Assembly: GCA_003552785.1 (NCBI GenBank)
Contig: PUOQ01000035.1
Location: forward strand, 1 to 35,711
Reading direction: 5' to 3'
Origin: Dehalococcoidia bacterium
GTDB taxonomy: Bacteria > Chloroflexota > Dehalococcoidia > Dehalococcoidales > CSSed11-197
Length of the DNA stretch: 35,711 bases
Shown here: piece after piece, positions 1 to 35,711 of the stretch
Layout of the letters: each line of letters opens with the position of its first letter
How positions within the stretch are numbered: position 1 is the first letter of the stretch
Translations under genes and position numbers: made by a program
Notes under the pieces: model-generated
Databases searched by the model: none
Seen by the model: only the letters and a program-made list of their open reading frames with translations
What the model was told of the DNA's origin: nothing

Positions 1-17
1 GTGTGCTCTTCCGATCT
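1..17. other. Illumina TruSeq-type adapter remnant (sequencing artefact, not biology)
   Basis: Bases 1-17, GTGTGCTCTTCCGATCT, are identical to the 3' end of the Illumina adapter ...GACGTGTGCTCTTCCGATCT. They sit at the very contig edge. Confidence 0.85.
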
Positions 18-34
18 AGATACTCCAGGGCGTT

Positions 35-2320
35 GTGATATCAACCGGAACCACCCCTGAATACCCCGAGACTCGCGATATAGCCGGATTAATAGAGGAT
101 GCTCCGGTGCTTTCCGCACTATCCATCAAGCTGGGGAAGTGGATTTCAATGTATTACCGGTGCCGGCTGTTTCAAGCCCTTGCTTTGATGTTGCCGCCAG
201 GGTTTGAACGCCGCAGCCTGTGCTCAATAAGACTGGCGAAAAACATTGCTCATGCTGAAGACTCCGGTTTGAACGAGCGTGAAAAAACACTTTTAAACCA
301 GTTAAAAAATGCTGGAACACTAAACCTGAAGGAAATTGAAAAGCAGTCGGGTGCCCGGCAAGCACATAAAATAGTGTCCAGGCTTGCAAAACTTGGCCTG
401 GCAACACTTCAATTTAATATTGAACCCCAAAGGATATCTCCACAGCTGGTAACATACCTGAGACTGGCGCTGGATAATGAAGCGGCACTTGAAGCAATTC
501 AGGATATGCGCCGGTGCGCGCCAAAACAGGCTGCACTGCTTGCTTACTTATGCAAAGCAGGCCAGGCGGTAAAATGGAAGCAGGCCTCTCTGGCTACCGG
601 GAGCACCCGGACGGTTATGAGAGCCCTGGCCGATAAAGGCTTTATCAATGCGGAGCAGATTGAAACCAGCCGCAAACCGATCCCCGAATCAAATAACCAA
701 CCCGAAGCTCCCCTGACCCCGAACCGGGCTCAGGCTGAAGCCCTGACAAAAATAAAAAAAAGCCTCCAGCAACAAAACGGCAGGGCATTTTTACTTTACG
801 GTATAACCGGAAGCGGTAAAACTGAAGTATATTTGCAAGCCCTGGCTGAAGCCATCAAAATGGGTAAAACAGCTATAGTTCTGATTCCCGAAATTAGCCT
901 GACCTCGCAAACCATAGGCAGGTTTACAGCGCGATTCCCCAACCGCGTAGCTGTGCTGCACAGCCGGCTCAGCCTGGGCGAAAGGTTCGACCAGTGGCGT
1001 GAAATCAAGGCCGGCAAATATGACGTAGTGGTCGGCCCCCGGAGCGCACTGTTTGCCCCTTTGCCCAATCCAGGTCTAATTGTGATCGATGAAGAGCACG
1101 AATGGAGTTATAAACAGGATACTTCACCCCGCTATCATGCCCGAAATGTGGCCTTTAAGCTTTCAGAATTGAGCAATGCCACAATGATACTGGGCAGTGC
1201 TACCCCGGATGTGGAAAGCTTCTATTATGCAAGATGTGGAAAGCTCGAGCTGATCAATATGCCCGACAGATTGACGGCAGAAACCGGAAGCAGGCTCCCG
1301 GAAATAGAAATTGTGGACTTGAGGCAGGAATTAAAAACGGGCAACCGCTCAATATTCAGCCGTAAACTTCAAGAATCAATAAGCTATACCCTGAAGCAAA
1401 AAGAGCAGGTTATCCTCTTTTTAAACCGGCGCGGCGGGGCAAGTTTTGTTCAATGCCGTGATTGCGGTCATGTAATTAACTGCCGGCGATGCGAGGTGCC
1501 GATGAGCTACCATTTCGATGACGAGCAACTGGTTTGCCACCATTGCAACTACCGGCAGAAAGCTCCCGGGATATGCCCAGAATGTTTGAGCAAGCGCATC
1601 AAATACCTTGGCCTTGGCACCCAGGCGGTTGCCGGTGAAGTATCCAGGCTGTTCCCCGAAGCCAGAGTTCTTCGCTGGGATAGTGATGCCACCAGGCAGA
1701 AAAACAGCCACCACAACCTGCAGTGCAATTTCCAGGAGCGAAAGTCAGACATCCTGATAGGCACTCAGATGATAGCTAAAGGACTGGACTTCCCGCATGT
1801 AAGCCTGGTCGGCGTTATAAGTGCCGACACCAGCCTGAACCTCCCGGATTTTCGTGCCGGGGAGCGCACATTTGCCCTGCTTTCCCAGGTTGCCGGACGG
1901 GCCGGGCGCTCTCTGGCACCGGGCAAAGTAATAATTCAGAGCTACTACCCGGAGCACTATGCAGTGCAGGCAGCTGCCAGGCATGATTATGCAGCTTTCT
2001 ACAACACGGAAATAAAGTATCGCCTTGAATTAATTCAACCCCCTTTTTCAAAGCTTGTCAGGCTAACTTTTGTCCATCGAAATGACGAGTATTGCCAGAA
2101 TGAAGCAGAAAGACTTTCAGGAGAGCTAAAAGATTGCAAGAATAAAAAGGGCATCGCCGGTGTTTCCATTCTGGGGCCGGCTCCGGCTTTTATCCACCGC
2201 CTGAGGGGCCAGTACCGCTGGAACATCATAATCAAAGGGCATGAACCGGCTTTATTACTGGACCTTGTCAGCCTGCCTCGTCAATGGAAAGTAGATGTTG
2301 ATCCCTACGGGCTGGAGTAG
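35..2320 (+). CDS. priA: Primosomal protein N' (PriA replication-restart helicase), probably 5'-truncated by the contig edge
   Basis: Walker A GITGSGKTEVYL and DEEH box (VIDEEHEW). Cys-rich zinc region CRDCGHVINCRRCEVPMSYH...CHHCNY...CPEC. The frame is open from nt 20, directly after the adapter. The usual N-terminal 3'-DNA-binding domain appears to be missing about 50 aa. Confidence 0.9.
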   Translation: MISTGTTPEYPETRDIAGLIEDAPVLSALSIKLGKWISMYYRCRLFQALALMLPPGFERRSLCSIRLAKNIAHAEDSGLNEREKTLLNQLKNAGTLNLKEIEKQSGARQAHKIVSRLAKLGLATLQFNIEPQRISPQLVTYLRLALDNEAALEAIQDMRRCAPKQAALLAYLCKAGQAVKWKQASLATGSTRTVMRALADKGFINAEQIETSRKPIPESNNQPEAPLTPNRAQAEALTKIKKSLQQQNGRAFLLYGITGSGKTEVYLQALAEAIKMGKTAIVLIPEISLTSQTIGRFTARFPNRVAVLHSRLSLGERFDQWREIKAGKYDVVVGPRSALFAPLPNPGLIVIDEEHEWSYKQDTSPRYHARNVAFKLSELSNATMILGSATPDVESFYYARCGKLELINMPDRLTAETGSRLPEIEIVDLRQELKTGNRSIFSRKLQESISYTLKQKEQVILFLNRRGGASFVQCRDCGHVINCRRCEVPMSYHFDDEQLVCHHCNYRQKAPGICPECLSKRIKYLGLGTQAVAGEVSRLFPEARVLRWDSDATRQKNSHHNLQCNFQERKSDILIGTQMIAKGLDFPHVSLVGVISADTSLNLPDFRAGERTFALLSQVAGRAGRSLAPGKVIIQSYYPEHYAVQAAARHDYAAFYNTEIKYRLELIQPPFSKLVRLTFVHRNDEYCQNEAERLSGELKDCKNKKGIAGVSILGPAPAFIHRLRGQYRWNIIIKGHEPALLLDLVSLPRQWKVDVDPYGLE

Positions 2321-2475
2321 TTTTTCAATGCCCTCAGGATCCAGATGTTGTCAATGAAGCACACTGGGACAACCGAACTGGAGGTTTATCACTTGAAACC
2401 ATTCGAACTTGAACACACATTTTCTATGAGGTATAGTTAAATCCTGTATGCATCTTTTCAATAAAGGAATTTGCG

Positions 2476-4032
2476 GTGGGGTTTCGGCCACCTGTTTTTA
2501 ATTTACTATCACTTCTCGAGACTTTTTTCTCAAAGAAGGGCATAAGTGCCTATATTGTAGGTGGTTTCATCCGTGACTTTGCTCTTAACCGTACCATCAA
2601 TGATTTAGACTTAGCCATTACCGATGACAGTTTTTCCGTGGGCAAAGAGCTTGCCGACAGTTTGGGTGGCCGGCTGGTAAAGCTGGATGAAGCCAACCTG
2701 GTAGCTCGCATAATTCTGCCGGAGAATCTGAGTTCTTCTGGCTCAATCAAGCACCTGGATCTAAACACCCTTCAGGGTGATATAATAACGGATTTAAGCC
2801 GGCGCGACTTCACCCTGAATGCCATGGCATGCCCCATTGCCGAGTGGCCTGAAAATCCGATACCTGGAATAATCCCGGAAAATATCATAGACCCCTACCT
2901 TGGCAGGATTTCTATAAAAGAAAATAAGATTGTCGCGGTTTCGAACCAGGCTTTCGAGGATGATGCGCTAAGGTTGCTGCGCGGTGTAAGGCTTGCAGGA
3001 GAACTGGGCTTTCATATCGAAGAAAACACCTGGAGCCTGATAAAAGAGCAGCATCACCACATTGAGAAAACTGCCTCCGAAAGAATACGTGATGAACTGC
3101 TTTTAATTTTTAAACTTTCAAATACGGGCGAGATTATAAAAAACCTCAGTGAGCTAGGCCTGCTCGACATGCTGATACCGGAGCTTGCGCCATGCAGGGC
3201 TACAACTCAACCAAAAGAACACCACTGGAATGTTTTCTGGCATTCTGTAAAATGCATTGACGCAGTTGAGTTCCTGCTGGGGAGCGGTGAATGGCCTTTT
3301 GCAGATAATATGTACAGGGAGCAGGTGCCGTTATCCCGGGAGCTAATAGATTATTTTAATGAACCGGTAAGCAGTGACAGTACCCGGTTGCAGGTAATGA
3401 AATTGGCCGCGCTCCTTCACGACGTAGCCAAACCCGCAACACGCATTATTAACGGATCCGGCCGTATCCGCTTTTTCGGCCACCCCGCTCAAGGAGCGCC
3501 AATGGCCCGGGACATTCTCACCCGGCTCCGATTTACGTCCCGGGAAATAAAAATGGCTTCTGAAATGACCCTGCATCACCTGCGGCCGGTGCAAATGAAC
3601 CAGCCGGGGGAGATGCCAACAGACAGAGCAATATACCGGTATTTGAGAGATACAGGCGAAGTGGCCATAGATACGCTTTTCTTAAGCCTGGCCGACCACC
3701 TTTCCGCACGCGGCCCTGCCCTGGTACCGAGCATCTGGAAAGCTCATTGTGATATTGTAGAACATGTTATCAGAAGAAAAAGACAAATGGAGAGCTGCAA
3801 AAAAGAAGCCGGCTTGATTAACGGGCATGATTTATTGGATAATTTTAGATTATCACCGGGACCGGTTATAAAAAACATCCTGGAAGCAGTAAATGAAGCA
3901 CAGGTTGTAGGAGATATAAGCACCCGGGAGCAGGCTCTCGAATTGGCAGAAAAGATAATCAGCAATCAGGGGCTGCTCGAGACAGACCGCCGTAGCTACC
4001 GGCAAGGCAAAGGTATAATAAAACCGAAATAA
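2476..4032 (+). CDS. cca: CCA-adding tRNA nucleotidyltransferase (class II nucleotidyltransferase, poly(A) polymerase family) with HD domain
   Basis: Motifs GGFIRDFALNR..NDLDLAI and RRDFTLNAM. HD-domain signature LLHDVAKP in the C-terminal half. Confidence 0.85.
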   Translation: MGFRPPVFNLLSLLETFFSKKGISAYIVGGFIRDFALNRTINDLDLAITDDSFSVGKELADSLGGRLVKLDEANLVARIILPENLSSSGSIKHLDLNTLQGDIITDLSRRDFTLNAMACPIAEWPENPIPGIIPENIIDPYLGRISIKENKIVAVSNQAFEDDALRLLRGVRLAGELGFHIEENTWSLIKEQHHHIEKTASERIRDELLLIFKLSNTGEIIKNLSELGLLDMLIPELAPCRATTQPKEHHWNVFWHSVKCIDAVEFLLGSGEWPFADNMYREQVPLSRELIDYFNEPVSSDSTRLQVMKLAALLHDVAKPATRIINGSGRIRFFGHPAQGAPMARDILTRLRFTSREIKMASEMTLHHLRPVQMNQPGEMPTDRAIYRYLRDTGEVAIDTLFLSLADHLSARGPALVPSIWKAHCDIVEHVIRRKRQMESCKKEAGLINGHDLLDNFRLSPGPVIKNILEAVNEAQVVGDISTREQALELAEKIISNQGLLETDRRSYRQGKGIIKPK

Positions 4033-4038
4033 GAAGGC

Positions 4039-5367
4039 TTGGTGCAAATGAACCGAAAAAATGTAATTACAACGATTATAATCCTGACTCTGTTTGTTCT
4101 TGGTTCGCTCGTTGTTTTCCCCCTGGGCAAAGGAACGCTTTTATCCCGGGGCGTTGAACTGGGGCTGGACCTGCAGGGAGGACTGCGAATGATATATGAA
4201 GCAGACCTTTCAGATGTCGACCCTGGAACAGAGGGTGAAATCATGGACGGTGTAGTTGCTGTAATTGCAAACCGTATTGACCCGCTGGGAGTAGCTGAGC
4301 CCCAGATTGAGTTACAGGGCAATAAACGGGTTGCCATCAGCCTGCCGGGTGTTGAAATTACCGGGACCGAACGGGAACGCATTGGCCGCACAGCCCTTCT
4401 TGAATTCCGCGAATATGTAAGTGAAGATGATGAATGGATTCCGGCTACCGGCACTGTTGACGGTGAAGAAAAAGTGCTCAATTCAAGCTACTTCAGAGAA
4501 AACACCTTTGTAACCCGCGATGATTTCGGAAGAACACTGCTGGTATTTGAATTTACAAATGAAGGAGCAAAACTTGCCGAGCAAATCACCGGCCGGCTCA
4601 TAGGCCAGCGACTTGGAATTTTCGAGGGTGATGAACCCCTGCGGGGTGACGATGGCCGGCCTATAGCTCCAACTGTGGAATCTGTAATTTCGGACCGCGG
4701 CAATATAACCGGGTTGAGCATGAGTGAAGCTACTACACTTTCTAAACAACTTAATGCCGGCCGTCTACCGGTGCCCCTTGAGATAATTTACGAGCAGACC
4801 GTCTCACCGGTTTTAGGAGCTGATTTCGTATCACTGAGCCTGAAAGCGGGTATTATCGGCCTGGCGCTGGTAATGCTTTTTATGGTTTTATATTATCGCC
4901 TGCCCGGAGCAGTTGCATCTCTGGCACTCATATTTTATGCATGTATAGCCATGGCTCTGTTTAAACTGATCCCGGTCACATTGACTCTTGCTGGAATAGG
5001 TGGTTTCATACTGTCCATCGGGATGGCTGTTGATGCAAATATATTGATATTTGAACGTATCAAAGAGGAGCTGCAATCAGGCCGAACCCTGGGTTCTGCC
5101 ATTGAGTCCGGCTTTAACCGTGCCTGGACAGCTATCAAAGACTCAAACATAACAACCTTCATTGTATGCGCCATTCTTTTCTGGGTCGGGTCGACCGTAG
5201 CTGCCGGCGCCCCGGTGCAGGGTTTTGCACTGACCCTGTTTCTTGGCGTAGCCGTAAGTATGTTTACCGCCATAATTGTAACCCGAACTTTGCTAAGACT
5301 TTTTATTGGCACTCGCTTCTCTCGCAAAAAATGGTTGTTCAGCCCGTACCTGGGAGGTGAAAAATAA
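4039..5367 (+). CDS. secD: Protein translocase subunit SecD
   Basis: N-terminal TM segment and the LGLDLQGG signature. C-terminal six-TM block (AGIGGFILSIGMAVDANILIFERIKEE). Abuts secF. An ATG at 4045 is an alternative start. Confidence 0.93.
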   Translation: MVQMNRKNVITTIIILTLFVLGSLVVFPLGKGTLLSRGVELGLDLQGGLRMIYEADLSDVDPGTEGEIMDGVVAVIANRIDPLGVAEPQIELQGNKRVAISLPGVEITGTERERIGRTALLEFREYVSEDDEWIPATGTVDGEEKVLNSSYFRENTFVTRDDFGRTLLVFEFTNEGAKLAEQITGRLIGQRLGIFEGDEPLRGDDGRPIAPTVESVISDRGNITGLSMSEATTLSKQLNAGRLPVPLEIIYEQTVSPVLGADFVSLSLKAGIIGLALVMLFMVLYYRLPGAVASLALIFYACIAMALFKLIPVTLTLAGIGGFILSIGMAVDANILIFERIKEELQSGRTLGSAIESGFNRAWTAIKDSNITTFIVCAILFWVGSTVAAGAPVQGFALTLFLGVAVSMFTAIIVTRTLLRLFIGTRFSRKKWLFSPYLGGEK

Positions 5368-6278
5368 TGCTTGATCTCATCGGAAAACGATTCAAACTCT
5401 TTGCCCTCTCGGGTATTGTCCTGCTTGTCTGTATAGTGACTCTGCTCACTGCTGGGCTCAACATGGGCATAGACTTCTCCAGCGGTTCAGAACTGCAACT
5501 CAGATTTGAACAAGAGGTAACCGTAGAAGAAATAAGGGAAGAACTGGGCAACCTCGGGCACACAACAGCCATTGTCCAGGTAACGGGTGACGACGACTTC
5601 ATAATCCGCACCTCTACCATGGAAACAGCAGAAAAAGAAAGCCTGCTGGACGGTTTGGCTGAACGGTTTGGAACTGTCGAAGAGCTTTCCTTTGAAGGGG
5701 TAGAGCCGGTTATTGCCCAGCAAACCACAAATATTGCCATAATAGCTATCGCCATCGCTTCCGTAGGCATAATGCTGTATATAACCTGGGCATTCAGGCG
5801 TATGCCCAAACCATTCCGGTATGGCGCCTGCGCCATAGCCGCGCTAGTTCACGACGTAATTGTTGTGCTGGGAATCTTTGCAATATTTGCTATCCCATTA
5901 AACCTGGAAGTAAACCTGATGTTTATTACCGGTATACTTGCCGTAATCGGCTACAGTGTTAACGACACAGTGATTGTTTTTGACCGGATCCGTGAAAACC
6001 GTATAAAAAACCCCAGCGCCAATTTCACGACTATCGTAAACAACAGCCTGGTGGAAACGTTGACCCGTTCAATCAATACCGGGCTTACCACGCTGGTGGT
6101 TATACTGGCGCTGCTGCTGTTTGTCGGGTCTACTATTGAAAACTTTTCAATAGTAATGTTTATTGGAGTAGTAACCGGGGTATATTCTTCTATATTCACC
6201 GCCTCAGCACTACTGGTTGTATGGGAAAACAAAGAGTGGAAACGGTTTATTCCATGGTTAAGAAAAAGCAGGGTTTAA
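5367..6278 (+). CDS. secF: Protein translocase subunit SecF
   Basis: GIDFSSGS signature and IGYSVNDTVIVFDRIREN motif. The start overlaps the secD stop (TAATG), suggesting translational coupling. Confidence 0.93.
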   Translation: MLDLIGKRFKLFALSGIVLLVCIVTLLTAGLNMGIDFSSGSELQLRFEQEVTVEEIREELGNLGHTTAIVQVTGDDDFIIRTSTMETAEKESLLDGLAERFGTVEELSFEGVEPVIAQQTTNIAIIAIAIASVGIMLYITWAFRRMPKPFRYGACAIAALVHDVIVVLGIFAIFAIPLNLEVNLMFITGILAVIGYSVNDTVIVFDRIRENRIKNPSANFTTIVNNSLVETLTRSINTGLTTLVVILALLLFVGSTIENFSIVMFIGVVTGVYSSIFTASALLVVWENKEWKRFIPWLRKSRV

Positions 6279-6895
6279 AACAGATTGGCAAGACCGGAAA
6301 ATATGAAGTAGAAACCAAAAGCAACTAAAAATAGGCTGTTTAGTATAAAAACCCACAGCTGCACCCTGCCACCCCACCAGCTGTGGGTTTTATAAACCAG
6401 ACCCGAGACTGCAGAAAGCCACACCAGATCACACAGCCAGTGAACGACAATGAAGGCCACCAGAACCATCGCCCCAAAAGTGGTTACTTTCATGATGAGC
6501 ATACTGCCGACTGTTGCCCACCACAACAAAAAAAACGGGTTCATGCCGGTCATAATTATGCCGGCAACAAAAGCATTGTAAGGAACGTCCCTGCCCTGGG
6601 TTACGACCCGGTGACGGGACCGGAACATCCCATAACCCATAAAAATGATCATAGCCCCACCGGCAAGACTTAAAGCAACCTGAACCGGATCGGCTTCAAA
6701 AAAACGAGCAAAGCCAAAGTAAATTAAAAGGATAACCGGCACTTCAACAACAGCATGGCCCAGTGATATTTGAGCGCCGGCAAATGGTGTTTTATAACTT
6801 TTGGCCAGTGTTGCAGCAAACATGGGCCCCGGCATCATAACACCGGAAAAGGATATTACCACCACGCTTAAAAAAACAGGGATGAGTTCAGTCAT
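6275..6895 (-). CDS. LysE/RhtB-family amino-acid exporter
   Basis: A 206-aa polytopic membrane protein. The N-terminus VVISFSGVMMPGPMFAATL resembles the LysE-family PGP motif. Confidence 0.7.
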   Translation of the reverse strand: MTELIPVFLSVVVISFSGVMMPGPMFAATLAKSYKTPFAGAQISLGHAVVEVPVILLIYFGFARFFEADPVQVALSLAGGAMIIFMGYGMFRSRHRVVTQGRDVPYNAFVAGIIMTGMNPFFLLWWATVGSMLIMKVTTFGAMVLVAFIVVHWLCDLVWLSAVSGLVYKTHSWWGGRVQLWVFILNSLFLVAFGFYFIFSGLANLF

Positions 6896-6965
6896 GGCTT
6901 TCGAGTAGCCGGTGCAAGATAATAGTTATAACGACAGTTCATGCATGTACAAACCAGAGGGAAAC

Positions 6966-7040
6966 TGGTGGGCTCGGCAGGATTCGAACCTACGACCAAA
7001 CGGTTATGAGCCGTCCGCTCTGCCACTGAGCTACGAGCCC
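6966..7040 (-). tRNA. tRNA-Met (anticodon CAU), elongator-type; tRNA-Ile2 (lysidine) not excluded
   Basis: The reverse complement, GGGCTCGTAGCTCAGTGGCAGAGCGGACGGCTCATAACCGTTTGGTCGTAGGTTCGAATCCTGCCGAGCCCACCA, folds as a cloverleaf. It has a 7-bp acceptor stem, anticodon loop CTCATAA, T-loop TTCGAAT and an encoded CCA. The G1-C72 pair argues against an initiator tRNA. Confidence 0.9.
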
Positions 7041-7082
7041 GGTGTCTATATTTTACCCTACAAAAGATAAGACAAGTCAAGC

Positions 7083-7158
7083 TGGAGCGGGAGACGGGAC
7101 TCGAACCCGCGACAACCTGCTTGGAAGGCAGGGACTCTACCAGCTGAGTTACTCCCGC
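7083..7158 (-). tRNA. tRNA-Gly (anticodon UCC)
   Basis: The reverse complement, GCGGGAGTAACTCAGCTGGTAGAGTCCCTGCCTTCCAAGCAGGTTGTCGCGGGTTCGAGTCCCGTCTCCCGCTCCA, folds as a cloverleaf. Anticodon loop CTTCCAA, encoded CCA. Confidence 0.93.
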
Positions 7159-7174
7159 TTGATAGGCCAGGGTT

Positions 7175-7203
7175 ATTTTATCCTTACAGGCAACCCTTGT
7201 CAA
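7175..7203 (-). promoter_or_regulatory. Sigma-70-type promoter for the tRNA-Gly/tRNA-Met pair
   Basis: On the minus strand: TTGACA (7203-7198), a 17-nt spacer, then TAAAAT (7180-7175). This lies about 17 nt upstream of the tRNA-Gly 5' end. Confidence 0.5.
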
Positions 7204-7245
7204 AGTCGGCAAATGCAAAATACACGCGGCTTGCCTGCCAAACAG

Positions 7246-7683
7246 CTAGGACAACTGTCTGGCAATTACCCTGGCCAGTTCTTCACGTGCATCAGCCAGT
7301 TTTTTGTATTTCGACTCAACTTTGGCCATATTCCTGGCTACAATAGCCTTTAACAGGTCCCCCTCTATTTCAGCAACTTCCAACCTTTCATAGTAATCCA
7401 TCATTTCTTTAAGGTGCGCCAATACAATCTTACCGGTTAAAATCGGATGATTATTGGTCACATTGGCATCCGGGTACATTGTGCCATGTTCAAGCTCGAC
7501 TTCAAGCCCCCGGCGAAACTCTTCAAGAGGTATATCCATGTCCTGTGTATTAACTACCTCCAGAATAACAGCGGCCTCTTTTTCACCTACCACGGGCTCT
7601 TCTATCAAAGACCAATCCCTGAGGCTGAGCTCCTCACAAACCTTCTTTACTTCCTTGACTGATACATATTCAGGTAATTGCAT
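7246..7683 (-). CDS. Conserved hypothetical protein with an acidic LEVELEHG motif (possibly DUF5661-like)
   Basis: A clean 145-aa ORF with non-repetitive, protein-like composition. The motif GLEVELEHGT...NVTNNHP...IVLAHLKE resembles a small family of unknown function. The family assignment is from memory only. Confidence 0.55.
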   Translation of the reverse strand: MQLPEYVSVKEVKKVCEELSLRDWSLIEEPVVGEKEAAVILEVVNTQDMDIPLEEFRRGLEVELEHGTMYPDANVTNNHPILTGKIVLAHLKEMMDYYERLEVAEIEGDLLKAIVARNMAKVESKYKKLADAREELARVIARQLS

Positions 7684-7837
7684 CGAACCTTTATCTCCTA
7701 TTTAATATTTATTCTATATTCGATTTACCAGTTACAATCAAAGCCGCGCTTTCAATCAGGCTGGCAGAACTACCGGTAATGCACCAGATAAACAGGCCCG
7801 GCTGAGCGCGGCTTTAAATCATTAACTTTTTTTGAAA

Positions 7838-8545
7838 CTAAGAAGCTTTTTCGGGTTTCCAGACCTGCCACACTTTACCCACAAGTTCAGGAGAGGGTTT
7901 TAAAGTCTGTTTGCCCGGCTGCCACTCGGATGGCATTACTTCACCTGTCTTGCGTGTATGCTGGAAAGCTTTGATCTGGCGAATCAGTTCACCAACATTG
8001 CGCCCTACCGGCGGAGTCAGCACTTCCATTGCCTGTATAATCCCATCAGGATCGATTATGAAACGGCCACGAATGTTAACACCTGCATCCTCATTATAAA
8101 CCCCGTAAGCACTCCCGATACGTCCGCCCTGATCCGAAAGCATAGGAAAAGGAACCCCTCCATCAACCATCCTGGAAAGCTCTTCTTCCTGCCATATTTT
8201 GTGAGAAAACTGGCTGTCGGTGCTAATAGAAAACACCTGCACTCCCAGTTCTTTTAACTCGTCATGCCTGGCGGCAACTGCCCCCAACTCCGTCGGTCAG
8301 ACAAAGGTAAAATCACCCGGGTAGAAACATACAACTACCCACTTCCCCTTGCTGTCTGATAGCTTAACTTTTTTAAACCCTCCGTCAACAAAAGCGTTGG
8401 CTTCAAAATCCGGAGCTGGTTTACCTACCTTTGCTGTCATAACTTGCTTTGATTCCTCCTTCTGATTTTCTTTCTGCTCGCCTGCTTCGCTATCGGAAAC
8501 AGGGCCTTTTGCTGGACTTACACATCCAGGTGGTTTTTCAGCCAC
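7838..8545 (-). CDS. prxU: Selenocysteine-containing peroxiredoxin (AhpC/Prx1 family, PrxU-like); TGA at 8297-8299 read as Sec
   Basis: ORFs 8297..8551 and 7838..8287 are in the same frame and separated only by TGA. Read-through gives KPAPDF...[22 protein letters not shown]...STDS...[10 protein letters not shown]...[11 protein letters not shown], collinear with 2-Cys Prx/AhpC, with the TGA exactly at the FVCPTE Cys. Two starts are possible: GTG 8545 (SD AGGAGG 6 nt upstream) or ATG 8440 (canonical Prx N-terminus [12 protein letters not shown]). Confidence 0.85.
8268..8287 (-). promoter_or_regulatory. Candidate bacterial SECIS hairpin downstream of the Sec UGA
   Basis: The mRNA reads UGA-CCGACGGAG-UUGGGGGCAGUUGCCGCCAG. 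This gives stem UUGG/CCAG, a G-G mismatch, stem GGC/GCC and apical loop AGUU (which contains G-U), about 18-21 nt after the UGA. Folded by eye only. Confidence 0.4.
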
Positions 8546-8613
8546 TAGCAACCTCCTGAAGAATTATTATTAATTAAACCCTGGTATATGATGGGTAATT
8601 AATCAAGCGTTAT

Positions 8614-9018
8614 TCAACCAACTGGCAATCTTTTCCGGGATTCAGTACAGACACTGCAGGCACCGAAGAACTCAACATGGTGGAACTTTACCTCGGCGCC
8701 GGTTTTACCTTCCACCCATCGATCAAGCTCCTGCTTGACCGGCACATCAAGATCAAAAACTCCGCCGCACTGTTCACATTTCAGATGATAATGAACAACC
8801 GGGTTTCCGTCATAACGATTGGCATTGCTGTCAATTTTAAGTTCTAAAATGCGCCCCGACTGAGTCAATTGTTTCAAGTTGCGGTAAACAGTCCCTTTGG
8901 AAATATTGGGTATGATCTTACGTGCTTCATCATAAACCCAGTCCGCATTGGGATGGCTTTTTGTATTTTTTAAAATGTTTATAATGACCTGTTTCTGTTT
9001 CGTATTTCTTTGTTTCAT
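8614..9018 (-). CDS. Fur-family metalloregulator (Fur/PerR-type)
   Basis: N-terminal winged helix (NTKQKQVIINIL...HPNADWVYDE...ISKGTVYRNLKQL). HYH motif, and two CxxC pairs (CEQCG, CSVCT) for the structural Zn site. Located directly upstream of the peroxiredoxin. Confidence 0.85.
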   Translation of the reverse strand: MKQRNTKQKQVIINILKNTKSHPNADWVYDEARKIIPNISKGTVYRNLKQLTQSGRILELKIDSNANRYDGNPVVHYHLKCEQCGGVFDLDVPVKQELDRWVEGKTGAEVKFHHVEFFGACSVCTESRKRLPVG

Positions 9019-9113
9019 ACTAATACCTATTACTAATATTATTAAACAACAAACTTGTGTGATATGTCAAACGGCTTCATTGCTCAAAGTACCTTACCAA
9101 AGACTGCATATGC

Positions 9114-9142
9114 TTGACAAACATTAAGCACAGGAATAAAAT
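9114..9142 (+). promoter_or_regulatory. Sigma-70-type promoter of the DUF5320/NifX/MinD-like cluster
   Basis: TTGACA (9114-9119), a 17-nt spacer, then TAAAAT (9137-9142). A second TATAAT lies at 9163-9168. Confidence 0.55.
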
Positions 9143-9143
9143 A

Positions 9144-9165
9144 ATAATGAGCATATGCTCATTAT
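9144..9165. promoter_or_regulatory. 22-bp perfect palindrome, putative Fur-family operator
   Basis: ATAATGAGCAT|ATGCTCATTAT is exactly self-complementary. The outer heptamers ATAATGA/TCATTAT match Fur-box half-sites. It lies immediately downstream of the -10 element and 33 nt upstream of the first cluster gene. Confidence 0.5.
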
Positions 9166-9198
9166 AATACCAATGAAGCGGGCAAGGAGGTGAACTAT

Positions 9199-9456
9199 AT
9201 GTTTAACAGAGAAGTAAACGCCAGGCATTTCAACCGGAGACTCGGAATGGGATTTGGCTTCAAGGGTTATTCCCCGCCATGGCCTTATACCGGGCGGGGT
9301 AGAGGTGGTTTGCCCAGATGCGAGTATTTCACAGGTGCCACCAGGAAACCCTTAAGCAGGCAGGATGAATTGAATGACCTGAAAAGCCGTGCAGAATTTC
9401 TGAAAAACGAGCTTAAAGATCTGGAAGCCGAAATACAATCACTAGCGGAAAAATAA
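9199..9456 (+). CDS. DUF5320-family protein (Gly/Arg-rich N-terminus plus C-terminal coiled coil)
   Basis: SD AAGGAGG lies 8 nt upstream of ATG 9199. GRGRGGLPRCEYF is followed by the heptad-like LNDLKSRAEFLKNELKDLEAEIQSLAEK. The family typically neighbours NifX-like and MinD-like genes. Confidence 0.65.
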   Translation: MFNREVNARHFNRRLGMGFGFKGYSPPWPYTGRGRGGLPRCEYFTGATRKPLSRQDELNDLKSRAEFLKNELKDLEAEIQSLAEK

Positions 9457-9475
9457 TAGTATTGGAGGAAAACAG

Positions 9476-9880
9476 GTGAAAATAGCCGTTTCTTCAACGG
9501 GTGCCAGCCTGAATTCGCAGATAGAGCCAAGATTTGGGCGGTGCGAACAATTTATCATAGTGGACCCTGAAACAATGCGTTTCGAGGTTATGGAAAACCC
9601 CGGCTCGATAGCCAGCGGGGGAGCGGGCATAACAACAGCCCAGGAAATTGCCCGGAAAGGCGCTGAAGCAGTTATTACGGGCCACTGTGGACCCAATGCC
9701 CACCGGGTATTGACTACAGCCGGGATAGACGTAATAACGGGGGTTTCGGGTACAGTACAGGAAGTTGTAACCGGGTATATAAGGGGCCAGTACACTCCAT
9801 CAGTCAACCCCAACGCCCCCGAACACTTCGGAGCTGGAGCCGGGTTTAAACGGGGTAAAGGGAAGGGCAGCAATTTATAA
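9476..9880 (+). CDS. NifB/NifX-family (dinitrogenase FeMo-cofactor-binding domain, COG1433) protein
   Basis: MKIAVSS...IEPRFGRCEQFIIVD...GGAGITTAQEIARKGAEAVITGHCGPNAHRVLTTAGIDV is typical of the Nitro_FeMo-Co domain. SD GGAGGA lies 6 nt upstream of the GTG start. Confidence 0.85.
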   Translation: MKIAVSSTGASLNSQIEPRFGRCEQFIIVDPETMRFEVMENPGSIASGGAGITTAQEIARKGAEAVITGHCGPNAHRVLTTAGIDVITGVSGTVQEVVTGYIRGQYTPSVNPNAPEHFGAGAGFKRGKGKGSNL

Positions 9881-9914
9881 TTGCCAGACATTTTAGAGGC
9901 AGATAACCACTACT

Positions 9915-10760
9915 ATGCTTATATCTATTGCCAGCGGTAAAGGCGGCACAGGCAAAACACTGGTAGCCACCAGCCTTGCCTGTGCCATCAAAGATACATA
10001 CAGTGTTGAGCTTATAGACTGTGATGTCGAAGAGCCGAATGCACACATTTTCATAAACCCCGAATTTACCGTTAGTGAAGTTGTAGAAACACCCGTACCC
10101 AAAATCGATGAGTCAAAGTGCAACCACTGCGCCAAATGCTCCAAAGCGTGTGTTTTTAACGCCATAGCGATACTCAATGAATCGGTTCTTACTTTTCCAG
10201 ATTTGTGTCATGGATGCGGGGTATGTGCCTTCGTCTGCGAAAGAAAGGCTATAACTGAAGTGCCGTATCGTACAGGCCTAATTGAAAAGGGCTATGCACC
10301 AGGCATAAAATTCAAGCAGGGCAAGCTTGATATAGGCAGGGCTATGGCAACACCAGTTATAAAAAAATTAAAGGAGGATGCAGGTAAAGAACAGGATGTA
10401 ACCTTTATTGACTCACCTCCGGGCACCTCCTGTTCAATGGTAGAGGCGGTAGATGCCAGTGATTTGTGCTTGCTGGTGACCGAATCCACCCCATTCGGGT
10501 TAAACGACCTTGAACTGGCCCTGCAAACCATTAACCAGCTGGGAGTTCCGGGGGCCGTTATAATAAACCGGGCCCGCCCTGAAGACAGAAGAGTCGAGCA
10601 GTACTGCCAGCAAAACCAGGTCCCAATTCTCATGCAGATACCACTGGATTACAGTATCGCCAGGTTATATTCAAAGGGTATAACCCTTGCCCTTGGTTCC
10701 CCACAGTGGCGAGAGAATTTCAGGCACCTTTTTGAAAAAACAAAGGAGCTTGTCAGGTGA
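9915..10760 (+). CDS. MinD/ParA-superfamily P-loop ATPase with inserted 2x[4Fe-4S] ferredoxin domain (COG1149-type)
   Basis: Deviant Walker A SGKGGTGKT. Two ferredoxin motifs, CNHCAKCSKAC and CHGCGVCAFVC, are inserted after it. Walker B-like region VTFIDSPPG. Confidence 0.85.
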   Translation: MLISIASGKGGTGKTLVATSLACAIKDTYSVELIDCDVEEPNAHIFINPEFTVSEVVETPVPKIDESKCNHCAKCSKACVFNAIAILNESVLTFPDLCHGCGVCAFVCERKAITEVPYRTGLIEKGYAPGIKFKQGKLDIGRAMATPVIKKLKEDAGKEQDVTFIDSPPGTSCSMVEAVDASDLCLLVTESTPFGLNDLELALQTINQLGVPGAVIINRARPEDRRVEQYCQQNQVPILMQIPLDYSIARLYSKGITLALGSPQWRENFRHLFEKTKELVR

Positions 10761-11611
10761 AGGAAATAGTCGTTCTAAGCGGTAAAGGCGGAACTGGAAA
10801 AACCTGTATAGCTGCCTCATTTGCGGTGCTTGCCAAAAACAAGGTGATGGCCGATTGTGACGTGGATGCTGCCAATCTTAACCTGCTGCTTGCCCATGAA
10901 ATCCTGGAAGAACATGAATTCCAAAGCGGACAGGTAGCCAGAATAAACGAGGCCAGTTGCCTGAGTTGCCGACTCTGCGAGCAGTACTGCCGCTTTGATG
11001 CCATTGATAACTGCCAGGTAGTCGAAACCAGGTGCGAGGGGTGTGGATTATGTTTGCTTGTTTGCCCGTTTGAAGCAGTAAGCATGCACCCCAATATTGC
11101 CGGCAAATGGTTTGTGTCAAACACCCGGTACGGAAAGTTTGTACATGCCCGCCTGGGCATTGCCCAGGGAAGTTCGGGCAAGCTTGTAGCCATGGTAAGG
11201 CAAAAAGCCAAAGACATCGCCGGGACAAACAGCGCCGAATATATAATAACAGACGGGCCGCCAGGCACCGGATGCCCGGCCATTTCTTCCCTGTCTGATG
11301 CTGACCTTGCCCTGCTGGTAACAGAACCAACCCTGACCGCACATCATGACCTGGAAAGAGTAGCAGGTTTATGCCGGCATTTTGGAGTCTCGCAGGCAGT
11401 ATGCATTAATAAGTGCGACTTAAACGAGAGTAACAGCCGGAGCATTGAAAAATATTGTGAAAAATTAAATATACCCGTAGTTGGTAGAATACCTGTAGAC
11501 GACAGCTTCACCAGGGCAGTGGAACAGGGCATCCCGGTTGTTGAATTCACCTGCAACAGCCCGGTGAAAGAAATAGAGAAGATGTGGGCTTTCTTAGATT
11601 CCAGGATCTAA
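10757..11611 (+). CDS. Second MinD/ParA-superfamily ATPase with inserted 2x[4Fe-4S] ferredoxin domain (COG1149-type)
   Basis: SGKGGTGKT, CLSCRLCEQYC, CEGCGLCLLVC and IITDGPPG motifs. The GTG start overlaps the preceding stop (GTGA), suggesting translational coupling. Confidence 0.85.
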   Translation: MKEIVVLSGKGGTGKTCIAASFAVLAKNKVMADCDVDAANLNLLLAHEILEEHEFQSGQVARINEASCLSCRLCEQYCRFDAIDNCQVVETRCEGCGLCLLVCPFEAVSMHPNIAGKWFVSNTRYGKFVHARLGIAQGSSGKLVAMVRQKAKDIAGTNSAEYIITDGPPGTGCPAISSLSDADLALLVTEPTLTAHHDLERVAGLCRHFGVSQAVCINKCDLNESNSRSIEKYCEKLNIPVVGRIPVDDSFTRAVEQGIPVVEFTCNSPVKEIEKMWAFLDSRI

Positions 11612-11670
11612 TGCGATGATACCTGATGATACATTTAATAAAAATATAATCAAAATAAACGGAGGAAGCT

Positions 11671-12036
11671 ATGAAATACGCCATACCCCTGACCAATAAA
11701 AGAGTATCACCCCATTTCGGCCACTGTGAACAATTTGCCATAATTGAGGTTGATGAAAGCACAAAGGAAATAACAGGAAAGGAAATGGTTACACCGCCTC
11801 CGCACCAGCCCGGAGTGCTGCCCAAGTGGCTGGCAGGTTATAATGTTTCGGCCATAATAGCCGGGGGCATGGGGCTTCGTGCCAGAGAACTTTTCAAAAG
11901 CAATAATATTGACGTTATCACCGGTGCCACCGGAATAGAACCGGAAAAAGCAGCCAGAGATTATTTGCAAGGCACTCTTCAAACCGGAGATAACACATGT
12001 GATCACGGAAACGGGCACCATACCTGCAACCACTGA
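11671..12036 (+). CDS. NifB/NifX-family (COG1433) protein with Cys/His-rich C-terminal tail
   Basis: MKYAIPL...VSPHFGHCEQFAIIEVD...IAGGMG...IDVITG domain. The tail is TCDHGNGHHTCNH. SD GGAGGA precedes the ATG. Confidence 0.85.
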   Translation: MKYAIPLTNKRVSPHFGHCEQFAIIEVDESTKEITGKEMVTPPPHQPGVLPKWLAGYNVSAIIAGGMGLRARELFKSNNIDVITGATGIEPEKAARDYLQGTLQTGDNTCDHGNGHHTCNH

Positions 12037-12070
12037 TACATTTTTAAAAAATTCAGCGAAAGGTTAAAGC

Positions 12071-13069
12071 ATGACAGACAAGAGCCTGGTTAAACAAAAA
12101 CTGGAAAACCTGGTACTGCCCAATGCAAAACGGAGCATTACCGAACTCAACCTGGTACGGGAAATAAGTATAGATGATGCCGGGGTAAACGTCACCCTGG
12201 CATCGACAACCATGCTACCCAAGCTCCAGGACTGGTTAAAAAAGAAAGTAACCGAAACCATCAAGGAAATAAACGGCGTAAAAGAAGTAAACATCAAATA
12301 CTGTGACTGCAAAACTGGAGAACTCAACAACATAAAACAAACACTGGCAGTCATGAGCGGTAAGGGGGGTGTCGGCAAATCCCTGGTAACCGGCCTGGTT
12401 GCAGTAGCTCTCAAAAAGCAGGGCTACCAGGTTGGCATCCTGGATGCCGACATCACCGGACCTTCAATTCCTAAAATGTTTGGCGTAAATTCTCCGCCCA
12501 GTGGCAGCGACACCGGTATTTTGCCCGTTGTTTCAGAAACAGGCATTCCTCTAATGTCTATAAATCTCATCCTGCCCGATGAAGGGGAAGCCGTCATCTG
12601 GCGGGGCCCAATGATTGCCAATGCCATAAAACAGTTTCACGATGATGTCCTCTGGGGAAACCTGGACTATCTGGTTGTGGACCTGCCGCCGGGTACTGCG
12701 GATGCACCCTTAACGGTAATGCAATCATTCCCCATTTCTGGCGTGATTATAGTATTTACGCCCCAGGATCTGGTGGATATGATAGTTAAAAAAGCCCTGA
12801 ACATGGCCAGGAAAATGGATAAAAAGGTGCTGGGCGTGGTTGAAAATATGAGCTACCTGTATGTCCCGGAGCTGGATAAAAACATCGAAATATTCGGTGA
12901 AAGCCGCGGTGAAACAATGTCTGAAGCTGCCAAAGCCCCTCTGCTGGGCCAGATACCCATAGACCCTGAACTGGCAAAGCTTTGTGACGCAGGAAGCATA
13001 GAAGAATACGATGGAGAGGTTGTGCGTAATTTAAGTGAAAAATTAAAACAGGAGCTATCAGTCCAGTAA
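12071..13069 (+). CDS. Mrp/NBP35/ApbC-family P-loop ATPase lacking the conserved CxxC cluster-ligand motif
   Basis: N-terminal DUF59-like domain, Walker A SGKGGVGKS and DLPPGT motif. ENMSYLYVPELDKNIEIFG sits where family members have ENMS..xCxxCxxxxxIFG. Confidence 0.85.
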   Translation: MTDKSLVKQKLENLVLPNAKRSITELNLVREISIDDAGVNVTLASTTMLPKLQDWLKKKVTETIKEINGVKEVNIKYCDCKTGELNNIKQTLAVMSGKGGVGKSLVTGLVAVALKKQGYQVGILDADITGPSIPKMFGVNSPPSGSDTGILPVVSETGIPLMSINLILPDEGEAVIWRGPMIANAIKQFHDDVLWGNLDYLVVDLPPGTADAPLTVMQSFPISGVIIVFTPQDLVDMIVKKALNMARKMDKKVLGVVENMSYLYVPELDKNIEIFGESRGETMSEAAKAPLLGQIPIDPELAKLCDAGSIEEYDGEVVRNLSEKLKQELSVQ

Positions 13070-13085
13070 TATTTCAACCTCAACC

Positions 13086-14426
13086 TTATCCAAAGCGTAA
13101 CGCATATGTGTCAATATCGAATTTGCGCTTTAGCCCCCGGGCATTCATATAACGAACACTGCCAAACACCGGCCGGGCAGCCCATGGGCGGTCGTGCTTT
13201 CCAAAACACCAGGCCACCCCTGCATAACTATTGGGGTCACGCCCGTCCAGTTGATATTTGTTATTAAGGTAAATACAGCGCCTGAAAGCTTCCACGGGCT
13301 CAGCACTCCACTCTATAATCTTTTTCCCCCAGTACATACGCATATAACCATGCATTTTTCCAGTTAGCACCATTTCCTTCTGGGCGGCATTCCAATACTG
13401 GTCATGGGTTTTGGCTTTTTCCAGCTCTTCCAGTGAATAAATATATTCCCTGGAATCAATTTCCCGCTCTCTTAAAACCCTGCTGGCCCATGCCGGCAAT
13501 CCATGGAAAGAGTGGTAATTTGAATTATAGTATACAAAATTCATACTCAGCTCGCGCCTTACAATCAACTCTTCCAGATAAGCCTCGGTTCCGGGGGATG
13601 CAACGCGGGCAACTTCAAGTGCAACAGCAAGCGGTGATATCTGGCCAAAATGCAGGTATGGGCTCATGCCTGAAAGTACATCCCGCACCGGGTCGTTTCT
13701 AAACCTGGAGTAGCTGTCCAGCCTTTGCTCAATGAAATTCCGCAGAATTGTTTTAGCCGTAGTGTTGCCACCGGTAAGCAAATCAACACTCATTACACTC
13801 ATGTCGATATCCAGGGTTTTTAATAATTCATTTGTGTTTTTTAATAAGAGGCCTTCAAATTCCATTGATAGAGATGAATTTTTTGGGGCTCTTGCCTCCA
13901 GAGGTGCCAGGTATTGCGGCAGTTTTTTGTAAATCTTTGGCCTCAAAGTGGCAGCACTGTATTCCTCTTTCGAAGATGCCTCTTCAACCGGTACAACCAC
14001 GTCACTTTCTACCTGTAAACAAGGGGCTGAGATTTTACGAGATGCATGTTTGCGCCATCTTCGCTGAAAGGCAAGATAACCCCGGTCACAGACAACCAGA
14101 GCTGCATTTTCTGACATCTTTACAGCCCCCTCGTCCGGAGGCTCTTGCCGGACTACCATTTTAATTCCGCACTGCTCCAGGCTTGCCTTTACTTCTTCCA
14201 AGCCCTGCAACATGAAAAGGTAATATCTAAGATTGGCTTCGGGGTAATTGCAGGTAAGGCCAAAGTATACTACAAGGGGCAAATTCAACTCATCAGCTTT
14301 CCGGACGGCAAACTCAAGAGCGTGATTATACTCTGAGCGCTGAGAAGCCTGCATCCAATAAAGTACATAACTGCCGCCGGTGACTTTTTTTGTATTCAGC
14401 AGCTTGATTCTGCCGGCTTGAATCAA
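13086..14426 (-). CDS. phr: Deoxyribodipyrimidine (CPD) photolyase, class II
   Basis: N-terminus YVLYWMQASQRSEYNHAL and C-terminus RYMNARGLKRKFDIDTY are typical of class II photolyases. TTG start with SD GGAGG 7 nt upstream. Confidence 0.88.
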   Translation of the reverse strand: MIQAGRIKLLNTKKVTGGSYVLYWMQASQRSEYNHALEFAVRKADELNLPLVVYFGLTCNYPEANLRYYLFMLQGLEEVKASLEQCGIKMVVRQEPPDEGAVKMSENAALVVCDRGYLAFQRRWRKHASRKISAPCLQVESDVVVPVEEASSKEEYSAATLRPKIYKKLPQYLAPLEARAPKNSSLSMEFEGLLLKNTNELLKTLDIDMSVMSVDLLTGGNTTAKTILRNFIEQRLDSYSRFRNDPVRDVLSGMSPYLHFGQISPLAVALEVARVASPGTEAYLEELIVRRELSMNFVYYNSNYHSFHGLPAWASRVLREREIDSREYIYSLEELEKAKTHDQYWNAAQKEMVLTGKMHGYMRMYWGKKIIEWSAEPVEAFRRCIYLNNKYQLDGRDPNSYAGVAWCFGKHDRPWAARPVFGSVRYMNARGLKRKFDIDTYALRFG

Positions 14427-14752
14427 TTCACTGCCTCCAGGTTAGGCATCAAGCTTACCACCTTTCACGGAGTGGTCTTGATGCGCTTCTCAGCAACCAG
14501 GTTCCCCATGATGGCCACAACAACTCTGGCGCTTTATTATTTTTATCATGTTATTACGAAGTACTAAATAGAGCTTTCTATGAAGAGGCATCGGCGCCCC
14601 CATATTTGTAAAAATGCTCTTTATATTCACCATATGCGCACCTGGCAAAGTAAATGCTACTCATTTTAGCATAGAATAAATGGATGATAACCAAAATGGT
14701 TGCGAATTTTTATTATAAGCTTATAGACTTATATTTATGGAGGTGGATAAAC

Positions 14753-15100
14753 ATGAAAATAACAAACCTTGAAAAAACTCCGGCAACCAGGATGAACATG
14801 AAAGGCGCCATTAATGTTACCAGGCAGATACCTATCTCAAGCCGGGACGGCTCACCTTCTTTCGCATTTCGTGTATTTACCATAGAACCCGGGGGCAACA
14901 CACCTTTTCACCAGCATCATTACGAACACTTAAACTACGTCATTCAAGGCAGCGGCAAACTAAAAACCGCCAGCGGGGAATACACGGTAACCAGGGGCGA
15001 CTTCATGCTGGTACAGCCAAACGAAACTCACCAATACGTAAACACAGACACTTCTACTTCCCTGGTTATTATTTGTGGAGTTCCCGTAGAATACGAATAA
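14753..15100 (+). CDS. Cupin-domain protein
   Basis: Cupin motif 1 is PFHQHHYEHLNYVIQGSG and motif 2 is GDFMLVQPNETHQYVN. SD GGAGGTGG precedes ATG 14753. The track ORF start at 14684 lacks an SD. Confidence 0.75.
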   Translation: MKITNLEKTPATRMNMKGAINVTRQIPISSRDGSPSFAFRVFTIEPGGNTPFHQHHYEHLNYVIQGSGKLKTASGEYTVTRGDFMLVQPNETHQYVNTDTSTSLVIICGVPVEYE

Positions 15101-15215
15101 AGGGTAAGTGGAAAAAGCGCTCAAGCCATGAGAAAAAATCTCCTGCACCCGGGCAACAAACCTTTCTGCCTTCAGTATTTGCCGGTTTCAATGCTTAACC
15201 TTTAAACTATACCAA

Positions 15216-15818
15216 ATGGCAAAGCCAGAGCATATTATACCTGATGATTATGAGCCGGGAGGCTACTGGCAATTAAAGTTGACGGGGCTGTCTCTTATCA
15301 GCACAGTAGCCGGAATGTTTGTGATATTCGCACTAAGCATTCTATTCGGAACTGTAGCCAGAGGAGTTGCCCGCGGCGAATGGGAGGGGCAGGTAACCAT
15401 CGAGGGCTTCGGTTTCATCGCCATTGTAATCGGTGCCGTCCTGGCAGTTGTGATCCTGCATGAAGTTATCCATGCAGCTCTTTTTCTTATTTTCGGGGCC
15501 AGGCCGCGCTTCGGGTTTAAAACCCTGGGCAAATATTTTGCTGCGGCTTACACAACAACAGACATTCCCATTTCAAGAAACCGGTATCTGGTAGTATGCC
15601 TGGGGCCTTTCATAATTATAACACTGGCCTGTCTGGCAGCCGTCGTGGTAGCCGGCCCGGACAGCATCGTTCTAGTAGCCCTGCTGGTGCTGGGTATGAA
15701 TGCCGGAGGTTCGCTGGGAGACTTTATAATTGCCAGAAAACTTCTGGCGCATAAATCAGGCACCCTGTTTCAAGACAGGGAAGACGGATTCGCCTGGTAT
15801 AACAAGAAAAACGCCTGA
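15216..15818 (+). CDS. DUF3267-like membrane protein (putative zincin-type HExxH motif)
   Basis: Four or five predicted TM segments. HEVIHA motif at the end of a TM helix. Confidence 0.6.
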   Translation: MAKPEHIIPDDYEPGGYWQLKLTGLSLISTVAGMFVIFALSILFGTVARGVARGEWEGQVTIEGFGFIAIVIGAVLAVVILHEVIHAALFLIFGARPRFGFKTLGKYFAAAYTTTDIPISRNRYLVVCLGPFIIITLACLAAVVVAGPDSIVLVALLVLGMNAGGSLGDFIIARKLLAHKSGTLFQDREDGFAWYNKKNA

Positions 15819-15871
15819 CTTAATCAAACCGTCGAGCCTTGCCTCTGGTGCCATTACATCATGTGTGATAA

Positions 15872-16270
15872 TTATCCTTTATCCGGCGGGGGATAAGAAC
15901 CGTCTTCATCATGCACTTCATCACCCCTCAGCGCCGGGTAAAAAACACACACCATACGCATATCTGCAGTTCCACCCCGTAAAATATGCTTATCGTTTTT
16001 ATCCAGTGCATACAATACACCGGGTTCAATCTGATGGATAATACCAGTGGCAAGGTCTTCTATTTGGCCATTTCCAGAAATACAATAAACAGCTTCCAAA
16101 TGGTTCTTATACCACAGGTGATTCACCGAGCCGGCTTTTATAATGGTGTCATTCATGGAAAACCCCATATTGTCATCCCGGGTAAGAAGCCGGCGGCTTT
16201 CCCAGTTGCCATTTGGCGCCCTGACTTCACTGGCGGTGCCCAAAATATCTTTAAGATTGCGTATTATCAA
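15872..16270 (-). CDS. ectC: L-ectoine synthase
   Basis: [12 protein letters not shown]...WESRRLL...[12 protein letters not shown]...[19 protein letters not shown] is collinear with EctC cupins. It is the last gene of the ectABC order. Confidence 0.92.
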
Positions 16271-17546
16271 TTATATCCATACCTCCATTGCCATTGTTTT
16301 GTGCTTCAAGCAGTGCCCCGATTGATTCATCGATAATATCCAGGCCTTTGACCAGGAGCTCCTCTTCAATTACCAGCGGCGGTAGAATTTTTACTACATT
16401 ATCCCTTGCTCCGGATAATTCGATAACCAGGTTACGGTTGAAGCATTCCCTGGAAACCTGTGCCGCCAGGCCTTTAGCCCCGATATCCAGCCCGTATATC
16501 ATTCCCCTGCCTCGAACCTGGCAATCAAGTTCTTTGTATTTTTCCGCCATGGCGGTAAGCTTGTCACAAATTATTTTTTCACTTGATTTTATGTAATTAG
16601 CAAGTTCATCGGTTTCCCAAAAGGAAATGAGTTCAGAAGCAGCTACAAAAGCAAGGTTGTTGCCCCGGAAAGTGCCGGTGTGTTCACCCGCACGCCACTG
16701 ATCAAGCTCGGGCTTGAACAAAAGCAGCGCAAGCGGCAGGCCTCCGCCTATTGATTTGGAAAGAACAATGATATCGGGTGAAATACCGGATTCCTCAAAG
16801 CTGAAGAAAGTCCCGGTGCGGCCGTTACCGACCTGTATATCATCTACAATCAATAAAATATCGAAATCGCGGCAAATTCTTTCTATTTCCAGAAGCCATT
16901 CGCTACTGGCCACATTAATGCCACCTTCAGCCTGGACAGTCTCCAGTATAATGGCTGCCGGCAAATCAACTCCGCTGCTCATATCCTCGAGAAATTTTCG
17001 TAAATAGGCTGCCGTATTCACATCGGGTCCAAAATAGCCATCATAAGGAACAAACGAAACATTGGTGCGGTTTATAAAAGACTCGTCCCGGTAAAAAGCG
17101 TTGCCGGTTATAGCAATAGAGCCCATAGTTAAGCCGTGAAAACCATTGGTAAAAGCGATTACATTTGAGCGCCCTTTTACCATCCGTGCCAGTTTTAAAG
17201 CGGTTTCGACTGCGTTGGTTCCTGTAGGCCCGGTAAACTGGACCTTGTATTCCATGTAGCGTGGTTGAAGAATATCGTAGTACAGCCTTTCAAGAAAACG
17301 TTTTTTGGCACTGGTAGCCTGGTCAAGGCCGTGCATAACGCCATCTTTCTGAATATACTCGATGAGCGCTCGGTTAACAGTGGGATTGTTGTGCCCGTAA
17401 TTCAATACCCCTGCACCGGCAAAAAAGTCTATATATTCTTTGCCCTGTTCATCACAGAGAACGGCTCCTTTGGATGTAGCAAAAATGGTAGGAAAAGCCC
17501 TTACATAACTTCTTACCTGTGATTCAAACTGATCAAATATCCGCAT
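16251..17546 (-). CDS. ectB: Diaminobutyrate--2-oxoglutarate transaminase
   Basis: [13 protein letters not shown]...[15 protein letters not shown] at the N-terminus. PLP-lysine region VLSKSIGGG. Lies between ectA and ectC and overlaps ectC by 20 nt. Confidence 0.92.
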
Positions 17547-17559
17547 AATTTTTCTCCTT

Positions 17560-18078
17560 TTAGTTGTCTCCTTCTGTTTTTAACGGGCCGATTTTTACCA
17601 GCCTCTCTTCTTCATGGTTATCACTGAATAATTCCTCCGGAAAATACGAATCTGTTTCAATGCCCGCCCCAAAACACCCTGCGACCTTTTTTAGCATATT
17701 AAAAGAGGTAATATTCGAAGGTGTAACCGTGGCATGGATATAACAAATACCATTCTTGCGAGCTTTTTCCACCAGGCAGGTTATCATCCGGCTGGCAATC
17801 CCATGGTTCCTATATTCGGATGAAACAGCTACCTGCCAGATAAATAATGTATCACTGGCATTGGGTATCACATAGGCCGAAACAAACCCTGCCAGTACAC
17901 CGTCATCTGTTTTGGCTGTCAGTGTGTAATCATTAAAGTGCGAGCACAGCAGCAGGTATAAATACCGCGAATTCTGGTCAAGCGAGCCACACAAGCAAAC
18001 CAGCTGGTGAATGGCCGGGCCATCCTTAAATGTTGCCGGGGCAATATTTATATTTACAGAATTATCTTTATTCATCAA
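17560..18078 (-). CDS. ectA: L-2,4-diaminobutyrate acetyltransferase (GNAT)
   Basis: GNAT fold motifs (VAVSSEYRNHGIASRMI). First gene in the ectABC order. The start is TTG 18078 or the adjacent ATG 18075. Confidence 0.88.
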   Translation of the reverse strand: MMNKDNSVNINIAPATFKDGPAIHQLVCLCGSLDQNSRYLYLLLCSHFNDYTLTAKTDDGVLAGFVSAYVIPNASDTLFIWQVAVSSEYRNHGIASRMITCLVEKARKNGICYIHATVTPSNITSFNMLKKVAGCFGAGIETDSYFPEELFSDNHEEERLVKIGPLKTEGDN

Positions 18079-18329
18079 TCAAACGGTTTTTGAATTTTAC
18101 TTTACTAGAAGCGAAATCATCCCCTGAATTTACCAGGCCATGCAAGGAAAGGTAAGCTTACTGAACAAAATGGATGAGGCAGCAGCTTCAAAGCTTGGCA
18201 TATTAAACTGCTGTTGTTATCACCAGGGGCTCAATAGAAAGCTCATAACTTGTGGTTAATTTTAACACTATTACCCCTGTATATCAATAATCCTGCCCTG
18301 TTATTATTAGCAAAAATGTTACCAGAAAC

Positions 18330-21300
18330 TCAGGTCCGGGGTAAAAGAGTTTCATTTAATTTTTTAACTGCCGTGGATTTCAGACCCTTTACATCAATCA
18401 GTGACTCCTCTTTCCCAGAGACGAGAAATATCAGTATTACCTCGCTAACAGTCTTGCCGGCAAGCTCTTCAACCGCAAGTGCATAAACCCCGGCCTGCAA
18501 CCGGTACTGCTCGGCCTTCACAGGGTCATCCAGATCGTAATTCACATCCGTCTTATAATCCGCAATTACCAGACTCTCACCTTCCTCGAACAGCAGGTCA
18601 ATAAAACCTTCGATTTGCCTGTTTTGATACGGCAGGCCGAAAAACAGTTCCCGGTAATACCTTCCGGACTTAACCGCACGCCTGACTGCAGGCATTTCCA
18701 ATGCTTTTCTTACCAGGCGGGCTACTTCTTTTTCTCGACCGGGTATACCTTCGGCATCTGCCTGGGACCGGCATATTTTATCAAGATTTTCCCCGGCCTC
18801 CAGGTCTATGGTCTGCAATACACTGTGTACTGCGCGGCCTAAATTGGAGCCACCACGGCCTTTGCGAAAATAGGCTTCACCGCCCTCTGGTTCGTCTTTA
18901 TCCTGCCGGGTTATCCGGGTCGTGCCTTCTGCCTGCGGAATCGAAGCGGCTTTAATGATATTTTCCCTGCGATCAATCCAGCGTTTTCTTTCCTCCAGCG
19001 TATCATAGCCTTTATCCAGGCACTCAGGCTCAATCTGCGGCGGAGCAACTTCAATTGATGGACAATCCAGAGTATCCCATGAGCACCCGGTTTCACAGGC
19101 GATTTTTTCAATACAGGCATTGATGGCACTGCTTTGCCCGCTTGTCTCCTTCCTGAAACAGCTAATCAAGAGATAGTCTCTGGCACGGGTGGCTGCTACA
19201 TACATCAATCGTATTTTCTCTGCCTCTCCAGCTTCATTTTCGAGCTGCTCGGCTGCCTCATAACCTGTGGTAGCAAAAACCCTGTCTCCTGAGCCTATTT
19301 TCAACTCCAGGCTACCACCCTCACCAAAGATAACCGGCTTGCCACGCTCTTTGCCTGTATCCAGGCCGGCAAGGATTACAACCGGAAACTCAAGCCCCTT
19401 TGCAGCGTGCACGGTCATTATTCTCACTGCGTCCTCATCGGGTTCTGGTACCGGTATTTCCACCATGCGAACATTTTCCTGGATCTGCGCCTGCATCCAT
19501 TCAATAAATACCCTTAGTGAACGTTCACCTATGCTGGAAAAAGCCCTCGCCTGCTCGGTAATCATCTTCAACCGGCGCAATCTTTCACGAGGACGCTCCC
19601 TGCCGAAAGCAAGCTCTGCCATGCACCTTTCCCGGATAAAGCTCTCGATCAACCGGTCAACCGGCTCACTCTGGCGCCTGAGGTTGAAATCTGCCAGCAC
19701 TCCCATTGCATTAGCCACCTTACCCCCGGCATTGCCGTGAACGGTATAATCAAGCACACCGCCCCTGCCCACAAAGTCCGCCAGCTCCTCATCGCTCAAG
19801 CCGAACGCGGTAGAACGCAGCGCAGCTACCAGTGATACCCGGTCAACAGGGCAATCTATAGCCTTCAGGCAGTGTAAAAGATCCGCCACATCCTGTGTTC
19901 CAAGCACAAAGGATTCACTCTCAATACGGTACGGAATGCCCTCGCCCTCCAGCGCCCTTTCTACATGTGGCAAAACAGTCCGCACCGGCATAAGAATGCA
20001 CATATCACCGTAATTTACCGGACGCAGCTTGCTGCTTGCTTTATCCCTCACCTTCAACGACCGGTTTTTCAGGCTCCAGGCAATTCCGGCAATAGTTTCC
20101 GACTCTTGTTTCTTTACCCGGTAAGCTTTTGAATCGATGGCCTCTCCGAATCTGTATACGCCCATCTCAGGCTCATCTGCAGTATCATCCCATCTGGGGT
20201 AAATGCCGGAGTAGGTGGCCTGAACACTGGATTCTCCACTGCCCATCCAGTTATGAAAAACAGCATTTACCCAGTCTATTACCCGTTTCTGCGAACGAAA
20301 GTTTTGCCGGAGTATGGTTTCCGGGCTGGAAAGCAGCCGGCTTACTTTTTGCACGGCAGCAATATCAGCCCGGCGAAAGCGGTAGATGGACTGCTTCGGG
20401 TCGCCGACCACAAATAGCTTGCCGGGGGCAATTTTTATGTTCTGCCATTCCTTCGCGGCAACAGCCCCCTCACCCATTCTGTTGCTATCTGCTGCCAGGA
20501 AAAAGGCTATTTCAGCCTGTATAGGATCTGTATCCTGAAATTCATCTATCAAAATATGGCTGAAGCGTTTTTGGAAATACCGCCTGACCTCCGCATTGTC
20601 CCGTAACATATCCCGGGCAAGTACCAGTAGATCGTGAAATTCCACGCTGCCGCTCTCAACGCGGGACTTTACCCAGCCTTTGATTGAGCAGGCAAGGTCC
20701 TCCAGCAGCGGCACCAGGCTGACGCGACGCAAGGCGGCAAGCTCCTGCCCAACCTGACAGTCCAGCTCTTTAAGAAGATCTTTTAAAACCGTGCAGGCAG
20801 ACCGGCCGGTACAGGGATCATCAAGCCAGTTATCCTTATTTCCCCTGGAGCAGGATAGTTTGCCAAACCTGCTAATTTCTGCCAGAGCTTCTGCAGTATT
20901 CAGCCCCCTCAAATCAAGGTTGCGAATCAACCCGGATACTTCTTTACAGTGGGTATAAAGGGTGTCCCTGCGGCCTTCTTTTACCAGCCTGCTTAGATCC
21001 TGGACTCTTCCAGAGGCCTCTACCAGCTTCGAAATCAGGTCTGTGTCCGGCTCTTCACCCCGTTCGAACCTTTCCGGCAGCCTGTCGTAATTATCATGCA
21101 TAACCCTGGCAGCGGATTTCAGGCCTTCTGTTTTTAAACCAAACTGCATGGCCTGAAGCAGGGCCGGGGCGAGTTCATCTCTTTCCATTACACCATCAAG
21201 CCATGATTGCCAGTTATTTTCGAACCGGATGCCGGCTTCCATTTCAGGAGACACTCTAAAGTTCGGCGGCAAATGCGCCTCCAAAGGCTTCTCCCTTAAC

Positions 21301-21647
21301 AGGGCGCCGGCAAAACTGTGAAGCGTTTGAATTATGCCATCATCAAAATGGTCCAGTGCTCGCCTGCAGTTAGCCCTGGCTCTTTCGCTCAAGCCCCCAT
21401 CTTCTGCATATTCTTCCAGCCGGCAACGCACCCTGTCCCTCAGTTCGGCAGCAGCTGCTTCGGTGAATGTAATAGCGGCAATCCGTCCGATTTCACCGGT
21501 GCCGGTAGTTATCAGCCGGCTTATGCGCTCAACTATAACACTCGTCTTGCCGGTACCGGCGCCGGCTTCGACAAAAAAAGTGGTGTTAAGCTCGTTTAGC
21601 AGCTGTTGCCGGAGATTTCTGTCAACCGGTGTAAATTCCCCGCTCAA
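18330..21647 (-). CDS. addA: AddA/RecB-type UvrD-family helicase with C-terminal PD-(D/E)xK nuclease
   Basis: Walker A AGAGTGKT, motif II DEFQDTD and motif III VGDPKQSIYRFRRAD. C-terminal nuclease GFIDLLF...VIADYKTD. The start overlaps the addB stop. Confidence 0.8.
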   Translation of the reverse strand: MSGEFTPVDRNLRQQLLNELNTTFFVEAGAGTGKTSVIVERISRLITTGTGEIGRIAAITFTEAAAAELRDRVRCRLEEYAEDGGLSERARANCRRALDHFDDGIIQTLHSFAGALLREKPLEAHLPPNFRVSPEMEAGIRFENNWQSWLDGVMERDELAPALLQAMQFGLKTEGLKSAARVMHDNYDRLPERFERGEEPDTDLISKLVEASGRVQDLSRLVKEGRRDTLYTHCKEVSGLIRNLDLRGLNTAEALAEISRFGKLSCSRGNKDNWLDDPCTGRSACTVLKDLLKELDCQVGQELAALRRVSLVPLLEDLACSIKGWVKSRVESGSVEFHDLLVLARDMLRDNAEVRRYFQKRFSHILIDEFQDTDPIQAEIAFFLAADSNRMGEGAVAAKEWQNIKIAPGKLFVVGDPKQSIYRFRRADIAAVQKVSRLLSSPETILRQNFRSQKRVIDWVNAVFHNWMGSGESSVQATYSGIYPRWDDTADEPEMGVYRFGEAIDSKAYRVKKQESETIAGIAWSLKNRSLKVRDKASSKLRPVNYGDMCILMPVRTVLPHVERALEGEGIPYRIESESFVLGTQDVADLLHCLKAIDCPVDRVSLVAALRSTAFGLSDEELADFVGRGGVLDYTVHGNAGGKVANAMGVLADFNLRRQSEPVDRLIESFIRERCMAELAFGRERPRERLRRLKMITEQARAFSSIGERSLRVFIEWMQAQIQENVRMVEIPVPEPDEDAVRIMTVHAAKGLEFPVVILAGLDTGKERGKPVIFGEGGSLELKIGSGDRVFATTGYEAAEQLENEAGEAEKIRLMYVAATRARDYLLISCFRKETSGQSSAINACIEKIACETGCSWDTLDCPSIEVAPPQIEPECLDKGYDTLEERKRWIDRRENIIKAASIPQAEGTTRITRQDKDEPEGGEAYFRKGRGGSNLGRAVHSVLQTIDLEAGENLDKICRSQADAEGIPGREKEVARLVRKALEMPAVRRAVKSGRYYRELFFGLPYQNRQIEGFIDLLFEEGESLVIADYKTDVNYDLDDPVKAEQYRLQAGVYALAVEELAGKTVSEVILIFLVSGKEESLIDVKGLKSTAVKKLNETLLPRT

Positions 21648-24600
21648 CGTCTTTCCTCCCCACCTGTTTCATCGCCTGTCATTTTCATATACCCTGAAAC
21701 TAAAGAGTCTCCTGATTTTCTTTCACGGCTTATCCAGCCGTCTACCGGGCATATTTGCCTGTAATCACAATATTCGCAATTAGGGCAATCCTCCCCTCCA
21801 GGGTTGGCGGGAAAAATACCGTTTTCTATACCCGAAACGATTACCTCCACGAATTGACCGAATTGCCTTACAAGCTCGGGGCTACATTCAATTTCCTTTC
21901 GCCGGAAGCCTCCTCTGGAAGAAATCAGCCAGTATGCCGCCCTTATATCACAACCCGGCTCAAATAGCCCGGCGGCTGCCAGGGCATACACCGGGAGCTG
22001 CAGCCGGGTGCCGTTTGCCAGCGGGTCTTCTTTCATCTTAGAATAGCCATAATCACTGCCTGTTTTATAGTCTATTACCAGGGCGTTTAAACCCCCCGCA
22101 TCGGCATCGATTCTGTCGATTACACCCCTGAAGCTGACCTTCCTGCCCTGGTCGAATTCGATCTCAACGGCCGGGGCAGTATCTTCCTCCCCGAAACCAA
22201 ACTTCCACTCCACCTTCACCGGAGAGGAGTTCATTTCGGCACGCATCTCATCATCCTTTTGTAAGAACTTGCGAAGGTCATTCAGGATTTCTTCCTTTAC
22301 CACCTTCCAGAGAAGAGGCCTTCCGGTTATGCCGCAGGCCTCGACTTCGTCAAATTCCTCACCGGCAATCTGCTCCAGCAATTCCCGGTGGCAACCCTTC
22401 CAGCCTTCTCCATAACCCGGCAGGCTGCCTGTTTGACAAAGAGTCCGTATAAAACGCTCCAGTATTCGATGCACCAGACTGCCGCGGTCCAGAGCGGAAA
22501 TGGAGATAATCTCCTCGGGCTTTTCAAAGATTTCAATGCCAAGAATATACCTTAAATAGTAACTGAAAGGGCACTTTGCCCAGCATTCCAGCTGGGTTGG
22601 AGAGCGGGGTTTTTCACCGGAAATACCCAATAACGGGCTTGCTCCGGACATGGCGGAGAGGTTACCATCCCAGGCGGTAAACGCCTTGCTCCGCCGCGAC
22701 ATCTCCGCCTTGAGGGACTGGCGGCGGTCACCATCACCCGTATACAGTAAATGTTCTTTCAGCGGCTTTCCCGCCCGGTGCCACAGTGCCAGGCTGTGCA
22801 TATCGTAGTCATGCAGGTCTGCCGGCACCAGAGTACCCAGTCCGCTCAAGCTGTGGTAGGTAGAACTGACCACCGTAAGCCATGGCTCAGCTGCCATTTG
22901 CTCCAGGTTGGAGGCATTAACCGGATTTAGCCCGGCCTCTTTCACACTGGAATCACACCTGGCACGATACAAAACACCGGCCTCCCTTATAAGCCATGAA
23001 GCAGGATAACTGTACCTGGATCCGGTGCCGCCAGAGCGGGCGAATGAAAAGAAGCACTTGCCCGGTATGGAGGTTACCGTCTTGAAAATACGGCGCTCCT
23101 CAATACGGCGGTGGTGTTTTAACTTTAAAGGAGAAAAATTCCCCATTTCCGAGCGCAAAGAATCAGGAATAACCGCATCATCCCTGGCACGTGGAGGGAA
23201 ACTCCCCTCTGCCATGCCCAGAATATGTATTACCTCAAAGCCCATGCCCTCGGCAGTTTTGAGGGTTCCGCTAAACACCCCCTCTCCGGTAGCACCTAGA
23301 CGCCCGGAGCCACCCTTCAACGTGTCGCGTAATGCCTGCAAAAACCCGGCAAAACTGACTCCTTCCGGCTCAATAATCTCAATTCTTGCCAGATCACCAA
23401 CAGCGGCCACTACCCTGTCATACCTGGCCTCTTCTTCCGCGGGCCAGCTTTCCGGGCTGGCATACTTTTCCAGCGCTTTTACCGCCCAGGCACTGAATTC
23501 CTTCCACCCGGCGCCGTCTGCAGGAGGGTTGCTTTCCGTCAACTCTTTTATAAAGACCTTTAATTCACAGGCGGCATCAAAGCTGGTTTTTCTCCGTGCC
23601 AGAGCCAATTCACTTCCTTCTTCCCGGTAAAAGCCAGGCCATCTAATCCTTTTTCCGGCATCAACAGTGTAACGCTCCAGCCGCTTCAGCCACTGCCCCG
23701 CACCGCCAGTTATGCCCGCCTTGCCGGAGATTTCTTCCCACAATGCCGCTTGCCGTAAAGCACTGCCATCACCGGACCTGGTTTTTACCGGTGATTCAGC
23801 CACCCACCTGATCAGGCTCTCCCGGGAAAAGCCGGATTCAAACACGCCTATCAGGCCCAGCAATAATTTGCCCGCAACCGAATCTTTAAGCGGCATTGGA
23901 TCGGGCCCGGAGGCTGGAATACCCGCCAGTTTAAGCTGGTTTGCTACCAGTTCCGCATACGGTTCACTGCCAGGATATAGAACAGCCATCCTGTTAAACA
24001 CTACCCCCTTTTCTGCGTGGTGCATGATGTTACGCACTGCCCAGCGGATTTCCTCCTGCGGGTCCGGAGCGACCATGATATGGCTTTCAAAGGGAGAAGC
24101 TTTTTCAGAGGCCGTGCCGGCAGCTGCTTCACCCATTACCGGCACCAGTCTTCCGGCCAGCTCCAATGCCTTGCCGTCAACTTCTTCTTCGCCCGTAATA
24201 CCCAGAATTATGCTCAAAATGTCTTTAGCACCAAGTGCCTTTAATATGGCGTATTCACCGGGAGTAAAATCACCCGGTATATAAAAAATAATATGGCCCA
24301 GATCTTTCAGGGCGCTTTCTGAAAAACCACCTTCTACGGCGCGGGCGGCACTGAAGCCAAGCTCTTCTCTATCGTAATGCCCCCGGGTGAGGGCTTTGAA
24401 AGAACGGTACCAGTATATAATCTGGCCGGTAAGCGGGCTTTTTGCCTCCAGCCAGGAAAGTTGCTCCGCAGACAGCATGTCAAGCTCGTCAAAAACGCGG
24501 GACAGGTATTCATGCAAAGGCGGGTGAGAGGCAACCGCTCCCAGTGGTTCCCTCCCTGCCATTTCACCGGCAAAATGGCGTATGGCTGCCAGCTTTACAA

Positions 24601-24871
24601 TCGGAGCAAGGGCAGATTTACCTTCAGCTACCAGCACCGGTGCCCCCAGATATTCCGCCAGCCGGGGCGTAACCATAAAGCGTACGTTTAAGAGTCCACA
24701 ACTACTGCCGATGGCACGCCTGAGATGAACACCGGCATACATCGATGGCACGATAACGGTAACCGGATAAAGCCGGTCATTGGTCTTTACCCGGTCAATA
24801 ATTTCTGCCAGGCGGCCTTCGCCACCCGGGCCGTAGTATTCTAAAAACAGTTTCGGCGCTGCCATAATCAC
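21644..24871 (-). CDS. addB: AddB-type helicase-nuclease subunit B (inactive ATPase fold, PD-(D/E)xK nuclease, Fe-S staple)
   Basis: Degenerate P-loop GPGGEGRL. C-terminal nuclease GVIDRID...VIDYKTG. A Cys around CWAKCPFSYY plus the distal CPNCEYCDYRQIC fits the AddB C...CxxCxxxxxC iron-sulfur staple. The order addB then addA matches Bacillus. Confidence 0.75.
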   Translation of the reverse strand: MIMAAPKLFLEYYGPGGEGRLAEIIDRVKTNDRLYPVTVIVPSMYAGVHLRRAIGSSCGLLNVRFMVTPRLAEYLGAPVLVAEGKSALAPIVKLAAIRHFAGEMAGREPLGAVASHPPLHEYLSRVFDELDMLSAEQLSWLEAKSPLTGQIIYWYRSFKALTRGHYDREELGFSAARAVEGGFSESALKDLGHIIFYIPGDFTPGEYAILKALGAKDILSIILGITGEEEVDGKALELAGRLVPVMGEAAAGTASEKASPFESHIMVAPDPQEEIRWAVRNIMHHAEKGVVFNRMAVLYPGSEPYAELVANQLKLAGIPASGPDPMPLKDSVAGKLLLGLIGVFESGFSRESLIRWVAESPVKTRSGDGSALRQAALWEEISGKAGITGGAGQWLKRLERYTVDAGKRIRWPGFYREEGSELALARRKTSFDAACELKVFIKELTESNPPADGAGWKEFSAWAVKALEKYASPESWPAEEEARYDRVVAAVGDLARIEIIEPEGVSFAGFLQALRDTLKGGSGRLGATGEGVFSGTLKTAEGMGFEVIHILGMAEGSFPPRARDDAVIPDSLRSEMGNFSPLKLKHHRRIEERRIFKTVTSIPGKCFFSFARSGGTGSRYSYPASWLIREAGVLYRARCDSSVKEAGLNPVNASNLEQMAAEPWLTVVSSTYHSLSGLGTLVPADLHDYDMHSLALWHRAGKPLKEHLLYTGDGDRRQSLKAEMSRRSKAFTAWDGNLSAMSGASPLLGISGEKPRSPTQLECWAKCPFSYYLRYILGIEIFEKPEEIISISALDRGSLVHRILERFIRTLCQTGSLPGYGEGWKGCHRELLEQIAGEEFDEVEACGITGRPLLWKVVKEEILNDLRKFLQKDDEMRAEMNSSPVKVEWKFGFGEEDTAPAVEIEFDQGRKVSFRGVIDRIDADAGGLNALVIDYKTGSDYGYSKMKEDPLANGTRLQLPVYALAAAGLFEPGCDIRAAYWLISSRGGFRRKEIECSPELVRQFGQFVEVIVSGIENGIFPANPGGEDCPNCEYCDYRQICPVDGWISRERKSGDSLVSGYMKMTGDETGGEERR

Positions 24872-24935
24872 CCTGGCATGGTTTTTCTACACAGTGATTA
24901 TTGTAGCACAAGGGTTTGACCTGATTGTTTGATGG

Positions 24936-25583
24936 CTAATAAACCGCCTGTTTTCCCTTTTTCCCGATACGAAAGATTATGGCAATTACAAAACCGGTAA
25001 CAAAACCACCAATGTGTGCCATGTAAGCTATCTCGGCCTCAGCCGTACTGCCCAGCGAGCCGACTCCGTAAAATACCTGTATAACGAACCAGAAGCCAAG
25101 CACGATTATTGCCGGCAGGGGTATTATGATAAAGCCCATAAGCACAATTACCCTGGCTACTGGATACAATACCAGATAAGCACCCAGTACACCCGCCACA
25201 GCGCCGGAAGCACCCAGTGTGGGTATAACAGAACCAGCATTGAAAAGCATGTGGGTAAATGTGGCTGTCAGCCCGCATATTATGTAAAAGAATATGAAGA
25301 AAACATGGCCAAACCTGTCCTCGATATTGTCCCCGAACACCCACAGATAAAGCATATTGCCAAGGATGTGCAGCCAGCCGGCATGCATAAACATGGAGGT
25401 AAAAAGGGTGGGCAGTTGGCCCAGAGGGTCAGCCAGGAAGCGCTGGGGAACAAAAGACCAGGTTATGACAAAAGCCTCTCCCTGGGTCATCTCAAAGAAA
25501 AACATTACGAAGTTGAGCCCAATCAACAGATAGGTAAACCAGGGAATAATTCTTCTCGGATTATAGTCTGCCAGTGGCAACAT
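24936..25583 (-). CDS. Rhomboid-family intramembrane serine protease
   Basis: Six TM segments. HAGWLHILGNM motif, catalytic GASGAVAG, and catalytic His in AHIGGF. Confidence 0.87.
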   Translation of the reverse strand: MLPLADYNPRRIIPWFTYLLIGLNFVMFFFEMTQGEAFVITWSFVPQRFLADPLGQLPTLFTSMFMHAGWLHILGNMLYLWVFGDNIEDRFGHVFFIFFYIICGLTATFTHMLFNAGSVIPTLGASGAVAGVLGAYLVLYPVARVIVLMGFIIIPLPAIIVLGFWFVIQVFYGVGSLGSTAEAEIAYMAHIGGFVTGFVIAIIFRIGKKGKQAVY

Positions 25584-25872
25584 TTTAAAAACCTGCCCCG
25601 AATCTTTATTCGGGCTAGATTATAAGATTATCCCGGGCTATTAAACAACTACAGCCTAACAATCAGAGTATTTTTCAGCTTTAAGGGCCCCAAAGCTTGC
25701 CGGGGCAAGTGCAAAAGGGACATGCATGGCAGTTCGTTAATAATGATGTTAGAATTTTAAATATAAATGTACTTTGTATGGGAACATTTCCCATTCTGTC
25801 TATCAGATGCTTTCTTTACTGTTTAACAGATAAAGATCCCCTGGTAACAAAAAACTCGAAAGGAGGTGCTTA

Positions 25873-27171
25873 ATTAAAAAGCACATTTTTGTACATGGTT
25901 TAGATGATTTTGGCAAGAATGAACTTGAAAGAATCAGTGATGAAAAAGACACATACGAGTTCCACGCCTTAACAACATTCAAAGAAACAAGGATTAAAAG
26001 TGCGAAAGGGATTGATTGGCTAATAAAAGAAAGCCAAAAACGCCTCGAGCAAAATGAAGGCTATGTTGATGGTGTTATTGGGTACTGGGATTTCCCGATT
26101 AGTACCACCTTGCCCATTATATGCAAAAAATTCAATTTAACTGCTCCTGCTCTGGAAAGCGTCCTCAAGTGTGAACACAAATACTGGAGCAGGCATGAAC
26201 AAAAGTCAGCAATACCTGAATGTACTCCAGATTATTTGCGCTTCAACCCCTTCGACTCAAATTATCACAAGGCCATCAATCTTAAATATCCATTCTGGAT
26301 TAAGCCGATTAAGTCTTATAATTCCCAGCTTGGATTTAAAATCCTGAGCAGGAAAGATTTGGACCATGCAATCAGGCACATACGTAAAAAGCTTCATATT
26401 TTTTCTGAGCCTTTCAACCAAATACTTTCTTATGCTAACACACCTTCCGAAATCAGTGATGGATCTAAAGATTTTTGCATAGCCGAACAGGTTGTAACCG
26501 GCCGCCTTTGCACCCTGGAAGGCCATGTGTTCAGGGGTAAATTATACGTCCACGGTATTATTGACTCATTCAGGTATCCAAAAATATCTTCTTTTCAAAG
26601 GTACCAGTACCCTTCAAGAATGCCCGGGAAAGCACAGTCAAGAATGAAAGAGTATGCCCGGCGGATTATACTTCACCTGGGCCTGGATAACTCCGGTTTT
26701 AACATTGAATTTTTTTATGATGAGAAAAGGGATAAAATCTGGCTGCTTGAGATTAACCCGCGGGTATCACAATCACACACTAATCTATTCTGGAAGGTAG
26801 ATGGTATACCCAGCTTGAAAATTGCAGTAGATATCGCTCTTGGTAAAAAACCCCCTGAAATGCGTAGAAAGGGTAAATACAATACCTCAGCAAAGTTTTA
26901 TTACCGTACATTTAAGGACGGCCGGGTTTTAAAAGCCCCATCAGATGAACAGTTACGGGAAATAGGGCAGAAATTTCCCGACACAATAATTCAAAAAGTA
27001 GCAAGTGAAGGTGACTTATTGTCCGAATTACCCGACCAGGACAGCTATAGTTTTGTACTGGCAAATGTTTATATTGGTGCAAAAAATACTCCTGAACTTT
27101 TGGATAAATATTCAAAAATTACAAAAATGCTTGATTATAAAATTGATAGAGGAGATGTAACTGGAGAATAG
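25873..27171 (+). CDS. ATP-grasp domain enzyme (unknown ligase), probably initiated at ATT
   Basis: ATP-grasp core with LLEINPR. The 79 in-frame codons upstream of the track start (TTG 26110) encode a plausible pre-ATP-grasp domain, KHIFVHGLDDFG...DGVIGYWDFPIST. That stretch contains no ATG, GTG or TTG. SD AAAGGAGGTG lies 6 nt before ATT 25873. Confidence 0.7.
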   Translation: MKKHIFVHGLDDFGKNELERISDEKDTYEFHALTTFKETRIKSAKGIDWLIKESQKRLEQNEGYVDGVIGYWDFPISTTLPIICKKFNLTAPALESVLKCEHKYWSRHEQKSAIPECTPDYLRFNPFDSNYHKAINLKYPFWIKPIKSYNSQLGFKILSRKDLDHAIRHIRKKLHIFSEPFNQILSYANTPSEISDGSKDFCIAEQVVTGRLCTLEGHVFRGKLYVHGIIDSFRYPKISSFQRYQYPSRMPGKAQSRMKEYARRIILHLGLDNSGFNIEFFYDEKRDKIWLLEINPRVSQSHTNLFWKVDGIPSLKIAVDIALGKKPPEMRRKGKYNTSAKFYYRTFKDGRVLKAPSDEQLREIGQKFPDTIIQKVASEGDLLSELPDQDSYSFVLANVYIGAKNTPELLDKYSKITKMLDYKIDRGDVTGE

Positions 27172-27190
27172 GAAAGGAGGGAAGAAGGCC

Positions 27191-29212
27191 TTGAATTTTG
27201 TATATGAATTCCCGCACGAGATAACCGTAGATGAACACATCGAAATACCCATGAAAGACGGAGTAAAACTATCAGCTCGCATCTGGCGGCCCAAGTCTTC
27301 CAATACCAATCCCGTACCAGCCATTCTTGAATATATTCCCTATCGCAAACGTGATGGAACGAGGTCGCGTGATGCCTTGAACCATCCGTACTTTGCCGGT
27401 CATGGATATATTAGCGTAAGGGTCGATATCCGGGGCAGCGGCGAATCTGAAGGTGTTTTAACCGATGAGTACACCAAACAGGAGCAGGACGATGCTATTG
27501 AGATAATAGAGTGGCTTCAGCATCAACCATGGTGCAATGGTAAAGTCGGCATGTTCGGTATATCATGGGGTGGATTCAATGGGCTTCAAGTCGCTGCACG
27601 GCAACCACCCGGGCTGGATGCAATTATCGCAGTGTGTGCCACCGACGACAGGTATTTGGACGATGTGCACTATATGGGCGGTTGTTTACTGGGAGACAAC
27701 CTCTCGTGGGCTTCCACCATGTTTGCCTTTAATTCATTGCCACCTGACCCTCATATCGTCGGTGACAAGTGGCGTAAAATGTGGTTTGAAAGACTGGAGA
27801 ATAGCAGCATCTGGGTATACAACTGGCTTCGACACCAGCGCCGGGATAATTACTGGAAACAGGGGTCTGTATGTGAAGACTATTCAAAAATCACCTGTCC
27901 AGTAATGGCTGTCAGCGGCTGGGCCGATGGATATTCAAACGCAGTCTTCCGCCTCATGTCTGGGCTCAGTGTTCCAAGAATAGCATTAATAGGTCCCTGG
28001 AGTCATAAGTATCCCCATCTCGGGGTGCCTGGCCCTGCCATCGGATTCCTGCAGTATGCAGTTCAATGGTGGGACTACTGGCTAAAAGGGAAACAAAATA
28101 GCATCATGAACGGTCCAATGTTATATGCATGGATGCAGGACAGCATCCCGCCTTATACCAGCTATGAACATAGACCTGGTCGATGGGTAAGTGAGGAAAG
28201 GTGGCCCTCTCCAAAAATTTACGAAAAGACATATACATTGAGCGATAATGGACTGCTGCCTGAAAAACATCCTGCTGCAGAAGGGGCATTGTCTTTTGAA
28301 TCTCTGCTTTCGGTGGGCCTGTTTGCCGGGAAATGGTGCTCCTATAGTGCAGGGCCCGACCTTCCGTATGACCAGCGCGAAGAGGATGGCAGCGCCTTAA
28401 CCTTTGACAGTGGACCCCTGCGTTCAAATATGGAGATATTTGGTTCCCCGGTTGTGGAATTGGAGTTTGCATCAAGCAGGCCGGTTGCTATGATCGCAAT
28501 AAGGCTTTCAGATATATCTCTGGATGGAAAAGCTACAAGAGTGACATACAGCGTGTTCAACCTTAATCACCTTAATGGGCATGAGCATCCTGTAATGTTA
28601 AAACCGGGCAAAAGGTACAGGGTGCGCATCCCGCTTAATGAGGTAGCGCAGGTATTTCCAAAAGGGCATCGATTCCGCTTGTCTTTCTCGAATTCATACT
28701 GGCCCCTTGCCTGGCCACCGCCCGAACCGGTAACCTTAACCATATTTACCGGGGCATCAAAGTTGATTATGCCAATTCGCAAGCCACGCCCAGATGAAGA
28801 CCAGTTAATCACTTTCCCGGAACCAGAAAGCGCAGTACCGCTGAGGGAGGAACAACTGACATCCGCTTACTCAAACTGGCGAGTTGTCAGGGACCTGGCT
28901 ACTGAGGAAACAGCCCTTGAAGTTATCCATGATCAAGGAATAAAGCACATCGATGAGGTTGATCTTAAAATTAAAACCAAATCCTGGGAACGTTACAGCG
29001 CATTCGGAAACGATTATGATTCAGTGCGGGGTGAAACCTATTGGGAGCGCGGCTTATACAGGGAAAATTGGAGTGTTATGACGCAAACCCAGACTCTACT
29101 TACCTCAAATAAAGGTAACTTTTTCATTCACGCCGACCTGGATGCTTATGAGGGTGAGCGTCGGGTATTTTGCAGGAGCTGGGAACTGGAAATGCCGCGC
29201 GACCATATATAA
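27191..29212 (+). CDS. CocE/NonD-family (peptidase S15, X-Pro dipeptidyl-peptidase-like) alpha/beta hydrolase
   Basis: PAILEYIPYRKRDG...GYISVRVDIRGSGESEG and nucleophile elbow GISWGG. Large C-terminal beta-sandwich domain. SD AAGGAGGG precedes the TTG start. Confidence 0.85.
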   Translation: MNFVYEFPHEITVDEHIEIPMKDGVKLSARIWRPKSSNTNPVPAILEYIPYRKRDGTRSRDALNHPYFAGHGYISVRVDIRGSGESEGVLTDEYTKQEQDDAIEIIEWLQHQPWCNGKVGMFGISWGGFNGLQVAARQPPGLDAIIAVCATDDRYLDDVHYMGGCLLGDNLSWASTMFAFNSLPPDPHIVGDKWRKMWFERLENSSIWVYNWLRHQRRDNYWKQGSVCEDYSKITCPVMAVSGWADGYSNAVFRLMSGLSVPRIALIGPWSHKYPHLGVPGPAIGFLQYAVQWWDYWLKGKQNSIMNGPMLYAWMQDSIPPYTSYEHRPGRWVSEERWPSPKIYEKTYTLSDNGLLPEKHPAAEGALSFESLLSVGLFAGKWCSYSAGPDLPYDQREEDGSALTFDSGPLRSNMEIFGSPVVELEFASSRPVAMIAIRLSDISLDGKATRVTYSVFNLNHLNGHEHPVMLKPGKRYRVRIPLNEVAQVFPKGHRFRLSFSNSYWPLAWPPPEPVTLTIFTGASKLIMPIRKPRPDEDQLITFPEPESAVPLREEQLTSAYSNWRVVRDLATEETALEVIHDQGIKHIDEVDLKIKTKSWERYSAFGNDYDSVRGETYWERGLYRENWSVMTQTQTLLTSNKGNFFIHADLDAYEGERRVFCRSWELEMPRDHI

Positions 29213-29357
29213 ACTTCGTTAAGTAGCTTCTCATAATCATTATTTTTACTCACCCTTCTAAAGGGCTGCCCAAACAACAGCAGGCACTAACTGGATAAGG
29301 ATACAATTTATAACGGGGGTATCTGGTTTAACTAAAATTAAAAGGAATTAATATGTT

Positions 29358-31088
29358 ATGCCCGTACACAATAAAGAAATAGCTGCGGTTTTTTATGAAT
29401 ATGCAGATCTTCTGGAAATAGATGGTGCAAACCACTACCGTGTCCGCGCCTATCGCAACGCAGCACGCAATATATCCAGCTACCCCCACAGCCTGTCTGA
29501 TATGCTAAACAGGGGGGAAGATCTTTCCCAAATTCCGGGCTTGGGCAAAGACCTCGCAAAGAAAGCTTCAGAAGTTATTAAATCGGGCAAACTTGAGCAA
29601 CTGGAAGAGTTAAAGAAAAGGCTCCCCGAAGGATTGATCCAAATTTCCAGGCTGCCGGGCCTGGGGCCGAAGCGTACCAGCTCTCTTTATTACAAACTTG
29701 GAATAACCAGCCTTAAACAATTGGAGGAAGCAGCAAGAGAAGAAAAAGTAAGGCAATTAACAGGCTTCAACGCCAAAACCGAAGCAAAAATCCTGGAGGA
29801 TATCCAGCACCACCGGGAATCTGAAGAAAGCAACAAAAGATATAAACTTTCACTGGTCCAGGAGTTAGTCCGGCCCCTGCTTGATTATTTAAGGAGAACA
29901 AAAGGAGTGATACAGGTTGAGGCTGCAGGCAGCTACAGGCGCCAGAAAGAGACTTTGGGGGATCTGGACTTGCTGGTTGCCCACAAAAAGGGCTCCGGTG
30001 TAATGGAACGATTTGTTGAATATGAAGACGTGGTGCATATAGCAAGCAAGGGCAGCACCCGTTCCACTATACTACTCCGTTCTGGCCTCCAGGTAGACCT
30101 CCGGGCTGTTGAAGAAGCCAGCTATGGAGCGGCACTGCACTACTTTACCGGTTCCAAGTCCCATAATATTGCCATACGCAGAATAGGTTTAAAACAGGGA
30201 TTAAAAATAAATGAATATGGTATATTTAAAGATGAAAAAAAGGTCGCCGGAAAAACTGAAAATGAAGTCTACGCAAAGGTAGGCCTGCCTTATATACAGC
30301 CCGAATTGCGGGAAAATAAGGGTGAAATAGAAGCAGCCCAAAGAGGACAATTGCCCCGCTTAATTACCCTGAAAGATATCCGGGGAGACCTTCATGCACA
30401 TACAACTGAAACCGACGGTCATGCCAGCCTTGAAGAAATGGCTGAAGCGGCCAGAAAAAAGGGGTATGAGTATCTGGCCATTACCGACCATTCCAGGCAC
30501 GTAACCATAGCCAGAGGAATTGATGAAAAACGCCTTTTAAAACAGATAGAAAGTATAGACAGCCTCAACCAGAAGCTTAAAGGTATAACAATCTTGAAAG
30601 GTATCGAAGTGGACATACTCGAAGATGGCTCCCTGGACCTGCCACATGAAGTATTAAAGAGGCTGGACCTGGTGGTATGTGCAGTTCACTATAAATTCAA
30701 CCTCACGGCAGAAAAGCAAACACAGCGTATAATTAAAGGTATAGATAATCCGTATTTCACCATACTGACTCACCCCACCGGCCGCATAATCGGAGAACGG
30801 GAAGCTTACAGCCTGAACATGGAGGAGCTGATGACGGCAGCCAGAGAAACCGGAACCGTACTGGAAATTAACTCCCAGCCTGATCGCCTGGATCTTACAG
30901 ATATATATGCCAAAATTGCCTCAGAGATGGGAATATTGATTTCCATTTCTACCGATGCCCACAATACAAACGAGCTTGATTTCATGCGCTTTGGTGTCGG
31001 CCAGGCACGCCGTGGCTGGCTGGAAACAACCAATGTGTTAAATACCCGCAGCCTTAAAAAGCTGAAGCAAATAATGAATAAAAATTGA
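29358..31088 (+). CDS. polX: Family X DNA polymerase with C-terminal PHP domain (PolX)
   Basis: N-terminus NKEIAAVFYEYADLLEIDGANHYRVRAYRNAARNI. HhH motifs (IPGLGKDL, LPGLGPK). Catalytic GSYRRQKETLGDLDLLV. PHP motif GDLHAHTTETDGH ... ISTDAH. Confidence 0.9.
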   Translation: MPVHNKEIAAVFYEYADLLEIDGANHYRVRAYRNAARNISSYPHSLSDMLNRGEDLSQIPGLGKDLAKKASEVIKSGKLEQLEELKKRLPEGLIQISRLPGLGPKRTSSLYYKLGITSLKQLEEAAREEKVRQLTGFNAKTEAKILEDIQHHRESEESNKRYKLSLVQELVRPLLDYLRRTKGVIQVEAAGSYRRQKETLGDLDLLVAHKKGSGVMERFVEYEDVVHIASKGSTRSTILLRSGLQVDLRAVEEASYGAALHYFTGSKSHNIAIRRIGLKQGLKINEYGIFKDEKKVAGKTENEVYAKVGLPYIQPELRENKGEIEAAQRGQLPRLITLKDIRGDLHAHTTETDGHASLEEMAEAARKKGYEYLAITDHSRHVTIARGIDEKRLLKQIESIDSLNQKLKGITILKGIEVDILEDGSLDLPHEVLKRLDLVVCAVHYKFNLTAEKQTQRIIKGIDNPYFTILTHPTGRIIGEREAYSLNMEELMTAARETGTVLEINSQPDRLDLTDIYAKIASEMGILISISTDAHNTNELDFMRFGVGQARRGWLETTNVLNTRSLKKLKQIMNKN

Positions 31089-31355
31089 GGCGTCTAACAC
31101 TCTTCTCCCCTCAACAAGCATCAGTGATGCGCAGGCCATAATAACCGGGCGATAAAGTGAATAACTTAACAAGCAGGCTCCAGCCTTTAATTTTAACCAC
31201 CCGGCTGTCCATAGTCCGCTGGCTAAAAACAATCTTTGTAATTGGAAACACGTGCCACTAAACCCATGCCGGTTATTATTGGTCTGGTAAATCCAATATG
31301 ATAAGATAGAACTTATTTTATCTGCCTGGCTACAAAAAAACGAAAGTGGTGAACT

Positions 31356-32708
31356 GTGCAAAGCAAGATATTAATGGAAGATAATATTGGCCGTATCGAT
31401 ATGCCGGAAAACCTGAGCATCGGCTTAATGGTAGCAAAACAACGAAAAAAGTGCCGGTCGCTAGATTGCAGGTGTAATTACTACGGGTTTGCATTTGGAC
31501 AATCTCCTTTCCCTGCTCCGCCATCACTGGTCAATGAACTAAAACTAGCTGCAGGAAAGACCGGTTATGTTGATGCTCAGGGTATTTATGAATTGAGAAG
31601 TGCGGTATCCGGCTTCAATGCCAGGCATTTTGGATTGAAACCGGATCCAGAAAAAATTGTAATCGGTCCTGGAACCAAGGGCTTGCTATTTTTACTCTTC
31701 AGCATCATTAAAGGGGGTATTATCATCCCAACTCCTTCATGGATTGGTTATTCTCCACAAGCCAGTTTCTTAAACAAACAATATTTTCCACTGGCGACTT
31801 TTCCTGAAAATAATTACAAGCTGACTGCTAAACAGCTGGAAGACTTTCTATCATCAAGGAAAGGCAGGCAGCACATGCTTGTATTAAACAACCCCAACAA
31901 TCCAACGGGCCAGATTTATACGAAGGATGAGCTCACATCAATTGCCGGGGTATGCAGAAAATACAATACACTTGTTCTGGCAGATGAGATCTATGCCCTG
32001 ACAAGTTTTGATATAACGGACTTTACAAGCATGGGTAAAGTTTTTCCGGAAGGAACTTTTGTTCTAAATGGCCTTTCCAAAGATCGCTCGGCAGGTGGCT
32101 ACAGGCTTGGAGTCTGTCATTTGCCGGATACCGACTGTAAAACTATTGCAGAGAGTCTGCAAAAGCTGGCGGCTACAATTTATACCAACATAACCACACC
32201 GGTTCAACTGGCGGCTGTTTCTGCCTACAGGGAGAACGAAGAAGTTGAGCGCTATTTCGCTACTACCCGTCAGATACACCGAATAATGGGTGCAACCATT
32301 AGTGAAAAATTTTCCAGCATTGAAGGGTTAAAGGTTACAATGCCATCTGGCGGTTTTTACTTCTATGTTGATTTTAACAACCTTAAAACTAGTCTTAAAG
32401 AATGCGGAATTAACAACTCAAACCAGCTGGGAAAGGCGCTATTGTCGCACCCCCGGCATATTGCCACCGTAACGGGAGATTCACTGCTGCTGGATCCGGA
32501 TAATTTTGGAGTCAGGATTGCTTATGTGGACTATGATGGTAAAAAGGCATATGATGCTTATTTAAATAATAGGCCCCTTGGCAGGCAAGATGAAATCAGA
32601 TATGTCAAAAAACATGCCCCGATGATGATTGAAGGTGCAGAGGCTGTATCTGATTTTGTTAATTCCATAAAATCAGGGTCGCTTATAATAAACCAGGAGG
32701 ATTTATAA
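31356..32708 (+). CDS. Pyridoxal-phosphate-dependent aminotransferase, class I/II
   Basis: NNPNNPTGQIY, LADEIY, and PLP-lysine motif LSKDRSAGGYRLG. The exact start is uncertain: GTG 31356 or a downstream ATG. Confidence 0.85.
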   Translation: MQSKILMEDNIGRIDMPENLSIGLMVAKQRKKCRSLDCRCNYYGFAFGQSPFPAPPSLVNELKLAAGKTGYVDAQGIYELRSAVSGFNARHFGLKPDPEKIVIGPGTKGLLFLLFSIIKGGIIIPTPSWIGYSPQASFLNKQYFPLATFPENNYKLTAKQLEDFLSSRKGRQHMLVLNNPNNPTGQIYTKDELTSIAGVCRKYNTLVLADEIYALTSFDITDFTSMGKVFPEGTFVLNGLSKDRSAGGYRLGVCHLPDTDCKTIAESLQKLAATIYTNITTPVQLAAVSAYRENEEVERYFATTRQIHRIMGATISEKFSSIEGLKVTMPSGGFYFYVDFNNLKTSLKECGINNSNQLGKALLSHPRHIATVTGDSLLLDPDNFGVRIAYVDYDGKKAYDAYLNNRPLGRQDEIRYVKKHAPMMIEGAEAVSDFVNSIKSGSLIINQEDL

Positions 32709-32915
32709 TGAGTGAAAATGTTCTCAATAAGAAACAGATGCAGCTATGCGATAATAGCAGCTGGGATTTTTCCAATTTAAAAGTAAAAAACTAAAACTGC
32801 CCCCATTACAAAAATTGAAAGTAAAATTTCTTTAAAGAGTTATTTTATGAATAAAGGCTGCACCTGTAACATGTCGCCGGGTGAACGAGTGGTATGCAAT
32901 AGTTATTTATCGCAA

Positions 32916-33399
32916 TTATAGCGCCATATATTTCCTGCGAAACACCAGCACACCGGAAACATACAACCCTGCAGCTATTGCCAGCAAAACAAGATATTTA
33001 ACAACCGGCAGTTGCCCACCGGCAATGATAGTTTCCGGATCAAAAAAGCTGAACATTGTTAAATACTGCAGCCAGTCATAACCTCCACTCATGCTTGCAA
33101 GAAGGTTGATGATAAAAAACACCACCGGTATTCCTCCATTTAGTGCCATTGAGTATTTGGCATCATTAAATACGCATGAAAAGAAAAAGCAAATGGCACT
33201 AACAGAGAGTAAAAGCAGTATTGCCCCCAGGTTCATTTATCAGGTATATATTCACGTCAAGGTCACCATGGAACATGCTCTGGCTGAATATCAGCCCAAT
33301 AGCGCCGGTTATGGCCATCAGAATTACTGTGCTCATGGCCAGGTAAAAATGGTGGGCCCTGGTTGACAGATTCCGAACTGCTGTTTGAGAGGGAAACAA
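32916..33399 (-). pseudogene. ABC-2-type transporter permease-like gene, frameshifted (or homopolymer sequencing error)
   Basis: ORFs 33199..33399 and 32916..33236 are both hydrophobic multi-TM fragments. Removing one base from the C5 run at 33224-33228 fuses them (...NIYLINEPGAILLLLSVSA...). There is no adjacent ATPase gene. Confidence 0.4.
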
Positions 33400-33504
33400 T
33401 TATCCCGGAGTTACAATCTCTGTTGACTAATAGCCGTAGATAGACATGAATCGTATAGGTTGTTAAATCCCAATATATTGGTCATGTGATAAACCTATGA
33501 CCTG

Positions 33505-33864
33505 CTATGTGCCTGAGGTACCATTTTTTTTATTGCTGGCCCGGTAAAGCTTAATATATGCTTTTTCCAAAGTAACCAGCCCTTCTTCAACTACATCATC
33601 AACAACCTTCAGGAATTCATCAATGCGCTCTGGCCTGTCTACTATTTCCACAATTATCGGCAAGTCAAGGGACAAACGAAGTATATTTGAAGTGTGAATG
33701 CGACTTTTAGCTCCAAACCCTGCAAGTCCACGAAGCACTGTCGCCCCAGCAAGGCCCGTTCTTTTGGCTTCGTTCACCAGCCATTCATACAACGGTTGTC
33801 CTTTATACCGATCCGATTCACCTATGAATATCCTCAATAATTGACCTTCTTCTGGTAATATCAC
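33505..33864 (-). CDS. DUF190 (PII-like) protein, typical CrcB partner
   Basis: LLRIFIGESDRYKGQPLYEWLV...GLAGATVLRGLAGFG...LPIIVEIVD. The preferred start is GTG 33864, with SD GAGGTG just after the crcB stop. The longest ORF reaches ATG 33906 and would overlap crcB by 34 nt. Confidence 0.8.
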   Translation of the reverse strand: MILPEEGQLLRIFIGESDRYKGQPLYEWLVNEAKRTGLAGATVLRGLAGFGAKSRIHTSNILRLSLDLPIIVEIVDRPERIDEFLKVVDDVVEEGLVTLEKAYIKLYRASNKKNGTSGT

Positions 33865-33872
33865 CTTGCACC

Positions 33873-34250
33873 TCAAATCTTTTGTATTAGTGTATAGCTT
33901 ATCCATGTAGCTGTTAAGCCCAAAGATACATGTAAGCCCACATTTATAAATGCAGAAGCAAAACGCCCGTCCTGAAACAAAGAAATAGTTTCAATACTTA
34001 GAGTAGAGAATGTTGTAAATCCCCCCAGTAAACCAAGAAGCAAGAAGGTGCGTAGTTCAGGAGAAAATACCCCGCGGCTTTCTGCCAAACCGGCCAGCAA
34101 GCCTATGATTATACAGCCTGTAATATTTACAGCTAGTGTTCCGTAAGGAAACCAGCTGTTTCCGGTAAGCTGGTGAATCCACCCACTAAGCAAATAGCGG
34201 AAAACAGCGCCAATAAAACCACCACAACCAACAAGAATTATTGCCAACAT
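33873..34250 (-). CDS. crcB: Fluoride ion channel CrcB/Fluc
   Basis: A 125-aa, four-TM protein with GGFIGAVFRY and LLGGFTTFST motifs. SD AAGGAGGTG precedes the ATG. A fluoride riboswitch lies upstream. Confidence 0.92.
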   Translation of the reverse strand: MLAIILVGCGGFIGAVFRYLLSGWIHQLTGNSWFPYGTLAVNITGCIIIGLLAGLAESRGVFSPELRTFLLLGLLGGFTTFSTLSIETISLFQDGRFASAFINVGLHVSLGLTATWISYTLIQKI

Positions 34251-34320
34251 TGCACCTCCTTATATTTCTAGCAGGTAGTAGCCGGGGCATGAAACTTTTC
34301 AATTAGTATAACTCCATCGC

Positions 34321-34347
34321 AAAAAGCCCCTACTGTTTCAGTAGAGG
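34321..34347 (-). terminator. Intrinsic terminator forming the riboswitch expression platform
   Basis: The RNA reads CCUCUACUG-AAA-CAGUAGGGG (9-bp stem) followed by CUUUUU. The 5' arm is the conserved CCUCUAC 3' end of the fluoride aptamer, so the two folds are mutually exclusive. Confidence 0.65.
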
Positions 34348-34403
34348 CTATCATCCCTCACGGGCGTTTATGAGAAAGGCTCTCACAGGTGAGCATCATC
34401 ACC
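34341..34403 (-). promoter_or_regulatory. Fluoride riboswitch (crcB RNA motif) with atypical inserted hairpin
   Basis: The RNA reads GGUGAUGAUGCUCACC-UG-UGAGAGCCUUUCUCA-UAAACGCCC-GUGA-GGGAUGAUAGCCUCUAC. It matches the 5' signature GGnGAUG...CnCC and the 3' signature AAACGCC...GG.UGAUGA..CCUCUAC. It lies upstream of crcB. Confidence 0.7.
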
Positions 34404-34424
34404 ATCTTCTATTTTATTGGTATT

Positions 34425-34433
34425 ATTATAGCA
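34425..34433 (-). promoter_or_regulatory. Candidate extended -10 element (TGcTATAAT) for the riboswitch-crcB transcript
   Basis: The minus strand reads TGCTATAAT, about 21 nt upstream of the aptamer 5' end. No convincing -35 element was found. Confidence 0.35.
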
Positions 34434-34581
34434 TGGTTAATACAGCCTTTCTGAAATCTTAAGTCCAGAAGTACAAGGGGAATTTCGATGAGTTTTGATC
34501 TTTCAAAAAGGTAAAGTATCAAACTATGAACAACTCCGCGTTACAGCACGCCCTACCAATCTATCGTTTGTTTATCCTCTC

Positions 34582-34764
34582 TTACTTTTTGCCTCGCCTG
34601 TCCATTTCTTCCTGGAATCTCAGCGCCTCTTCCCTGACCTGATGCCTTATGGTTTGCTTAATAAATTTTAAAAGAAAAATAGCGAGCGCGATGAAAAATA
34701 ACAAGGATATCAAAATACCAAATGCCATTATTATCACAATATCCAGTGGGCCAGGCGGCATCAT
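34582..34764 (-). CDS. Small single-pass membrane protein (60 aa), hypothetical
   Basis: Strong SD GAGGAGGAG lies 5-8 nt before ATGATG. One hydrophobic helix is followed by a charged tail (QVREEALRFQEEMDRRGKK). Confidence 0.5.
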   Translation of the reverse strand: MMPPGPLDIVIIMAFGILISLLFFIALAIFLLKFIKQTIRHQVREEALRFQEEMDRRGKK

Positions 34765-34793
34765 TAGCTCCTCCTCATCCTGTGTTTCAACAT

Positions 34794-35037
34794 CTACTGT
34801 GTCCCACGTTCTTCTTGAATCTCAAATACTTTTACCCGAACTTCAACGTGAGACAATTCGGAAATCATGAAATCCTGAATTTCCTTGGGCAGGCCTAGAA
34901 AATACTTATCCATATCTTCTGCCTGTTTCATTTGAGCCCAGGTTCTTTCGAATAATGCAGCAGCATCTTCTTTGGTATCTTGAGCATAAACGAAGGCTCC
35001 TCCAATTGACAGTGAAAGGAGCAGGGATGGGGTAGGA
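34794..35037 (-). pseudogene. 5'-truncated small secreted-protein gene, interrupted by the IS3-family element
   Basis: The open frame reads ...PTPSLLLSLSIGGAFVYA|QDTKEDAAALFERTWAQMKQAEDMDKYFLGLPKEIQDFMISELSHVEVRVKVFEIQEERGTQ*. That is a signal-peptide h-region and an A-x-A-like cleavage site, but with no start codon or n-region. The frame runs directly into the putative IS left end. Confidence 0.45.
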
Positions 35038-35089
35038 TGGATTTAACGGACACCAAAGTCATGTAAAATAAATAGACGGAGGTGTTATA

Positions 35090-35407
35090 GTGAAAGGTAT
35101 TCCACAGGGAAGGTACACACGAGAATTCCGCCAAGAGGCGGTAAAGCTGGTAATCGAGGAGGAGTTATCATTGCCGGAGGCAGCCCGCCGGCTGTCACTT
35201 GCCCCCTCAACGCTCACCTATTGGGTGAAAGCCTACCGGGAAGGAAGACTGGGGGAAGTCGGCAAGGCACAAAAGCCCTTAACAGAAGTCGAAACGGAGC
35301 TGGCTCGAACAAAAAAAGAGCTGGCAGAAACGAGAATGGAGAGGGACATATTAAAAAAAGCAGCCGCGTACTTTGCCAGGGAGTCGCTGCACGGTACGCG
35401 GCGATGA
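35090..35407 (+). CDS. IS3-family transposase OrfA (HTH plus leucine-zipper-like region)
   Basis: YTREFRQEAVKLV...LSLPEAARRLSLAPSTLTYWVKAYREG followed by the coiled-coil ELARTKKELAETRMERDILKKAAAYFA. SD GGAGG lies 7 nt before the GTG. Confidence 0.9.
   Translation: MKGIPQGRYTREFRQEAVKLVIEEELSLPEAARRLSLAPSTLTYWVKAYREGRLGEVGKAQKPLTEVETELARTKKELAETRMERDILKKAAAYFARESLHGTRR
35353..35359 (+). promoter_or_regulatory. Programmed -1 ribosomal frameshift heptamer A_AAA_AAA (followed by G)
   Basis: TTA AAA AAA GCA in the orfA frame. The -1 frame is open from here through ATG 35404 to the window end. Confidence 0.6.
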
Positions 35408-35711
35408 AGCAGTTGCGGCTCCATTACCCCATAGCAATCCTTAGCCGGGTTCTTAAGGTTTCAACAAGCGGCTTCTATGCCTGGCTGAACCGGCCACCAT
35501 CAACACAGTCAAAGGAGGAAATGCGGCTGGAGGTGGCTATTAAGGCTGCCCACAGACGGGCCCGGCAGACCTATGGGGCAGAGAGGCTGCAGCCAGAACT
35601 GGCTGAGGATGGAATAAGAGTGGGCATCTGCCGCATCAAGCGTATCAAGAAAAAGCTGGGTCTAGGCTGCAAGCAGAAACGGAAGTTCAAGGTAACCACC
35701 GACTCCAGTCA
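35404..35711 (+). CDS. IS3-family transposase OrfB (N-terminal part; made as OrfAB fusion), 3'-partial
   Basis: The -1 frame relative to orfA reads MKQLRLHYPIAILSRVLKVSTSGFYAWLNRPPS...TYGAERLQPEL...KFKVTTDSS, typical of the region preceding the DDE domain. There is no stop before the window end. Confidence 0.85.
   Translation, partial: MKQLRLHYPIAILSRVLKVSTSGFYAWLNRPPSTQSKEEMRLEVAIKAAHRRARQTYGAERLQPELAEDGIRVGICRIKRIKKKLGLGCKQKRKFKVTTDSS

Follow-up and report, generated by a model that had tools for sequence, protein, structure and literature searches.

On the minus strand of the 35.7-kb stretch of DNA analyzed here (the window) lies a gene that is very likely a functional prxU, encoding a selenocysteine (Sec)-containing peroxiredoxin of the AhpC/Prx1 class in a Dehalococcoidia-like anaerobe. 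The gene carries a UGA codon at the peroxidatic position, which is conserved among its relatives together with a downstream hairpin, an N-terminal extension, and an internal Shine-Dalgarno sequence. Insertion of Sec in this organism and peroxidase activity of the product are predicted.

As the PrxU family has already been curated, the result is mainly a correction of annotation. In public protein sets, prxU of the window is split in two, and many of its relatives are either split as well or given a tryptophan in the active site. Treating the gene as a single selenoprotein sets right the catalog of oxidative-stress genes in Dehalococcoidia and other anaerobes, and would mark the host as a Sec user. 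In addition, a cysteine on an N-terminal arm, a cysteine ten residues ahead of the Sec that tracks its presence, and a pair of translation starts lead to testable hypotheses on how a Sec peroxiredoxin is recycled without the normal resolving cysteine. These three features appear to be unstudied.

The prxU reading frame and its conserved UGA codon

A single frame runs from the GTG at 8545 to the TAG at 7840..7838, with the TGA at 8299..8297 as its sole interruption in both sequence and translation; no other disruptions of the frame were found. A mechanical list of open reading frames breaks the gene at this codon into 8297..8551 and 7838..8287. The TGA aligns with Cys51 of human Prx2, in the motif FTFVCPTE, and completes the peroxidatic motif P-x-x-x-T-x-x-U (PGDFTFV-TGA-PTE) at the same position as in the prototype prxU. 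When the TGA is read through, the product aligns end to end with human Prx2 and with bacterial AhpC, and is matched by the Pfam domains AhpC-TSA (6.7e-41) and 1-cysPrx_C. An AlphaFold model of a relative with cysteine in place of Sec (P0010) showed a peroxiredoxin fold (pLDDT 85) with a TM-score of 0.9 to human Prx2. An earlier note on this DNA had read the two pieces as one gene with the TGA exactly on the peroxidatic cysteine and a product collinear with AhpC/Prx1, and all three points stand. The features of the gene are collected in Table 1.

Table 1. Features of the prxU locus, in coordinates of the window.
Feature	Position	Strand	Remarks
prxU coding sequence, long form	7838..8545	minus	235 codons and TAG stop; GTG start at 8545..8543; single frame; matches to NF040737 and Pfam
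UGA codon 83, predicted to be read as Sec at the peroxidatic position (FTFV-U-PTE)	8297..8299	minus	Alignment to Prx2 Cys51; 80/80 loci; 3 assemblies
SECIS-type hairpin	8268..8287	minus	Nucleotides 13-32 from the U of UGA; covariation and synonymous-site constraint
Met204 codon at the canonical resolving-Cys position (GEV-M-PSEW)	7934..7936	minus	Aligned to Cys172 (GEVCPAGW) of human Prx2
Cys73 codon (TGT), ten residues ahead of Sec, candidate resolving thiol	8327..8329	minus	Invariant in 80 loci
Cys8 codon (TGT) of C-x-x-P, candidate tethered resolving thiol	8522..8524	minus	Invariant in 51-sequence alignment
N-terminal extension, 35 codons, motif followed by variable acidic linker	8441..8545	minus	Absent from ordinary AhpC/Prx1
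Shine-Dalgarno AGGAGG	8552..8557	minus	6 nt ahead of the GTG at 8545
Internal Shine-Dalgarno GGAGG, within codons K-E-E	8455..8459	minus	14 nt ahead of the internal ATG
Internal ATG (Met36), canonical Prx start	8438..8440	minus	Probable start of a 200-residue short isoform
Fur-family, PerR-like regulator	8614..9018	minus	Directly upstream of prxU, same strand; Pfam FUR 3.6e-25

Relatives were collected with only the 149 residues 3' of the TGA as the query against a single genome from each GTDB species, so that the search was blind to the TGA codon itself. This yielded 539 confirmed relatives. Among the best 80 of these, which span Chloroflexota, Zixibacteria, Deltaproteobacteria/Syntrophaceae, Actinomycetota, Nitrospirota, and others, every locus carried TGA at the Sec codon. 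Three of the 80 loci additionally contained an ordinary AhpC paralog, in which the peroxidatic codon is TGT or TGC and the GEVCP motif is kept. The identical 708-nt gene, including the TGA, was present in three other, independent assemblies (two NCBI MAGs and one Logan assembly), for all of which the gene calls of the genome collection split prxU into 82 and 149 amino acids.

In protein databases, 76 of the top 118 full-length matches had a tryptophan at the Sec position. These calls presumably stem from metagenome gene callers applying genetic code 4 to short contigs. Within the window, TGA is the stop codon of 8 of the 27 genes with Pfam support and none of the 27 requires it to be read through; as these 8 genes end in TGA, the window uses the standard genetic code. 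A scan of the window for other selenoprotein genes, with at least 40 codons required on each side of an in-frame TGA, returned only prxU and noise.

A SECIS-type hairpin and the proposed decoding of the UGA

A hairpin that is part of the minimum-energy fold begins 9 nt past the UGA. Seven of its 8 stem pairs are formed in the window; the remaining pair, 17-28, is a G.G mismatch (8283/8272), since a glycine codon GGG stands in place of the usual xCG. In 71 of 78 loci, C pairs with G at this point of the stem. Despite the mismatch, the predicted stability of the window copy (-11.1 kcal/mol) exceeds the family median of -8.9 kcal/mol. Its apical loop, AGUU, lies at 8279..8276 (nucleotides 21-24, counting the U of UGA as 1). 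The loop has the same sequence in 72 of 79 loci, while the 7 others have GGUC or GGUU. Across loci, 83.5% of the cells were paired and two-sided compensatory changes occurred at 5 of the 8 pairs. None of 500 shuffles reached the covariation score, and all slid registers were lower in both pairing and covariation. The covarying hairpin and the TGA in 80 of 80 loci go far beyond what chance would produce.

The element is thus a stem-loop on the 3' side of the UGA whose apical loop contains G and U and lies within the approximately 16-37 nt expected of a bacterial SECIS, and it is kept in orthologs. The earlier note had placed a hairpin with a G/U loop here and had named its absence from UGA-bearing orthologs as grounds for rejection. 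Its coordinates proved exact, and the hairpin is conserved and covarying in those orthologs. In the proposed mechanism, the hairpin with its GU-containing tetraloop would bring in SelB loaded with Sec-tRNA(Sec), by which the UGA would be decoded as Sec at codon 83. UGA followed by C is a weak termination context.

Four alternative readings of the UGA and the hairpin were weighed against this one. The best surviving of these, although very unlikely, is that the gene is intact but its host has lost Sec decoding, in which case the UGA would terminate translation or be passed by low-level near-cognate read-through, and prxU would be a relic or a recently transferred, nonfunctional copy. No selA, selB, selD, or tRNA-Sec was found within the window, nor was tRNA-Sec found in 60 related loci, and the scattering of PrxU relatives over phyla suggests horizontal transfer. 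However, the gene shows no degenerative changes, its hairpin is intact and more stable than the median, and a Dehalococcoidaceae MAG (locus L003) is syntenic with the window and carries a prxU that is 80% identical. Moreover, Dehalococcoidia include some of the most selenoprotein-rich bacteria (PMC13326102).

Even less likely is that the hairpin simply follows from the conserved peptide E-L-x-A-V-A without binding SelB, read-through being driven by other means. The A-V-A sequence is indeed conserved in cysteine forms as well, and an Rfam scan of 7700..9100 returned chance-level matches only, with no bacterial SECIS family among them. Conservation of the peptide does not account, however, for the third positions of codons +6, +7, and +8 after the Sec (GCA-GUU-GCC), whose entropies of 0.44, 0.38, and 0.61 bits, against a mean of 1.79 elsewhere, are the three lowest among conserved fourfold-degenerate codons in the whole gene. 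Some of the compensatory changes, such as those in L038, L041, and L051, even replace amino acids while preserving the pairs. Where the Sec is replaced by cysteine the pairing decays, with 3, 5, and 6 of the 8 pairs left in three cysteine-form family members, and the hairpin is absent from the ordinary AhpC paralogs within the examined loci. Finally, work from the Bock laboratory reportedly identified G23/U24 as essential in the loop of the E. coli fdhF SECIS, one nucleotide from G22/U23 of the window hairpin.

The possibility that the TGA arose through faulty assembly or sequencing, or is a mutated TGY cysteine codon in a dead gene, is less credible again. While gene callers do return two ORFs and the window lacks Sec machinery, a TGA at the same codon in all of the 80 closest loci, protein-level constraint on both halves, RNA-level constraint on the hairpin, and a frame that is otherwise undisrupted all speak against it. 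The earlier note had itself raised a miscalled TGA as a possible refutation, but the three independent assemblies agree on the codon, and we consider this alternative effectively refuted. Least probable of all is reassignment of UGA to Trp or Gly (genetic code 4 or 25), to which only the tryptophan calls in protein databases point, whereas the genes of the window stop at TGA, no in-frame TGAs were seen at conserved Trp or Gly positions of its other genes, and catalysis would be lost with either residue in the peroxidatic place. Taken together, the TGA in 80 of 80 loci, the nature of the tryptophan calls, the identical assemblies, and the standard code exclude a pseudogene, a miscall, and a reassigned codon.

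N-terminal extension, probable internal start, and candidate resolving thiols

In the related loci, the frame is open for about 35 codons 5' of the canonical Prx start, and 68 of 81 loci share a motif in this region with the consensus M-[AP]-E-x-K-D-[GSQ]-C-V-x-P-[AS]-K-G-P-I, after which comes a variable linker. In the extension, the first two codon positions are conserved while the third is free (the entropies at the Cys8 codon are 0, 0, and 1.0), and this coding-type periodicity argues that the extension is translated. In the 51-sequence alignment, conservation of Pro11 reaches at least 90%. The PrxU profile NF040737 covers the extension, which is also present in the prototype prxU, and in related loci the motif goes along with an upstream start that has a Shine-Dalgarno sequence. 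In the AlphaFold model of the cysteine-form relative, the motif is predicted at moderate confidence (about 66). A role of the G-C in this motif as a lipobox was considered and rejected for the window gene, as it is not preceded by a signal peptide. Signal peptides do occur in a planctomycete-type subgroup.

A second start appears to be encoded at the canonical position. A Shine-Dalgarno-like 5-mer was found at -18..-4 of the internal ATG in 70 of 79 loci, compared with 7.4% of background windows. Since the residue pairs that encode it differ (KE, QE, EG, GG, RR), its conservation lies at the nucleotide level. The two starts, GTG 8545 and ATG 8440, would thus probably give a long isoform of 235 residues, beginning MAEKPPGC, and a short one of 200, beginning MTAKVGK. 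The spacing of 14 nt in the window is longer than in most loci, for which reason little of the short isoform may be produced here.

Typical 2-Cys peroxiredoxins carry the resolving cysteine of their intersubunit disulfide in a C-terminal GEVCP motif, which reads GEVMPSEW in the window protein. The earlier note had pointed to this replacement, and the alignment of Met204 to the resolving cysteine of Prx2 agrees with it; across the family, the residue found here is T, M, A, I, or L. With the canonical resolving cysteine replaced by methionine, the selenenic acid must be captured by some other thiol. The window protein contains only two cysteines besides the Sec, Cys8 and Cys73, both of which are conserved in the family. 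At the position of Cys73, where ordinary Prx1/AhpC have Phe, Cys was present in 75 of 76 TGA forms, compared with 27 of 40 cysteine forms (Fisher p = 2e-6, not corrected for phylogeny).

Based on what is known of the peroxiredoxin family, the selenolate would attack hydrogen peroxide or an organic hydroperoxide, becoming a selenenic acid. This would then be captured by a protein thiol as a selenenylsulfide, and thioredoxin or a similar reductant would reduce the latter and regenerate the enzyme. Our best guess for the primary partner of the Sec is Cys73, which we rank above Cys8 because it lies ten residues ahead of the Sec, forms part of either isoform, and hardly varies among Sec forms. Cys8, on its flexible N-terminal extension, could act as an accessory or alternative tethered thiol.

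A broader scheme, which we regard as possible but doubtful, is that the resolving thiol of PrxU has moved off the C-terminal arm and that the enzyme uses a Sec-Cys relay via Cys73, the cysteine of the N-terminal arm (approximately 35 residues), or both. The dual starts would then yield isoforms with and without the tethered cysteine, which may differ in recycling of the selenenic acid or in protection against over-oxidation. We found no description of such a relay or of a dual-isoform scheme for PrxU in the open literature searched, which held almost nothing on PrxU beyond reviews. To our knowledge, PrxU has been studied in one organism only.

Gene neighborhood and relation to known peroxiredoxins

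For the Fur-family gene directly upstream of prxU, the best NCBIfam matches were PerR models, although it scored below their cutoffs. A Fur-family gene occurs within 3 kb of prxU in 16 to 17 of 79 loci, and genes for desulfoferrodoxin, rubrerythrin, and flavodiiron proteins are frequent neighbors as well. The neighbors of prxU are the peroxide and oxygen defense set of anaerobes. The PerR-like gene probably regulates prxU or is co-transcribed with it. A palindrome lies at 9144..9165. Such a regulator would make expression of prxU responsive to peroxide, as part of the oxidative-stress defense of an anaerobe.

SecD encoded in the window is 77-78% identical to relatives from Dehalococcoidaceae and Dehalococcoidales MAGs. 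This identity and the synteny with locus L003 assign the window to Dehalococcoidia. A cluster of NifX-like, MinD-like, and Mrp genes is found near prxU in the window, in Chloroflexota ZRK35, and in part in P. acidaminophilum. A link between prxU and this cluster was rejected as a feature of the family, as it was found in only 2 to 3 of 79 loci.

Membership of the window protein in the PrxU family is supported by the NCBIfam equivalog NF040737 (peroxi_PrxU). When scored with U replaced by C, the protein reached 388.8 bits against a cutoff of 270, with residues 7-232 covering positions 3-232 of the 233 in the profile. The AhpC equivalog (TIGR03137) scored 204 bits, below its cutoff of 272, and the Prx6-type models PRK13189, PRK13190, PRK13191, and PRK13599 all fell far below their cutoffs, which sets the protein apart from the 1-Cys Prx6 subfamily. 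The best structural and sequence matches are Prx1-4 and AhpC.

PrxU is thus a family that is already known and curated, of which the window gene is a new member. Sec-Prx (TxxU) is listed among the experimentally supported bacterial selenoprotein families (PMC13188914), and had by 2006 been recorded in Syntrophus, Syntrophobacter, Geobacter, and others (PMC1794560). The assignment to the PrxU type made in the earlier note agrees with the curated model and with a direct comparison to the P. acidaminophilum locus, but its description of the type as rare does not fit a TGA found in all of the best 80 loci from GTDB representatives. Its claim of routine misannotation holds in part: while prxU was split in the three assemblies, the NCBI records of P. 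acidaminophilum and Chloroflexota ZRK35 contain it as one CDS. Misannotation of prxU therefore depends on the pipeline.

The prototype PrxU is that of Peptoclostridium (Eubacterium) acidaminophilum (WP_084481301.1). A tblastn search of plasmids located its gene on the megaplasmid of this organism, annotated as prxU, “thioredoxin-dependent peroxiredoxin,” with 55% identity to the window protein. The two share the Sec in FTFV-U-xTE, an AGUU-loop hairpin at equal distance from the UGA (UUUCAGC-AGUU-GCUGAAA in the prototype), the cysteine ten residues ahead of the Sec, and the absence of a C-terminal resolving cysteine. The prototype also has an N-terminal extension, MPQDFKPGCARP..., with its own Shine-Dalgarno sequence and the motif G-C-A-R-P, of which G-C-x-x-P is common to both proteins. 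Similarly, both genes have an internal Shine-Dalgarno sequence followed by a Met, in the prototype AAGGAGG ahead of Met36/Met38. Starting at the equivalent Met38, the prototype product would be 203 residues long with Sec at position 47. Sohling and colleagues reportedly published a PrxU protein of 203 residues with Sec47 in 2001 (Biol Chem 382:979), which we take to be the short isoform only. The combination of an N-terminal C-x-x-P extension, Cys at -10, and no C-terminal resolving Cys, a list that we derived from the prototype and the 80 loci rather than from a published definition, is complete in the window protein (Cys8, Pro11, Cys73, Met204).

The two systems differ in several respects. 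The residue after the Sec is Pro (UPTE) in the window and Ala (UATE) in the prototype, and the resolving-Cys position is occupied by Met and Ala, respectively. A Fur-family gene is found near the prototype prxU too, but unlike the prototype, prxU of the window sits directly behind its PerR-like gene. The hosts are a Dehalococcoidia-like member of the Chloroflexota and a clostridial amino-acid fermenter.

With typical 2-Cys peroxiredoxins (AhpC and human Prx1-4), PrxU shares the fold, the active-site scaffold of P-x-x-x-T-x-x-(C/U) plus Arg, and the AhpC-like C-terminal segment TLKPxxxLVGK; the modeled family member is 46-47% identical to human Prx2. The window protein differs from them in having Sec for the peroxidatic Cys, Met204 for the resolving Cys, Cys for Phe at -10, and an N-terminal extension. 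Other Sec peroxidases and oxidoreductases with a thioredoxin fold include Prx-like UxxC, Prx-SUH (NF045827), and GPx (PMC13188914). The motifs of other Sec thiol peroxidases, UxxC, CxxU, and UxxT, differ from that of PrxU, and the Prx-SUH model scored only 18 bits against a cutoff of 298.

In mammalian MsrB1 (SelR) and thioredoxin reductase, the oxidized Sec is resolved by a cysteine on a flexible terminal segment. Although the folds and reactions of these enzymes are unrelated to those of PrxU, the logic proposed for the latter would be the same by analogy, with a selenenylsulfide formed by the cysteine of a mobile arm and reduced by thioredoxin.

The N-terminal extension and coding-region features of prxU

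The selenocysteine (Sec) peroxiredoxin encoded by prxU carries an N-terminal extension with an invariant cysteine, Cys8, in a C-x-x-P motif, for whose function no account was found in the open literature searched. In a subgroup of relatives with cysteine at the peroxidatic position (P0012, P0016, P0017, P0021, and P0028), a signal peptide precedes this motif, which suggests that exported versions of the enzyme exist; one such signal-peptide-bearing relative is from Neorhodopirellula. Within the coding region, the conserved Shine-Dalgarno sequence and the ATG that follows it suggest that the single open reading frame gives rise to both a long and a short isoform of PrxU.

A second cysteine lies 10 residues before Sec, and was found in 75 of the 76 forms encoded with TGA, versus only 27 of the 40 forms with a peroxidatic cysteine. 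Judging from this distribution, the residue may be coupled to Sec.

Features of the prxU locus and its surroundings
Feature	Position	Strand	Remarks
Inverted repeat, arms AAAGCCGCGCT and AGCGCGGCTTT	7740-7815	-	two 11-nt arms, ~54 nt apart; downstream of prxU stop
Cys codon at -10 relative to Sec	8327-8329	-	Phe at the same place in ordinary Prx
Internal ATG	8438-8440	-	after the intragenic Shine-Dalgarno
N-terminal extension, ~35 residues	8441-8545	-	kept in 68/81 PrxU loci and prototype prxU
Internal Shine-Dalgarno	8455-8459	-	within coding region; nucleotide-level conservation in 70/79 loci
Cys8 codon	8522-8524	-	invariant Cys of C-x-x-P
AT-rich stretch TTTAATTAATAATAATTC	8561-8578	-	between perR stop and prxU ribosome-binding site
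Perfect 22-nt palindrome ATAATGAGCATATGCTCATTAT	9144-9165		~125 nt upstream of PerR-like gene
Divergent cluster	9190-13069	+	DUF5320, 2 NifX-like (Nitro_FeMo-Co), 2 MinD/CbiA-type ATPases, Mrp/NBP35

PrxU entries and gene copies elsewhere

Among the protein matches P0001-P0120, many PrxU entries from public metagenome protein sets show tryptophan at the active site (FTFVWPTE), from which we infer that genetic code 4 had been applied to the TGA. Sec is systematically mistranslated in these entries. Separately, a Cytophagia-labelled MAG (L030) contained two peroxiredoxin genes with TGA, at 2114 and 2989 (~0.9 kb apart), one of which keeps the GEVCP motif with the canonical resolving cysteine.

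Possible regulatory sequences and gene neighborhood

Adjacent to the palindrome, the + strand carries a sequence that fits a promoter well (TTGACA..TAAAAT, 9114-9142). The palindrome may serve as an operator for two divergent gene sets, perR-prxU and NifX/MinD. The AT-rich stretch bears a loose likeness to Fur/PerR-box sequences. Downstream of prxU, the inverted repeat is not followed by a T-run, and could represent a transcript-end or processing structure.

Genes for tRNA-Gly(UCC) and tRNA-Met follow prxU in the window (6966-7158, - strand), as they do in a Dehalococcoidaceae MAG (L003, 3752-5772), and this common order supports the taxonomic placement of the window.

Both MinD/CbiA-type ATPases of the divergent cluster contain 4Fe-4S motifs. 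Clusters of this NifX/MinD/Mrp type were found near prxU in only 2-3 of the 79 other loci. In Chloroflexota ZRK35 (L088), prxU is bordered by a similar group of genes, and in Peptoclostridium acidaminophilum (L087) the prototype prxU is followed by an Mrp gene.

Follow-up and report, generated by a model that had tools for sequence, protein, structure and literature searches.

A probable Dehalococcoidia form of the ORP (orange protein) gene cluster of anaerobes, with a split MrpORP and a candidate DUF134-type operator

The ORP (orange protein) gene cluster of D. vulgaris Hildenborough is arranged as orp3-orp4-orp5 / orpR / orp7-orp8-orp9 (Fievet et al. 2011; PMC3897727; PMC8359166). Experiments on the Desulfovibrio system have demonstrated that its proteins form a complex, that MrpORP passes Fe-S clusters to Orp3/Orp4, and that regulation is redox-dependent (PMC6345978, PMC8359166, PMC3897727); the D. 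vulgaris proteins Orp3, Orp4, and Orp8 purify together and receive Fe-S clusters from MrpORP (PMC6345978). [quoted passage not shown] The Desulfovibrio authors favour a role in cell division (PMC4672049), while calling the role of ORP still unclear. In IssA of Pyrococcus furiosus, a cationic Gly-rich tail binds thioferrate (PMC5524996).

The genes considered here lie on contig PUOQ01000035.1 of a Dehalococcoidia bacterium (assembly GCA_003552785.1), in a window of 35,711 nucleotides, the whole stretch of DNA that was analysed. They very probably represent the Dehalococcoidia form of the anaerobe ORP complex gene cluster. A preliminary description had taken them for an undescribed system, but the gene set is that of the published Desulfovibrio cluster (PMC6345978, PMC8359166, PMC3897727); its statement that no function is established holds for the physiological role. 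The features, with the names used below, are as follows.

9114..9142, plus strand: sigma-70-type promoter TTGACA-17-TAAAAT, 11/12 consensus positions, the best match in the region
9141..9168, no strand: predicted palindromic operator, perfect 22-nt core 9144-9165, from an inverted-repeat search
9199-9456 (alternative start 9190), plus strand: g1 (ORF1), DUF5320 protein, PF17253
9476-9880, plus strand: g2 (ORF2), ORP/Orp8-like single-domain Di-Nase protein (Nitro_FeMo-Co, PF02579) with a short Gly/Lys-rich tail
9915-10760, plus strand: g3 (ORF3), Orp3-like MinD-type ATPase with a 2x[4Fe-4S] ferredoxin insert
10757-11611, plus strand: g4 (ORF4), Orp4-like paralogue of g3
11671-12036, plus strand: g5 (ORF5), stand-alone MrpORP-type Di-Nase domain with a Cys/His-rich C-terminus
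12071-13069, plus strand: g6 (ORF6), DUF59 plus Mrp/NBP35 P-loop ATPase without the canonical CxxC
C14:1827-2156, on another contig: the sole DUF134 gene of the genome, beside IscU-like genes

The list of open reading frames agrees with the preliminary description in placing six tightly packed genes on the plus strand between 9199 and 13069. The g3/g4 overlap of 4 nt (GTGA) couples translation of g4 to that of g3, the remaining gaps measure 19, 34, 59, and 34 nt, and AAGGAGG stands 9 nt ahead of the g1 ATG at 9199. The domains named earlier (DUF5320, two NifX-like, two MinD-ferredoxin ATPases, Mrp) were recovered by Pfam for all six genes, and the Cys/His-rich tail reported for one FeMo-cofactor-domain protein is seen in the translation of g5. 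Exact contigs in a sediment metatranscriptome span the g1/g2, g3/g4, and g5/g6 junctions, and a larger DNA library from the same sample covers less of the operon locus than the metatranscriptome does; the record consists of assembled contigs and is unstranded, and DNA carry-over may contribute to it.

Gene identities and conservation

The assignment to the ORP family follows from the MrpORP matches of g6 and g5, the motifs of g5, the closest solved relative of g2, and the neighbours of MrpORP in Desulfobacterota. Pfam recognizes g6 as FeS_assembly_P (DUF59) plus a NUBPL/Mrp P-loop domain (295 bits); it matches positions 1-238 of the NCBIfam MrpORP model with 306.8 bits (family cut-off 450), while g5 matches positions 265-365 with 122.6 bits and contains HFGHCE, TPPPHxPGxxP, and CDH in translation and alignment. 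By these profile matches, MrpORP is represented here by two separate genes, with the Di-Nase half (g5) placed ahead of the P-loop half (g6) in a swapped order. The Nitro_FeMo-Co domain scores 85.5 bits in g2 and 76.1 bits in g5. Among solved structures, the D. gigas orange protein (2WFB, E 1e-19) ranks first as a relative of g2, and MTH1175 (1EO1) follows with a nearly equal score. By homology and synteny, g2 is an orange-protein-like carrier, and the ATPases g3 and g4 correspond to Orp3/Orp4.

In Desulfobacterota, most of the examined loci with a bona fide MrpORP (>450 bits) have homologues of g2, g3, and g4, with 35-54% identity, on the flanks of the fused gene. A survey of co-occurrence and synteny, as the preliminary description had proposed, found the core genes co-conserved in 80 related loci from many bacterial and archaeal phyla. 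Homologues of g3 and g4 neighbour each other in essentially all of them, and those of g2, g5, and g6 stand beside the pair in most, nearly always on the same strand; the gene arrangement is therefore far from chance. In the sampling of its own class the cluster occurs in only 14 of 81 genomes; the suggested link to particular client enzymes such as reductive dehalogenases is not indicated by this distribution.

g1 matches PF17253 with 28.5 bits (cut-off 27); its N-terminal half is rich in Gly and Arg, and a coiled coil makes up the C-terminal part. A jackhmmer profile detected DUF5320-type modules in 56/80 loci; in 27 of the loci the module is joined to the Di-Nase protein, and Pfam confirmed the DUF5320-ORP-like fusion in all six proteins tested. 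Judged by these fusions, g1 is a detached version of the tail that relatives carry on an ORP-like protein of the g2 type.

An unusual feature concerns g6, in which ..YLYVPELDK.. replaces ..FVCPNCGHK.. of Mrp in the alignment to PDB 2ph1. CxxC was found in no Mrp of any Dehalococcoidia-type locus and in 0/120 best database homologues of g6; it is kept in every Mrp of other loci that aligned across the motif. The sole invariant cysteine of g6 is C305, and a search of the genome turned up no other Mrp. Since g6 lacks the CxxC of the cluster-carrying Mrp, it may not share the sole activity that has been demonstrated for MrpORP.

The ATPase pair and its possible functions

Each of g3 and g4 combines a CbiA/ParA P-loop with two 4Fe-4S motifs (Pfam); the two share about 28-30% identity and carry, as does g6, the deviant Walker A motif GKGGxGK[TS] in translation. 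The pairing of such ATPases with small cluster carriers, emphasized in the preliminary description, is upheld by domains and synteny alike. Invariant across 86 homologues of g3 are the eight ferredoxin cysteines, C36 in switch I, and C173, seven residues past the Walker-B aspartate; across 83 homologues of g4, C173 is invariant and position C34 is Cys in 69%. In a profile alignment, whose overall probability is low for g3, C173 coincides with the switch II cluster-ligand cysteine of NifH; both ATPases carry an invariant cysteine at this position. The AF2 model of g3 (pLDDT 94.9) ends in a long C-terminal helix, and its closest folds, MinD, FleN, HypB-ATPase, NifH/BchL, and ApbC, are all dimeric SIMIBI ATPases.

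The explanation that we favour as a whole, and regard as reasonably probable, is an ORP-type cluster that performs ATP-driven cluster handling under DUF134 control; the handling mechanism itself is advanced tentatively, as a proposal that falls somewhat short of being probable. g3 and g4 would form an ATP-dependent MinD/NifH-like heterodimer bearing four ferredoxin-type [4Fe-4S] clusters, and the invariant cysteines of switches I and II might provide an additional metal or cluster site at the interface; conserved cysteines and the profile alignment suggest that such an interface cluster may be present. By binding and hydrolysing ATP, the heterodimer would pass electrons to a labile inorganic iron-sulfur (metal-sulfide) species or deliver that species, which would be held non-covalently on g2, g5, and the cationic Gly/Arg-rich segment of g1, comparable to IssA with thioferrate. 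With its CxxC ligands lost, g6 would probably act as ATPase partner of g5 and not as a cluster scaffold. Iron-sulfur handling is suggested by the IscU-like NifU_N genes in 28/80 neighbourhoods, the Fur-family genes in 15/80, with classical Fur boxes near several, and the DUF5320 fusion that resembles the IssA tail. Counting against it, the cluster with which the orange protein itself was purified is of the Mo-Cu-S and not of the Fe-S type.

Alternatively, the Orp3/Orp4-type ATPases could belong to a MinD-like spatial or cell-division system that positions the septum or another structure, the clusters serving as redox sensors only. Such a system is what the Desulfovibrio authors propose. D. vulgaris cells that lose OrpR, and with it the Orp proteins, show morphological defects, MrpORP is polar, and Orp3 and Orp4 reportedly possess a MinD-like C-terminal amphipathic helix. 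The top solved folds for g3 are likewise archaeal MinD proteins, and the long C-terminal helix is present, but NifH/BchL and ApbC score equally well, the operon has no MinC/MinE-like partner, and the invariant interface together with the eight ferredoxin cysteines suggests redox or cluster chemistry. Moreover, the conserved neighbour families of the 80 loci handle Fe-S clusters or metals (IscU-like, Mrp, Fur, Di-Nase carriers, radical SAM) and include no division genes, which makes the division reading unlikely here.

Handling of a Mo- or W-Cu-sulfide of the thiomolybdate type, for Mo/W storage, cofactor supply, or copper/thiomolybdate detoxification, has in its favour that the top relative of g2 is the S2MoS2CuS2MoS2 carrier of D. 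gigas. In nitrogenase systems, Di-Nase domains bind FeMo-co precursors. Against this, MTH1175, the template of the IssA domain, nearly ties with ORP as a relative of g2, the Gly/Arg-rich tails are similar to the IssA tail that binds thioferrate, and the recurrent neighbours are of the iron-sulfur type (IscU-like, Fur, Mrp), with no molybdate/tungstate transport or molybdopterin family among those identified; the Mo/W variant is considered improbable. An origin as a leftover or auxiliary part of nitrogenase-type cofactor biosynthesis, in which the carriers would be NifX/NafY-like and the ATPase NifH-like, would accommodate the Nitro_FeMo-Co domains and the NifH-position cysteine of g3 and g4. 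In agreement with the preliminary description, which had thought a role in nitrogen fixation unlikely, the entire 1.42-Mb, 92%-complete assembly yielded no NifD/K/E/N-type gene. Of five Desulfobacterota genomes that encode a canonical MrpORP, four of which also have the neighbouring orp genes, four lack nifH, and the cluster is common in non-diazotrophic lineages. We give this origin hardly any credence.

Promoter, palindrome, and candidate regulator

In the favoured cluster-handling scheme, transcription would start from the strong sigma-70 promoter, and the sole DUF134 protein would probably repress it via the palindrome, which overlaps the -10 box and the expected transcription start. The palindrome is unique in the genome except for a degenerate copy at C14:1794, ahead of the DUF134 gene, where promoter and operator have the same layout as in the operon. 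With up to 4 mismatches allowed, 14 copies were counted in 0.94 Mb of ORP-type loci versus 0 in 20 shuffles, and in 11 loci the palindrome stands 35-110 nt upstream of a DUF134 gene. On these purely comparative grounds, the protein that binds the operator 9141-9168 is most likely a repressor of the DUF134 family whose gene lies in trans. An OrpR-type enhancer-binding protein was not found in the genome, the best Sigma54_activat match scoring 32 bits.

A Fur-like operator had been proposed earlier, and a PerR-like (Fur-family) gene (8614-9018) and a Sec-peroxiredoxin gene indeed adjoin the operon divergently. One might envisage a PerR/Fur-controlled oxidative-stress module that repairs or replaces oxidised Fe-S clusters together with the selenoperoxiredoxin; PrxU adjoins the ORP-type clusters of loci L025 and L109 as well, and the palindrome has outer heptamers similar to the half-sites of a Fur box. 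However, the palindrome tracks DUF134 regulator genes across loci, directly preceding them in the 11 cases above, and recurs in loci without a Fur gene. A second, AT-rich Per-box-like palindrome (9030-9045) beside the PerR start fits perR-prxU autoregulation better than the operon palindrome does. Furthermore, a rising redox potential turns the Desulfovibrio orp genes off, not on, and the stress-module reading appears quite unlikely.

Comparison with known systems

The D. vulgaris ORP system shares with the present operon the paired MinD-type ATPases with 2x[4Fe-4S] inserts, an orange-protein Di-Nase, an Mrp/NBP35 ATPase plus Di-Nase domain, the restriction to anaerobes, and the independence from nitrogenase. 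There, two divergent sigma-54 operons are found, in contrast to a single sigma-70 operon here, which has only two Di-Nase genes, no separate Orp5 equivalent, a split MrpORP, DUF5320 as first gene, and a palindromic, putatively DUF134-type operator.

MrpORP itself (Orp9, DVU2109 / Dde3202; NF041136; Pardoux et al. 2019, PMC6345978) corresponds in its P-loop half to g6, where the deviant Walker A is retained, and in its Di-Nase half to g5, with all three motifs retained. It differs in that two genes are present here, the Di-Nase one first and both scoring under the family cut-off, that g6 carries an N-terminal DUF59 domain, and that the CxxC bridging the transferable [4Fe-4S] cluster gives way to a conserved YLYVPE[IL]DK.

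IssA and the uncharacterised 'IssX' (Vaccaro et al. 2017, PMC5524996) combine, as here, a Di-Nase domain (IPR003731) with a cationic Gly-rich disordered tail, and the IssA model was built on MTH1175, the second-best solved relative of g2. In the present operon, however, the Gly/Arg-rich segment resides mostly on the separate g1, followed by a coiled coil, and the tail of g2 is short.

With the dimeric SIMIBI ATPases of the NifH/BchL and Nbp35-Cfd1 types, g3 and g4 have in common the deviant Walker A dimer architecture, a cysteine placed relative to the Walker-B aspartate like the switch II ligand of NifH, and, as in Nbp35-Cfd1, two distinct paralogues always side by side. The second cluster ligand of NifH has no counterpart in g3/g4, which are without a known catalytic partner component and carry a two-cluster ferredoxin insert absent from every solved member.

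Gene content and relation to the orange protein cluster

The six plus-strand genes g1 to g6 lie behind a sigma-70-type promoter and a palindrome and are tightly packed, with a GTGA overlap joining g3 to g4 and intergenic gaps of 19-59 nt elsewhere. Every domain named in the preliminary description was recovered with Pfam and NCBIfam.

Features of the ORP-type operon
9114-9142, plus strand: sigma-70-type promoter, 11/12 consensus positions
9141-9168, no strand assigned: palindrome (predicted operator), perfect 22-nt core at 9144-9165, directly after the promoter
9199-9456, plus strand: g1, DUF5320, slightly above the Pfam cut-off; alternative GTG start at 9190
9476-9880, plus strand: g2, Nitro_FeMo-Co ("Di-Nase") domain
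9915-10760, plus strand: g3, MinD/CbiA P-loop with two 4Fe-4S motifs
10757-11611, plus strand: g4, MinD/CbiA P-loop with two 4Fe-4S motifs
11671-12036, plus strand: g5, Nitro_FeMo-Co ("Di-Nase") domain
12071-13069, plus strand: g6, DUF59 and Mrp/NUBPL P-loop

The assembly containing the window amounts to 1.42 Mb (92% complete), its nearest relatives are Dehalococcoidales and Dehalococcoidia MAGs, and the window DNA was found again in salt-lake and soda-lake metagenomes. A DNA photolyase gene (13086-14426, minus strand) is convergent with the operon.

In Desulfovibrio, the genes of the orange protein (ORP) complex are orp3-orp4-orp5 and orp7-orp8-orp9, with Orp3 and Orp4 being paralogous ATPases with two [4Fe-4S] motifs apiece, Orp8 the orange protein, and Orp9 (MrpORP) an Mrp-Di-Nase fusion; the physical complex was demonstrated in D. 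vulgaris only, and the sole activity demonstrated for MrpORP is the transfer of a CxxC-bridged [4Fe-4S] cluster to Orp3/Orp4 (PMC6345978). Judged from the encoded proteins, the window cluster, introduced in the preliminary description as an undescribed system, matches this published cluster gene by gene, whereas the accompanying statement that no function has been established experimentally is, according to the literature, still fair for the ORP cluster. Literature searches on COG1149/COG1433, DUF5320 and DUF134 gave no relevant match.

The MrpORP model NF041136 (NCBIfam) is divided between the last two genes: it matches g6 with 306.8 bits over positions 1-238, the P-loop half, and g5 with 122.6 bits over positions 265-365, the Di-Nase half. 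The Di-Nase motifs of g5 read SPHFGHCE, TPPPHQPGVLP and a terminal CDH, compared with the published CxHFGHCE (first Cys replaced by Ser), TPPPHxPGxxP and CDH. The top PDB match for g2 is the D. gigas ORP (2WFB, E 1e-19). MrpORP itself was found above the curated cut-off in 39 of 251 sampled Desulfobacterota genomes; at six of eight examined loci, homologues of g2, g3 and g4 flank the fused gene with 35-54% identity to the window proteins, and the ATPase pair adjoining bona fide MrpORP genes is 39-48% identical to g3/g4.

Cross-genome synteny and co-occurrence, one of the checks named in the preliminary description, bear the cluster out: the gene set is co-conserved across a comparison set of 80 loci from many phyla, spanning Chloroflexota, Desulfobacterota, Bacillota, Omnitrophota, Zixibacteria, Aminicenantes, Bathyarchaeia, Methanocellaceae and others. 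Homologues of g3 and g4 stand side by side in essentially all of these loci, which were retrieved with g3, and g2-, g5- and g6-type genes adjoin the pair in most of them, nearly always on the same strand. This synteny, together with the fusion of g1 and g2 in relatives, suggests that the window proteins could form an Orp complex. Within the window's own class, the ORP-type cluster is patchy and dispensable even between close relatives. A single client enzyme, such as rdhA, a hydrogenase or CODH, is unlikely, because many phyla have the cluster, compared with only 14 of the 81 sampled genomes of that class, mostly small ones. Two complete genomes of ≈ 1.4-1.5 Mb, G299 and G320, belong to the same genus of the window's order; a g3 homologue occurs in one of the two.

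Concerning expression, a sediment metatranscriptome contained exact contigs across the g1/g2, g3/g4 and g5/g6 junctions and none over the promoter gap, and a three-fold larger DNA library from the same sediment sample contained less of the ORP locus than the RNA. This lends modest support to expression of the operon in situ, as the contigs cannot prove one transcript and DNA carry-over is possible.

Carriers and ATPases

In many relatives the g2-type protein is extended by a (GMGRGM)n repeat and, after it, a coiled coil, and this tail was identified by Pfam as DUF5320 in six of six fused proteins tested. A tblastn search with g1 recovered few DUF5320 genes, and a jackhmmer profile was required; with it, DUF5320 modules were found in 56 of the 80 loci (27 with a fused form, 50 with a stand-alone one), counts that are approximate owing to the partly low-complexity profile (Pfam confirmed seven of seven cases checked). 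Thus g1 and g2 represent the split version of a fusion protein, and such a fusion in relatives is classic evidence that the two work together. The tail of g2 is merely 29 residues long with a net charge of +3, and the long (GMGRGM)n tails sit on relatives or on g1. The comparison here is with IssA, which stores iron-sulfur as thioferrate in Pyrococcus; its authors used MTH1175 as template and pointed to a mesophilic "IssX" clade that is uncharacterised (PMC5524996). MTH1175 is also the second-best solved relative of g2, and IssA, with its Di-Nase domain and cationic Gly-rich tail, has the same architecture as the fused g2-type/DUF5320 relatives. The Rosetta-stone fusion connects DUF5320 with an orange-protein-like carrier and would also tie it to IssA-like iron-sulfur storage.

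Several cysteines are conserved in the ATPase pair. The eight ferredoxin Cys of each protein do not vary among 86 g3-type and 83 g4-type sequences, and C173, which lies seven residues beyond the Walker-B Asp, is likewise invariant in either paralogue. Switch I has a D-C-D whose cysteine, C36, never varies among g3-type proteins; at the corresponding position of g4 (C34), 69% of the homologues have Cys. In a profile alignment, C173 coincides with the cysteine of DVLGDVVC in NifH from one fetched genome, which is the switch II [4Fe-4S] ligand Cys132 of NifH. This equivalence rests on the Walker A and Walker B anchors, because global hhalign against NifH gave a probability of only 1% for the g3 family (91% for g4). 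The AF2 model of g3 (pLDDT 94.9) has as Foldseek neighbours MinD, FleN, the ATPase-type HypB, NifH, BchL, ApbC and Cfd1, all of them dimeric SIMIBI ATPases, and the ferredoxin insert is absent from every one. With TM values of 0.55-0.64 throughout, MinD and NifH/BchL/ApbC are indistinguishable as relatives of g3; a MinD-like role in division is one of the rival readings. A nitrogenase-related role, to which the cysteine at the NifH position might point, is opposed by the lack of any match to PF00148 (NifD/K/E/N-type) in the window's genome (92% complete) and by the absence of nifH from four of five genomes with a canonical MrpORP gene. We infer that g3 and g4 form a nucleotide-switched heterodimer, whose interface may hold a further cluster or metal site; the invariant cysteine in both ATPases provides a testable handle.

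When g6 is aligned with archaeal Mrp (PDB 2ph1), YLYVPELDK replaces the CxxC cluster ligands, while its P-loop domain scores 295 bits with PF10609 and matches PDB 2ph1/3kb1 with E 1e-70. The replacement is common to all Dehalococcoidia-type loci, CPxC being kept by every Mrp of the other loci that aligns across the motif, and it recurs in 120 of the best 120 database homologues of g6 (64-70% identical; where named, Dehalococcoidia or Chloroflexota). Such conservation marks the loss as an old and conserved one, kept under selection, and not as decay. The single invariant Cys of the CxxC-less clade, C305 (..AKLCDAG..) near the C-terminus, is Ala in 2ph1 and may be a replacement ligand. A search of the window's genome (92% complete) gave no Mrp besides g6. 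In Dehalococcoidia-type genomes, the MrpORP-type Di-Nase gene (g5) lies directly 5' of the Mrp gene, and we infer that g6 supplies the ATPase function to its cluster-binding partner g5. With the CxxC missing, the cluster-transfer activity of MrpORP may therefore not apply here, and the conserved CxxC-less Mrp raises doubt whether Mrp cluster transfer is the core ORP activity.

Predicted operator and regulatory neighbourhood

The palindrome on the ORP promoter (9144-9165) is of the ATnATGAGCATATGCTCATnAT type. Within 0.94 Mb of ORP-type loci from several phyla, 14 copies with ≤ 4 mismatches were found, versus none in 20 shuffles, the consensus across loci being ATaATGAGCATATGCTCATAAt. In 11 loci, a DUF134 gene follows 35-110 nt downstream; the DUF134 product (PF02001) is small and has a helix-turn-helix resembling sigma-70 region 4. 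A Fur/PerR operator at 9141-9168, suggested by the divergent Fur-family gene upstream and in line with the "Fur-like operator" of the preliminary description, was also considered and was abandoned as the best reading, since the cross-locus search linked the palindrome to DUF134 genes, not Fur genes.

The genome has this palindrome only once, and thus no regulon is definable. The sole DUF134 gene of this genome (C14:1827-2156, on another contig) carries a degenerate copy at C14:1794 on its own promoter, in the same layout as at the ORP operon; being a poor palindrome, this copy would not stand alone and was counted for its place on the DUF134 promoter and its matching layout.

Second locus with the operator type
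C14:1794-4827: degenerate operator, DUF134, IscU-like, metallo-beta-lactamase, IscU-like, DUF364, in this order

Of the 80 loci, 28 have the IscU-like, 20 the metallo-beta-lactamase and 10 the DUF364 family beside the ORP cluster, and in other genomes families of the C14 locus are found inside ORP-type clusters. In the window's genome, the extended ORP gene set is thus split over two loci with one operator type. The DUF134 protein acting in trans is the best candidate for the repressor of the ORP operon, and the window provides a precise candidate operator for this uncharacterised regulator.

The divergent Fur-family gene upstream (8614-9018, minus strand) has its top NCBIfam score with PerR, below the cut-offs, and directly precedes a peroxiredoxin gene of the same orientation. 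Beside the PerR-like start codon (region 9009-9053), the AT-rich sequence TTACTAATATTATTAA (9030-9045) forms a Per-box-like palindrome that fits autoregulation of perR-prxU. This PerR-like neighbour brings in the rival reading of the cluster as a PerR-controlled repair module; perR-prxU is probably a unit apart from the ORP operon. The peroxiredoxin gene (7838-8551, minus strand) has an in-frame TGA exactly at the peroxidatic Cys (FTFV-U-PTE) and hence encodes a selenoprotein of the PrxU type; an exact metatranscriptome contig extends over 8102-8584, and L025 (Dehalococcoidia) and L109 (Desulfobacterota) have the same split Prx next to their ORP-type clusters.

Elsewhere, a Fur-family gene heads the ORP-type cluster in 15 of the 80 loci, with classical Fur boxes at several; the system is therefore tied to iron in general, a point to be set beside the rival proposal of Mo/W-Cu-S handling. 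At nine loci from Omnitrophota, Planctomycetes, WOR-3 and Eubacteriales (L033, L034, L035, L043, L045, L051, L052, L061, L080), the Fur-family gene lies 5' of the cluster on the same strand, with Fur-box-like sites just 5' of it, for example at L052:871 (2 mismatches to the 19-mer).

Proposed function and comparison with known systems

Most likely, the ORP-type system is an ATP-driven device that holds and passes on, or reductively mobilises, labile inorganic iron-sulfur (metal-sulfide) species, in which the Di-Nase/DUF5320 proteins would act as carriers, the Orp3/Orp4-type pair as redox ATPase and the Mrp-type protein as a further ATPase partner. A more specific joint reading, which we consider unlikely with its substrate, Mrp and DUF134 parts included, would see in the Orp3/Orp4-type heterodimer a low-potential reductase driven by ATP, NifH-like but of a class not recognised so far. 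This reductase would act on a stored thioferrate-like iron-sulfide polymer on the Di-Nase/DUF5320 proteins and not on an enzyme partner, and ATP hydrolysis would reductively free this store to give [4Fe-4S] clusters for IscU/Mrp-type carriers. The Dehalococcoidia Mrp, having lost CxxC and gained one new invariant Cys, would then be only the ATPase of the g5 carrier, and the whole system would stand under DUF134, a repressor family without known function.

Among the conserved gene clusters of strictly anaerobic bacteria and archaea, the ORP set is one of the most widespread to lack an assigned cellular function, and studies so far have dealt with Desulfovibrio only. With six genes in a genome of 1.4 Mb, the window copy is a minimal version and points to the indispensable parts. 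It is real but of a known kind, distinguished by its split MrpORP with the conserved loss of CxxC and by the candidate operator for a trans-acting DUF134 protein.

Along these lines, the window shares with the Desulfovibrio ORP cluster an Orp3/Orp4-type pair of MinD-type ATPases with two [4Fe-4S] motifs each (g3/g4) and an Orp8-type single-domain Di-Nase (g2); the Mrp/NBP35 and Di-Nase parts of Orp9 are both present, yet as two adjacent genes (g5, g6). In contrast to the one fused gene of the MrpORP family (NF041136), these are separate and in reversed order, and each scores below the family cut-off of 450 bits. In g6, the deviant Walker A (GKGGxGKS) and P-loop fold of the Mrp/NBP35/ApbC carriers are kept, but the CxxC cluster ligands found in these carriers and in MrpORP are absent. 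While the Desulfovibrio cluster is under sigma-54/OrpR/IHF control, the window has a sigma-70-type promoter, and no convincing Sigma54_activat protein of the OrpR type was found in its genome; since OrpR is limited to Deltaproteobacteria according to its authors, sigma-54/OrpR control is a trait of the Desulfovibrio version and not of the gene set. With the conserved palindrome at its promoter and a DUF134 gene elsewhere in its genome, the operon instead falls into a class of DUF134-regulated ORP-type operons that is defined comparatively, not experimentally.
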